The notes beneath the pieces are model-generated. The model saw only the letters and a program-made list of their open reading frames with translations. It made no database searches and was not told the DNA's origin. A DNA stretch of 62,623 nucleotides, the filler included, from Diploschistes diacapsis (Eukaryota), in NCBI GenBank assembly GCA_023645945.1. It is 14 parts of 14 records of this genome, joined end to end, with 100 filler letters (N's around TTAATTAATTAA, not from the genome) between each part and the next. Parts side by side here need not be neighbours in the genome. Positions count along the whole stretch, not along the records: positions 36,019 to 40,394 come from JALAIB010001719.1; 13 more parts are not named here. The stretch is one strand, 5' to 3'. The translations under genes were made by a program, and so were the position numbers. Of this stretch, positions 1 through 62,623 are shown in pieces (the stretch's first letter is position 1; each line of letters starts with the position of its first letter).

Positions 1-1051
1 CCCCTTTCCCCTTTTGCACAACTTGCTATCCATGATGCCACGCAGACAAGCTTTGCAGATCTAAATCATCATTTTCCCAATTGGCTGCTAATTCATCCAT
101 TTCCATTTCCAGCCGTTCGGAGGGTCTGACGTGTGCAACAAACCATCAAGATGCAGGAATATCTGTGCATGAACCCAACCCCTGCTACTCCGAAAGCGGC
201 TTTCAGCACTATGCACGCCCGTCTCGATTTCCAAGCTTGCTATCATAACTGGCCATGTCTCTAGCAAGGTTGTGGTTAGTATGGCAAGTTCAATTTTCAA
301 TCCGCAATTTGCAATTTCTGCTACCGTTGGCCAATCAGAAGATAGCCTGGCGCTTCCTCTTCCGTCCCACCAGCCATCCGAAAGCCACTTCCCCTCTGGT
401 CGGCTTGGAAACTTATGATAAGACGCCATCACACACCCATGCGCGTTCAGCACGGGTATGCTCTTCGCTTTGCTTCATCGAGCAGCAATTATGCCCATTC
501 CCAGAAAGCCATCAGTGATACCTGGTAGGCCCAGCTTGCAAGGGCTTTGTGATGCATGTTCCACAGCTCCAACGCTGCACGCGCTTTGGCCTACAGTGCT
601 GCTACAGTACTGACACTCAACAACGGATATGGAGTGTCAAAAGCATCACCCACTGCTAAAAGGCTAATCTCCTATTCATGCTCCCGCCATGTCTCGGCGA
701 ATGATTGTGGTACCTTTCACCCGAGGTTTGACCATAGTAGACTACACTCTGCAGCCAGCCATTGCTCTGGTCTGCTGCTAAGGATGGGGGATAGGCGAAC
801 GGTCAAATAAGCAAACAGTCCCGGCGCAGACGAGATTGGACCATAAAAATGTCGAGTAAGTAATGTACTAAAGTACACTGACTATAGTGGGACAAACGAT
901 TTTTGAACAAAGCAGAGAACGGCGCAGACGAGTCTTCTTCTTGCTCCTCTCCAATCAATCTATTCGGTCCTTCAAATACACATGTTTTCCCTTCCCTTCC
1001 CATCATCACCAAGTCGTACTTTAAGAATTCCAAGCCTCCGTCAGTGTTACA

Positions 1052-1875
1052 TTACACCTTCATCTCGGATAGCCCGTGTTTCCAGATGGTGAAATAAGGC
1101 GTGGTACCGTCCTCGCGGTAGTTAAGAAGGAGGACCCTTTGCCCGATCAGTACCTCTGCGAACCTCTCGACAATCCGACTTACATTCCATCAGTGTCCAT
1201 CGACTCGCCAACATAGAAGTCATAGTCCTTGAAGTTTGGCTTGACGACCTTGGTGAAGTAGCCTTGGACTCCTGTTTGGAATTTCTTGATCTCCTCCTCG
1301 CTCTTGCCGCTGGCCTTCATGGCCTCAACAACCTTTTTCAGATATGCTGCATTCATCTCAGTCTAAGCCTACCCTCACTCTGAAAGTCTCACTCTTGAAT
1401 TGTGACATATAATCCTTCGTTGTGCCGTAAAGCCGAGAGCCGGTGGCTTCGTCACCAAGGTAGTTCAGGCGAAAGGAGTGCACAACATCATTGACCTGCT
1501 TTGAACTGTCCTCGACGCCTTCCTCGGCCTCTTCCGCTGAAGGGTTGGCGCCGATATCTAGAGCCACCAGATTCTATTAGTCATCCTTCTAGACAGGGGC
1601 TGTTGTATGGGTTCGTGTCGAATCGCAAGACGCTTGACATTGCGAAATACTGACCGAAGTTGTCATCGCCAGTCTTGATCATCTTGCAGTCGACCTCATA
1701 TACGACATCATCGATGTCCTTCAGGTTGTAGCTGTCCGAGATAATCTCGTCGCCACTGACTAGATCCTAAACCTCTGGTCTCAGCGCCTTATTTGTGTGT
1801 TATTGTACAACTGTCTACCCCACACAAGCGGGGCAGCCACGGAGGATGTCGAGTTCGCACCTTGTAGATAATCAT
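1052..1875 (-). CDS. TMA19: Translationally controlled tumour protein (TCTP/Tma19), 5 exons: 1875-1861, 1766-1655, 1557-1393, 1346-1184, 1136-1052
   Basis: Spliced product [18 protein letters not shown]...[10 protein letters not shown]...[41 protein letters not shown] carries the TCTP signatures; all introns GT-AG. Confidence 0.95.
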
Positions 1876-2413
1876 GATGATCGAAAGGAGATGGTAAAGT
1901 GAGAATTGATGGAATGAATATGGTAAACTGATGCGCGAAAAAACACAGCACACCTTAAACAGTAACGAATTGTAATGTGGCGGTTTGAATAATACTTTTT
2001 CAAAATCGACATCCAGGCTCAGTGGGGCAGGCCGCAAAAGGCACGATGCCGATCGACACTAGACCTGACCAGGAAAGGCCTAGCTAACATTTTGCTCAGC
2101 CTCAACTTAAGTCCGGGTTCTGTGGCGGAACATTCATGGCGTAATCAGCTCGTGGTGGAATCGCGAACCTTCTAACTTCTTTCATCGATATCTCACGCTC
2201 TCTCTCTCTCTCTCTCGAGATTCCTCTGATTCTTCTCTTCCTTGAATTCCAACTTCTAATCGCTGCACCAGGTGTCATTCTTTGCTCTTCCCTTGGCAGA
2301 TCTATGGTCCATTGACCAGCCCATTAATTCCGCCTTGGGTCTGCTTCAACCCCTGACTCCTGTCATCCTCCCGCCATCGTTGCTTATCGATACGATATTG
2401 ACGTCCAGCCGTT

Positions 2414-3936
2414 ATGCAGTTCCTTGGGAACTCGTCCGATCTTCCCCCTCTTCCGGCATATCAGTTAAAACTACAGCCAGATCTAATACCTCCTATCCCC
2501 GACAAGCTTCTCACATTAATCCTTCCTGTCGTCGCATACTGGGCGTTGTCGATGCTATTCCATTGGATAGATGTTTGCGACTACTTCTCTCGATATCGAT
2601 TGCATACACCCGCCGAAGTTCTGAAACGCAACCGTGTCTCCCGATGGGAAGTGATTCGGGATGTCATTATTCAACAAGTTATCCAAACAGCTGTTGGCAT
2701 ATTGTTGAACATGACCGAACCGGATGAATTCGTCGGGAAGGAGGAGTACGATATCGCAGTATGGGCACAAAGAATCAGGGTCGCTCAAAAGATCGTACCT
2801 AGCGTGCTCGCTCTAGCCAGCATCAACGCGCAAGGCTTATCGAACAACCTTGGAAAAGCTCATCCTATGCTCTCAGGCGTCGTCGCTGGTGGATCATACC
2901 CCACTTTGAATCGCATTGTCATCTTGTCCAGTGGCGTCGAGAAGACTGTTCCAGCGTTCGCAAGCTGGGAGAACTGGCTAGCCAAAGCCATCTACTATAT
3001 TATATTCCCGTTGGTGCAATTCGCTGTCGCAATCCTATTTGTCGATACCTGGCAATACTTCCTCCATCGGGCCATGCACATGAACAAGTGGCTATACAGT
3101 AAGCATTTGAGCAGAAGCATAACGAGGTTGACTAAAACTGCCCAGCTACCTTTCATTCTCGTCATCATCGTCTCTACGTTCCTTATGCCTTTGGAGCGCT
3201 CTACAATCATCCGGTCGAAGGCTTTCTCCTGGACACTCTTGGAGCTAGCCTAGCCTACAAGGTCGCAGGGATGACGACCCGTCAAGGCCTCTGCTTCTTC
3301 ACCGGCTCAACGATCAAGACAGTTGATGACCACTGTGGATATGCCTTGCCGTGGGACCCTCTCCAGCAGCTAACATCAAACAACGCCGGTTATCACGATA
3401 TTCACCACCAAAGCTGGGGAATCAAGACCAATTTCTCTCAGCCTTTCTTCACCTTCTGGGACCACTTTCTCGGCACCGTCTGGACTGGCGGCGACGTTTC
3501 AGCCCGCTATGAGCGTGACGCACTATTGGCACAAAAGAAGTTCGCTGCTGGCAGCCAGAAAGCCAGCGTCACCAACACAAGTTCTGCCGACAGTCGGACA
3601 CAGCCGCTAAAGCCCTACGAAAGTGATCTTCGAAATGCAAAACTCCTCCGAAGCGTCCCCTCATCAGACGTACTACCAAAGGCTCCGGAGGGAAAAGCCA
3701 AGGTTCAAGCTGCGGGATCAAGGGAGCAAGTCCTCGAAGACAAACAGTACGGCGGTGCATCGGTGTTGGCGGAGGAGGCAGAAGAAGAACGAGAGGCACA
3801 GAGGGCGGTTAGGAGGAGCAATCGCCGGCGAACCGCAAGCTCACTGACACAAAGCGACAGTTTGCGGGGCCTGAGGGAACGGGTCACGGCGCACGGAAGG
3901 CGAGGGGGGATTCTGGGAATGGAGGCCAGTCACTGA
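2414..3936 (+). CDS. SUR2: Sphinganine C4-hydroxylase (fatty acid hydroxylase superfamily), intron 3099-3145
   Basis: His boxes DTWQYFLHRAMH, FHSRHH, KTVDDHCGY, YHDIHHQSWGIKTNFSQPFFTFWD; a 47-nt GT-AG intron restores frame. Confidence 0.93.
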
Positions 3937-4433
3937 TATGTTGAACATGGGGGGAGCGATGTAATACTGTGTGTTATATTTATGGGCGGAGCCTCGGAGG
4001 CATGGCTGGCGTTACGAGAGAGGGAGAGATATCCGCATTGAGCTCTTGTTGTCTAGGGTTTTAGGGAACGGCCATGGAGCGCTGCAGCTGTTGTACCTGA
4101 CTACGATCGTTCGGAATAGTGTCCAACGTTGTATCATTTTCTCACTTAACAGCTTCAAGCTGCAGCCTTGTCCACCGGGCCTTTTTTTTTTTTTTTTCAA
4201 TTCCCCATTATTAAAGGGCCCCCGTCGCCCCTTCCCTAGGTGTTCCAGCCCCGGCGCCCTCGTCCACCGGCGGTAGATCAAAAAGCAAGTACGTTGTGTC
4301 TGGCGCCCCAGGGGGGGGCGCCAAGCCCCCCAGCCAAAACCCCAGTCCCAGCAAGCCACAGTAAGAACAAAGTTTTTTTATTCCCCAAGAAATGCGCCAA
4401 CCCCCAGCCGCAGGCAACAACGCACACACACCC

Positions 4434-4533
4434 NNNNNNNNNNNNNNNNNNNNNNNNNNNNNNNNNNNNNNNNNNNNTTAATTAATTAANNNNNNNNNNN
4501 NNNNNNNNNNNNNNNNNNNNNNNNNNNNNNNNN
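4434..4533. other. Artificial contig linker N44-TTAATTAATTAA-N44 (first of 13; others start at 8961, 13467, 17966, 22463, 26958, 31440, 35919, 40395, 44850, 49300, 53748, 58195)
   Basis: Identical 100-bp spacer with stops in all six frames; intervening segments fall in length from 4433 to 4329. Confidence 0.99.
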
Positions 4534-5106
4534 GTTTGAGGGCGGGGCGGGGGAGGTACGTTGCCATTGTTTGTAATAGAGGAGCTTCGGGGAGGATGAG
4601 AATCTTGATGGTTGGATTGACACGGCCGATGAACAGTTTCCCGCCGTGTACTTTTTTTACATTGCGTCTGGAAATATTGGCAGCTGCGTCTCTACTTCTA
4701 ATTTTGTATACCGCGCTGAGCTTCTGGTACCTTGCAACCTTTACAGCCGTGCAGTAGCCCCGTGGGGGTATATATGATGCGATTTAGGGCTCGGCTGAGC
4801 ACCGGGTGAATCTCAGGGGCACAAAGGCGTTCTTACCACTTGTAGAAGGTTAATTCGCGTTTGTGGTTATATTGAAGCGAGAACTTCGGATGAGACGTTG
4901 CATTCGAGGCTTCTGTCGGCTGCATCTCGCTTGATAGTATGTGCTATAGTACTCTCCGTGCTAGAGAAAGACATTGAACCTTCATCAAGAGTAGGAGCTA
5001 AGGCTCACAGGAGAGTTCGGTTATCTTATTATCCGACCAGAAAGAAATAAAAGCATCCCAGACATTAATGCGGTGTAGCGTGAATACAGAGATGGTCTGT
5101 TTCTCT

Positions 5107-5584
5107 TCAAGCTCCACTCGGGTTCTGTGCCTTCCATTGATCCAGAGACTTTTGGAACTCCTTCGGAAAGGTCTTGTACCTCTGCGTGTTATCCAGCTCG
5201 GCGAGCTTCCACCATTTTACTTTGTCCTGTAGGAAGATGTGCTCGCTAACAAGCGGCAGAGATCCGACAATGCTCTCCTGATCTACCGTGCCCATAGCGA
5301 TGCTGATCTTGTGCGGCGCAAATTTGTACTGCATGTAAAGCGTCGAGCCACAATATTCACACCACGCTCTTGAAGCTATCTGGCTAGAATACCGTCGGTG
5401 GTTCTCTGAGCAGTTTCTTTCCCAACGGATATCTTCTGTAGGGCACACACCCCAGGCGACGAAAAGGGGCGCCAGATGCTTTCTGGCATGTAAAGCAGTG
5501 GCATGACGACAAAGCATGGTACTGTATTGCGCCGCAGTAACAGCTTCCTTTCAGCGCTGCAGCAGGGTGTCTAGGAACATTCAT
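5107..5584 (-). pseudogene. GFA/CENP-V (Mss4-like) zinc-binding protein with a 1-nt frameshift at ~5462-5469 (pseudogene or homopolymer sequencing error)
   Basis: GSCYCGAIQY..CHCFTCQKASGAPF in one frame continues as VAW...RAWCEYCGSTL...HIFLQDKVKW in another; the break is in a CCCCTTTT run. Confidence 0.75.
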
Positions 5585-5773
5585 TCTGTTTTCTCAATCT
5601 CGAAGTAACAGTATGCGAAAAGAAACCCTAGAGGATAGATTCCCTCGTACAGAGCGAGCAAATGAACATTGCGCTTAGTAACTAGTTCTTGGTGACGCTG
5701 ATCCCTCGGGACACCAAGTGTCTTCTGGGCAAACGATAGGTAGTAAATTCATAATTGCTAAACATGCACTACC

Positions 5774-8670
5774 ATGTTTTCCTCCGCACTGAAGTCCTTT
5801 TCTTCGAACATCTCTGCAAATTATAATCTCTCGAGCAACCCGACCGCCATAGCTGGAGCTTGGAAGGTTTTCGATGGAAAAAGCAAGAAAACTGGGAAGA
5901 TCGTATCTGTCTTTGTCTTTGATAGGAAGTCTTTGGAGCCCAGCGGTACTGGCTTTCGAAGCCGATCCAATGGCTCGGCGCGGCGGAAAATCTATGATGA
6001 GGTCGTTGAGAGGTTGAAAAAGGAGGCTGGCTCGCTTGCGAGGCTACGGCATCCAAATATCCTGGAGCTTGCGGAGCCAGTGGAGGATACCAGAAATGGA
6101 GGCTTGATGTTCGCGACGGAGCCCATAACGGCGACTCTGTCAGGACTGCTTGCCAATCAAGATGAGAAAGAGCGCGGAAGAGGAAGGTCTGCAAGTTACT
6201 ATGGCGATTCAGGCGACTCGTACGGAGAACCTGCAATTGACGAGCTTGAAATACAAAAGGGACTCTTGCAAATCGCGAAAGGCCTTGAGTTTCTTCACGA
6301 ATCCGCCGGTTTAGTGCACGGTAATCTGACACCAGATGCCATATACATCAACCAAAAGTCGGACTGGAAGCTATCCGGCCTAGCATTCTCAGGCCCGCCA
6401 GATACTCCCAACTCAACCCTACCAAGTGCGCCGCCAATCGCACTTTCTGAGCTTCTCTACTACGACCCACGGTTACCCAGAACAGTACAGCTGAATCTAG
6501 ACTACACGTCTCCAGATTTTGTGATGGACTCGAACATATCGTCGGGGGCAGACATGTTCTCTCTTGGCCTCATCATGCTTACGTTGTATAATTCACCTCA
6601 TGGATCTCCCATTCATTCTAATAATAACGTGGCTTCCTATAAGAAAATATTTGCATCTTCGTCTACCGTGCCCACTTCGAACAATAACTTCTTGTCTCAA
6701 AAACCCCTTCCCGATGCATTGAAGCACGAAGTACTTCCAAGACTCATAACAAGGCGACCAGCCCAGCGGATGAATGCTCGAGAGTTCCAAGAGTCTCGCT
6801 TTTTTGATAATATATTGGTCTCGGCTATCAGGTTTCTCGAGTCACTGCCCGCGAAGACTCCAGGTGAAAAATCGGCTTTCCTGCGTGGTCTCCCAAGGTT
6901 TCTCGATCAGTTTCCCAAGTCAGTCCTGGACAAGAAAATACTGCCTGCTCTGTTAGAAGAGACGAAGGATAAGGAGCTGTTGGCATTAATCTTGGGGAAC
7001 GTCTTCAGGATGATGACAATGCTACCCTCTGCGCAACGAGCATTTACGGATACAATTCTGCCCAAGATGCGTGGACTCTTCGTGACAAAACTCACTAAGG
7101 GTCAAGCTGCTGAGCGAGATCCTGCGAGGGACGCTGGACTTTCGGTGGTCCTGGAGAACATGGCTCTAATTAAAGAGAACTGCACCGGGAAGGCATTCAA
7201 AGACGGTGAGCCCAGTATTAATTCTTACAGGACGGGAGCTGACTTGTCACAGATGTCTTCCCCATAATCCAGATCGGGCTGGATTCGCCAACGCATGTCA
7301 TCGTAGATAAGTCGCTGTCTTGTATGCCGACAATGCTCGCTGTATTGGATTTCTCGACCATCAAAAACGAATTATTCCCCCTGGTTGCGGCAGTCTTCAC
7401 AAAGACTAGCAGTCTGGCTATCAAGGTTCGAGGTTTAGAGGCTTTCGTTGTGCTCTGTGGGGGCAACCCCGGCAGTGATAGCACCTTCGGGAATGCCGTG
7501 AGCGCTCCGAGCAGTGCTATTCTTGATAAGTATACTGTACAAGAGAAAATCGTCCCGTTGCTGAAAGGCATGAAAACTAAAGAGCCGGCTGTCATGATGG
7601 CAGCTCTGAAAGTCTTTAAAGAAATAGGAAAAATTGCCGACACTGAATTCATAGCTACCGATGTCCTACCCTTGCTCTGGAGCCTCAGCCTGGGTCCTCT
7701 CCTTAATCTACAACAATTCAAAGAATACATGGACCAAGTCAAGCGTCTTTCGAAGAAGATTGAGGAAGAGCAGACCCGCAAACTACGCGAGTTAGCCTCT
7801 ACTTCTCAACCAAATGGCTTTCTCTCTCCGACAACAGACCTCATGTCATCCGGTCCCATCGGCGACCCTCTTTCTCCAAGTATGGCTACCTCAGCCACAG
7901 ACTTTGAGAACCTTGTTCTCGGAAAGGCGTCGGCGCCGAACACCTTCGAGTCTACTTTACCAAATACAACAACAATCAACAACCCCTTCGCCGCGCATCC
8001 CGGATCCCCCATCTCCGCCTCCTCCATGTGGTCCTCCAATCAGGCCACGTCTCCCATAACGAGCAACACCTCTCGCACCATAACACCGGATACATCATTC
8101 TCCCCCTTCCAGACCAGCACCACCACCCTGCCCTCTCGCTCACCTAATCCGACCTCACCACCCGCAAACCCATGGGCCAGCCCTCCCCAGTCGGGCGGCA
8201 CGACGACAAACAACGCCTGGGCTGCATCCCCACCGCAGACAGGCGTACCCACTCGAAGTCCCAACGCATGGACATCCCAAACCTCTTCGAGTTTCGGTTC
8301 CCTCACCCACGCCGTGAACACCAACCAAACAACCATGAATACAAACAACACATGGATCAGGCCAGCACCGCCACAGCAGTCCCAGAGCTACCATGTCCCG
8401 AGCACAGCGATGGGCACGAGCGGCGGCTTGCAACAGCCAATGCAGCCGATGCAGTCTCTGCAGCCGAGTAACACCGGCGCTAGCTCGAATTTCCGACAGC
8501 AGCAGCAGCAGCAACAGCAGCCGCCATCGCTATTCAGTATTGCGCCGCCTCCTGCTGGGTCCGCGAGAGGGATGGGAAGGGGCATGAACGGAGGAGTCGG
8601 AGTGGCCATGCAACCCAATGAACAGACACAGGGGAAGACGGGGCTGGATGCTTACGAGAGTCTGATATGA
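5774..8670 (+). CDS. SCY1: SCY1-like pseudokinase (SCYL2/Scy1) with helical repeat region and low-complexity C-terminus; intron 7206-7252
   Basis: LKKEAGSLARLRHPNILEL, GLVHGNLTPDAIYINQKSDWKLSG, LNLDYTSPD, LDKYTVQEKIVPLLKGMKTKEP; C-terminal GLDAYESLI. Confidence 0.92.
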
Positions 8671-9060
8671 GGACAGAGGGCCGCCAGAATAGCGTAGGGT
8701 GGACGTAGCCGGTGCAGATGCACCTCCAACTATCTGAAAGATATTTAGCGGCACGATATGAACTTGAGAAAATGAGAAGGAGTGGCCTGCTATTCTTGCG
8801 GCCAGGTTCGTTGTTGTTCCCGTGTACCCGTCCGCCTCGCTGCTGCCGAGCTGGGCATCATCTTCTACTTTCCATCCCGGTTCTATCCAGTTCTCTCTGT
8901 TGTACACGTAGCCAGCCCCGTGTCGGGAAACCACTCCAGGCAAAGGAGGGAGGGAGGGAGNNNNNNNNNNNNNNNNNNNNNNNNNNNNNNNNNNNNNNNN
9001 NNNNTTAATTAATTAANNNNNNNNNNNNNNNNNNNNNNNNNNNNNNNNNNNNNNNNNNNN

Positions 9061-9135
9061 TAAATATAGGATATTCCTTTTAATTAGACTCTTAGACCCC
9101 TAGTATCCTAGAACCCATTATATACGTTGCCCAAA
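9061..9135 (+). mobile_element. Degenerate 3' end of a copia-type LTR
   Basis: Ends ...tatacgttgcccaa, resembling the LTR ends at 18707 and 32080 (ttacgttgccaa). Confidence 0.35.
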
Positions 9136-9886
9136 TTTTATTAATAAACATTGATTTCCTTATGGGCGTATAATTTGATTTTAAAGAATAATCTTAAAGA
9201 TATGAAATCAAAAAAGAAAGAAAATGATGATAACAACCGTTTGGTGAGCGTCATAACACTGGTTTAAACCCCATCAATACCCCGTAAAACATATCTAATG
9301 CGCCAACGTGGCGGCGTCATGTAGGAAGAAATTTTAAGAAGAAACTTCTGGTTTTCAAATATTAGTTCATGGAATACTGTTGCCATCACTACCATACTAC
9401 TGCATATCCTATCTCACAACATATATATTTTAGGTGGCCTGAATAAGCGAAACGGACTTCTTTTCTGGTGGGTGCTTAGGTGCATGAGCAAACATACTTC
9501 CACATATATCAGTCCAAGTATCATTGGAGGTGAATTGACTGCTGAAATATAGGTGGTAATACCTTTAACACAAAAGCACCGACTAAGTTAGGACGACTAA
9601 TAAACTTTATGCTTTCAAGTAGGCAATCGACATGGGGATGGACTCCGCTTGGAAACCAAGAAAAAGTAAATTCGTAGAGGCTAAGCAAGTCTAATACTTT
9701 TCATCTGGAGAATGACATAGTTCGCACTTCGCTTGGGTTCAGCATATGTTGCGGATAACGTGATAACGGGTCCTTAAGGTAACTTAAGTGTCGTGTGACG
9801 GATAAATAAGCACCCACGGCGATTTGCAACGGGAGCTGGGACGGCGCGGCTCATTATCATCTCGGAACTCAAAATAGTGGCCAGGA

Positions 9887-12800
9887 TTAACGCTCGCGTT
9901 GGAACCAGTTGAAACGTTTTCGGGACTCGTTACTGTCGGGGCCTTCCACGTTAACACTCCTCTCGTAGAGCTCCTAAGAATACGTAAGCGGCAGATATCT
10001 TCTGCGAATAATGCAGAACTGAATGGTGAGCGATTGATTCGGTAGGATTATTATGAAGAAACTTCAAAGACGTACATCTTCATCTTGAGAAAACTTCGCA
10101 TCGAGAACGAGTCTCTGCACCTCGACATTACGACTAATCTGCGGATACGGGGTCTCTTGGCTCTTCTTAATGCTGATAATGATATCACCCATAATCTCGA
10201 ATTTTCTCCAATTAACTCGTTCCCTATTATTTCCTAGCCAAGTTGAGTTACCCTCTTCAGCAGAGACGAGGTCTCTGCGATGGAGGGGTAAGAAGGGTAT
10301 GCGTCCAGTAGAGGTGTTTTCCCATGCCAAGCGATATGCAGAATGGCTCTTGTGAGTACTCATCAAGATTTCCAATCTCATAAAGTCCTTTTGTATCTGC
10401 GAGGAAACCAAATCTCGCGTTTGGACGAGACGGTGAACTGCTATGCCATTTATGCCGGCAATAATGGCCCCCAGAGCATTATAGTTATTAAATTGACGCA
10501 CTTTCTGTGGCCTGTGAGTGCGCGCACATGCTTGACTGCTAGTCACTTACCCAGGCGATGCTCATAAACTTTTCCAAGATTCTGGCTCGATGTTTGGCTT
10601 TGTCTCTTAAAAGTACCATACTTGCGGCCCAAAATGCCACATGATTGAAGTGATCGATCATTCTATTCACATATTCCAAGCCTCCGCATCGTGATCTCTG
10701 CTCCAAAGTGAGGCTCACATGTCGAACTATATCTCGAGGCCTGATTGCGGAATAGAGTATCCAGTCTATCCTTGTAAGCTCACGAGCGATGTCTTCGTCA
10801 CTAATATCCATAAACTGGTGCCACTGAACCTTGGTTAGCGATATTCGGGCTGTTGGGTTCAAGAGTTGTGTTTGTCGCTGAGCTGCTTCAACGGACGTAA
10901 GGGGCGTGGAAACAAAAGACCTGTATTCCGGAGTCGACTGATCTAAACTTGAATCTGAAGATGGAGCTTTCGAACTCTCACCGCATGATGCTCGCCTTTC
11001 ATCTTGACTGATTGAATCCTGAGTCGCATCAAACCATTCTTTGCCCTTGAGGCTTGGGTTTTCCATAGCTGCGTGCATAGGATAATGCATTGATGGAATT
11101 TCCGAGAAACTCAATATTGTGCTTTCAGGCCCTCTAGCATAATCGGAGCAAGCCCATCTTGTATCATCGTCTTCCACGACTAGATCGAGTTGTGTGCTCA
11201 TCTCGGTGGCGGCTGCCCCGAAAACGCGGTTAGCGGATAACTTGTTGAGGAAATCCGTCATCCGTGCTCGGCAAAATGGATGAGCAAAGTCGCCCGGATA
11301 TTCGGATAACCATCTAGCTAGTATCACTAAGTATCTAAGCTGAGCGCCCAACTTTAGTAAATGCGGTTGGCTAAGCTTTTGGAGGTTCTCGAATCGCTGC
11401 CATATTGCAGCAAGCAGTTCTGACGGAGAGGCGAATTTCCGGTAGAGACACAGAAAAGTTACAGAAAAATGAGCATTGGTCTTCGACATTACTGGAGTTA
11501 GGAGACGGTCAACCAACTCATTGAAGATATATCCAGATGCATCAGCGTTAGGTTCTGAAGTCTCCATGGACGGACTTCTCCTACCTTCCTCAACCAGTTG
11601 AGTTGAGTTATCCGTTTCCACCTCGACATCCATGAAGGAATCTGCTCTGGTAATCGGTGTACCAGGCGCCATGCGAAAGTCCGATTCATGCGGAACATCA
11701 TCACGCATGTCTCGTCTGCTGAAATCATCCTCTTGAGGAGAGGGCCCATCAGACCTCTCCCTGCCGCTTCTCGGGTTTCCTTGCTTAGAATCTGTTAATA
11801 TTTGTCCATTCACATTTATAGATGATGGCTTATATGATACTCCAGGTGAATGTAGCGAATGCAAGAGGGTTTTTCGAGGCAAATTTGGGGTATCAAACCG
11901 CTCATAAATGTTTGAGAACGGTGTGCTGTGTTCAGAAGCCGCCCGTCTGTGCTTCGATTTCTTCTCTTGAGGCCGGTAGCTGGTTGGACGAGAATTCGTT
12001 GTTGTGTGTGCTCGAGGTCTTGTGATGTCTTGGATGCAGTCCCAAGTCGAAGTTTCTAGGTGCATTTCAGCACAATATATCAACGAGCTTTTCTCAAAAA
12101 GGTGCAAGACTAGGTCAATTTAGTTGCAAAGCCTAACCTATTTTGTCTACATAATAAAGAGAATCTCGGTACTCATCACGTCTACACCCAACAAGATATA
12201 TATCAAATGTAGTGTGGAAAGGAAGACGGAATTCAAGACGGAAGCTGTTAAGTTGACTTACCAATTTGATTCTCCACAAAACTTCGTAAAATAACAGATA
12301 TGCAGCGTTTGTGCGTATCCGGGTAATCCATTGATACTTCAACCGATTCAATTCCTGTCTCTTCCATGCATAGCTGCTGAACCTCATGAGGGTCGATCCT
12401 TCGACTGCTTATGGGCGCGTCACATTTACTTGCGATGAGTACGCAGGGAGTAGCGTCCTTCGAACAGGCATCTAATATGTAAATAGAGAGAAGTAAGCCT
12501 ACCAAAAGATGCAGTGCGCTGCGCAATAAGTTTTCTAATAGATCTTCCGCTGTCCCTTGCCCTATAGAACGGTCCCAAGCCGGGTAATTTGATGATCTAG
12601 GCGGCATTGGGATGCGCGGGAATGAATCAACTCACTTAAAAGGGTTGGAATACGAGATATGCTCTCCTGTTTAGTGACATCGTAGAGTGCCAGGACGCCA
12701 TCAACATGTGATAGCTCGAACTTTCCGCCCGGATTCGACCACTCTGTGTTGTCTTCTGCGCTGATATCGCTTTCGTCCAGCTGAACCTCAATGAGGGTTA

Positions 12801-13128
12801 TAAGAAAGAGTCGTCCTTCCAGGGACATTTTTTTGCAGCAGGTCATTGATTGACTCGGTCGTTTCAAGTCCAGCGCGCGCTGCATGAAAATGGTTTTTCC
12901 ACTTCTTCTAGCTCCAATGACTGCAAACTTCAACTCTGGTATGGTGGATGAGCGTGGGGCGCCATGGAGGGATGGACTCCCAATTATGTCAGTACAATTA
13001 GAGGGAATCGATGTTTTATGAGCATCGTGTGGTGGATCAGCATTTCTTTCTTTATCATTAGTATGAGAAGCTCCATACTCCGCCTGGTTGTTAGTAGCTT
13101 GTACCGTTGCAATGCTGACAAGATTCAT
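9887..13128 (-). CDS. RasGEF (REM + CDC25 domains) with an N-terminal Ras-like P-loop domain; exons 13128-12636, 12471-12262, 12055-10551, 10504-10076, 9973-9887
   Basis: FAVIGARRSGKT (G1-like), LIASKCD (G4-like), FLCLYRKFASPSELL (REM), IARELTRID, QFNNYNALGAIIAG, RIPFLPLHRRDL, VNWRKF (CDC25); introns GT-AG in phase. Confidence 0.88.
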
Positions 13129-14060
13129 CTCTTACAAACCTCTGACCTAGTGGACAAGCGACAGAGCAGAGCACCGTTCTTAGCGCCCGCTTCTCGAAGT
13201 CTGAAGCTACGCACCTAGCGGAAGCAGAAGCGCTTGAACTTTGGATTTATCAGTAGCATCCTTTGTCTAGCTATTGTGGGCTACCTGGAAAGATAAGGTG
13301 TTTTAGGGCGCAGTTATATAGAATCAGTACAGGATACTTCCTTGCTTAAAGAAGGCCATGCTTGCTTCTATAAAAGGTTGCAGTATAGTCGTGACCCTAG
13401 TACCCGAACATGTGATACAATAACAAAACTATAATAATAAATATTCAAAATGAAATATCTTTAAAANNNNNNNNNNNNNNNNNNNNNNNNNNNNNNNNNN
13501 NNNNNNNNNNTTAATTAATTAANNNNNNNNNNNNNNNNNNNNNNNNNNNNNNNNNNNNNNNNNNNNGGCTTTTAAATGGGTCGAGTAATGTAATACACTA
13601 ACGAAGTTGTGGCCTGCGCGGGGGCGCGGGGGGACATCATGTCCTTGCCCCGATATACTTTTATATTACTTGGACACACGGTTCGGGAAAAGGAGGCTCC
13701 CTTGTGGAACCGGGTTTCTCCTCACGCGCTGAATCTGGCTTAATTTCTTTACACACCTGTCTGTCTGCCCGGGGGATGCACGATGCATGGGAGGGAGTAC
13801 GGGTAGGGGTAGCGGAGGCAAGGCGCAGTCTTGGGTCATACTGGAAGGGAAAAGGGTGATTTGTCTTTCATAGTTTGAGCTATCGTGTCTGCATGGAGTA
13901 TTCATGGCGATGGGTTGCTTCTACCCATGAAGCCTATTTGATGGGCCTCGAGGCTCTTTGGTTGATCGTATATATTCACCGTCATCATCATCGAACCTTA
14001 CATGACGCCGTGAAGGTCCCCGTTTTCCTTGTTCAATTGATTTCAAATCATCGTTATGCC

Positions 14061-15577
14061 TCACAGGTCCAACTTGGAGCCGGAGCCCTCCTCCTCTTCG
14101 ACAAAGGGCTCCAAGCGCTCCTTCAAGTCCTCTTCCGTCAGCTCCTCGCCACTGTACATCTGCAGCTCCCCGTTCAGCTTCTTAGGCGGGATGATGACGC
14201 TGCTAACGATGTGGATGACGCCATCCTTGACAGCGCCATCGGGCACACTGACGCTCTGGAAGCCGTTGATACGGATATTGATCAGGCGGCCGAAGCGTCC
14301 AATGTCGATGGAGAGATAGCGGTCCTCGAGCAGTGTCGGCAGATCGATGTGGAACTTGCCCTTGGGGATGTCGCTGACCTCAGCGTCGGAGCCGCTGCTC
14401 GTCTTGTAGTAGGCGTCCGAGTAGAGCGTCTGGTTGGAGACGATGTGGTACTTGAGCAGGGCCTTGAGGTATTTCTGGCCGTACTTGCTGAAGAGGAAGG
14501 CGTTGATCTTCGGGCCGAGGCGCTGGAAGGCGAAGTTGGAGGGAGCGAAGATGGTGCCGCCGAGGTGGTTCGAGGTGTCGTTGATCACGGAGTAGAGGCC
14601 GGTCTTGACGAGGCCGAGCTCGAGCGTGCTGAACTCGGAGGGGAGGAAGCTGATGAGCTTGGCAGCTTTGGGGGGTGGGATTAGGAGGCTGTCGACGGCG
14701 TGGATGACGCCGTTGCTTCCAAACTGCGAGAGTCAGCATTGTTCGTTTTGTTTCTGGGAAGAGGCGGCCTTACGAGATTGAGACCGACGATGCGGCTGTT
14801 GTAGTTGACGGTCAAGCCCTTGAGGCCGATGTTGGTGCTCAGCCTCTGCGGGGTCGACTTGGGGTCATCGCTTAAGTATTCGCCATCCAGCAAGGTGGGT
14901 ACGGTCTTTGTCACAAGCACTCTACCGGCAGGGTAGAAGTCGGACGAAATGTGATACGACAGGACCTTCCTGATGAGTTCTTTGGACGGCTTGTGCCCGT
15001 GGTCGGGAATCTTCTCGAAAGCCTTGTCTATTGGCGCGAAGACGGTGAAGTTGGCGGTGGTGCTGTTAAGCAAGTCGACCAGTTCTTGATCATCGTTGAT
15101 GAGCCCAGCAAGTTTGGTGGCGTACTTGCTCTCGTTGATGAGCTCATAAACGGTCTTGTTAGGGTTGTGGGGATGCTGAGGGCGACGGTGGGGAGGCTTT
15201 CCATGGTGCGGGGGCTCTCCGTGGTGAGGATCATCGTGGTGGTGGCGGCCATCGGTAACTTCGAACTGAGCCGACTCTAACCAGCCCTTTGCATCGAAAT
15301 ATTCCTCCTCGAGCGACTGCGTTGCTGCCTGGTAGCTATCCGAGGCCCAGTCGATGGCGTTGTCGAGAGCATTCTTCGAGCCATCGATAACCGACGATGC
15401 CGAGTCTTCAACTAATTCGAGAATCTCATCTTTTGAGGGTATCTTCGATTTGATATTGTCAAACACAGAGTTGGTTGTCTTGTCAGATTCAATAGAGATC
15501 TCGCTCATAACATTTTGCTCGGGAATGACTATGGCCGCTGAAAGGGCGGCAAGCGGCAAAAGCGCCGAGACCTTCAT
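14061..15577 (-). CDS. Secreted fasciclin (two FAS1 domains) with a His/Pro-rich linker; intron 14724-14773
   Basis: Signal peptide MKVSALLPLAALSAA; FTVFAPIDKAF...NGVIHAVDSLLIPP and TIFAPSNFAF...DGVIHIVSSVIIPP. Confidence 0.9.
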
Positions 15578-16108
15578 GTTTGATTCTGTGAAGCAAGTGA
15601 GAAGACAGAATTGAAACTGAGAGGATGAAATAGCAAGGGCGGAGAAGATGATAGAACAAGAGGCGAAGAGGAGGAAAGGCTACGAGTATCAGTAAGACTA
15701 TCAAGTAAGACGAAGGATCAATGATGTGATGACGACGACTCTCCAGAAGCTACGGACTGCTTTTGGTGCGAAAGGTCGCTGCCTGATCCTCCTCGAGCTT
15801 TGTGTAGATACTATGTAGACGGCTTAGTTCGCAAACTTTACCTTATTCTATCGTTACTTGAATGCAACGGCCTTGGAGGAGCGGTTAACCACTTGAAGGT
15901 TTCTTTTTCTTTTTCTTTTCTGGGATAATGAGGTTGTGCATAAGTTATGCCCAGTTTTGTGAAATGCATCCGTCATCATCATCAACCACGAGTCTTGGCA
16001 GTGCTCGAAAGCGACTTCAATCCTTCCCTCATGCGACAACATCTGAAGGTTATATCTTGCGGCAGGTTCCAGCAGGTTCCATCTTAACGCCTTTGCGCAA
16101 CCTACAAT

Positions 16109-16995
16109 ATGGCTGTCGGTGCCCTCCGCCGAGCAACAGTTCAAGCTAGTATGCTCTGCGTACTTTCCACCGTCCTGGCCCAGATACTGCGCGAATACCG
16201 TAAGACAGGCAACTTCTCGCCCATAGCCGCTCTCGAGCCGGTTGCCATTGTCCAGTTTCTGGCCTGGTGTCTGATCTCAACACCGCTGAACTTCCTCTGG
16301 CAGGAATATCTGGAAAGGCACTTTCCTGGATATCCACCAGCACCAGCACCAGCAGATAAGAAAGTCAAGGTTGATGATGACGGCAAGGTTCGTCCATGGC
16401 TGTTTCATGTAGTATTGTTTTCAGAAGTGCCGTAAGAAGGAAGGTCTCATTCTAGGCGAAAGAGGTGGGAGCCTTCTCGATGTAGAGATCTTTAAAGCGC
16501 AGAGCTGGTGGGTTGCTTTGTTAGTTGTGACGCTAAACTTGCTATCAGGGCGTAACCATCGAGCAGCCCCTCAATGTAAAGAACACCGCCATCAAGTTCC
16601 TGCTCGACCAGACTATTGGGGGTGTCGGTAACAATGCCGGCTTCCTTGCTGGCATCACCCTTATCCGAGGCGGGAGCCTGAGCGAGTGCTTTACTGCTAT
16701 CAACAATGTGAGAAGCTTCCCGTTGACCCCTTTCCGCTCCCACAGTATAGCTTCCGAAGTTGCCTCGCAATGAAAGTATCTCTAAATGCCTGTTGCGATT
16801 ACTCTCATGTCCCTCCATGAAGATTTATTGACGCTCAACTAGGAATTCTGGCCACTGACAAAAGCCGCTGCACGCGTCTGGCCCGCCGTCAGTCTTTTCA
16901 ACTTCCTCGTCGTGCCAACCGAGAAGCGTGTTGTCGTGGGGAGCATCGTCGGCCTGTTCTGGGGCATCTTCATGGTGCTGAGGGTAACGGACTAA
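16109..16995 (+). CDS. Mpv17/PMP22 family membrane protein; introns 16388-16548 and 16708-16842
   Basis: PLNFLWQEYLERHFP, NTAIKFLLDQTIG, EFWPLTKAAARVWPAVSLFNFLVVP...VGLFWGIFM after splicing. Confidence 0.88.
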
Positions 16996-17266
16996 ATCGA
17001 GCATCGAGGTTGCTGGAGGAAGGTGGATGTCAAACTGAGTTGTTGCTCTGCAAAGGAATAATGTAGCAAGCACTTGAACGGGGTATGAAGAGGCGTATCC
17101 CCCCAAACCAAGTGCATGGCCACCATAACACGAGAAAGGGGATGAACACACTCTGCACTCTTCTCCAGCCCAATGCCTCACACCCTGTCCCACTCCACCC
17201 CCGGCTTCCAAAACAGCCATTATTTATACCCCAGTACCGCCCTCTGCTCCCAGATCCGCCTGACAC

Positions 17267-17506
17267 GGACTCCTAGCGCAGTGGTCACAACCAGTGATTC
17301 TGGTAAGCCTGAGTAAGGTCAGCGGTTCAATTCCCAGGATTAGAGTATCTATCAGGCTTGAGAATGCCGACACCACACAATACTGTGGATGACGGTAGGG
17401 ACTCGCCTTGACGTGATACACTTCCTGCTAAAAAAACATTTCATTACGGTGGTCTAAGTTTCCTATCTTCCTCAGGCAACAATATGCCTAGGAGATTAGG
17501 TTTTTT
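17267..17506 (+). ncRNA. tRNA-headed, structured Pol III-type transcription unit (ncRNA or tRNA-derived SINE)
   Basis: A-box TAGCGCAGTGG 17274-17284, B-box GGTTCAATTCC 17324-17334, upstream TATTTATA, several hairpins, T6 at 17501-17506; no complete cloverleaf. Confidence 0.55.
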
Positions 17507-18065
17507 GATGGAGATTGTGTATCTTTTTCCTTTTGCTTTTTGTTTTGCTGGCCGCTTTTTTGAATTGGCAGAGTATAGAACGTCCCCGGATGCTCTTATC
17601 AAAATAGTTTTCTTTGTAAGCCGAAGGCTCTAATGGGCTTGTTGTGATTATTATGATAGTGTCGCTGCTTATACTTGGGTATCCGGGTATCCACTTTGTT
17701 ATCGGTTAGTCCCGAACTGTGCTGTGCTCGCGATGGTAACTTGCTATATTTCCTTCTTGGCAAAGTTCTCAATCTTACATTTTTTGCTTCACTGCCCTCA
17801 CCGTCCACTACTCGTACAGCGCTCAACGGCAATCACACTAGAATTCCCATGAACGCGGCCGATTATTTCTATCTTTACGACAGCTATCCCCTATTCAAGC
17901 TACAAACCCGCCGTCCTACCCCATCCCCTAATAACCACAACCACCTCCCTCCCTCAAACCCCCTANNNNNNNNNNNNNNNNNNNNNNNNNNNNNNNNNNN
18001 NNNNNNNNNTTAATTAATTAANNNNNNNNNNNNNNNNNNNNNNNNNNNNNNNNNNNNNNNNNNNN

Positions 18066-18707
18066 ATTAGATTTTAATAAGATAAAATCGGTATTATACG
18101 ACGTGGCCATTGTTAAAGAAATCGAAGAAAAAGATAAAAGTTATAATAAGAGGTGGCCCACTTCCCCGTCAAACACGTTAATACTGGTTCGTTAAATCTA
18201 ATAAAACATGTAAGGATTAACGATCGTTTAAAGCACGTCGATATTATTTATCATGACGTACGAGATCTTATTAAATAGGAACGCATTAAGATATCTTATA
18301 TTTTTATCGATAAAATAATTATTAATAAGTCTACGAAACTATTGAATTACTCAAAGTATAACGCCCTTATTGAAAAACTCGGTTTAATTTAAAAGATATT
18401 TAATTAAACTATATAAACACCCTAAATAACTCCGTTTATAAAAAAAATATTAAACAGATAGGTAAAAGGTATGGCTATAAGTTCAATTCAATTCTGGAAG
18501 GTTTAATTTAATTAAACTTAAAAGTTCAGTTTAACTGAACTTCCCGAGGTTTAGTTTAATTGAATTTATTGGGGTTCCGACTAGACTGATTCGGGAATAA
18601 AATAGGTAATAAGGCTTAGCGGATCCCGTAAGGATAAAAAAATCTGCAAAATAGGATAGCCTCCTAGATAAGCCCCTAGACTTTAATATATCTATTACGT
18701 TGCCAAC
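18066..18707 (+). mobile_element. RIP-mutated Ty1/copia 3' end: RNase H tail, purine tract and 3' LTR (~18448-18707)
   Basis: Reverting RIP changes gives KHVDII.HDVRDL...ISY..TD.M.A...TK.L; homologous to 31540-32080. Confidence 0.8.
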
Positions 18708-18960
18708 CAGATTTTAAATTTTCGATAGGAGCTTAAAGTGTCTCGAAACTCTTCTAAGATGGCTAAAACGGTTAAAAAGATCTTTACGAAGGTTACGTTT
18801 CTGACGATAAAGAATAAAACGCTTTAAAAAGATCTCGATATATCGTTAGAAACGTAAGCGCACTATTATAATTATAAAAAATAAGTTTTTAATTTTTACA
18901 AAACCTATTAACGTCGAAAAAAAGAGCACTCTACAAGATACATAAGTAAAAAAGATAGAC
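18708..18960 (+). mobile_element. Internal fragment of the pogo/Fot1-like element (3' part of the transposase)
   Basis: Aligns by eye with ~29945-30200 (e.g. atcgttagaaacgtaagcgcactattata vs atcgttaaaaacgtaagcgtattattatg). Confidence 0.8.
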
Positions 18961-18963
18961 GTA

Positions 18964-19407
18964 CAGTCACGTCCCAAAAGTAATGGTCCCTCCACCAAAA
19001 CACACCAAAATTTTCGCATTTCAGGAAACTCCCAACTCATCAATTAAAGGTTTTAGGAGTTGAAAAGATTATAACGGACATTTAAAACTACGCTCAATAT
19101 ATATAAATTCTTTTAAAAAAACTTTATGCGATATAGAGTAATTAATAATACGATAAACTTTTAAAGTATATCGCTGCCGTCAAAAATCGCGGCAGCGGTA
19201 CGTTCTCGATCTTTACAACGTAATTATTTTCGTTATAGCTTTAATAATTTCAAAAAAAAAATAGTAGAATAAATATTTATTTTATTATAAAAAGTTTGAA
19301 TATTTTTTTAGATTTTTAAAAGGCTTATGGGTGGTATAATAGTTCTATAAAATAGACGCATTTTGGTGTAATTTGGGGAAGGGTCCATTACTTTTGGCAT
19401 AGTACTG
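18964..19407. mobile_element. Tc1/mariner-type non-autonomous element (444 bp) with ~50-bp imperfect TIRs and TA target duplication
   Basis: TA|CAGTCACGTCCCAAAAGTAATGGTCCCT ... AGGGTCCATTACTTTTGGCATAGTACTG|TA. Confidence 0.8.
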
Positions 19408-21581
19408 TAGGTCAGGCTGCGTTACCTCGTAGCAAGTATTGGCGTTACAATCTTACTTCATTATGTTATGCCGTTCACCCATCCCATCTGCATATCAGGA
19501 GCAAGACCTCCCACCCCATTCAAAATTCCCATTGATTCTTCAACAGCTCATCATCAAATCCGCCATCGTGCGACGTACTGCTTCTGATAGGGGCCAGGAA
19601 TCTGCCTACCGGATCTGTCATCGCTCTTAAAGGTTTGGTTTGAAGAATGTTTGGACCTGTAAGATCTGAATCAGCCTATGGCGGCACAGCAAGTTCTGTC
19701 AATATCAGTGTTATGACGGGTCATGAACCCGGGTCATACTACAGGTCAGAATCTGCTCTACTTCACCCAGATTTACCTATAGAGATAAACTCCACCAAAG
19801 TTGGGTCACGTCAAGCCGGAGCCCAATATGACCCCAAGTCATAACACTGGTCAGCATTTGTCATCCCTATCCGGCGCCTTCTTCAACCATTTAAATTCAT
19901 ACGGTTCAGGTTCCTACTGCTCACTATCCCTTCGTTGTTTAAGAATGACCCAACAATATGTCACGCAGCAACCTGCTAGATCACTCAACTTATTGAAATG
20001 GGTCCCTTACCGGATTTCTGATCGCTCTGGTCCTCTGTTCCAAGGGTGGTGGGTAAGGTGCGTTGCTCTTCTTGCCATCCAAGCCTGCGGTTGATTATGC
20101 TAACGCATACAGGATCGTTGTCGAAGGGGTTGTCGGCCTCATCAATAATGGACATTATCACTTTGACAACCTCATCCCTGCCGAGACTTAATCTCGCTCC
20201 TCGGACCATCCTGAGTGTAAGCGGTGCAATGAGGACCTTCCTGTCCTTGAGGGCAACCAGCTTTTCAAAGTTTGTCGGCGACAGTTCAAAGGCTATACAC
20301 ATTCCTATCAGTAAGATGGTCACGAGTTATCCGACTGCGCTCACCTCGGTTCATGGTGGACATTCTTTACACGGGAGGTACAAGAGAAGAATGGTGGAGA
20401 CACTACACGTTGCTAGAGAAGACTCATCGACGCCTATGACTTGTTAGCTCTCTGCTTATACGCCGTGCTGCGACATAACAACACAATAATTCCTCAACGA
20501 TCTTCGACAGGGTACGTGCGCACGCAACTGCAATGATGAAAGAAGTTTGCAACAGCGAGCTAACCAAGAAAGCGGTGGCAGTTCAGCGCGAGTGAAGAGG
20601 AGGCTTTGTACTGGACAGATGGATAAGATACTGCTAGCAAGCCATGGGACGGAGATGGCTTCAAGCCTTCAGTTGGCGTAGCTAGATCAATTGGTACTTG
20701 ACTCAAATGGAAGGGGATGTATAAGAATGGCGCAAATGCTCAACAAAAATTTTGAGAACGCGGGTTTGGCAAGGCTTTAGTCCCGCCGACAAAAACCCAC
20801 GTTGGCCGCATGCTGATACCTTGGCCATCTTCCCAATACAGGAACTACATCAAAGGGTGAGTTATTTCGAGCATCATCAACTACATTAGGTGGAAGAAAA
20901 TGGAGATTGGTCAAAGAGCGAATCAACTCGAGCGTCATCAACTTTTGGGGTAGAAGAAGAAGTATGTATGTACAGACGTAGATGTAACTTGGCAGGGCGC
21001 TTGTCTTTGATAATCAATGTTCATACTATGACTCCTTCGATCTGCTCTATGCATACTCCCACGGCTTAGAGAATGAGGGCCTTAGTCCGCCAGCCGAAAG
21101 CCCTTCATACTAGACCAATGCTATCTATCTTTCTCCGACCCAAGGGGGGGGCTGAACGAAACCCCAAGCGAGTCTGGTTCCAGCGCTTTTCGCAAGGTTC
21201 CGAGTACGAGACCTTTGGGCATCTCCTTTTACTTGACAGGTTCTGCCTTTGGGAAAACGGGCTCCCCAGTGTGCGCGCATCAGTCACCGGTATGTTGCTT
21301 CCAACGGTACATATATCGCCTTTCCTCCCAGACGTTGAAGGCTGCAGCAATTCGTCTGGCCCGGAACGTGGAGCCCGGATTCAAGTCATCCACCTTTCGA
21401 AGATCTTTCTCTCAAGTATTGGAGTTCCTTATCCCCTATGGAAAAGCGCCAGGAATCTGAAATAAGCCTATCGAGTCGGAACCTTGAAAATAGGTTACAG
21501 GACAAGCTTCTCAGCCCGTCAATTATAGGGGAAGTGTTATTCTATCTTGTGGAGCATCTGTAATTTACAGGTAAGTTAGAT

Positions 21582-22462
21582 TTTCCGGAAGTTACTTACT
21601 GCACCATACAAATTTGTATGGAGCATCAGGTACTTCGGAAACCCTCTTTTATTTATTTACTTTTTTGTTGCTTATTTAAATTTTTTCTTCCATTTTTTTC
21701 TTCTTTTGTTAACACATTTAATAGATACACGATGTCTGGCCTATCTGCGCCCCCGCCCCCGGTTTTCGACGTTAACGATCCCGACGACGTCTAAATCTTC
21801 GACCTGCTTTCGGACGAGCTCGTCCGCCTCGATGGCGTCCCCCTGCGTCCGCCGCGCTCGATTTCTTTACGCCCGCCGCGCTCGACCCCGATCGCGGCCC
21901 TTCGCCGCCGCTAGCATCTTTGCCCCCGGCTGGGAGGCTTTATAGCTTCCCCCCGGGCTTCCTTAAGAAGAGAACACGTTTGTTCGCCGTCGCGGACGTC
22001 CTTAGGATATCTGCGACGGAATTCGACGCGTTCTGACCGTACGTGGACAATTTTTAAATCTTTGTAGCAAAAGATCAAAAACGTTACGCTCTATCGATGT
22101 CGGCAGTAGCGTGCCGATTCGCCGTCGACGGTCGTCGAGGGCGACGTCGAGATTAAGAGAAGAAAGCTGTCGCGGCGTTTATAGATAAGTGGCCTTCTCT
22201 GAAAGCGATTATTTATTAACTACGGTAGTTTAGGGAGGTTTTGGAGGGCCTGTAGGCCTCTTTCTACGACTGGGAGGCTACGGCGGAGCGGGAATCGCCC
22301 GAGGCCTGTGACGGCCTCATGCGCGTCTTTCTGGACGCTGTAGGCGGTCTCGCTGGCGAGGTGCGACGTCGCGCGGAGGATGGGCTGGCTGGGAGGAGGT
22401 AGAGGGCACGGGGAAGGGGTGGAAAACGGTCTCAACGCCGTTAGGGTGGGTTGAGAGAGGGG
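21582..22462 (+). mobile_element. RIP-mutated element with terminal hairpin and degenerate ORF (possibly Mutator-like), copy A, truncated by contig end
   Basis: Hairpin 21582-21641; CpA/TpG-depleted ORF remnant VADVLRISATEFDAF*PYVDNF*...YRCR; homologous to 32085-32862. Confidence 0.55.
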
Positions 22463-23609
22463 NNNNNNNNNNNNNNNNNNNNNNNNNNNNNNNNNNNNNN
22501 NNNNNNTTAATTAATTAANNNNNNNNNNNNNNNNNNNNNNNNNNNNNNNNNNNNNNNNNNNNAGGAAGTGGTTTGCGCATGTGAAGAGGGGGCGGTGGAA
22601 GGGGGTTGATGTTGGGAAGCTTTTTTGATACATGGAGAAGCTTGGGGCAGAAGTATAAGGGGTCCAAAATGCATATACGATGTCGGTGTTATCGGATGGG
22701 CTACCGGGGATTTTCGGGGTTACTCTATATCTACCGTAACGAGTAACGAGTACATAATATCGGCACACGAAACGGCTTACATTGCAGGGCCGACGGGGGA
22801 AGATTCTGGATACACCACCGTTGTAGCAGGCAAAGGATACATTCTACATCTGGCGTGTCTTCCCTTTTTTTTTTCTGTTGTACAATGATCTGTGTGCCAG
22901 TGAGTCAGATTCTCCTTGGGGAGTGCTCCCGTGCTATATACACTCGCAGCCCGGTGATGTGAAGCGTGGTATGGCGCCATTCTCTATACTAACGGCGACG
23001 GGTAGGTGCTTAGCGCCCCAAGCAAAACTCACGAAAATGCTAGATATCCTAAGTCCCACTCAACCTTCTGCATGCGCGGCCACCCTGCTCGGCAACCCCA
23101 GCTTCAGTCGGTGCGGTTGCAGCGAGCGACCTCACGAAGTCTCTGGGCTCCCTCAAGGGCGCTCGACGCAGGCTCGGCGTTGCCTATGGGGACAGCGGCA
23201 AGGGATATCTATTTGATATTCTCGACCCAGCCGCTAACTTCCCGGTTTTTGCGCACGTATTGGTTTGTTCACTGTGCACATACCGTAAATTTTTGGTTCG
23301 GTTTGGAGTTCGATAGTTTGCAAGATTTGCACCCTGGCTTTCGAGAACATCACGGTCTGGGAACAGTAACCCAAGCTTTATAGCTCCGGCATAATCGGAT
23401 CCCACGGCGTTGCTCCGTTAAGGATATCGTGGCCAGCGGGTTTGGGCCTTTTGAGTCCTGTGGTGCGGTCGTAGCTACGACCAGGAACAACGAGAGGAGG
23501 TCCTCCAAACAATTGCTCTCCACGTGCTTCTTCAGTCTGCTCTGTTGTAAGTACGCCCTGGCTTGGACACCATAAGCGATCATGGCATTTGCAGCGGTCG
23601 CTGTCCGGA

Positions 23610-26564
23610 TCAGGCTTCGTTGACTGTTATTTTTATACGCTTCGATGCGCTGGCACTTAAATAATCATTATAGGATGATAGTGCTGAATCTCCGACCCCG
23701 ATTTTGTTTTTCTTCTGATTTTTTACGTCATAAAAACGTGCTTTTTGTTGCTCCAGCAACAAAAACTGCCTCTTGTAATCCTTATCTGTCGCAGTAGTAG
23801 AGCTCCAGCTGATCGCTTTAGGGTTTTCTAGTTGCTTGAAGCGATGAACGAGCTTTGAAGTACCGTGGAAATCTTGCACGTGGCGCTCCAATAATTCTGA
23901 TGTCCTGAATCCAAGTTGACTTCTCAGGCAATCAGGCTGACTGCACAAAATCCCTTGCCCATGACGAATGCTTTCATGATCTTTCCTTGCATGAGCGGTC
24001 GCGAATCCTGCGCTTCTTCTCGGGCAATCTGAATACCGGCAGATGTAGGCAGAATCATCGTACCTTTGTCTGAATCTGGCTAGCGCCTCTCTCTCGGAAT
24101 GCGAGGACGGATCCCATTTCAGGACTCGATGGAAAATATCTTCATATCTGGAATTGATGGCACTTAATAGAGTGGGATCCGTTGTTTGGCGTAGGTGATC
24201 CATTTCTGGCTGCCTGTCAGTGGATCTAACATCAACGAAAAGCTTGACACTCGGTGTGTGTACCTTCGCCAGTCCTTTTTTTGCATGTCTTCAACTGTTC
24301 CTGAAAGCCGAGACAATTCTGAACGAACAATTGAGGGTCCTCGTCCTCCAAATTAGGATTGGTATGGCTCGGCGCCGTAGTCCGCCCGGTAGTCTGTAGC
24401 AGATCCGTTTGTCGATGAACAAGGCGCGCTACTGATGCATGCAGTGTAGAATCGCGAATAACATGAAGCTCATCAACGCTGCGGAATGCCAACAGATGTT
24501 GAAGCCAGTACTCGTTGGCATAAAGATGCAAGCCATGATACGACCTGAGAACGCCAAGAAATTTCTCCGAATCAGCTACGCGTTCATCGATTAGATCGAA
24601 GCTTGAGCACAAATAGGATATACAGGCAGTAGCCATGTCGTGATGTGCATCTTTGAGGCGTACTGCTGAATTATGAATTGAGTCGACAAGGTACCTGTGC
24701 CGGGAGAAGTGAGCCAAGACCTAGGCTTGAATAGGAAGAGATTTCTGACTCTCTGACCGTGAAGTGCATGAACTTGACTACTCCAGAAGATGTAATCTCT
24801 ATAAGTGGCTTGCACAAATCTAATGCATTGCCCCAGAGCCTATAATGACTGTTCGATAAAGCGTTTGGGTCGACGAGACTAACAGCATCAAGAAGCTCAT
24901 GTTGCTTGAGTGGACGCTTACAGACACAAAGGCATTGCATTATTCGAAAGGCTGTAATTTGGTCTCTTTGTTCCAGTTGGGTCCTGATACTTTCTATAAT
25001 TGTCGCGTACCTAGCACTATTGGTTAGCTTTCAAGGCAGCTTGATTGAGCAAATCACTCACAAGTCTTGCAGTCCCTTTGGCACTGAGGTGACAACAGCA
25101 CGAAGTTCTGCCATGCTGCTTACATTTTGAAGAAGGCATAGCACGAGCTTGACCCAGAGATACATTCCTGCGCAGTATTAGTGCAGCCTGTAGAGCATGG
25201 TGGGAATATTCAAACCTTCAGCTTTGGCCACAATGTCTTGCTCAATCCTGTTAACCATGTCCTGGTGGCCTTCATAGGCGACCTGATCAGGAAAGTCTGG
25301 TAGGCTTTCATGTACAAAATTCCTGATGGCTGGCTCAATGAAAGAGCGCTCCGCGCTCAACGCCATAGTGGGGTATTTTGCTAAGTGTCTCGATATTGAA
25401 CGTATGTCCCTGCTAGTGAATAATATTTTGCATCTGCCTCCGCTTTCTTGAGGCCGAGCTAGAGGCAGCAAGCCAAGTATCACTTGGCTTTGATCAGTTT
25501 CAGCGCACTCATCAACACCATCAACGCAAATGCGGGTTTCCTCAAGGCCATTCAAGAGGTAGGAGATCAAAGATTTGAGCTTCGAAGTTGATGAAGACCA
25601 CCCTTTCTCGATATACTCTTTGTGAATATAAGCACACAGGCCCTGGTTCCTTCTAACTAATTGGGTCGTCAAGCATTTCAAAATGTGATTCAGCTCATTC
25701 CCGTGTAGTGAGAATGAGCTGCAGAAGTAATAGAGTACCGTACCGCCGGTGTGATCCTCAAGCATCCTAATGATTGAGGATGCGAGTACACTTTTACCTA
25801 AGACACATATATTAGTGCACGTTTGCATTCCTCAAATACAATCTAATCACCAGCACCCGGGTTGCCGGATACCCATAGAATATTTTTTTGCTCGGAAGAA
25901 GCAAGCCATAGTCTCGCTTTTTCGTGGTCCCGAAACCACTGACAAGAGTTCGAGTGGATCTGCTCCAGATGCTGTTCAAGCTTATCCTCCTGCTGGTAGT
26001 CTTGCACGTTGAGCCATGTCAGTACTGATGAGAACTGAGTGCTTGCATACAAATCCTCCTGCTTTCGAGTATCTTCCACGGCTTTGCGTCGCCACTCCTC
26101 GGCTCTAACTATATCAATCGAGGCAGCTTCCCTGTCAATCAGGTCGCTATGGTGCACAATGCTACTCAGTATGCGATTGAAGCGCCGACTGAATCCTGTC
26201 CACAATGCATCAAAGAAGATTTTCCATCCTTGGGTACATTAGCTATGCTTGTCGAAATCACGTGTACTACTCAGGGCGAAACTCACCAGGCCTGTGGAGG
26301 AATTTGTAAGCTTCCCTGTGGAACTCCAGTATATCTGCAAATACAACAGCGAGGACATGCTGCAAACCTGGATCCTTGCCCAACGTATCGTTTAGCCGAT
26401 TCAATCGTGGCAGGACTTCCCTTATCCGCCCGTATGCTGTGACAATATTTTCGATCGCAACTGCATGATCGCTTGCAACCTATGGCGATGTGCATCAGCT
26501 GCGGGCTCAGATATGGACATTCCTGCCTAAGGAGCCGTACCTGGAGGATCACTTTCATCGGTGC
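23610..26564 (-). CDS. NACHT-domain (NLR-like) protein with C-terminal C2H2 zinc fingers, multi-exon, 5' end missing
   Basis: Walker A GNPGAG|KSVLAS (intron-split), Walker B ICVDGVDEC, KILFTSR, VKFMHFTVRE, YANEYWLQHL, CRYSDC..H...H and CSQPDC..H...H. Confidence 0.85.
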
Positions 26565-26600
26565 CTGAGGTATTTTCAGAAGTCATATCCCAAAACAGTA

Positions 26601-26957
26601 GAGTGTTGCCCCTAGTAACCGATCAGACCCTAGTAACCGATCATCCATAAGCGCTTTTTACACCCAAAATGCCCTCCCCTTTTTCATCCATTATAAGCTC
26701 CAAATATTTTTTTATTTTTTACTAATTTAATCCTAGATACTCTCGATAATAGAAAATATTCTTATTAAAACGAAAACTCGATCCTCCTCGCTATCGCTCC
26801 GTAAAATCGCTCGACGTAATAACGTCCCTTTCTTTTCCCTTCTCGATAAGCTTAATAACCGCTTTAAAAAATCTATTAATTATTAATCGCAGCAATTTTT
26901 AATTATTAATTAAAAAAATATCCTCGCGAGATATATTAAGCGTTTATAGGCCGGAAG
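26601..26957 (+). mobile_element. Left end of a pogo/Fot1-like element (same family as 28515-30502), truncated by contig end
   Basis: TA|GAGTGTTGCCCCTAGTAACCGATCAGACCCTAG; closely similar to 28515-28870. Confidence 0.9.
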
Positions 26958-27057
26958 NNNNNNNNNNNNNNNNNNNNNNNNNNNNNNNNNNNNNNNNNNN
27001 NTTAATTAATTAANNNNNNNNNNNNNNNNNNNNNNNNNNNNNNNNNNNNNNNNNNNN

Positions 27058-27279
27058 GAGAACAGACAGTAGAAGGACTTCACGGCTTCGCGGGCGGATT
27101 CCGTCTAGGGGTGAAAGAGGTATGGTTAGCTGACGCAACACAAGTTACACCGTGAGCGGGCGGTAGCAGTGTATAAACACGGTGATGAGTATCTAACCTT
27201 CGGTGCCGGATTGGTAAAGCCGCGCTGTCTGGGGTAAGTAATAGGAGCTTCAGAGAGGGATTGGGCTTACCGGAGGCAT
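27058..27279 (-). CDS. 5' part of a conserved fungal C2H2 zinc-finger protein (exons 27279-27271, 27224-27198, 27104-27058), truncated
   Basis: Splices to MPPRGFTNPAPKTESAREAVKSFYCLF...; canonical donors, branch sites and acceptors. Confidence 0.6.
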
Positions 27280-27630
27280 TTTGGAGGCGTGATGTATACG
27301 CAGAACTTCAGAGCGCTCAAATAACGAAGGGAAAAGCTGATGTATATGAATCGAGCCCGCAATAGTGATCAGGTTTTCAAGGGACTCTTTTGGGATGTTT
27401 TAGTTGTAAACCGAACATACATATATTGTGTATTTGATATCGCGCGCTAATGCGGTAAGAAAGGAGGTTGTTTGTAACAGCATCCCTGCTTTGATGACGA
27501 CATCTTTAACCTTCTAGAAAGCTTCGAGAAATTCCTACAACTTGCGTGGACATTCTGCAGCTGCAGGAAATCCGTCGCGCTTCCTTATCTCTCAATCCAC
27601 ACACTTTACAGAGTAAGGGCTCCCTCTAGT

Positions 27631-28335
27631 ATGCGGCAGCAGTCGAGCTCCGGCTTCTTCCTCGCTTTCTACGATGCTTTCTCTCCAAAAGCTTCACGCT
27701 ATTGTGCACGGTGGCCGAAAGCTTCCGCAGCGCCATGCTGTCCAAGATACAAGCTATTTTCAACCTCTTCACCTAGCCAGCAGAAAAAGTCTCTAAAGCC
27801 CCAGTCTCACTATGATCTCTTTCCCTCGACACTGCAGGCAGGTCCACCACCTGATGGCCCATTCGCTATAGATACTAGAAAACTACGGAATGAGTTTCTC
27901 CAGCTTCAAGCCAAGGCCCACCCCGATCTTCATCAGGGCTCCGATAAGGCCCGTGCAGAAGGACTTTCATCACTTATCAACGAAGCCTACAAGACCTTGC
28001 AAAGCCCGCTTCTCCGCGCTCAATATCTCCTTTCTCTCCGCGGAATAGACGTAGCGGAAGACGAAACAGCAAAGGTGGAGGATCCGGAACTTCTAATGGA
28101 GGTGCTAGAGGTGCGGGAGACGATAGAAGGAGCGCAGAGTGAAGAGGAACTGTTGCCGCTGAAAAAGACGAATGAGAAGCGGATTGAGGGAAGTGTAGCG
28201 GTGTTAGGCATGGCATTTAGGGAGGATGATTTGGTGCGAGCGAAGGAGGAGGCGGTGCGATTGAGGTACTGGGCTAATATCAAGGAGAGTCTGGATGCTT
28301 GGGAGAAGGGGAAGCCGGTTGTAGTTATTCATTGA
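27631..28335 (+). CDS. JAC1: Mitochondrial Fe-S cluster co-chaperone HscB/Jac1
   Basis: J-domain LQAKAHPDL, INEAYKTLQSPLLRAQYLL, LLMEVLEVRE, RLRYWANI; N-terminal presequence. Confidence 0.95.
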   Translation: MRQQSSSGFFLAFYDAFSPKASRYCARWPKASAAPCCPRYKLFSTSSPSQQKKSLKPQSHYDLFPSTLQAGPPPDGPFAIDTRKLRNEFLQLQAKAHPDLHQGSDKARAEGLSSLINEAYKTLQSPLLRAQYLLSLRGIDVAEDETAKVEDPELLMEVLEVRETIEGAQSEEELLPLKKTNEKRIEGSVAVLGMAFREDDLVRAKEEAVRLRYWANIKESLDAWEKGKPVVVIH

Positions 28336-28514
28336 GGGTAGCGTAGGTATCGAAGACTTCTTCTTAGAGTGCCTCAGAAGATTTACCTTGATTTCATTCA
28401 TAAGATCATGTGCAGTTGTGCCTTAAAGCGTTTAGTTTAGTACCGCTAGGCCACATAGCCAAAAGACCAACAATATTGGATTGTGCCAGTATTGAAACTA
28501 AACTGATATATATA

Positions 28515-30502
28515 GAGTGTTGCCTCTAGTAACCGAACGGACCCTAGTAATCGAATATCCACAAGCGCTTTTTACACCCAAAATGCCCTTCCCTTTTTCA
28601 TTTATTATAAGCTCCATATATTTTTTTATTTTTTGCTAATTTAAACCTAGATATTCTCGATGATAAAGAATGTTTTTATCGAGGCGAAAACTCGATCTTT
28701 TTTGTTATCGTTCCACGAAGTCGCTCGGCGTAACGGCGTTCTTTTTTCTTTTTTTTACGATAAGCTTGGTGGCCGCCTTGGGAAATCTGCTGATTATTAA
28801 TCGCAGCAGTTTTTGATTGTTGAGTAAAAGAATGTTCTCGCGAGGCATGTGGAGCGTTTATAGGTCGAAAGATTTTTTGTTTTTATCGTAATGTTTAAAA
28901 ATTTAGCGGCGGAGATTTGGAATATTTTCGAGCCGAATAATTAGCGTTAGTTAGGCCGTGGCTGGCCGTAGCGTTTCTTGAAGAAGTATTTAGAACTAGG
29001 TATAATTTAGAGTAGTTTTCTTTCAAGTAAGAGAGCCGACGTCGCGGCGTCGGGGATTTTACGTCCGTTTTTAGAACGTTTTTAGGAGCTCCGCGTCTAA
29101 TACGACGTTATTTTTAGAAATATTTGGAATATAGACGAGAAAGGGATCCAGCTCGGCGCTAAAAAACGTACGAAGGTCGTCGTATATATCTTTTATCGTT
29201 AGGTCGATCGTTAGCGTTTAATCGCGGGTAATCGGGATTTAGCGACGATGGTCGAGACGGTTTCGATTAGAGGAGAATGGCTTTTTTCTTTAGTTATTTT
29301 TAAAGGTAAAGAGCTATAGGTAGAATAGGTAGAAGATATTATTTTTTTAAATAAATTTACGTTTTAATATTTATAGATTTATTAATAATTTTATAGATAT
29401 AAAGATCTATATATTTTTTAATAAATATAATATTATTTCGTTCTGTTTATAATGGATATAATAGATTTTCGATCCCGAGAATGTTTTCAGACTACGTTCG
29501 TCGTAGGTTTGGAAGATTTTACTTATGGACGATTACGAGAGTCATTTTTCGTTGTCGTTTTTAAATTGGATAGCGGATAGGAGGATTTTGGCGGTATATT
29601 TGCTAACGTATACCTTTCACGTCCTTTAATTTTTGGATGTTAGTTTATTTAATTTATTTACGTATGTTTATAAAGAGCGAATCGGGACGTTATTATAATA
29701 TGACGTTATTTATATTAATAAATGTTTTTTTTTTAAAATTCTTATTAACGCTCGAATAAATGTTTATATTATTAGAAACGCTCGCGCCGCGTGGAAGAAC
29801 GCCGGTATCGAGTTTTTCGACTTTTTTAAATCGATTTCTAAAACTTTCGGCGCCGTCGACGATCTTTTTAACGTTTTTGAAGCTCGTTACATTTTATTTA
29901 CGACGTCTCGAATTTTCCGAGAGGTAGATTTTTTAAAAAACGTTATTTTGGATTTTCGGTAGGAATTAGAAGTACCCTGAAGCTTCTTTAAGATAATTAA
30001 AGCGGTTAAAAAGGTTTTTACGAAAATTACGCTTCTAGCGGTAAAAAATAAGAGATTTAAAGAGGTTTCGATACATCGTTAAAAACGTAAGCGTATTATT
30101 ATGATTATAAGAAGTAAGTTTTTAACTTTTATAAAAGCTGCTGACGCGCGTTAAACTAAAGAAAAAGCATTTTACGAGGTAATTAAATAAAAGAAATAAA
30201 AGCAGGTTAGGAAAAAGAGGTTGGTAGTACTTTAAGCTGCTGGAATCTATAAGAATAAGAAGATGATCCTAAAAGGAAGGCTGGTTATCTTGAGAAGGTT
30301 TCTTAACGCTAACGTCGTCGACGCTGACGATTAGATATAATTAGATAAATCTATAGGGTTAGATATAGTTATTATTCGATTTATAGGGCTTTAAATTAAT
30401 CATTTTTAACGATATTTCATTTTAAATATTTATTATTATAGTTTTGTTATTTTATCACGTGCTCGGTAACTAGGGTCTGCTCGGGTACTAAGGTCACGAC
30501 TC
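28515..30502 (+). mobile_element. Full-length (1988 bp) RIP-inactivated pogo/Fot1-like DNA transposon
   Basis: TA flanks; TIRs GAGTGTTGCCTCTAGTAACCG.. / ..CGGGTACTAAGGTCACGACTC; relic DDE motifs NIWN(M)DEKG ~29119, LLMD(GH)ESH ~29520, L(QP)LDV ~29625. Confidence 0.9.
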
Positions 30503-30930
30503 TACAGACAGACCCCCTTCACCAAGTCTCATTACAATATCGGAGGGGTCTACAGTGGTCTTTCCAATACTAAAGTGCCAAAACCAACCTTCGTTATTAA
30601 TTAATTCCACTATACTGTGTTATTAACCTTTTATATCATACATGACGATGCAGTGAACTAGGAGGGTTTTGTTTTGTGCCACTACATTCTAGATATTTAA
30701 TAAAAACACAAAAACGAATATGAATGGGGCCGTTTATGTGTGGTTGATATTTTGACCTGCCTAAACAGGCTTAACATGACCCGCGTCGCTATTGACCCTG
30801 GGTTGCTTGTTGATCCTTGATAATTCAAACGAGTTGTATCAGTCGCTCTCAAGGGGGGCTCTTGCATGGTAACCCCCATCTACACGCCATCTAACAAGTC
30901 GCACTCACATTCTCAACCAGTGCACGCGCA

Positions 30931-31439
30931 ATGGCTCCTTCGCGAGGCCTTGATGCCTCCACTCCAGCATTAGAGCCCTTATCATATCCACCGATATCGC
31001 TTACGATCCGCTTCGCCGCCTCCATTCCCGACCTCCCGCTCCCGCCGGTCCTCCCGCACCTCACAACGGCTCTCGCCCTCCTCCCCACAATCCGGTCGCG
31101 CCTCCCAGCGAGCCACGCCTCGCTGCGCATCCGCCTGATCCACGCCGGCCGCGTTCTATCCCCCGGCCAAGCTCTCGCGGCAAGCCTCCGGCTCCCCAGC
31201 GCCGCCAAGCCAGGCAAAGCGCCTCTCAAGCCCACGAGCAAGGACCGCTCCGCATCCGGCGCCTCCGGCTCGGACCCGACAGCCCACATTCCCCGCGAGC
31301 AGCGCACCTACATCCACGCCACCTTCGGCGACCCCGTCTCGCCCGCCGACCTCGCCGCCGAAGCCTCGGCCGCCCGCGCCAGCATAGAAGCCCTCCAGCC
31401 CTCGCCCTCGCCCTCTTCCGCCCCGGCTCCCTCCACAGC
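30931..31439 (+). CDS. DSC3: DSC E3 ligase complex subunit 3 (N-terminal ubiquitin-like domain), 3' truncated
   Basis: LTIRFAASIPDLPL..IRLIHAGRVL..RTYIHATFGDPVS pattern of the Dsc3/DUF2407 N-terminus. Confidence 0.75.
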
Positions 31440-31539
31440 NNNNNNNNNNNNNNNNNNNNNNNNNNNNNNNNNNNNNNNNNNNNTTAATTAATTAANNNNN
31501 NNNNNNNNNNNNNNNNNNNNNNNNNNNNNNNNNNNNNNN

Positions 31540-32080
31540 ATATTGGCTATCCTGACCTTATAGGACCATCTTTATATACTATTAATTTACTCGGTGATAA
31601 TATTGGTTCCTTAAACTTAATAAAACACGTAAGGATCAACGATCGTTTAAAACACATTTAATATTATTTATTATTACGTACGAGATCTAGTCAAGCAGAG
31701 ACGCATTAAGGTATCTTACGTTTCTACCGATAAAATGATTACTAATAAATTTACGAAACCATTAAACTACTCGAAGCACGACGCCTTTATTAAGGGACTT
31801 AATCTAGTTTAAAAAAGATATCTAATTAAACTATATAATCATACCGGACGATTCCGCCTGTGGGAAAATATTGAATAGATAGGCAGAAAGCATGGCTGGG
31901 AATCTAACTAAGTTCCAGAAGGAGGTTCAGTTCAGCTGAACCTTCTAGAATCCCAACTAGACCAGTTTAGGAATAATGCAGGTAGTAGGGCTTAGCGTGT
32001 CCCATAAGGATAAAAGTCTGCAAAGTAGGATAACCTCCTAGATAGACCTCTAGACTTCAATACATCCATTACGTTGCCAA
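31540..32080 (+). mobile_element. RIP-mutated Ty1/copia 3' end with LTR (~31869-32080)
   Basis: Reverting RIP changes gives KHI(D)II(HHH)VRDLVKQRRIKVSYV(P)TD(E)MI...FTKPL, the copia RNase H tail; then a purine tract and an LTR matching 18448-18707. Confidence 0.82.
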
Positions 32081-32084
32081 ACAA

Positions 32085-32862
32085 AAAAACTCGACGTAAT
32101 AATCGACGAACGAGATTATTCGTTTTATTATTACGTCGTTTACGTTTTTACGGATCGCGATAATTATATTATAAATCACGCGATCTCGCGTTATTATTTT
32201 TTTTTATATCGATATTACGCGTAATAGATCTCGATTCGATATCGCCGTTACGTTAATAATAATAACGATATTACGTAATATTTTTAAACGTTTTATTAAA
32301 CGTTTAAAAGTTGTTTACGTATAATTAAAACGCGTTAAAATCCGTTATAGTCATTCGTAAAGTGTCCGCGACGATAAAAAGACGCGTTTTTTACGTCGGA
32401 AGGTTCGTAAAAAAGCTATAAAATTTTTCCGTAATAGATAACGGCGGTAAAGGAAGGCGAAGACGAACGGGCGCGATAGGCGCGATAAACGCGGCGAGGA
32501 TAAGCGAGGTAAGGACGGTGGAAAGAACGGAGGAAGGAATAGAAAAAAAAAGCGATATCTTTACGATTTAAAATAACGGCGAAAATATCGTAAAATATAC
32601 GATCTTTAAAATCTAGTTCGTCGTCGTTATCGATATCGGCGATTATATTAAACGTGACCGCATCGGCGGTAAAAAACGTAAGGCGAATAGGTAAGAAAGC
32701 ATCCATTATATTTAAAAAATAATTAAAAAGATAAGATTAAAAATAACAAAAAAAGTATATAAGTCGCGTAAAAAGTAAACAAATGTGGCTGGGGAGGGGA
32801 ATAATTCCACAGATACTTGTAACTATAAACAAATTTAGGTGATTAAGAAAGTATCTGTAGAA
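32085..32862 (-). mobile_element. Heavily RIP-mutated element with terminal hairpin, copy B of the family at 21582
   Basis: Hairpin ttccacagatactt..aagtatctgtagaa 32805-32862; ORF relic VADTLRMTITDFNAF*LYVNNF*TF...YR. Confidence 0.55.
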
Positions 32863-33103
32863 CCATAGTACTTATCTTATAATTTATGTGTATAGTAGGC
32901 AGAATAGCACTTGCCGAAATGTTCACCGCATGTATCCACTGCACTACTATCACGACTGCACTTTCAATGATAACCCTCTTTATAATTTTTGACAGCTGCG
33001 AATCTCCTCAATTTTCAGTCGGCTTGTATCAGATGTCTTACTTGTAAAATTCTTATCAGATATCTTCTTGGAATTTGTAGGAAACAGCGCATCAGTCGAT
33101 GCA

Positions 33104-34662
33104 ATGAAATTTGGGGAGACGTTCCAGCAATACTCGGTCCCAGAATGGGCTCCAAGTAGGACCTTTTGCCTTTCGGGCACACTTGAGTCGCTAACAAACA
33201 TCCAGATAACGTTGACTACAACGAAATCAAGATATTAATTAGACGTGAAACGAGTGGGCAATGTCAACAATCAATAAAGATTCCTGGAAGGAGCAACGAC
33301 TCGCTATTAAGCGAAGGCTTCGAACAAGATCTCTATTATCAGCTAATTGAGCAGCACGATCGGGTCGACCTTTTCTGTAAGAGCAAAACCGGGGAGCTTC
33401 AGAGACGACTAGATCACCTAGGTAGGTTAGTGCAGAAGCTTGAGACAAGCGATGGACACCTACCAACGAACGTCAAGCGACTCCGAAAGCTCTCAAAGCT
33501 TGAAGAGAAGCTCCTCCGGATCGGAAACGATATTTCATCGCTCTCGAGGTTTATCGGAGCGCAAAAGCTTGCATTTCGGAAACTTGTGAAGAAGTATCAG
33601 AAATGGACCGGCTCGTCGAAACTTGGTAACCGCTTCCAAGAGAGCGTGCTCTACCACTCCAAACATATGGGGCCAAGAGGTGATCCGTTGAGTCTACTAG
33701 TGTCGCAACACAATGAGAACTTAGAGACGATTCGAGCACTATTCCACCATGAGAACATGGCAGAGCCATCGAGTTTTACGGGAGGCCTGACTAAAAGCAA
33801 AAAGCCTGGTTTAGGGCCTAGAGAGGCCATTATTGGCTCGGAAGGGCCACCCAGCGCATACAGCACTACCCCTGGTCAGAGCACACAGACTTTGGTAGAC
33901 TACATTCCAAAGACGTCCGCCAAAAGGCAAGCCAGGCATAAGCGACCAGAAAGGGTACGGAAGAAACTCGGACATAATGCTCTGCAACCGGGAGCCGGCT
34001 ATACAGCCAAGGCTCGGTATTGGAATGAGTTTGACAACGACGAAGAGGGAGCGGCAAACGAGCCGTATACCATTCTTGTGAACCACGATGAGGACAATAT
34101 GCTGTTCAGCACGTGGTCAAGTCTGAGGTCAAAAGTCAGGGGCATATTCAGCTTTTCTTCTTTGGATACTGGGAGAGTAGAGGGAGCTGCTGAGCGGCGT
34201 CATCTTCTCGACCCGGAGATGAATTCTTCGGCTTCCGACAAAGACTCAGACTCGCCGCTCTCTAGTCCAAAGAAGAGCCCACAACCTTTACAGATTCGAC
34301 AATACTCGACATTTGGTGGACAAAAACGTTATGCAAAACAACTATTTAGCCCCGTAGCTGCGTCACGAGACAAGCTGCTCTTTCGTCTCACCTGGACTAC
34401 TTTCCTACTATCGGCGCTCTTGTTCGTCCTGGGTGCTGTACTAGAAGGAACAGGACGGAGGAAATATAGAACAGAAACCAGCGCCGTTTCCATCCTTGGA
34501 ATAGTGGCGAGCGTTGTGCTGGCGGTTATGGGCTTTTGCTTCACCTTTGCAAGACACGAAAAATCTGACGTGGCCTCCTGCGCTTCAGCTCTATTGGGTA
34601 TGGTTATATCCTGCACGGCGAATGCGATCTTGGTCGTCGTAATGGTCAGGGGTGTGGAGTAG
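33104..34662 (+). CDS. SPX-domain protein with three C-terminal transmembrane helices; intron 33156-33205
   Basis: MKFGETF...VPEWAP|NNVDYNEIK; QKLAFRKLVKKYQKW; RYWNEFD; hydrophobic C-terminus. Confidence 0.85.
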
Positions 34663-35068
34663 AACACAGTAAATAATATTGCAAGCGCATACTTTCGGAT
34701 TGGCAAGGAGAACCGCTTCGTCCATATATGCAATACACAAAAAGCTATTATTATAATTATTGATGACAGTTATAATATTCTAGTATATTGTCTAGATGAA
34801 TCTTCAATAACTTATAACATAAAGAGAACTCCTCGGCCGAAACTTGATCCTTCTCCGGATCACATCGCCTCGCATTTCCCAAAGAGCTTTCTTAGACCGT
34901 ATTGGACTTGTACTTTGCTTGCGAACCTACTGCGAGCTCGCCCAATGAATTGGGTGACTTTTCAGGGCAGTTCCTAGCTCGAATACCTTGCAACCTACTG
35001 CGCGACCTCTACGCGTCCTCAGCTCGCAGTCTATAATCCCATGAGAAGCTTAATATTCCACTGCAAGA

Positions 35069-35918
35069 ATGGCCTCGAGACTCGTGCTGGTCCTCGGTGA
35101 CCTCTTCATACCGGATAGAGCTCCAGTAAGCTCCTGTGGCTCAATGAATTTCTCTCTTCGGCAAGCTAACATCATCACCAGGACATTCCAGCCAAAGTTC
35201 GTCCTCACCATCCCACTCCATCCCACTCCATCCCACTCCATCCTCCTATGCCCCTCCTCCACCTCCCCAAGTTCCCTTGCCTTTCATACCCACAGACCTC
35301 CACCCCAGCACAGAACCCCTTCCTCCACCCACCCTCATCGCTAACAACCCGACCCCGTCCACAGTTCAAAAAACTGCTCACCCCGAACAAAGTCAGCCAA
35401 ATCCTCTGCCTCGGCAACCTCACCTCGCCCTCCACATACACCTACCTGCGCTCCCTGGCCCCGGACCTCCAAATAACGCGCGGCGACTTCGACACCGACA
35501 CCACCTCCCTCTCCCTCTCCTCCACCGCATCCCCATCCGCCGCCGCCTCCTCCTCCTCCGCCATATCGACCTCCACCTCCTCCCTCCCCATCTCCAAAGT
35601 CGTCACCCACGGCTCCCTCCGCATCGGCTTCTGCCACGGCCACACCATCATCCCGCCCGGCGACCCGGACTCACTCCTGATCGCGGCGCGCCACATGGAC
35701 GTCGACGTGCTGCTGTGGGGCGGCACGCACCGCTTCGAGGCGTACGAGATGGAGGGCAAGTTCTTTGTGAATCCGGGCAGCGCGACGGGCGCGCTGGGCA
35801 CGGGCTGGTGGGGCGAGGACGAGGAGGTGGTGCCGAGCTTTGTGCTGATGGATGTGCAGGGGGATGTGCTGGTGCTTTATGTGTATCAGCTGAAGGAGGG
35901 GGAGGCGGGGAGCGTGAG
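35069..35918 (+). CDS. VPS29: Retromer subunit Vps29 with a 15-nt second exon (DIPAK), 3' truncated
   Basis: LVLVLGDLFIPDRAP|DIPAK|FKKLLTPNKVSQILCLGNL, HGHTIIPPGD, DVDVLLWGGTHRFEAYEMEGKFFVNPGSATGA. Confidence 0.95.
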
Positions 35919-36501
35919 NNNNNNNNNNNNNNNNNNNNNNNNNNNNNNNNNNNNNNNNNNNNTTAATTAATTAANNNNNNNNNNNNNNNNNNNNNNNNNN
36001 NNNNNNNNNNNNNNNNNNCCCCCTAAACTACAACGCTGTTGTAGTAGTGCTTACCACCCACACCACCCACCAATTTAGACCTTAGCTCCTTCTACCGAAA
36101 TCCTCACTCACTCATCCTTCTCCTTCTCCTTCTCCTCTTCTTCACCTTTGTCGCTTTTCTCCTTCATCACCTTGCCCGCCGCCACAAGGTGCCTGTATTT
36201 TTGTTGCCCTTCTGAGGCTGTCCACTCCTTTCAAAGTAATGAGTCGTTGCATACTGCACGCGTCTTCTATTCTACCTAATTGACCTCTAGTCACTCATTT
36301 AACTACCAAGCCATACACCTAGTACATCCCCCTAATATCGAACAAGTTCAGAGAAGTTCAAAGGCAAAAGCAGCTTCTAATCACGCAAATCATACTATGC
36401 AGTCACTTTGAACCGAAGAAAAAGCCTTTAATACTGCCATACTCGGAAATCTACAGCTCGCTTTGCTTCAAATCTCGCTCGAATCTCGCTTTGTCTGAGC
36501 A

Positions 36502-38727
36502 ATGTCTGCCATACACGCAAGGTCTCATGAACGACATGGCCAACTCCACGCTCACCACCTCGGATACCCAATAGCTCCTGTACCTGCTGCTACCGTACAC
36601 GATAATTCCTCGCCTGTTGAACTGGTCCGCCGAGAAACTTCTTCGGCAAGCTCTACAGAGTCCTCTGGCACGAACCTTACCATCCCCGTAGCAGTCGGTG
36701 TTACGTATGTACTGACAGCTCCATCTCCGAGGGTCTCGTACTAATCCACTTTCAGCGTTCCGATAGTAATCATTATCATAATATTCTTCTTCGTACATCG
36801 GCGTCATGCCAGCAAGCTGCGTCTGGAGGATCAGAATGACCCGCACAAGTCGTTGGACTTCGGCATGGACTCTGCGAGCAACAGCCGTAAGAATAAAGGT
36901 GGAAGATCTCCGGAAATGGCGCAGAAGGACTTTGAGAAATCGCTAAGGCGAGGTCGGGGTTTGTCGGTAGATTTGTCGGACATTAACAACCCATATCTGC
37001 TTCCCCCGGGCATGCAGGGCTCCCGCGAATCGCTCCATTCGCTATCGAGGACTATGGAGCACGGCTCGCACGACCCTTACCGACCCGCTACCACCTTCAG
37101 CCCTTCCGCTGGCAGTTCTTATCAAGGCTCAAGGCTTGACGATGCTTCGTCGACTCGCACAGGATCTACGGGACCGCGCTTTGGCCGGGATGGCATGAAC
37201 TCGCAGGCTAGCCTCGTGCGCAATGCTCAAAAAATGTCTGCTAGCTCGCCCATTTCCTCTTCCAATCAAGGACTCCATTCCATTAAGGAGCGCCACAACC
37301 AGAGCGATGCAGTGCAGCCCCCTCAGCCAGTCCACATCTCTCCACCGGCAGTTGACTCTCTGGCTAGAGATTCATATGCCGGCCAAGACGCCCAAGCGAT
37401 CCGCCAGAGCAACAACTACCTTGCAGGTTTCATCCGCAGCCGCGAAGCATCCATCGAAAGGGCAACGTCGGCGAGTTCCGAGCAGAATCTCACTCCTCGT
37501 AGCCCACCTCCACCTCAAAGTTCGCCTGCTGTCCATAACTTTTCTCGGAAACAGTCCCTCCAGAGGGACCCTGTCCCATCAATTGTTGTAGGAAAAGAGC
37601 CAGTGCCTGGTCATATCCACGAGATGCCCGATCCTCAAAACTCCGCTCACAGTACCCTACCGTCACCGAACCCGGACAACTCTACACCTTTCTATACTCC
37701 CACCGAGGAGCGCAGCGAGCGATTCGGGGTGCAGGACGCAAATGGTCTCGGCGTCGCTAATGTCGGGCTCGACAACAAGCGTCTGTCAATTATGAGGCCC
37801 CTTCCGCCTGATGATCCGACCGACAACGCCGAGCAAAGAGCCAACCGCATCCGATCCTTCTACAAGGAATACTTCAAAAGCGATGAGCCTGCTCGCGCAT
37901 ACCAGCCTAACGCGGCAGACTACTACGAAGACTATGGTCAGGAATATCAGGGCGACAGCACCACGTACGACCCCAATAGCAGAAAATTCATCGTCACCCA
38001 GCCGCCATTCGCCGAACCGATCACGCGCCGCGCCATGACCCCACCACCGCGAGCACCACCGCGTTTCCAGGGACGCGCTAACCAGCAGAACGGCTCCACG
38101 CCCGGGAGCCCTGTCATGGGTCGCTCACGAGCTTTCTCTTCCGTGTCGACTTCCCATGTGGCCCCGGGCGGTTCTCGTGGCGCTGCTAAACGACCTGTTC
38201 CGCCTCCAGCTCCTCTCCGTACGCTTCCAACCCCTCACCTTCTCAAAGATGACTCCTTCATCACAACGTTGCCAATCGATTTCGCTCCGCCACAAAACTT
38301 CAGAGATCAAGCAGCGGGTCGCCCTGAGAGCCCGCGGGGCGAATTCCGCCCCTACTCGCCACAAGTTCCAGTTGCAAGCCCTCTGGCGTCTTCGTTCAAT
38401 GAACTGGCCGCCATGCCTAGCCCGTAAGTTTTTCTTGAGCATTCTTTTTCCAGCAAACACTGACCGATTGCAAGGCACGCTCTCCGAAAATCAGGAACTT
38501 TTACCGCACTCGACTTTGCCCCACCTCCACGCTTCCGCAACGAGGATAGCGCTTCTGATGCCGGCAGTGTTCGCAGCGGACGCAGCAACCACAGCAGTCG
38601 ATCTGCCGCGCAGGTCCACAACATCCGTGCCGGAACGTACCGTGTCAGCCGGATACCGACGGGGCTTGTTGGTACTAGCAAAGAATTTTCGGAGAGTCTG
38701 CGACCGACTTGGAAAGTTGGATCCTGA
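36502..38727 (+). CDS. Conserved fungal single-pass membrane protein with a long Pro/Ser-rich cytosolic tail; introns 36705-36755 and 38424-38474
   Basis: TM IPVAVGVTVPIVIIIIIFFFVHRR, EDQNDPHKSLDFG, PDDPTDNAEQRANRIRSFYKEYF, SPHALRKSGTFTALDFAPPPRF. Confidence 0.8.
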
Positions 38728-39276
38728 ACTGCTTGTCTGTTGTCCCATATTTGCAAACACATTAGGGACACACCCCTTAGCCAACGGTTTCGGACAATTC
38801 TGACGGCATGAACATAGATTAGGGACGGTAGAATGGCGCTTCTGGTTTGTTGCATACAGGCAGGGTCATTCTGTCAAACCCGGCACCGTGTGTGGGAGAG
38901 ACACCCCGTTCGACCTTGGGGGGGTGATGAGCTGAGTATGAAAGGGGTATTTAATACAGAGCAAAGGTGAAAAGTCCGATAGCCTGGTAAGATAGGAGGA
39001 TGGCAAAGCAGTACATGGATATCTCTAATTCTTTGTACATATTAATGGGAGCGCGGTCAAAACAATATAAAAATATTCTGCTCGAAACAAAATATAATCT
39101 TTTGATTTGTGCATCAAGCCCCGCATAGTTGATCCAAGATTCCCCGTGAAGTCTATTTATAAAGGGCAGATTCTACTTGGCAATCCGGAACTACAAGAAG
39201 CTTATAGAGACTCCTGCTTAGCGAACTGGCATCGTTTATTCAGTAAAAACGATCAGTATCTATCAGCGCAACAGCA

Positions 39277-40170
39277 ATGGTCTACTATTTCACCTCCACC
39301 ACCACCGACCCCCCAGCAACGATATACGTCGGCAAGGACAAGGTCGAGAGTGAGTAGGCTGTACAGACTGAAGCCATCCCAGCTTTTTGTGGTAGGAGTC
39401 GATTAACGAGCCTTCGTGTGAATAGACGAGGAATTAATTAAATATGGATGGGAGGAGGACGTGTGGTGCGTAACGAGCACACTTCTTCTTATCTTTGACC
39501 ACTGCCTTGCTAAATATACTGACGCTCTATACAGGGTTCGTCTAACCCCCTTCCAGAACATCCCCAGCACCGAGCAGGGAAGCGGGAACTGCACCTCGTC
39601 CAGTCCTTCTACGTCCAACATGTCCACCAGCCATGCATAATCGCGCGACCTCCGCCAGCAGCAAGCAGCATCTAAAGCAACGCCCGTGGTATCACAAGCG
39701 CTGATCAATCCCTATCGCTGACTGTGGAGCTAGTTCCACGCCGACAACCTCTCCTCCGCGCACATCTACCTCCGGCTGCAGGACGGCCAGGTCTGGGACC
39801 AGTTACCGAAGGATTTGCTGGAGGACTGCGCGCAGCTGACGAAGGCGAATTCGATTGAGGGTATGTTTGCTGTCAGATTTACTCTCTGCGCTCTGTCTGT
39901 CGTCTTGCCCCCTTGGCAAAAGGATACGTCGGGCGGGGGCTGTGGGAGGGAGCATTTGGTCTTTTTATATTTCCCGGGCTGTGGCAGTGATGGACAGTGC
40001 TGAGCCGTAATGAGTCTAGAACCTGATTGAAGGAGCTTTTGCTGATAAATCTCTTTTTGGGCGCAGGAAACAAAAGGGATAATGTGACGATCATCTACAC
40101 GCCATGGTCGAATCTGAAGAAGGATGGGTCGATGGCGGTCGGGCAGGTGGGATTTCATGACCAGAAGCTG
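39277..40170 (+). CDS. JLP2: CCDC25/Jlp2 (NFACT-R/DUF814), exons 39277-39349, 39426-39465, 39535 (1 nt), 39734-39860, 40067-40170; 3' truncated
   Basis: [88 protein letters not shown]. Confidence 0.92.
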
Positions 40171-40494
40171 GTAAGTACCAAGAGTGTGCACACGTGAAGT
40201 GTTGCAGGTCTATGGCTGCGATGGGAGTCTGCTATTCTACCAACAGCGCCGTCATCGTCACTACCACCATACCATCACCACCACCACCCAGCATCACCCT
40301 CTAATCTCTGTCTTCCGGTCTCACCAATTGCAGCTCTCTCCTCCTTTTTTTGGTACTATCTATCCAAGTCTACCCAGTACCTCTGTCATCACCCNNNNNN
40401 NNNNNNNNNNNNNNNNNNNNNNNNNNNNNNNNNNNNNNTTAATTAATTAANNNNNNNNNNNNNNNNNNNNNNNNNNNNNNNNNNNNNNNNNNNN

Positions 40495-40690
40495 TGGCAA
40501 AAGTGGCCGTGATGGGGGGGTGGCCGAGATGACCGTGAAACACGTTATGATAGATAATTAATTAAAAAGTAATATTTTGGAAAAAAAATTAAAAATAATG
40601 ATTAGTTTCGAAGAATTATTGAAGATTTAAACTATTTCTTGGCTAAGTGGCCGGAATCTGGGCGTGGCCGGAATCCCCGTGAAACATAAA
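40495..40690. mobile_element. Two tandem pogo/Fot1-type terminal remnants
   Basis: aagtggccg..gtggccg..ccgtgaaaca occurs at ~40500-40547 and ~40644-40688 around AT-rich filler. Confidence 0.5.
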
Positions 40691-40859
40691 AATGATTTTA
40701 TAACTTTTATGAAAATTATTAACGTGCGTTTCGAATCTGCGATCGTTCCGACTGGCCGATCTGATACTTCATCTCCGATACTTTTAGCCACCCGGCTGCT
40801 CCCTATCCTGGCCAGAACCTGTGCCATTTTTTGTGCTAGAAGCTGTTGAAGTAGGAAAG

Positions 40860-42124
40860 ATGCCTATGAGCCCGTACACCAGCAAGGTTAGCGTCTACGA
40901 GAAATACAAGGTCATCGGCTTCATCAGCAGCGGAACTTATGGCCGAGTATACAAAGCTGTAAGCCGTAAAGGCTTGCCCGGAGAGTTTGCCATCAAAAAG
41001 TAAGTCTCATCGCCCCGACTTGGGATTGGGATGCTCACCGGGCCAGATTCAAGCCCGACAAGGAAGGTGAGACCATTCAGTACACGGGGATCTCGCAGTC
41101 GGCATGCCGTGAAATGGCACTATGCACTGAACTTTCCAATCCAAATATTATCAATCTGGTAGAGATCATCCTCGAGGACAAGTGTATCTTTATGGTGTTC
41201 GAGTATGCTGAACACGATCTCCTCCAGATCATCCACCATCATATACAGCCTCCGCGACAGCCAATACCATCTTCAATGATCAAGTCTGTCCTATTCCAGA
41301 TCCTCAACGGGCTGCACTATCTACATGCTAGTTGGGTGCTCCATCGTGATCTCAAACCAGCCAACATCATGGTTACCTCCAGGGGAGAGGCACGAATCGG
41401 TGACTTGGGTCTTGCTCGTCTATTTTATAAACCCCTCAACTCACTTTTCAGCGGCGATAAAGTGGTTGTTACTATCTGGTATAGGGCTCCGGAGCTCCTT
41501 CTTGGAAGCCGCCATTACACTCCAGCTGTCGACTTATGGGCCGTAGGCTGCATATTCGCCGAGCTACTGTCGCTACGACCAATCTTCAAGGGGGAAGAGG
41601 CGAAGATGGACAGTAAGAAGACGGTACCGTTCCAAAGGCATCAGATGCAGAAGATCGTCGAAATCATGGGAATGCCAACGCGAGAGCGTTGGCCAAATCT
41701 AGTCCATCAGCCAGAGTACTCACAGCTTTCTACGCTCTCCTATGGTTCGAGGGACTTGCCACATGGCACATCCTCGCTTCTCGAGAAGTGGTACTGGAAT
41801 ACACTCAAGAGTGCTGGGTACTCGGAGTCAACACAGGCTGGCCATCCAGGAACTCACGGATACGAACTCCTGTCGAACCTCCTGGAATACGATCCGGAAA
41901 AGCGACTCACTGCGCGACAGGCTCTGGACCATCCCTACTTTGTTTCACCAGGCGAGAAGGACGTTAGTGTCAACTGCTTTGAAGGAATAAGTACTCAGTA
42001 TCCCGCAAGGAGAGTAAGCTCTGAAGACAACGATATCCGGACCGGGAGCTTGCCTGGGACGAAACGAAGCGGCCTACCTGACGACAGTTATGCTAGGTCG
42101 CAGAAGAAAATGAAGGACGGATGA
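40860..42124 (+). CDS. SSN3: Mediator kinase CDK8/Srb10; intron 41000-41046
   Basis: GFISSGTYGRVYKA, GISQSACREMALC, HRDLKPANIMV, GDKVVVTIWYRAPELLLGSRHYT. Confidence 0.96.
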
Positions 42125-43597
42125 AGCATTCATTGATCTATTGAAAACAGTCGCAGCATCCAAGCCAAAAGATAAGCCTGGTGTGTAGATGGAGGTCTGC
42201 TCGACAGTCATCTATTACCGGCGGACAGCCCGTCGACAGTGTTCTATTTCTTGTATAATAGGACACCGAAAACGCAACTGGTACCCAGCTACTTGCCCTT
42301 TTGTACGGCCCTGCTAGACTATGGAGCCAAGAGTGAACGATACTCGAAGTACAAGAAATGTGTCTCTTACTGTCCGGGTAGCGAGCTGCACCAAGGAATC
42401 GAGCAACTGTCCTAGCTGGTAGTGGTTATTCAGAACCTTCTCGGATCACTGCCGTTAGTTCAGGAGATACGTGCAACGACTCGAGCGGTAAGGTATGGTA
42501 AGATGGAAGAGCTGTTTGAGAGCTCCTGGAAGTTAATCCTCTGCGTTTGCTGGGAGCCCTTAGGATCTCACATGTACCACATTCTTAGCGGTACAGAGTA
42601 GCAACCAACCTTTTGTGCGTGCTTGCCTTCAAGATGGCGGAATCTGCTGCCAAGAACAACTGGCCAGTCAAGCAATATTAAGAATAATCTGCACACCCAA
42701 CACCTTTTCGGCCACTTTAGGCCGACACAAGAGCTCGAAAGGTGCTCGAAAGGTGCTTCAGATCAATTATAAGACAATCCTGAAAGTTCTGGGAAGAGCT
42801 CAAGTAGCTCAGGTCCAGTCCGTACCTGACCTGAAGCATCCGTAAAGTTCTTGTATAGGCACGAAGTGGTGGAAGAAATGTGTGGTGTGCAATTCTTAAC
42901 ATCGCTTGCCAGTTACCTCCCTCTTTCGGCCGCTCTGTGAGAAAGGCAGACCCTTAACCCCTTTTCACTTGTATAGACACATGCTTATTCCCGTTTCATC
43001 CATCGTTTCGGGTATCAGAATCGGTAGCGCGATATCTTGCCAATGTATCTTCTGCGACATGCATTCTAGCTGGCAGACGAGGGTCTGAATGTGGAGTAGC
43101 AAAAACGGCTTTCTACGGGCTGTCATCAAATATGGAACTGCCGTGATGATGCTCCTTACTCCACCATCCTCAACATATCGCCTGCCGATAGTCGATCCAA
43201 CAGCTAGCCGGATTATCTCCAAACGTTTGCATCTGAGAATCATGCGTATGTACATAACTTCTTTGCTGCTTCTCAACTAACAATGGCTGCCTCACATTCA
43301 GTAACGTTTATGAGACTTTCAGGGTGTGGAAGGAGGAGCACAAGCATGTTGTCATCGTCTCAGCTCTCACCTATAGTATGTGGACCAACTCGCGTTTTAG
43401 GAGGTTAGAAAGTTTTATCTACATCAAAATGCGGTCTTCTGTCAGAAACAAAGCGTGCTACCCGCCGAACCTGTAGTGGCTTGCCAGCATCGATCCACTC
43501 TCCTAAGTCAAGACGAGATTAGTAGAAACTCAAATGTCTTGTATGGGATTAGACCAAGAACATTAAGATAGTTACGAAGCTTGCCATCTCCATCAAC

Positions 43598-44849
43598 GTG
43601 ACTTCGGAACGATTAGAGCTTCAGCGCAACCCTCCCTTTAGGGCCGACCACCTTGGGTCTTTGCTCCGTCCTGAAAGCTTGTTGAAGACCAGAGACGCGG
43701 TTGACAAAGGCAAAGCTACTGATGAAGAGCCATCGAAATTAGAAGATCAAGCCACCGATGAGATCGTTGAAACGCAGCTCAAGTTAGGCTTCCACGCCAT
43801 AACAGATGGAGAGTATAGAAGGCATAGTAAGCATTGCTAGCGAAGTGCCTTGTAACCCCGGATATTCAGCATTCGAATCATTTACGCCTACCTATATACC
43901 CATCATCACTCGTTTAGTCGTTGCACACACCGTCCTACAGTGTTTTGGGGCAGCTTCTGGTCCGGTCTTGACCGATACCAAGAGATCAAGAACCCCGACC
44001 CAGATATTTTCCGCATGTACCTACCCGACATTGCCGGATTCCAGGAGGAAAACTTCAAACCAGGGGAGAGCATGATTTTCACCCGCAAGATCAAGTACGT
44101 CGGCAGCACATACATCAAACAACTTGAGCACCTCGAATCACGGGTCCCACGGAGAGACACAGCGAGCTGAAGCTCACGCTCGCACACCCAACTTGTATCA
44201 CCTGCGGTACAAGGAAGGCAGAGGATACCCCAAGAGCGCGTACGCTAACGACAAGTAGTATTTCGCCGACATCGCCAAAGCCTACCAAAGCCGAGCTCCA
44301 GGAGCTCTACGACCATGGTCTGTTGAGCGTGCAATTCGACGACCCTAACCTAGCGTGTAAGTTCAACTCACATCAACCGGCACTCGCGCCCCTTGACCGC
44401 TGATTTCCGTACTGGATTTCTGCTCCGAGCCCATGCTCGTCGGCTGGAGATCCGGACCCCCTTCAACACCCAAAGAACCGACGAGCTGCCGGACGAGTAA
44501 ATCGCCCTCCACAACGCCCTGCATCGCCGGGCGCCCCCGCCGACATGCACGTCGGCGTGCACCTCTGCCGCGGCAACTTCGTTCAGTCGCGGCACTTCTC
44601 CGAGGGGCGGCTACGACCGCATCGCCACGAAGCTCTTTCGCAACCTCAACGTGAACACGTACTACCTCGAGTACAGTACGGTACGCTGCGCGCGGGCGGG
44701 CGGGTTCGAGCCGTTTAAGGAGCTACCGCGGACTCAGAATGTGATTGTGGGCGCGATCACGAGCAAAGTTTCCGAGGTTGGAGGATTTGGGGGAGATGAG
44801 GGAGAGTGTGTTCCGGGCGGCGGCGGATCGTGTGGCGGAGGGGGAATGG
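43598..44849 (+). pseudogene. Cobalamin-independent methionine synthase catalytic-domain (Meth_synt_2) homolog, disrupted
   Basis: PPFRADHLGSLLRP, ITDGEYRRH|MFW, VQFDDPNLA, HLCRGNF, YYLEY; in-frame stops at 44168, 44256 and 44498, several frameshifts, no ATG. Confidence 0.85.
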
Positions 44850-45035
44850 NNNNNNNNNNNNNNNNNNNNNNNNNNNNNNNNNNNNNNNNNNNNTTAATTA
44901 ATTAANNNNNNNNNNNNNNNNNNNNNNNNNNNNNNNNNNNNNNNNNNNNATTTTTATTATTAAAAGAGCCTTCTTTCTAAAAACAATCTAAGATTTATAA
45001 TTATTCTATCTTCTTGTCCTGCCATACTCCTCTTC

Positions 45036-45444
45036 TAACAGAAACTAAACCCACCTTGATCCTACTCGTGTATACCTTGTATAGATAGAAATCATAATAT
45101 CTAAATAATAATTAAAAATATTTATAAAAATAAATATATCTTTTTTTACGAAGGTAAAGCCGTGTTTATATATAATTAACTCGCTCGCCGTTTATTATAA
45201 ATTTAACGAGCGGTGTCCTCGAAATTCGTCGTTTACGAGAATAAACGCGATTATCGAGCGATAACGAAAGCTTATTCGCCGCTTACGAGAATAAATGCGA
45301 GAAATAAGCGTATCACGTGACTCCTGGTCCCGTAATTAACCTATATATAAAGCTGGGACGTGCCAAGTCTAGTACTTAGATCGTAACACAAACCCACCTT
45401 GATCAATACCTCGTGTCTACGTTGTAAAGATAGAGATCATAACA
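45036..45444 (+). mobile_element. RIP-mutated solo-LTR-like sequence; two direct copies of an LTR 3' end (~45036-45102 and ~45384-45444)
   Basis: aaacccaccttgatc...ctcgtgt...agatag.atcataa repeated; second copy ends in ..TAACA and follows TATATATAAG. Confidence 0.55.
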
Positions 45445-45664
45445 CCAGACCCATAAAGAAGTTCCGTATAGAAAGCAGTTGCTGTGCTGCTGAATCCTCC
45501 CAATAACGCTTCGAAACAGTAGCTTTTAGTAGATATCTAGCTATACTCAGTTTCACCCGCGAATTTACACAATCCTAAGTACCTATACAAAAACGCAGCA
45601 GTGGCTGTTGCCTGTCGTTTTGCTCCTTCTCTGATATGATATGTTGCCTCAGGACCCAGCCCTA

Positions 45665-45780
45665 GGCTTCACTCTAAGCCGAGTTTAGGTTAGCGGGTGC
45701 TGACTCACTCGTCAGCTGCTATTATTGACCCAAAGGGGCTAAGTGCTAAAAACTAACCTAAAAAGGCTTAGTCTCAAGCC
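45665..45780. repeat. ~28-bp imperfect inverted repeat pair enclosing ~60 bp (MITE-like)
   Basis: ggcttcactctaagccgagtttaggttag vs ctaacctaaaaaggcttagtctcaagcc. Confidence 0.5.
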
Positions 45781-46167
45781 GGCGCCAGCCCGCGCGCAAC
45801 TAGCGCTCCAGGGTCATAGTCTGATTTACCCGCAACATAATTGGTACGAACGAACAGAAAATCATTGAAGCAAGTTCCGTGAGAGGCTTTCGTGCATGCC
45901 CATTCAGACCTCTTTCGCCCCTTACAGGCAGGTGTTATTTTCCTTTCACCGTTATCTGTGTCATGCGTTCTTCGAGGTATTCCTGTTTCGTATCATAGGA
46001 ACGTGGTTAATCTCTTCATTATATTAAGCCGTACACATCCGAGAAGGTTATCAACTTTAGATATACCCATTCCAGGGCGGAACACACGAAGCAGGCTACG
46101 CCAGATCTCCACAGAGCGCAGCCCGGTCTTGCAACTGAATAAATTTGAAGGCACCACAACGCTCACT

Positions 46168-46981
46168 ATGGCGAACCCAGAGAATCCAGCCTCCTCTCCG
46201 GGACACTATGCTTTCCCCGATGCCAAGCTCAAGCAAAAACTTAGCAACCAGGCAAAGAAGCCGCTTGTGCTTGTCGCCTGCGGCTCTTTCTCACCAATAA
46301 CCTACCTCCACTTAAGAATGTTTGAAATGGCAAGCGACTACGTCAGGCTGCATACGGATTTCGAGGTAGTGGGCTGCTTCATCTCTCCCGTTTCGGATGC
46401 ATACAAGAAGAAGGGCCTTGCTTCCGCGCAACATAGGTATGGCCCCTCCAGCTAGCATAGAGAGGAGGGCTTACTATATCTCAAGGTTAGCAATGTGTGA
46501 GATGGCGCTCGAACATAGCCCTCTCCTCATGGTCGATGTCTGGGAGGCGCTGAAGCCCGAATATACGCCCACGGCACAAGTCCTCGACCACTTGGACCAC
46601 GAACTCAACGTCGTCCGTAACGGCATCAAGGTCGCCTCAGGCGAGAGCCAGAAAGTCCAGATCTCCCTCCTTGCCGGCGGTGACCTAATCGAGACGTTCC
46701 TCACGCCGGGTGTGTGGGCGGAGACGGATCTCTACCACATTCTAGAGCGATATGGCGCCTTCGTGATCGAGCGGTCAGGGACGGACCTCAAGCAAGCAGT
46801 GTCAAAACTGAAGCAGCCGACGGATAAGATTCATACGGTGCCGCAGGAGATTAGGAATGACATCAGCAGCACGAAGATCAGAGAGTTCATTAGTAAGGGA
46901 TTGAGCGTACATTACCTTATTCCACCAAACGTGGTAGAGTATGTCGATAAACATGGGTTGTATCGTGAGCCGAAACCGTAG
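46168..46981 (+). CDS. NMA1: Nicotinamide/nicotinate mononucleotide adenylyltransferase (NMNAT); intron 46437-46485
   Basis: VACGSFSPITYLHLRMFEMA, SPVSDAYKKKGL, LLAGGDL, NDISSTKIR. Confidence 0.94.
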
Positions 46982-47650
46982 AGCGAGACAGGGTTGAGGG
47001 AGTTCGGAAAAGGAATAAAATCCATTTGTCTCAGGAGCATTATCTGCTCCGCTCATTCTTCATATAAATACTTTAGGGCTGATAATTATTTTGCGTGTAT
47101 ACGTTAAATTAGGTGTTATATACATTAATATATGTATTTCCTTTAATAATTCTTAAGTTGTTTAATAGCGTATATAAGTTTTATTTTCTTCCAGGGGAGG
47201 GTTAGTACCTTGACTTCTGATGATGAACGTGGTAACGTACTCGGACAGGTCATGCTCCTCTTCCTTAGCTGTACATGGATAGCCCTTGTCGATACTGTAG
47301 GTTGTCTTACCAGGCCTCCGTGGACAACCACGCATCTTCCCTAGACAATATACCCCATACTATGTTATAATACGAATTATGTTGAGTTTGTAAGCCTTGT
47401 TGCAACCTCCTTGACTATGTCGAGTTCGAAAATAATCGGAAGTTATCGGTCGCGACTCATCACTGTGACGTCAGTTCAGCACCCATCAGCTACCTCGCAG
47501 CAGCAGCTCCAATATAATCTCTATCACGCACAATCAACCAGAGCACATATACTCGTCCCTCCAGCTCCAAACCCTATTTTTCCTTCTAAGTTGTCATTAC
47601 ACCACCCATCCTCCCTTTCACTACCCTCACCGCCAGCAACGAAATCGACC

Positions 47651-48295
47651 ATGTCCCGTTTCCTCACCTCTCGCTCCCTCCGAACCGCCTTCTCCCCTCG
47701 TCTCCACGGTCTTCCAGCCAGCCGCTCATCCCGACCGCTGTCGACGTCATTGGCGAGACAGTACCCGCGCAAAGACTCCCAGGATAGAGAGTCCATGAAC
47801 ACGGACGCTGCCGAGTACTCGAAATCCGGCTCGGATGATATCGCGGCTCACAAGGACGTTGCGTTCGACTCGGGGACTGTGAAGCCGGAGGAGGCGTTGG
47901 GGAAGGCGGAGGAGGAGGAGGTTCGTATATACATTCCTGCAACTTTTGTTACTCTTTACAGCTTTCTCTGGGTGCATTTTTCCGGATGCTCCCCAAGGCC
48001 ATGTGCCATCTTTTGAGCTTGTGCTATGCTTGCCCTCCTCTTGGCCTCTGTCTCTGCTACTAACCCTTTGCCGCGCGCTGAAGAACTTTCGAAGTTGTGT
48101 GCTGACTTTCGCGTGTGGCAGGGCGTTGGAAACCCGCTAGACGTGTCGCCTGCGAACCACGACGTTAGCAAACCGAGAGGAGATAACGAGGGAGCGCCGG
48201 AGGCGTCGGCCAGGGCGGTGGGGCAAGAAAGTGGATATCCGGGTGGGAGTGCTGGTGGGAGGGGGAGTCCTAGCAAGGGGAAGAAGATTACGTAG
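47651..48295 (+). CDS. Small conserved fungal protein with a mitochondrial-type presequence; intron 47921-48121
   Basis: Arg/Ser-rich N-terminus; KDSQDRESMNT..EYSKSGSDD..AFD..|NPLDVSPANHDVSKP. Confidence 0.7.
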
Positions 48296-48770
48296 TTGAG
48301 GGATGTGGAGGGTGAAGTCGCGGCTTGTCGTTGTGCTGGTGTATGAAGTGGAAAGAGGATAGGGCAGGTGACGTGTAGTGGGTGGGTCGACGAGAGGAGT
48401 TGAGAGGAGAAGGTACGACAAGGACATACTGGGCAGAAAGAAGGGCGGTGCATGCCGACGCAATGACTGTGTTGCGTAATGACCTGTCTAGAGCAGGTCG
48501 CGCATTGGAGCAAGTCACGTCTTTGATGGCCAGCAAGCCTCCTTAGGTTTTCAGTAAAACGTCCGAAGTTGATACACACAGAGTCCAACATTGACGCCGC
48601 AGTGTGTATCTTGTCTTTTCCTAAGCTCTCAACGGTGCAAGATGCTGGCATACCTTGTACAGGTGCCACACACAGCAGCATAACAAGGTCCAAATCCCCC
48701 AAAAGGTACCATGGTATTTTTTATATCCGCCTCTTTACATCTCAATCTCAACAACCCCCCCACCCCTCTC

Positions 48771-49299
48771 CTACTCCATCTCCTCGACCTGGACCCTAAC
48801 GTCCACATTCCCCCTCACCGCCCTGAAGTACGGACACACCTCCCGCGCCATGCTCACCACCCTCTCCAACCGCTCCCTGCCCATCCCCTTCACCGCGACC
48901 CTCATATCCACCCTGAGCCCCATGTCCAGCGCCTTCATGTCGCCGACCAGGTGCACGGTCGTCTCCACCACGCTGTCCTCGGCCCGGGCCGGCATCTCGT
49001 ACCCCAGCTGCAGCGCGCACGCGTTCATCGCCGACTGGAAGCACGCCCCGAACCCGCCCGCCAGCAGCTCCTCCGGGTTCGTCTTGCCCGCGTCGCCCGC
49101 CCCGCCCAGCGCCTTGGCCATGGTGAGCTGCAGCGAGAGCGTGTCGCCCTTTATGCGGCCCGTGCGCGCCCCGATGGCGGTCGCGTGGGCCGAGTACAGC
49201 GTCGGCGCGCTGGACGTGTTGAGGGCGCGGGAGAGGGCGCGGGAGGATAGGGAAGATAGCGGGGGGGTGGTGCGGCGGAGGAGGGGCAGGGTGGTGCGG
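48771..49299 (-). CDS. ohr: Organic hydroperoxide resistance protein (Ohr/OsmC family), 5' truncated
   Basis: LYSAHATAIGARTG, TNPEELLAGGFGACF, AREVCPY; Arg/Ser/Leu-rich leader. Confidence 0.9.
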
Positions 49300-49399
49300 N
49301 NNNNNNNNNNNNNNNNNNNNNNNNNNNNNNNNNNNNNNNNNNNTTAATTAATTAANNNNNNNNNNNNNNNNNNNNNNNNNNNNNNNNNNNNNNNNNNNN

Positions 49400-50650
49400 C
49401 CCCACGCTCCACCACCCCAGTCTCCACCGCCCAATCCTCCACCGCCCAATCCTCCACCACCGAACCCTCCACCGCCGAACCCTCCACCGCCGAACCCTCC
49501 GCCGCCGAACCCTCCACCACCAAACCCTCCACCGCCAAACCCTCGACCACCAAACCAGTCCAGCTCCGGAGTACCGCCCAGTGCTTCTGCCACTCCTGAA
49601 TCCTCAGGACCACCGCCTCGTCCTAAACCTAGCTGGACAAGATCGACGCCAGCTCCTGGAAGTGGCGCGGCCAACAGCGCGAAAACGGCATGGGAGAAAG
49701 CCAGGGAGGAAACGAGGAGGAAAGAGGAGCAACGCAAGAAAATCGAAGAGCTGCGGAAGAAGCGAGAAGAGGAGGAGAAGGAGCGTGTCAAACAGCGAGA
49801 GCGCGAAGCAAGGGAGCGTGAGATTCGTGAGCTGCGCGAAGCCCGTGAGAAGAGAGAGCGAGAGATCAAGGCAGCGAAAGAAGCCGAGCAGAGGGCCGAG
49901 CAGAGGGCTAGAGAGTTAAGGGAAAAGATAAGCGAGAGGATGAGCGAAAGAGCGAGCTCTCGGCCGTCGTCGCCAACAAAACCACGCCATCAGCAGCCAA
50001 GCGCCAAAACGGAGCCAGAGGAGGATGCCTACTCATTCCGACCGTACGACAAGCCCAAGGCTGCAACTGCCAAGTCAAGCGGTACCTCTTCCGTCTACTC
50101 GAGCTCGTACGCACCTTCGCAATCGACGGCTCGTTCTACGCCGCCGCCATCACATCGGGGGCCGTACCATACCAAGGACCCGGATAAGATCCAGCTCAAG
50201 GCCGTCTACTTGTTCAACAACACCTTTATGAAGCTCCCTATCGCGCAACTGGTCTCTGGCGTCGGTGCCGTCACGGACGGACTGATCCTGCGAATCACTA
50301 CGGAGGGTCTCTTTATAGACGACGACGTTCGAGGCGTTCCGCAACGCGAATGGGACGTCAAGGCTTGGACGATGAAGCTGGTGGAGGTAAGCGAATGAGC
50401 TTGACGACGAGTATGGTTCGCTGACACAGTTCCGCTAGACCGTCGAATACAAGGGCATCCACGTCGTCCGCGCAAGCATCCGCGACCAGGAAGGCAAGCG
50501 CTACGTCTTCATCCTGCAAGAAGAAGAGGGCTGGAAAGTGGCCGTGGGATTGCAGCGCTTGAGGAGGGGATCGCAGGTGAGAGCACTGGGAGTCAGCGGA
50601 CTGCCCATGAACGAAGCGAAGGCGATCCTGGAAAACATGGGTTGGGCGTG
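49400..50650 (+). CDS. C-terminal part of a conserved fungal protein: (PPPPN)n tract, charged coiled coil, globular C-terminal domain; intron 50387-50438
   Basis: AWEKAREETRRKEE; YHTKDPDKI..LILRITTEGLFIDDDVRGVPQREWDVKAWTMKLVE|..HVVRASIRDQEGKRYVF. Confidence 0.8.
49420..49555 (+). repeat. 15-bp coding minisatellite (~9 copies) encoding PPPPN
   Basis: Tandem cc(g/a)aaccctccacc(g/a) units. Confidence 0.9.
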
Positions 50651-51713
50651 AGGGCAATTGTGCTGTGGTTTACATTCCATTTGTCACGGGGAAAAGGGGG
50701 AAGGAATGTCCGAATTTCCCTCGCATACATCCTTTATGCATTTTCCGGGAACCAGGACCGAGAAAGAATACGAGAGAGTACGGTACGATCAGACACAGCA
50801 CAGCACAGCACAGCATGAGCGACGGAGTTTTATTCCCAGACATTCTTTTGTTTTTGTCCTTGTCTTTTGTTGACATATTACTGAATCGAGGAGCCAACAT
50901 ACCCCCCTCAGCAGCGTGGTAGATATGAGAGAGAATCATACGAGATGGGAGGTTAAGGTTTAGGTGAGATTGAGGGAATGACGCTTGTTGATAGAGAGGG
51001 AATGCAGATACATATTTAAGTCGGAACCGACGCGAAAACACTTGCCGGAGAATGAAATCGAAATCATATTGAATCCACACCTTCTGTATTGAGCGAGAAT
51101 TCACACGAGATGCGGAGGTACCGTAGCGTAGCATACCTTCACTACCTTCCACTGCTCGACTATCGCCCCTTGGAGCCATGAAGCTCTACTTATTGTCTTT
51201 CTGGCCCTGCGTTCCGTCCTATTCGGTAGCTGCTTGCTATGTGCCTCTATGTGGTAGATGAAAATACGTACATCACTCCTTATATAATCTATAATCACGC
51301 CTTCAGAGCTGGAGCTGTAGCGGATATGTGCAGAGTCCCATTCAGGTTCACTTCTCAGCCAACGACTTTAGCACAGTTCGTCTCACTGTGGCGGTCCAGT
51401 AGTTCGATATAGATAACCGCTATCTGATTTCGGCCTCAGGCCTCTCAGCTGGTTCTCCACCAGCCGCGTATGACTCTTTTCCGTGCGCACCCAGAAGATC
51501 GCAATGGAGCGGGGTTTGCGTGTACGCTATGGAGAGGGTGGAGACAGGAACTTTTCCCAATTGACCATGACATTGTTACTCTCCTCTGAACGGCCACAAA
51601 TTCTGATTGAGCGTGCCTCATTGTATCTCGGGGTCACGAAACCCTGATTGATAGGCTCTTTCGATCTCGAGCATTGGCTCCCCAGCATCGAGGCAACACG
51701 CCCCAAATCCACA

Positions 51714-53747
51714 ATGCCGTCGGGTGCAGGCCTCTACCATGATGGATCAGACTACGAGTCCGACAACGAAGACGTGCGTAATGCGCTTAGTCCGACTGAC
51801 GGCTACTTCAATGAGCGACCATCGCAACCCCTCGATGTGCTCGTCCCAGATCCATCGCAGTCGGTTTCTGGAGCCAGCAAAGAGCAAGAAGCCCGAGAGG
51901 AACTAGAAGCCCACCGTGCCGAAACATCACAGGCACAAGCACAGGCCGCGCAAAACGCAAGGCAGCAACACGTAAGACAACCTTCGGTGCACTCGTCCTC
52001 GGCCTCTTCGTCTACAGGGCAACCCTTGGCTCTTCCTGCGCCATCTGCAACCGAGGTAACCCCTTTATTACCTGCAGCACCGCCTGCCTATTCACCACCC
52101 TCACCTGACAGTCCCTATCACGCACATGCTCGAAGCACCTCGCATGGTACTGGAGACAATTATAGCACAATGGGCCGACCAGAAGTCTTCTTTCCTGATC
52201 GGGATCCAGAGGATATGGGCGGCGCAGAACCGCTGCTGGGCGGAGAACGCCGTCGAGATGATTGGAGAGAGAGGTGGACACGACGGATACAAGAGAATCG
52301 GAACAACATCATAAAGCTCACCCTCCTCTTGCTCGCAGTCGTTGCTGGTGTAGGGTTCGTGGTGAATATCGCAACTGGATGGAAAAATCACCGCAGAGTA
52401 TGCCATCGGCCTAACGTGTTTGCCTTGTCAGACTGACAACATCATAGACTCCTGCCGAACCCATTCCTGTTATTCCCGACCCCGAAAAGGGAGCCTTCCC
52501 CTATAGCTGCCCGAGTGGTACCACAATTGACTTGGACTTCGCCTGGAACGGCATCGACTCATTTGAAATCCTACAGCTGGGATCCGACATGCCCGGCCGC
52601 ACAGACATCCCCATCTCCGTAGTCCAGAACTTTGGTGAGCTCCACATAAAACCCGCTTCGGTAGACGCCAAGAACGATGTCTATGTCACGCTCCACGCCG
52701 CGGCCAGCTCCGAAGGGGTGGCAAACAAAGTGTCCTTCGAATGTCCCGACAAAAAACTCGGTGTGTACACTCCGGGCTGGGTCCCTGGTTACAACGCCGG
52801 CAGCTTCCCGTATCCCTGCATCTTCATGAAGATCGAACTGTGGGTCAAACCCGCCGTGCGGCTCTCCTCGCTGTGGGTCCAAAGCCAAAATCTCAATATT
52901 CACATCCACCCGGACCTCGTTCTTAACACTCCGAAGCTCGCCGTAGTCACCATAGCCTCCCACATCCGCACCCACCCCGCCGCGAATGAAAGCTCCACGT
53001 CCTCGCTCGCTGGGCCCCGCGACATAACCATCATCACCGGCTCCGGCTCCATCGAAGGCGCCTTTCCCCTCTACGACTCCCTACATCTTGAGTCCCAATC
53101 CGGCTCCATCACCGCCGCTCTGACGCCCAAAGCCATCGACTACTCCCGACCGCGTCCCGCTAGCCTCGTCGTCACCACCGGGTCCGGCTCCACGAAGCTT
53201 TATACACCCCTCCTTTCCGGCCTCTCCAACAACGCCGACATCCCCCCTCGCGACTACCAAACGACGGTCAGCTCGCTCACCGGCTCCACAACTGCCTCCC
53301 TCCTGCATGGCTCGTCGACAACGATCAAGTCCCTCTCCGGCGGCGTCGAGGCCTCTCTCACGCCGTACGGCGACCCGCTGAGGGCGTCCCATCTCAAAGT
53401 CGAGACGGAGAGCGCCTCGATCGTCACCACGATCCACGGGTCCGCCAGCCACCCGGAGGCGGCGCTGAGGAGGCTGTATTCCAACTTCAGCTTCCAGACG
53501 GGCAGCTTGAAGGTCACCCACCCGAAGGAGTGGGAGGGCAGGGTCAGGGGGAGGATGCTGACGGGGACGCTGAGCGTGTATTGGCCGCTGCTGCAGGTTG
53601 TGAAGTGGGAGAAGGAGGGGGAGGGGAGGCGGACGGCCGAAGACGGCGGCGATGGTGCAATGATGGACAGCGAGCGGACGGTGGACGATGAAGGAGGAGG
53701 AGAAGATGGCGAGGAGGTGCTGAATTGGGGGTGGAAGAGATTCGAGG
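51714..53747 (+). CDS. Type II membrane protein with DUF4097/adhesin-like beta-repeat ectodomain; intron ~52398-52447; 3' truncated
   Basis: LSPTDGYF, APPAYS, one TM (LTLLLLAVVAGVGFVV), repeated xTGSGSI/SQSGSI motifs, HPKEWEGRV. Confidence 0.7.
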
Positions 53748-53847
53748 NNNNNNNNNNNNNNNNNNNNNNNNNNNNNNNNNNNNNNNNNNNNTTAATTAAT
53801 TAANNNNNNNNNNNNNNNNNNNNNNNNNNNNNNNNNNNNNNNNNNNN

Positions 53848-54310
53848 TGTGGCCCCCGCGCTCACCCTCCGCGTCCCCAAAAGCGTGCACACCTACCGCC
53901 TCAAGTCCCTGATCGGGCGCAAAATCTCCGTGCTGCCTTCGCACTTCCGACTTATCTGGGAGACGGGCGAGCTGGATCCCGTGAGCCGGGAGCTCACGGC
54001 GCTGGGCAGGCCCGGGGGTGGGAGGGAGATTTGGGAGGCGGAGAGCGATAGCGAGAGCGAGAGCGAAGAGAGCGGCGAGGGCAGTGATGAGGATGATGCT
54101 GGTGAGCAGAAGGAGCAGGAAGGTGGTGGAGGACCGAGGATACGTGGGGCAAAGGGGCGAGGAAAGAAAGGAAAGGGGGAGAAGGCGTTCGATCCGAGGA
54201 AATGGGTGAGGAGGGAGACGGAGCTTGTGGAGGGGACGAGGGCGCTGGGGTATTGGATCGAGGGAAGGGAGGCTATTGTGCGGGTTGAAGTTACGAAGGA
54301 GAGCATATAA
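53848..54310 (+). CDS. C-terminal ubiquitin-like domain of tubulin-folding cofactor E (TBCE/Pac2), 5' truncated
   Basis: VPKSVHTYRLKSLIGR..RLIWETGELDPV..WVRRETELVEGTRALGYWIEGREAIVRVE. Confidence 0.7.
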
Positions 54311-54714
54311 GATCCTCGGCGCGACCGCCACACCTGTCGCCCGTACTTTGGAAACTGAGCGTTCGTTATATCAGCTTTGGTTGCAGTTTGTCTTGTCTAA
54401 AGCTGCTTTTGCTCTTCTGGGTGCCTTTCTGTGGCAGGGCTATCCGTGTGGGCAGATTTATACGTTCCCATCCATCTCCTCATTGCTCGTCGGAGCTTCC
54501 AGTTCCCATGGTATATCATTGTGATCGTGCCGCCAATGAAGGCTGATCTTCTTGCTTTCGTCTAATCATGGTGATTTAATGGCCGTCACAATATGGATAT
54601 TTTCTTGAATGCGTGCTCAAATGCTCCACCATCCCCATGCAAATCTCTAGCCCGCTCAAATGCTCTTGACGACCCAACGCCATTCGTGCCAGTGCGCCCT
54701 TGCTAAATGCTGGA

Positions 54715-57119
54715 TCAGTAACGTTTGTAAGTGTAGCCAATGAACGGAATCGTCATCTCAGCCGCATGTTCCTCCGAGATCTGGTGCGCTTGCTGCTCCC
54801 ACATCGTAGAATTATCTGTCTGGTCGATGTCTTCGATCGGGAAGTAGGTGGTATCAACGTTCGAGCCGAGGATGGGTTGGAATGGCGCGTGCATGTCGCG
54901 GATCCTATTCCAATCCACACCACGAAAGTAGGCGTGATTCTTGATTTCTACTGCTCCATGCGCACCACCTGCATGCCCAAGACGGTTCTCGGCATCGCAG
55001 AGCAATCTAACTCAACATGAGCGCTGCAGATGAGGCATGAATGGTATTTACTTACTGTCTGATCAAGTCCATTGCTTGAGGTTCCAGCACGGGCCCGTCA
55101 TCAGGGAAGTAGAAGGTGTTTCGCCAATCTACAATCTTGCGATAGCTAAAAGGACTCAGCCGCGTGTCATGCGCATCAAAAGCAATACTAACGTATCATG
55201 GGGATCATCAGCGCAGAATGGAGGCCACCCAACGATTGACTCGTACATAATTGCGCCCAGAGACCACCAGTCACAGCTGAAGCTGTAGCCACGGCCGCTG
55301 AAAATTTCTGGGGCAATGTAGTCGGGCGTGCCAACGGTCGAGTAAGCCATCTGTCGACGAGACTTGCGCCAATTGTTGATCTGCGGCATGTTGCTAACAG
55401 TCAAGTTGATTTGGTCAAGGTTTACAGAGTGACGGTTATCGCGACGACTGGTATTTGATGTACCACGAAGAAGTTGCTGGTAGTAAGAACCTTCATGCTG
55501 TTTGTGGAAGCCAGTCGAGAGACCAAAGTCGGTAAGCTTTAGATGGCCGGTGATATCCAGAAGGATGTTATCAGGCTTTATATCTCTAATAGTATAAATC
55601 AGTATATAGCGTGTTTTGAGCAAACTAGAAACAATAGATAACCGGTAACTTGCCGATACCTTAAATTACAAGGCAACAAGTATATTCTGTAGATTCAGAT
55701 ATACATCAAGACAGGAATTCCAAAATACAGCTAATGTTCACCAATAGGAAGATACTGTAGCAACTAACAGGCATTGCAGGAAGGAAGCCTTTTGAGAGGT
55801 TGCTAAAACTGTAAAGGGGTATAGGGCACTTCTCACAGTAAAGAAAATGTGGAAAAGGTGGGTGGTTGGGAGAATGCGCTAGAAAACATACCTGTGAATG
55901 AAGCCTAGTTTATGGACCGCCTCGATCGCTAATAGGATTTCGGCCATGTAGAATCGTGCGATGTCACGAGAGAATGTTTCGTACTTTATCAACATCGTCA
56001 TCAGATCCCCTCCCGGCAAGAACTCCATGAGCATGTACAAGAAGGCCTTGTCCTGGAACGTATTGTACAGCTTTACCACCCAAGGACTGTCCGCCTCGGC
56101 CAGAATGTCTCGTTCTGCACGCACATGGGCGAGCTGGTCTTTTTTGAACATTTCTGCCTTAACAAGACATTTCAGAGCAAAGATCTTGCCATCTGTCTTA
56201 CGCTGCACAAGCTTGACTTCTCCAAATGCTCCTTTGCCAATGATCTTAACCGTAGCATACTGAAGTGGTGAGTCTACGGCGCGCAATCGACGCAAGTAAT
56301 CTGTCTCCTTCAGCCAGAGTTGACGTTGATATTCCTTCTTTTGTTGGTCGGTAGCTTGAAGGTTCTTGCACAATGCTTCGTATTCTTGAGCGCTATTTCC
56401 AGAAGTCAATTCGTGTTCCTCTTGTTTATTCCTTGCATTACATACCGTACATTTCTTTCCTTGGCCCGAGTCACGTTGTCCCTGAAAAACTTCTCCACAT
56501 AGAGGTGCAAACCGACCACGCGCTTGTAGACATTACTGGAGTATTTGTTTGGATCTTGCTCAGGGGGCTTCACGTCTTCCACGAGAGTAGACTGGGAGCT
56601 GGCCGAGTTTGGACTCAGATGGTTCCCGTAGCCCTGCTGCTGCTGCGCGCTAGGACGGGAGCCAGCAGCCAGAGGAGAAGGCTGTCGACCATATGTGTTT
56701 TGTCGTGGTTGAGCTCCGAGATTCTGGGTGGAGAATTGGTGAGCCAGACCAGAATTGGGGTCATGAGCGTGAGCAGTGCGAGGCGAAAACGCTTGTGGTG
56801 AGGTAAGGTTTTGCTGGTAAGCCTGGCCACCAAAATGCTGGCCCTGCTGATTTTGAGCGTATGGGTTGCCTGCGAAGTACCCTTGCCCACCAGCATTGTA
56901 ACCGCTTTGAGTGGGGCTCTGCACTTGAGTATTGGGGAAATAGTCCTGCTGACCTGGGTGCACAGACTGGAAGACAGGCTGCGGGAACGTAGAAGGCGTC
57001 GTGGGATAGACGCGGTCATTGTTAGCAGGGTAAGTACGGTCACTTTCAAAGTTCGGGCTCGCATTATTTCCTTGAGTCCTCTGAAAGTTGAGAGTAGGAG
57101 GGAGATGGTTTGGATCCAT
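54715..57119 (-). CDS. cot-1: NDR-family kinase COT1/Cbk1; exons 57119-56446, 56392-55892, 55585-55193, 55145-55056, 55006-54715
   Basis: Gln-rich N-terminus; [58 protein letters not shown]. Confidence 0.94.
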
Positions 57120-57460
57120 GATTAAGGATAGATTAAGGGAGTCCAGCGTGTGAATGTTGCATGAACGCAAGGGCCGACCTTGAAACGAGTAAAGGGAACG
57201 GCGAAGACGAGAAAGAGGCAGGGGAAGTTGCTGCCCTCACAATTTCTCTATCCTAATGCAGAATGTTGAAGATGGAGATCAGGAAAAAATAAGTACTACA
57301 GTGGTAGTAACAAGTAGTAGTTAGCGGAACGACAAGGAGTATATTCACGCTATGCCCTACAAGGCAAGAGCAGGGGCTCTGGAGATAACTCGCTTTATGT
57401 CCGAGTTTGACTTTGTTCATCCAGCAAAGTGGATATACGTGCTGGTAAGACGTTTGGGGA

Positions 57461-58194
57461 CTATCCTACGTCTCTGTCTTCGTCCATGCCCTTGGCACCC
57501 AAGAGTGCTCGCTTTTCCTGTTCGTCGAGGCTATGAATAGCTTTGGCTCTGTTTGGTCTGTTACTAATTCCTGAGGGATCCGCCTCAAGCTCCTCCTTGC
57601 TCTTGAAACCTTGAAAGTATCTTCTTCGGAACAAATTCAGGTCATCCGCATTCGCACCGACCCCCTTTCCTAGTTCCAGTCCGGGGATTCCTTCTGTTAT
57701 GTGATCGGAAATTCCGTCAGTTGCATTTATGATTGCCGTATCCTCTTCATCCGTTTTCCGTTTTCTATATGTCAGCAAACGTCGTGACCACTTGCTGAAG
57801 GGTTGTACGCAGACGCTGGCAAGCTCCAAGCGTCGATGTACTGGAATCGCCAGCGTCTCGTCCTCATCATTTGCGGAGGGCATCCAGAAGGAGAGGCGGC
57901 CGTTTGGAACAAGAATTGCCGCTGCGAACGAGAGGATATCATCTAGTAAAAAGGTGAAGGAGTACGGTTTCCGAGGCGGGATATAGCTAGGGTGTCTGTA
58001 GTGATGTTAGCCAGCAAATAGGTTAGAGATTTAATAGGCTCACAAATGCGACGCCGTCCCGTCCTCCAAATACCTCACCTCTTCTCTCCTAGCCCCTTTT
58101 TTATTTCCCAATACTCTCAGTCCCTCCCTAACTCCATACGGCGGATCACAGACAATCCCATCAAGCCACTCCCCCCTCCCACCACCTCCTACAC
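57461..58194 (-). CDS. TRM11: tRNA (guanine-10-N2) methyltransferase, C-terminal part
   Basis: DGIVCDPPYGVREGLRVLG, YIPPRKPYSF..LDDILSFA, CVQPFSKWSRRLLTYRK. Confidence 0.88.
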
Positions 58195-58299
58195 NNNNNN
58201 NNNNNNNNNNNNNNNNNNNNNNNNNNNNNNNNNNNNNNTTAATTAATTAANNNNNNNNNNNNNNNNNNNNNNNNNNNNNNNNNNNNNNNNNNNNCTAAA

Positions 58300-58365
58300 A
58301 CACGGATACTGATACTGTCAGTGTCCGTGTTACTGACACGGCCGTGTCAGTGTCAGTGACGGCTA
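58300..58365. repeat. Palindrome-rich transposon-terminus-like sequence (hAT-like end)
   Basis: Perfect 20-bp palindrome ACTGACACGGCCGTGTCAGT (58332-58351), a second hairpin at 58300-58330, minus strand begins TAG. Confidence 0.45.
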
Positions 58366-59004
58366 GCCTAATTTATAACACTAAAACGTTCTAATCAAAA
58401 CTAATAAACTATAAAAATAAAAAAAGAATAAACTAACTAATCCTATCAAAGATAAATAGACTAGAACGGTGCATCTACAAGAAAGGAACTAATCAAAAGG
58501 AGTGCTTTATAAATATAAAAAGCAACTAATAAGCGAGTCGCTCATATGCTAGTAGGGGAAGATGTGGTTTCACTACGGAGTTAAGCCCTAAGTCCGAAAA
58601 GACTTGGCAGAATACCTTTTATTTGTAAATCTGTAACTAGGCAATTTAAAGACACCATGCAATCGAATCACAATATCATATCAGTCCTGGAATGGTCGAG
58701 AAGCACAACATCCTCCCAATGGTAAAATATGCCAGTGACGTTTTTTCGATTGGCTCTGTTTTTGGCCTCGAGGTGGGGAAACGGTGATCAGCGCAGCCTC
58801 TGCCTTGCTTACCCAATTACCACGGAAATTAGATCTCCCATCTACAAAGTTACTACTTAAGCTTGCCGCAGTCTTGTCAGCTCTGTTGTCTTTCCTGGCG
58901 CAAAGCCCTCCGACGGAAACCCCAGCACCGTGTACTCGATTCCAGCTCTTGTTTACTCGAAAACCAACCTGCAGGCCTCTTTTGCCCTCCCTAGCCCGAC
59001 CAAA

Positions 59005-59242
59005 ATGAGTCGACTGCCAGCCGTTTTGTGCCTCTTGTTCGCTATCACAATGGTGGCCAGCGTCCCTATCGATATTACTAAAAGTAAGTAGGTTCCTCGT
59101 ACAAGGTCCAAAGCTTCCTCATATCAATCCCGCATTAGAGCCTATAGCGGAGGGGTTCGTGAGAAGCCCTCTGAGTGATTGGGATACGCCTCTTCCAGAT
59201 GATGAAATGGGGGGGAACTTGGTTCCTACTCAGGGGCTATAG
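59005..59242 (+). CDS. 60-aa secreted peptide, candidate RiPP precursor; exons 59005-59083 and 59139-59242
   Basis: CAAAATG context, GTAAGT...TAG 55-nt intron; product MSRLPAVLCLLFAITMVASVPIDITKKPIAEGFVRSPLSDWDTPLPDDEMGGNLVPTQGL*. Confidence 0.65.
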
Positions 59243-59431
59243 AGAAGCTACAGAGAATGAAGTTGGGCAGGGCGTGGGCCGGAGAAGGATGAATCGAATA
59301 ATCAGCCTTTGCGCTCTCGTGGCTCTATTTGATCCACATGCAATTTGGTTTGGTGTCTACCGTTCGTTTCAAAACTTGAATCATGTGTAATAGCCTTCCT
59401 TTCCCCTACACTTAAGCGGGGAAAGATATCT

Positions 59432-60392
59432 TCATTCCGTAACTTGGGTTTGCGATACCTCGACGTATGGCGAGCCACTGGGACAGAACCTATAGCGATC
59501 GAGCTCGCTCTCAACGCCCTCAACATATCGCCAGCAAGCGGTATGCTCCCTCGCCCAAGCCTCCAATTGTCCCCAGTCTCGGCACATTCTGACCTGGCCC
59601 AGCCCACTGGCTTGGTCGGGCTGGTAGCCGGTGTACATGGGCACATCGCTGGCGTCGCACATAATCTCGTCCCGGAGAACATTGAGGCAATGAAGCACAT
59701 GGTGCCACGGCTGCCCTTGCTCCTTGTTCGAGTGATATGCGATCAGGGACCCGTGCAGCACTTTCTGCAGGACTGGTTAGCCTAGCCTCTACCAACATAT
59801 TCATGTCAATGTCCATGGGAGATAGGCAGAGAAGGCGAGGCCATCGACCGCGGAGCAACCTACGACGCAGTGAAGATTGTGGTAGGCGTTTATGAGATAG
59901 ATCCCTTTCGAGTTGTCCCACGGGAACCGCTGCGCGCGCGGCAGTCCCAACTCTCGTGCGTAAGTATCGTCAAGGGCAACGAACCCAAGGTCGAAGTTGG
60001 TCGAGTTTTCCCAGATGTAACTTTGCGCGGCATCATTTTCGACATCTATTGGCAACCAGGGTCTCGGAACGGATCTTGTTAGGCCCACTAGGATACCTTA
60101 TTAGATGCTCGGCTTCAGTAGCCCTGGAAAGGATCGAGGGAGTCGTACCATATTCGGATGTATCTGGATGTTGCGGAGCTTCCACACCCTCGAGATTGGC
60201 AGAACTACCCAAGCCTGTGCTACGTCTATAGAGCAGGAGTAGAACAGCAAGGTTCAATGCTAACGAAAAGAAAAGCGAAACCCTTTCGACGCGATTGCGA
60301 AAAGCTCGTCCGAGACTCTCCAGCTTTTCATCTTGAGAGTTGCTTCGAGACCCTGGTATACAATGTTTATGTTGATGTAAATGCTTATCCAT
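59432..60392 (-). CDS. DUF3328/UstYa-family oxidase (~266 aa); exons 60392-60149, 60087-59864, 59764-59432
   Basis: N-terminal TM; two HxxHC motifs (AYHNLHCV, WHHVLHCLNVLRDEIMCDAS); CRDWGQLEAWA. Confidence 0.92.
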
Positions 60393-61485
60393 TCTTTAGG
60401 CATATGAAAGGCAAGGAAAGTAACCATCAAAACAACGCGTGGAACAAGGAGCACTAAGAAGAAAAAATGCTCGGGGAGATATCCGCCCGTTTACCTTATC
60501 GACCAGTAGGCTAATGACGTCTGATCAAGGACTTTCCATCGAGATAAGCTGGAAAACCCTCATGCCTCTCACTGATCGTATAAAGTAGATGACATGTCCT
60601 GCATGGTGGCTCAGACGAACAAGGATACCCTCCTTTATTCGTTCAGTAGGCGCATCTACTAATGCTCAATACCCTGCCAGATTTCATAATGCATTTTGGC
60701 GATTGACGCTATACGACCGGCTGAGCATCATATGCAGCGCACTTGCTCAAAGTACAGTCACGGGTGTGATATAGAGTGGATATATATAAGCGACACCACA
60801 ACGGGTTACCTTTCCAAACTCAGGTTGCTTCTAAAAGGTAAGGCTTTCCCCGGCTTAGAGCCAGGGATGACAAGGGCCTGGACCACTGCTGCGAGGCTCG
60901 GCCACAGGGCATGGTACGTCATGGAGTCAATCAATCAATTCTAGTACTGAGAACTTGTTGTCTAATAATACCACAATGATTCAAGTGATCAGCTACTATT
61001 CACGTATGAATCCAAAGGCCTTGTAACGCTCCAACACCCCTCTTCTTCTTCTTGTCCTTGAGAAACTCCCGATCACGCCTCGTGGGTGTCTCCCGGGGAT
61101 TGCGAGTAGACCTTTGGTTGAAGATTTCGTCTGAATGTAGTTAGAGCTTAATAATTTGTTGTATAATACATTTTATGCATAACACGTGTTGATACAGTGC
61201 TCGGTGTTAATGTATCCTACTTATGGCATTGGAAAACCAAAGATTTATACTATGTACGGAATCAACATTGGAATTAAGCTTATGTGAATTGATTTAACAG
61301 TTTCTCCCTACACCAGATCTGCGCAAAGCTAAAAAGAGAGTCACTATTTTTTTTATTTAAGATATGGGTTTCTGATTTCCTTTACATTAATATGGTTGAA
61401 AACTCAAAAGAACATAGATTCATTATCGAACACAGTTAAACTGAAATATAGTGTCTATAAGGTAGGGGGCTGTCGATATAATTTA

Positions 61486-62112
61486 GGCCCTGTTTGGCGC
61501 CACGTAGAGCTGCTCTACGGTAGAGCGAATCTACGTAGATGACGGCCGTCATCTACGTAGAGGTAGCTCTACGTAACGCGTTTGACAGCTAATCCTATCA
61601 CGCTGGCGTTTACTATCCGCGGCCTAATAATCCAACCTCGGTCTAGTAGTTTAACCTCGGCCGAGTCTTTCAGTCTTTTTAACTTTCTCTACGTATACGT
61701 GATAATATCTTTACGATGCCCCTCGCAGGCGTAATATTTATTATAATATTGAGTTACGTATAATTACGCAGCATCAGCGAATAAAACGACGATTATTCTA
61801 CCCTTATTTTCGTAATATCTGGATTAAAAATCGTCCATTTTAGCCAGATAAGAAGGAGAAATAAGTAGCGGAGGTGGCGGCGATAGGGTTTCTATTCATT
61901 TTAAATCAATTCGTAGAGTATTATAAGAGTTCTCGAGCTCTTACAACATTTTACGATAATTTTGGTGGTCGTAAAACGCGTAAACGTTCTACGACGTTTA
62001 TATAGACGCTTTACGAAAAAAAACGTTTGATAAGAGCGTAGAGTGTCATGTAACCTCGTACAAGCTACGTAGAGGCTCTACACATGCTCTACGCTGACCA
62101 CCAAACAGGGCC
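61486..62112. mobile_element. PIF/Harbinger (Tourist-like) non-autonomous element, 627 bp, RIP-mutated
   Basis: Perfect 12-bp TIR GGCCCTGTTTGG/CCAAACAGGGCC, TTA/TAA flanks, subterminal CTACGTAG and GCTCTAC repeats. Confidence 0.7.
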
Positions 62113-62623
62113 TAATTATAATTGCGTTAAGATAATATTAATTTATCATTATTAGGATGTTCTTTTTAGCGATCTTGTTTCGTGATCTATAATTTCAAGC
62201 GAAGTAACTTATTTTATTATATTTAAAGCACTTCTTTCCTTTTATTGAAGGTCCCCCGTTAGGTCTTTTAGCACCTTTCTTCTGATTGGGCCGGGGTTTA
62301 TTAATGAAGGTATCGAGATCTCTGACGTCGTTATCTATATGTCTTGTATTTTATATGTTTTTTATATAATTAGTACGGTAACGAAGTCTTAGTTCAGTAG
62401 TCTTATTTCGATTAAAACGACGTTTCTATTTTCAATTAAATAATCGATCGTTTATAATTATTATTCTGGCTTAAAAGGTCGATAAACTTCGAAACTAATT
62501 TTAATTACGTATAAATTCATTTTTAATTAAATCTTTAAATTTATGTTTATATATTTCTATTAAAGCTTCCTTATCTTATTTAATTAATCTAACGTATTTC
62601 TAAAATTTCGCCGTGTATTTTAA
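62113..62623. mobile_element. AT-rich RIP-degraded repeat of unassigned family
   Basis: TpA-rich, CpA-poor, CpG retained; no ORF. Confidence 0.45.

Follow-up and report, generated by a model that had tools for sequence, protein, structure and literature searches.

Introduction

An exon of a single nucleotide has been reported in the Arabidopsis gene APC11 (Guo & Liu 2015, PMC4674806). Like the putative exon described here, in the CCDC25/JLP2 gene of a lichen-associated ascomycete, the APC11 exon is one constitutive base between two spliceosomal introns, is critical to the reading frame and was first missed by annotation (PMC4674806). The APC11 case concerns a plant and a different gene and was tested with GFP fusion constructs, whereas the CCDC25 exon is known from sequence comparison and public records (PMC4674806). 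In fungi, a one-nucleotide exon in the Fusarium P450 gene CYP621A was called the second example overall and the first fungal one (Nelson & Syed 2026, PMC12940212). CYP621A and CCDC25 are both fungal nuclear genes in which an AG-G-GT arrangement surrounds a G that completes a codon of a conserved motif; in both, misfitting exon phases are the clue, the composite is ~2x the usual intron length and automatic annotation misses the exon (PMC12940212). The G is the middle base of a Gly codon in CYP621A but the third base of a Trp codon in CCDC25, whose domain is NFACT-R_1 and not a P450 (PMC12940212). While the CYP621A exon is described from the genus Fusarium and close allies, that of CCDC25 is much wider, occurring in Penicillium/Aspergillus relatives, lichen fungi and others; lineages in which one or both introns have been lost, seen for CCDC25, are a further difference from CYP621A as described (PMC12940212).

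Long-read annotation of Coprinopsis cinerea includes 13 one-base exons, in genes that are not named in the text or supplements searched (PMC12230235). These resemble the CCDC25 case in showing repeated occurrence of one-base exons among fungi and damage to gene models when they are left out, but Coprinopsis is a basidiomycete whereas the hosts of the CCDC25 exon are ascomycetes (PMC12230235). A related phenomenon is the stwintron, described together with a model of one-nucleotide intron shift (Fekete et al. 2017, PMC5587772). Stwintrons and the CCDC25 locus both have two fungal U2-type introns at one site and share consecutive splicing, predicted for CCDC25, and in both the shift model and CCDC25 related species have introns one base apart or have lost one unit; in a stwintron, however, the outer intron has a splice motif broken by the inner one and nothing between them is kept, whereas the CCDC25 introns are complete and a base is kept (PMC5587772).

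One-base exons as such are already known. We found no publication linking CCDC25, JLP2 or DUF814 to a micro-exon or one-base exon, subscription journals being outside the scope of the search; in CCDC25/JLP2 the exon seems to extend across several filamentous ascomycete classes.

Results

The window carries the first exons of a CCDC25/JLP2 gene

The window, the whole stretch of DNA analysed here, is 62,623 bases long and consists of 14 pieces of ~4.4 kb. Between each piece and the next stands a linker, TTAATTAATTAA with 44 N on either side, and the 26 runs of N lie across positions 4434-58294. The CCDC25/JLP2 gene lies in the piece at 36019-40394 and is truncated at 40394, inside the intron after its fifth coding exon, so that the visible part comprises the first five coding exons with the single G counted as one (Table 1). 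Upstream of it, on the + strand at 36745-38427, is a Ser/Pro-rich open frame of 560 residues, possibly carried on in a second frame (38039-38803); a Pfam search with this frame returned no family.

Table 1. Exons, introns and splice motifs of the CCDC25/JLP2 gene in the window (a slash marks an exon border).
Feature	Position	Strand	Description
Exon 1	39277-39349	+	ATG to ...GTC GAG A; 24 protein letters; then donor GTGAGT
First intron of gene	39350-39425	+	76 nt, GTGAGT...AATAG; removal gives ...KVE/NEELI... as in homologues
Exon 2	39426-39465	+	40 nt; 13 protein letters + TG; ends GAC GTG TG, the last two being Trp-codon bases
Cryptic in-frame donor	39461-39466	+	GTGTGG, formed by Val-Trp codons; with acceptor 39733 deletes Val-Trp
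Intron A	39466-39534	+	69 nt; donor GTGCGT, branch motif CTGAC 39519-39523, acceptor ACAG
Putative one-base exon	39535	+	G completing TGG (Trp) in VWFH motif
Intron B	39536-39733	+	198 nt; donor GTTCGT, branch motif CTGAC 39718-39722, acceptor CTAG
Next coding exon	39734-39860	+	127 nt; 42 protein letters + G; starts TTC CAC GCC GAC
Intron after this exon	39861-40066	+	206 nt, GTATGT...GCGCAG
Following exon	40067-40170	+	104 nt; 34 protein letters; then donor GTAAGT

Over all exons, the match to the Pfam family NFACT-R_1 (formerly DUF814) spans profile positions 1-112 and places the protein in this family. Exon 39734-39860 alone scored 39.6 bits (E 8.4e-10), above the cut-off of 29.8 bits; exon 40067-40170 alone matched positions 78-112 under the cut-off (25.7 bits, E 1.7e-5), and exon 1 gave a weak match to positions 1-21. 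PF05670 is present in all 120 homologues listed, many of which are named CCDC25 or DUF814, and the closest proteins among them are fungal CCDC25/DUF814 proteins with identity of at most 83%; for exon 39734-39860, identity to CCDC25/DUF814 homologues and related loci is 71-83%. The NFACT-R_1 match and these closest proteins support the naming of the gene as CCDC25/JLP2; the contigs examined show this gene at one locus.

A single G lies between two complete introns

Exons 1 and 2 together encode 37 protein letters, followed by TG. Beyond them a single base separates two complete introns, each with its own donor, branch motif and acceptor, and in both introns the branch A of CTGAC sits 12 nt before the intron end. 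Intron A interrupts the Trp codon after TG, and intron B separates the Trp codon from the Phe codon. With the G at 39535 the exons join as VW/FH using standard GT-AG sites; without it a frameshift is followed by a stop. The G is thus needed for both the frame and a conserved codon, Val and Trp each showing at least 90% conservation when 24 full-length homologues were aligned with the window's 42-residue exon, and no other standard splice solution preserves the protein. Splicing from the cryptic donor to the acceptor at 39733, the one alternative that also keeps the frame with GT-AG sites, drops Val-Trp. We consider it very probable that in this lichen-associated ascomycete the G at 39535 is a real one-base exon of the CCDC25/JLP2 (NFACT-R_1) gene and that its inclusion is obligatory. 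Since positions 39466, 39535 and 39733 are all G, mature mRNA alone cannot show which G is kept.

Re-reading of the sequence bore out the preliminary description of this region (39426-39745) in all its exon and intron coordinates and splice motifs, in its claim that the one-base exon is obligatory, this being the only route with standard splice sites to the near-invariant Trp, and in its claim that skipping the G breaks the frame. It had likened the layout to a stwintron with the G retained, and this too is correct, as each intron is complete by itself and the intervening base stays in the mRNA; for the same reasons, and because no motif of either intron is interrupted by the other and both are complete before splicing, the locus is not itself a stwintron. 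Two points need amendment. The in-frame alternative from the GTGTGG donor had been overlooked, and the statement that retaining either intron breaks the frame does not hold, since both introns are multiples of three in length: retained intron A is in frame and stop-free and adds 23 residues, while retained intron B introduces in-frame stops.

When the window's 259-nt interior was shuffled 5000 times with dinucleotide composition preserved, AGGGT occurred in 7% of the shuffles, and a branch motif followed by YAG-G-GTNNG in 0.18% of 5000 shuffles. An Rfam search for a structured RNA or snoRNA in intron B gave no match at E up to 1, and the intron folded no better than its shuffles (z = +0.66).

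The layout recurs in related loci

A query alignment headed by the window's 42-residue exon was used to scan metagenome contigs. Of 583 matching stretches, 562 encoded a relative, and the best 80 were analysed. Exon 2 could be located upstream in 77 of the 80; the other 3 loci had too little upstream sequence. The same conflict of phase as in the window, a donor that immediately follows TG and an acceptor that immediately precedes TTC or TTT, was found in 47 loci (38 distinct sequences), a plain between-codon intron (TGG/GT...AG/TTC) in 7 loci (7 distinct sequences), and no intron (TGG TTC) in 23 loci, in which Val-Trp is encoded without interruption.

Every one of the 38 distinct phase-conflict sequences has an internal AG-G-GT, as the orthologue comparison suggested in the preliminary description required; with the window the count is 39/39, and in the 38 the site lies 47-76 nt in. 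One sequence has a further, implausible AG-G-GT candidate. By dinucleotide shuffling, 2.57 of 39 sequences would be expected to contain AGGGT, the highest count over 500 rounds being 8, and AGGGT is found in 0 of the 7 plain between-codon introns. Since 38/38 phase-conflict loci carry AG-G-GT against 2.6/39 by shuffling, the layout is, on this comparison of sequences, not a product of chance. The first intron of the pair measures 45-74 nt (median 56) in the 38 related loci and the second 49-133 nt (median 59; 198 nt in the window), and most of the split introns have a YTRAY-type branch motif. Retention of either intron alone leads to a frameshift or a stop in 38 of the 39 distinct sequences, the exception being the window's intron A.

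The lengths of the second introns leave remainders of 0, 1 and 2 on division by three in 3, 16 and 20 of the 39 sequences; among first introns, 13/39 are multiples of three. The scarcity of multiple-of-three second introns may be due to shared ancestry or to selection against retention that does no harm, these being counts without phylogenetic control. Three of the loci with a plain between-codon intron (L064, L078 and L079) have a very short one, of 34-35 nt, and form a well-supported group of their own (SH-aLRT 98).

An independent contig has the same junction

Six public runs are listed as containing the window's DNA, five tagged 'DNA?' and one of unspecified kind, all as contigs; they comprise a lichen metagenome (possibly the source), a relative labelled organism A, a rock metagenome and organism B, and the list includes no RNA run. 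The window comes from a metagenome assembly, and we compared it with a contig of a relative from a different study (run X2), which covers the whole junction with 18 substitutions over 39150-39887. There are zero indels in 39150-39508, where 4 of the 9 substitutions have no listed position, so that the donor of intron A is not confirmed base by base. All 9 substitutions in 39512-39887 are listed; none falls within 39530-39541 or 39728-39740, and the G at 39535 is unaltered. Length changes are confined to the introns: intron A has 45 letters in place of 3, and intron B differs by one deletion and one insertion. Contigs from two further runs (X3 and X4) are fragmentary, do not cover 39503-39544 and have no bearing on the G. 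Since the independent contig from another study has the same layout, the one-base-exon arrangement is, as far as the two assemblies speak, not an assembly error; a G missing at 39465 or 39734, which the preliminary description had named as what would overturn it, is thereby excluded. The 45 letters that replace 39509-39511, a net gain of 42, bring intron A of the X2 contig to 111 nt, again a multiple of three.

Public gene models stumble at the Trp-Phe junction

Among the best 120 homologues of the window's exon listed, W/FH is correct in 48 and wrong in 72. The N-terminal motif GKDK is present in 75 listed models or open reading frames (ORFs), 36 of which are aberrant at the Trp-Phe junction. 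Some models lose Val-Trp (...D/FH...). Others treat intron A as coding and end in Arg (AGG = AG + G) before FH, as in Lasallia pustulata (P0019) and Penicillium odoratum (P0027). In a third type, seen in several Penicillium models, intron A is removed and the exon continues into intron B (VWV...), and the DNA of a Penicillium-like locus (L011) matches this read-through.

A second protein search, with the N-terminus as query, added 116 short records, for a total of 236 over both searches. Among these 236, 15 ORFs terminate immediately after the Trp, as expected if TG precedes a donor such as GTAAG, GTGAG or GTAGG; 18 records continue into intron A, 14 give W then V, and 5 have Cys instead of Trp. 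Taxa named among the junction records include Aspergillus niger, Trichoderma gamsii, Fusarium, Letharia, Toensbergia and Hypocenomyce. The expected work-arounds occur in models of Eurotiomycetes (Penicillium, Aspergillus) and Lecanoromycetes (Lasallia, Letharia, Toensbergia, Hypocenomyce), and in Sordariomycetes a Trichoderma model reads beyond the Trp codon, which fits a donor after TG. As read from the records, these errors are of the kinds that a one-base exon would cause. A tblastn of transcript-like public proteins against the one-base-exon loci gave no near-identical pair; the only close pair, P0067 with L024 and L025, is intronless at the junction site.

Several individual records are of interest in their own right. 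P0107, an ORF on a 54.9-kb public contig, has ...S-L-I-I-R directly before FHADK in uninterrupted DNA; if its Arg codon is AGG, the species would have only the Trp-codon intron, the second having been lost. Among the 77 evaluated loci this state occurs in none. In P0127 and P0133, TG is joined straight to the next exon, skipping the G, and the sequence is then frame-shifted; P0133, an 88-residue 'DUF814 domain protein' of Aspergillus calidoustus, is probably a mis-modelled truncation. P0065, P0066 and P0115 (Aspergillus luchuensis and two Penicillium) have D-V-C-V-L... and end in C-R or S-Q before FH; read from the protein alone, a 3' stretch of the first intron has likely been turned into a mini-exon in P0065.

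Aspergillus fumigatus records match the mature and a half-spliced form

The A. fumigatus records examined are predicted proteins of public assemblies, not reads, and the DNA of intron A itself is not among the data. P0011, an intron-free A. fumigatus sequence, has VW/FHVDN, the mature form, while P0212, on a 477-kb contig, shows that the genome of this species carries the first intron of the gene; P0011 and P0121 would therefore derive from spliced RNA. P0121 has the N-terminus of P0011, with exons 1 and 2 joined, and after DVW reads V-C-F-P-P-Y... This tail corresponds to the second intron and the next exon in the frame set by TGG. The tail and the genome-derived P0004 (M-S-G-F-V-S-H-P.../FHVDN) can be written by one DNA in two frames over 42/42 codons, whereas 200 shuffled tails fitted over at most 6 codons. 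On the strength of this two-frame fit to P0004, P0121 would represent a half-spliced transcript, with TG already fused to the lone G and the 73-nt second intron still in place. Thus the preliminary description's prediction of a mature VW/FH product and of an intermediate lacking only one intron finds both forms in a proxy species, as predicted-protein records. From this one record, intron A would be lost first in at least some A. fumigatus molecules, and a single intermediate of this kind hints at an upstream-first order of removal. We also considered a plain between-codon intron for P0004 (M-S-G) and P0001 (T-P-G before F-V); by the genetic code it would read T-[S/F/Y/C]-G, and it was rejected.

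One-base-exon loci are scattered among ascomycetes

A tree of the two flanking conserved exons was built from 75 columns and 88 rows, with 45 of its 83 inner branches unresolved. Loci with the one-base exon adjoin Penicillium, with 72-74 of 75 residues identical, and also fall inside a supported group with lichen fungi of the Teloschistales; the placement of unnamed metagenome contigs follows nearest-neighbour labels. They are scattered through this weak tree, on which at least 8 state changes are needed. The scatter, together with the named public models, points to an origin before the divergence of several ascomycete classes, the 75-column tree being too poor to name the ancestral state.

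Discussion

We propose that the junction consists of two ordinary short fungal introns one base apart. Short fungal introns are usually recognised individually, and each of these two would be recognised on its own. The acceptor of intron A and the donor of intron B overlap, however, in the five bases AG-G-GT, which should make their simultaneous handling impossible; because of these shared bases, introns A and B would be removed one after the other, and whichever went first would leave an ordinary intron behind. The predicted product, GTG TGG TTC, restores the near-invariant VWFH motif. Precise loss of intron A from such a locus would leave a plain between-codon intron, loss of intron B an in-codon intron, and loss of both an uninterrupted TGG TTC. 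The one-base exon looks like a frozen accident without a role beyond correct decoding, kept because the Trp is needed.

Recursive splicing proceeds through ratchet points, zero-length exons with the sequence AG-GT in long animal introns. As would be the case in CCDC25, the upstream exon joins a site that serves as, or rebuilds, the donor for the second step; a ratchet point retains nothing, however, whereas in CCDC25 one base is retained and the introns are short. The site is not a recursive splice site in the sense of a zero-length exon, its sequence being AG-G-GT with the G required in the mRNA, but by analogy the mode of action is likely similar, differing in the one base retained.

Other explanations of the junction have to be set against this one. 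The interruption could be a single standard intron from GTGTGG (39461) to 39733, the true protein then lacking Val-Trp (...EED/FHAD...). This deletion is in frame, uses GT-AG sites and is the route taken by several public models, among them P0006, P0009, P0034, P0038, P0039, P0044, P0048, P0054, P0089, P0097 and P0117. Nevertheless, it removes two residues conserved at 90% or more, which are encoded without interruption in the 23 intronless loci and present as VW in the mature A. fumigatus record P0011, and it gives no account of an internal AG-G-GT with its own branch motif in 38/38 distinct loci. Sister species from the same annotation source even disagree, P0003 and P0008 having VW and P0009 lacking it, which looks like an annotation artefact, and we hold this single-intron reading to be most improbable. 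An identical mature mRNA would result, given the three Gs at 39466, 39535 and 39733, if a 267-nt intron were removed in one step with the non-standard borders TG...AG (39467-39733) or GT...TA (39466-39732), the internal AG-G-GT then being irrelevant. To our knowledge, neither TG...AG nor GT...TA is among the known splice-site classes GT-AG, GC-AG and AT-AC. Moreover, 39/39 distinct sequences, against 2.6 expected, keep the AG-G-GT along with the donor of the second intron and the branch motif of the first, both halves have the length of a typical fungal intron, and P0121 is the half-spliced form that the two-intron model alone predicts. One-step removal is accordingly very unlikely. As for an artefact, in the form of a base missing next to 39465 or 39734, or a decaying pseudogene, the window stems from a metagenome assembly, and the sole run with all its words may be its source. 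The independent X2 contig is nonetheless indel-free at both exon borders, the phase conflict is repeated in 47 other loci, and every exon is an open frame, with 71-83% identity to homologues, which leaves this account a practically negligible probability.

A further reading, raised as a possibility in the preliminary description, would not replace the one-base exon but add to it a regulated checkpoint, in which frame-shifted mRNA lacking the G is removed by nonsense-mediated decay and CCDC25 output is tuned in this way. Skipping the G does give a frameshift and an early stop, the public records P0127 and P0133 (the A. calidoustus model) skip it, and single-intron retention shifts the frame or meets a stop in 38/39 distinct sequences. 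But either record may be a prediction rather than RNA, P0133 being a gene model and P0127 a sequence of uncertain origin; early stops would arise similarly from any mis-spliced short intron; and the window's own intron A is harmless when retained. We consider such regulation unlikely.

A broader proposal built on the one-base exon is, in our view, possible though somewhat less likely than not: that the exon predates the split of several filamentous ascomycete classes, that the need for one Trp codon has preserved it over hundreds of millions of years, that it provides a natural source of one-base 'intron sliding' without a stwintron, and that its splicing is obligatorily ordered, upstream first, like a recursive site that keeps a base. 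The locus would give fungi a second and far more widespread example of an exon of minimal size, here in a conserved gene, and the exon would explain the wrong junction in a large share of public ascomycete CCDC25 models. Its hosts include well-studied fungi (Aspergillus, Penicillium) in which the spliceosome's handling of introns one base apart, the order of their removal and one-base differences in intron position could be studied. The combination of misfitting exon phases and an internal AGGGT also makes it a test case for annotation pipelines.

AGGGT also occurs in the window's gene as ordinary donor context at the border 39857-39866 (GAG G/GTATGT). A G on either side of a splice site is the usual preference.

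Follow-up and report, generated by a model that had tools for sequence, protein, structure and literature searches.

A conserved pair of a small secreted peptide gene and a DUF3328/UstYa oxidase gene in a Diploschistes diacapsis assembly: a candidate minimal RiPP module

The analysis presented here defines a conserved minimal pair of genes in a genome assembly of Diploschistes diacapsis, in which a two-exon gene for a small secreted peptide lies beside an intact gene for a DUF3328/UstYa oxidase, with a counterpart in Sclerotinia sclerotiorum that shares the same peptide motif. Judged from sequence and conservation, the pair probably constitutes a minimal dikaritin-like RiPP module, that is, a small secreted precursor with one unit and a dedicated DUF3328 oxidase, inherited together in at least the probable lichen fungus and Sclerotinia; likewise, the peptide is likely to be the substrate of the oxidase. 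The first-pass annotation of this DNA had proposed such a two-gene module, a proposal that gains support from the Sclerotinia neighbour carrying the conserved motif.

The two genes and their contig

The window, i.e. the whole stretch of DNA analysed (62,623 nucleotides), consists of contigs of about 4.4 kb strung together by 13 linkers, about one per 4.45 kb, of the form N44-TTAATTAATTAA-N44. Since these linkers connect unrelated contigs, neighbourhood across a linker is meaningless. Both genes lie, as originally described, within one 4.3-kb contig (G000:C807, window positions 58295-62623; Table 1), on which no gene besides these two, and no NRPS or PKS, was found. The flanks, described at first as transposon relics, do contain multicopy repeats on either side; the right-hand element, which we take to resemble a PIF/Harbinger-type MITE, has terminal inverted repeats flanked by TTA/TAA, and a further AT-rich repeat reaches the end of the contig. 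The contig is probably that of the lichen fungus: out of ten ORFs of the window that were looked up, six had an entry in the protein collection, and four of the six fall into 90% clusters together with proteins labelled Diploschistes diacapsis, a lichen-forming Lecanoromycete. The database labels describe metagenome-assembled sequence, so that its origin could be another fungus within the lichen.

Table 1. Features of the peptide/DUF3328 contig, in positions of the window
Feature	Position	Strand	Remarks
Peptide gene, exon 1: signal-peptide-like N-terminus and short xPI pro-segment	59005..59083	+	79 nt, phase-1 donor, ATG at 59005
Peptide gene, intron	59084..59138	+	GT-AG, 55 nt, weak branch point
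Peptide gene, exon 2 including stop	59139..59242	+	Cys-free, acidic, one Trp, one Phe, no Tyr
Conserved block, Phe then VRxPLSDWDTxLP	59156..59197	+	Tyr replaces Phe in Sclerotinia; matched to the Sclerotinia row by eye
DUF3328/UstYa gene, exon 1	60149..60392	-	Membrane anchor, aa 38-56
DUF3328/UstYa gene, exon 2	59864..60087	-	First HxxHC motif
DUF3328/UstYa gene, exon 3	59432..59764	-	Second HxxHC motif and stop
Multicopy repeat of ~300 bp, left of the peptide gene	58371..58680	.	Many copies, 82-88% identity
Multicopy MITE-like element	61483..62115	.	Perfect 15-nt terminal inverted repeats

Spliced across its intron, whose coordinates are exactly those first claimed, the peptide gene encodes 60 amino acids; use of a second in-frame acceptor would give a 57-aa peptide that retains the conserved block. 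The 60-aa peptide has an ER signal peptide by a hydropathy rule, in keeping with the 19-aa signal listed for its Sclerotinia homologue, and no 6-mer is repeated in it, so that repeated cores are absent. Regarding dibasic sites, the claim that KR is missing stands, and extends to RR, with the small correction that one KK pair, followed by Pro, spans the splice junction; a single Arg is present. The mature peptide has no Tyr and hence no Tyr core of the ustiloxin/phomopsin type, and the contig has no tyrosinase gene. The block at 59156-59197 presumably comprises the core plus a recognition or cleavage element.

Searching its own genome for paralogues of the peptide gave none. Protein searches used unspliced pieces as queries: word-based searching with the 77-aa frame of exon 2, or with residues 38-77 thereof, gave no candidate, an Atlas search gave no usable match, and phmmer, run with exon 2 on 1.84 billion representatives, found two matches, both rejected as long repetitive proteins. 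The word-based searches also missed the Sclerotinia protein discussed below and are therefore insensitive for this peptide.

The oxidase gene, earlier annotated as an intact DUF3328 with two HxxHC motifs, is indeed an open frame of 266 aa over three exons, with HNLHC at 151, HVLHC at 178 and, on hydropathy only, an N-terminal membrane anchor formed by one hydrophobic 19-mer. Its exon-3 frame matches Pfam UstYa (PF11807) with an E-value of 5e-12 and 46.5 bits against a cut-off of 25, and the gene scores 60.1 bits with the same profile in the genome search. Relative to its homologues it lacks a short stretch and ends in a shortened C-terminus, while the conserved Cys residues and both HxxHC motifs are kept; a search of solved structures with the DUF3328 alignment gave no match. 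The two stop codons are 189 bp apart, in agreement with the roughly 190 bp reported before.

A counterpart pair in Sclerotinia sclerotiorum

When the S. sclerotiorum enzyme SS1G_07229 is compared with the DUF3328 loci of this genome, its best match is the window gene, which scores 230 bits while the next locus reaches 125; over exon 3 the identity is 64%, and at most 48% for the other loci. From the locus numbering we infer that SS1G_07229 is sscle_06g050830, the DUF3328 gene adjoining Sscle06g050820, which in turn has a methyltransferase gene on its other side (PMC6941272). The latter small gene, highly expressed, is SS1G_07230 (PMC5381539); it encodes 82 aa with a 19-aa signal peptide and no Cys, has been classed as S. 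sclerotiorum-specific (PMC4480369) and is published as a species-specific effector candidate, cDNA-cloned and causing no necrosis on expression in plants (PMC10346375). With 298 nt in the gene and 82 aa in the product, about 49 nt would be left for an intron.

Window exon 2 and the mature sequence of SS1G_07230 (PMC4039746) share VRxPLSDWDTxLP, with 11 of 13 residues identical in a by-eye comparison to one row; taken as one pre-specified comparison, the probability of such a match by chance is about 2e-8. In both peptides the block is followed by GG and then, near the end, by VP, and SDWD occurs at only two places in the secretome table of PMC4039746. Unlike the window peptide, SS1G_07230 carries Tyr at the Phe position, a KR site and one more, degenerate unit that shares xEYVRxP. 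The latter motif is thus present in both units of SS1G_07230, and another small Sclerotinia peptide, SS1G_11769, has it too; the sequence downstream varies. SS1G_11769 is listed as a 34-aa mature secreted peptide with EYVRxP (PMC4039746), and its numbering suggests proximity to a DUF3328 pair on chromosome 12.

With these data the peptide gene is very probably real. Its weak branch point, with no CTRAY, and the three protein searches lacking a database homologue would be expected of a chance ORF, a reading that is largely refuted and highly improbable in view of the 11/13 block match to the neighbour of the best-match enzyme and of an exon 1 typical of the family.

The Sclerotinia locus also contains a methyltransferase and a transporter (PMC6941272), both missing from C807; according to the same source, the three Sclerotinia genes are co-expressed in one of nine parameter sets, the threshold of that paper being three. 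In this regard, the window pair could be what is left of a larger Tyr-based cluster in decay, after loss of the methyltransferase and transporter genes, one unit and the Tyr, and would then make little or no product. The Phe in place of the homologue's Tyr, the one unit instead of two, the absent accessory genes, the repeats on both flanks and the deletion and shortened C-terminus of the enzyme would all agree with such decay. Nevertheless, neither frame is interrupted and the splice sites are canonical, the enzyme retains its two HxxHC motifs and conserved Cys residues, the LSDWDT block is unaltered, and across the genes the GC and dinucleotide indices give no sign of repeat-type decay. Moreover, Phe can serve as a cross-link partner, as in victorin, which is cyclised via Phe and Leu (PMC9233826). 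We therefore consider a remnant very unlikely and retain the reading of a functional two-gene module.

Beyond Sclerotinia, the 11 closest database enzymes show 50-65% identity over exon 3 and include those of Botrytis, Sclerotinia, Hymenoscyphus, Talaromyces and three lichen fungi. Orthologues identified to species or genus are those of Botrytis fragariae, B. deweyae, B. tulipae, Ciborinia, S. trifoliorum and Hymenoscyphus fraxineus. A 1405-aa Talaromyces model (P0029), in which the DUF3328 orthologue is fused to a nucleoside-phosphorylase/NTPase/TPR-like protein, is probably a gene-model merger. The accession prefixes neighbouring six orthologues were absent among the matches listed in the supplements of the KEP survey. 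A search for DUF3328 loci gave three from 165 metagenome candidates and none from 86 candidates in prokaryote genomes or 100 in viral contigs. L042, the closest homologue from the metagenomes and 71% identical to SS1G_07229 over exon 3, has neither a signal-peptide gene nor the block motif in its 4.5 kb, and the short or distant loci L043 and L044 have no peptide gene or motif either, so that the expectation of a similar peptide beside the closest DUF3328 homologues was borne out in Sclerotinia, with its shared block, and failed at L042; the peptide is present at one of two informative homologous loci. An attempt to trace the same cluster in the Diploschistes genome through the methyltransferase upstream of L042 led nowhere.

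Our search of the literature, outside which most subscription papers lie, found none linking SS1G_07230 or the block motif to DUF3328, and a motif search returned unrelated matches only. The available passages and tables on SS1G_07230 do not name it as a RiPP precursor.

Small secreted partners of DUF3328 genes

The UstYa profile gives 46 matches on 27 contigs in this 29-Mb genome. An exon-1 rule (ATG, hydrophobic stretch, small-x-Pro motif and phase-1 donor at nt 67-85), written after the DUF3328 loci had been seen, matches 12 of the 27 DUF3328 loci (218 kb), including that of the window, and misses the other 15; it has no match in 40 control stretches (372 kb) or in 58 kb of the window. One control stretch, C58, holds a DUF3328 gene overlooked by the profile search, about 1 kb from a gene for a secreted product of 98 aa that has one exon and two KR sites; this neighbour agrees with the wider pattern of small secreted partners and not with the intron rule. 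With 27 contigs plus C58, the DUF3328 set is unusually large for a 29-Mb genome, and most of its members have a small secreted partner gene.

Several of the partners found with the exon-1 rule are clear repeat precursors. Among 16 hand-picked partner models, an exact 6-mer is repeated in ten, one has degenerate repeats by eye and five, the window peptide and four others, have none; three models besides the window peptide contain Trp and lack Tyr. This survey, together with the occurrence of the exon-1 pattern at 12 of 27 loci and in 0 of 40 controls, indicates that the small gene is built like the clear repeat precursors of its genome. By the same token, the other non-repetitive and the other Trp-containing, Tyr-free partners mean that neither a single unit nor Trp without Tyr is unique to it.

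The survey yielded further observations. Repeat precursors make up at least ten of the DUF3328 partners; their cores are distinct, and several of these precursors are cut at a single Arg and not at KR. Trp-containing, Tyr-free repeat precursors adjoin DUF3328 genes at L056:3514 (-), L057:2952 (-) and L060:4740 (+), and these are a better entry to Trp chemistry than the single-unit gene. A second non-repetitive precursor-like gene (L047:2778-2984 (+), G000:C4353) encodes 49 aa, is divergent from its DUF3328 and has Tyr and Trp spaced four residues. Elsewhere, a precursor-like gene (L046:3462 (-), G000:C3223) apparently encodes each repeat in an exon of its own, the introns falling at one constant point of the repeat; another (L067:6513 (+), G000:C602), with Trp units in different frames, looks frameshifted; and a 232-aa secreted protein adjoining a DUF3328 gene (L059:3242 (-), G000:C4240) consists of some 40 five-residue Arg-Asp repeats with no aromatic core.

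A related pattern is found in Sclerotinia, where four of 70 effector candidates adjoin one of 21 DUF3328 genes by locus number, against 0.21 expected (P ~5e-5) on the assumption of ~11,130 genes, as inferred from the locus numbering; one of the four was the entry point of the analysis, and small secreted genes may cluster near DUF3328 genes for other reasons. This adjacency suggests that some Sclerotinia candidates have been assayed unprocessed. The four are Sscle02g012940 (SsINE1), 06g050820, 10g080580 and 16g107890 (tables of PMC5381539 and PMC6941272). SsINE1 alone kills plant cells on expression and can thus be active without modification; the main text of its paper does not mention DUF3328, RiPP or Kex2.

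A joint reading, which we put forward as possible but doubtful, would be that the DUF3328 enzymes whose genes lack a repeat precursor, roughly two thirds of the total, usually act on secreted, often unannotated peptides with one or two units. The pair would then represent a family common to two fungal classes, whose product would carry an oxidation or cross-link at the conserved Trp block by a chemistry outside the dikaritins compared, and several small Sclerotinia candidates, SsINE1 included, would be RiPP precursors. Surveys of fungal RiPPs rely on repeats and KR sites, by which 31.8% of DUF3328 genes have been linked to a precursor (PMC7329392). In this regard, the window locus provides a concrete, conserved, repeat-free precursor candidate as well as a search rule, namely a small signal-peptide gene, in many cases interrupted at nt 70-82 by a phase-1 intron, beside DUF3328, and since only two genes are involved expression would be easy and the question of orphan DUF3328 genes becomes testable.

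Proposed processing and comparison with known systems

As a family, DUF3328 enzymes form dimers that are anchored in the membrane, depend on copper and O2 and expose their HxxHC site to the organelle lumen (PMC12435403), and a substrate with a signal peptide would consequently meet the enzyme there. According to the model that we propose, the precursor would enter the secretory pathway, encounter DUF3328 in the lumen and be oxidised within the conserved block, by cross-link, hydroxylation or desaturation, after which housekeeping proteases would trim it. Alternatively, the conserved secreted peptide could act unmodified, as a signal or in an effector-like manner, with DUF3328 travelling along and modifying something else. 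DUF3328 enzymes also use non-ribosomal and polyketide substrates (PMC12048977, PMC12435403), only the above-mentioned 31.8% of their genes lie near a repeat precursor (PMC7329392), the Sclerotinia homologue has been treated as a proteinaceous effector candidate, and L042 retains the enzyme with no visible peptide. We find this alternative unlikely, considering that adjacency and motif are preserved from Lecanoromycetes to Leotiomycetes, that the contig has no NRPS or PKS, that the Sclerotinia homologue causes no necrosis in plants and that precursor-like genes adjoin most DUF3328 genes of this genome.

If the peptide is the substrate of the oxidase, we would tentatively assign [FY]VR as an element for recognition or for Kex2-type cleavage at a single Arg, and the downstream Trp segment as the modified core, because [FY]VR is constant across the Sclerotinia units and SS1G_11769 while the following sequence varies. 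The x-Pro next to [FY]VR on its downstream side would suit dipeptidyl trimming by Ste13, leaving the Trp block as the product. In line with this assignment, Kex2 requires Arg at P1 and accepts varied residues at P2, so that a single Arg can suffice (PMC8528282). The [FY]VRxP unit might itself be the core, a less probable arrangement in which the aromatic-VRxP unit would echo the known YVIP and YVIG cores (PMC7329392) and Phe would act as cross-link partner, as it does in victorin (PMC9233826), and a core spanning both elements, or some other arrangement, seems rather unlikely.

With the dikaritins ustiloxin, phomopsin, asperipin-2a, victorin and epichloecyclin the window pair shares a signal-peptide precursor beside a DUF3328 gene with two HxxHC motifs. 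A 2022 review counts five known dikaritins (PMC10512285), and asperipin-2a needs a single DUF3328 (PMC7329392). In contrast to dikaritins, the window peptide lacks tandem repeats, KR/RR sites and Tyr, and its block resembles no dikaritin core compared, the comparison covering a set of published cores. As repeats and dibasic sites, two defining precursor features, are both missing, we have not filed the pair as a KEP.

The earlier suggestion of an undescribed precursor type, built on the single unit, the Trp and the missing Tyr, lacks support in that form, since other partners in this genome and published surveys already show these traits. Among repeats linked to DUF3328, Trp occurs in 20.5% and Tyr in only 65.6%, about a third being without Tyr (PMC7329392); together with the partners in this genome and the Phe/Leu cyclisation of victorin, these values rule out Trp content or the lack of Tyr alone as a novelty. 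Single-unit, Tyr-free and Trp-containing DUF3328 partners having been reported or predicted before, the novelty of the locus is smaller than claimed.

Single-repeat gigA-like genes adjoin DUF3328 in Aciculosporium take and Periglandula ipomoeae (PMC10540207), and resemble the window pair in having a one-unit precursor beside DUF3328. They differ in belonging, as reduced forms, to a multi-repeat family that has a kexin gene and a Tyr core already known, whereas the window peptide family is known from one- and two-unit forms only and has no characterised product. Effector candidates have been noted as dikaritin precursors in Venturia, where the passages concerned deal with repeat proteins only (PMC9632046). 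The closest likeness is that to SS1G_07230/SS1G_07229, with a best-match enzyme, an adjacent small Cys-free secreted gene and the shared VRxPLSDWDTxLP, although the Sclerotinia locus has two units, Tyr for Phe, a KR site and a methyltransferase and transporter nearby. Finally, the lichen RiPP clans R1 and R2 are Lecanoromycete DUF3328 clusters without a repeat precursor, for which a single-core or unlinked precursor has been suggested (PMC12048977); no precursor has been identified for these clans, whereas the window locus offers a candidate backed by conservation in a second fungal class.
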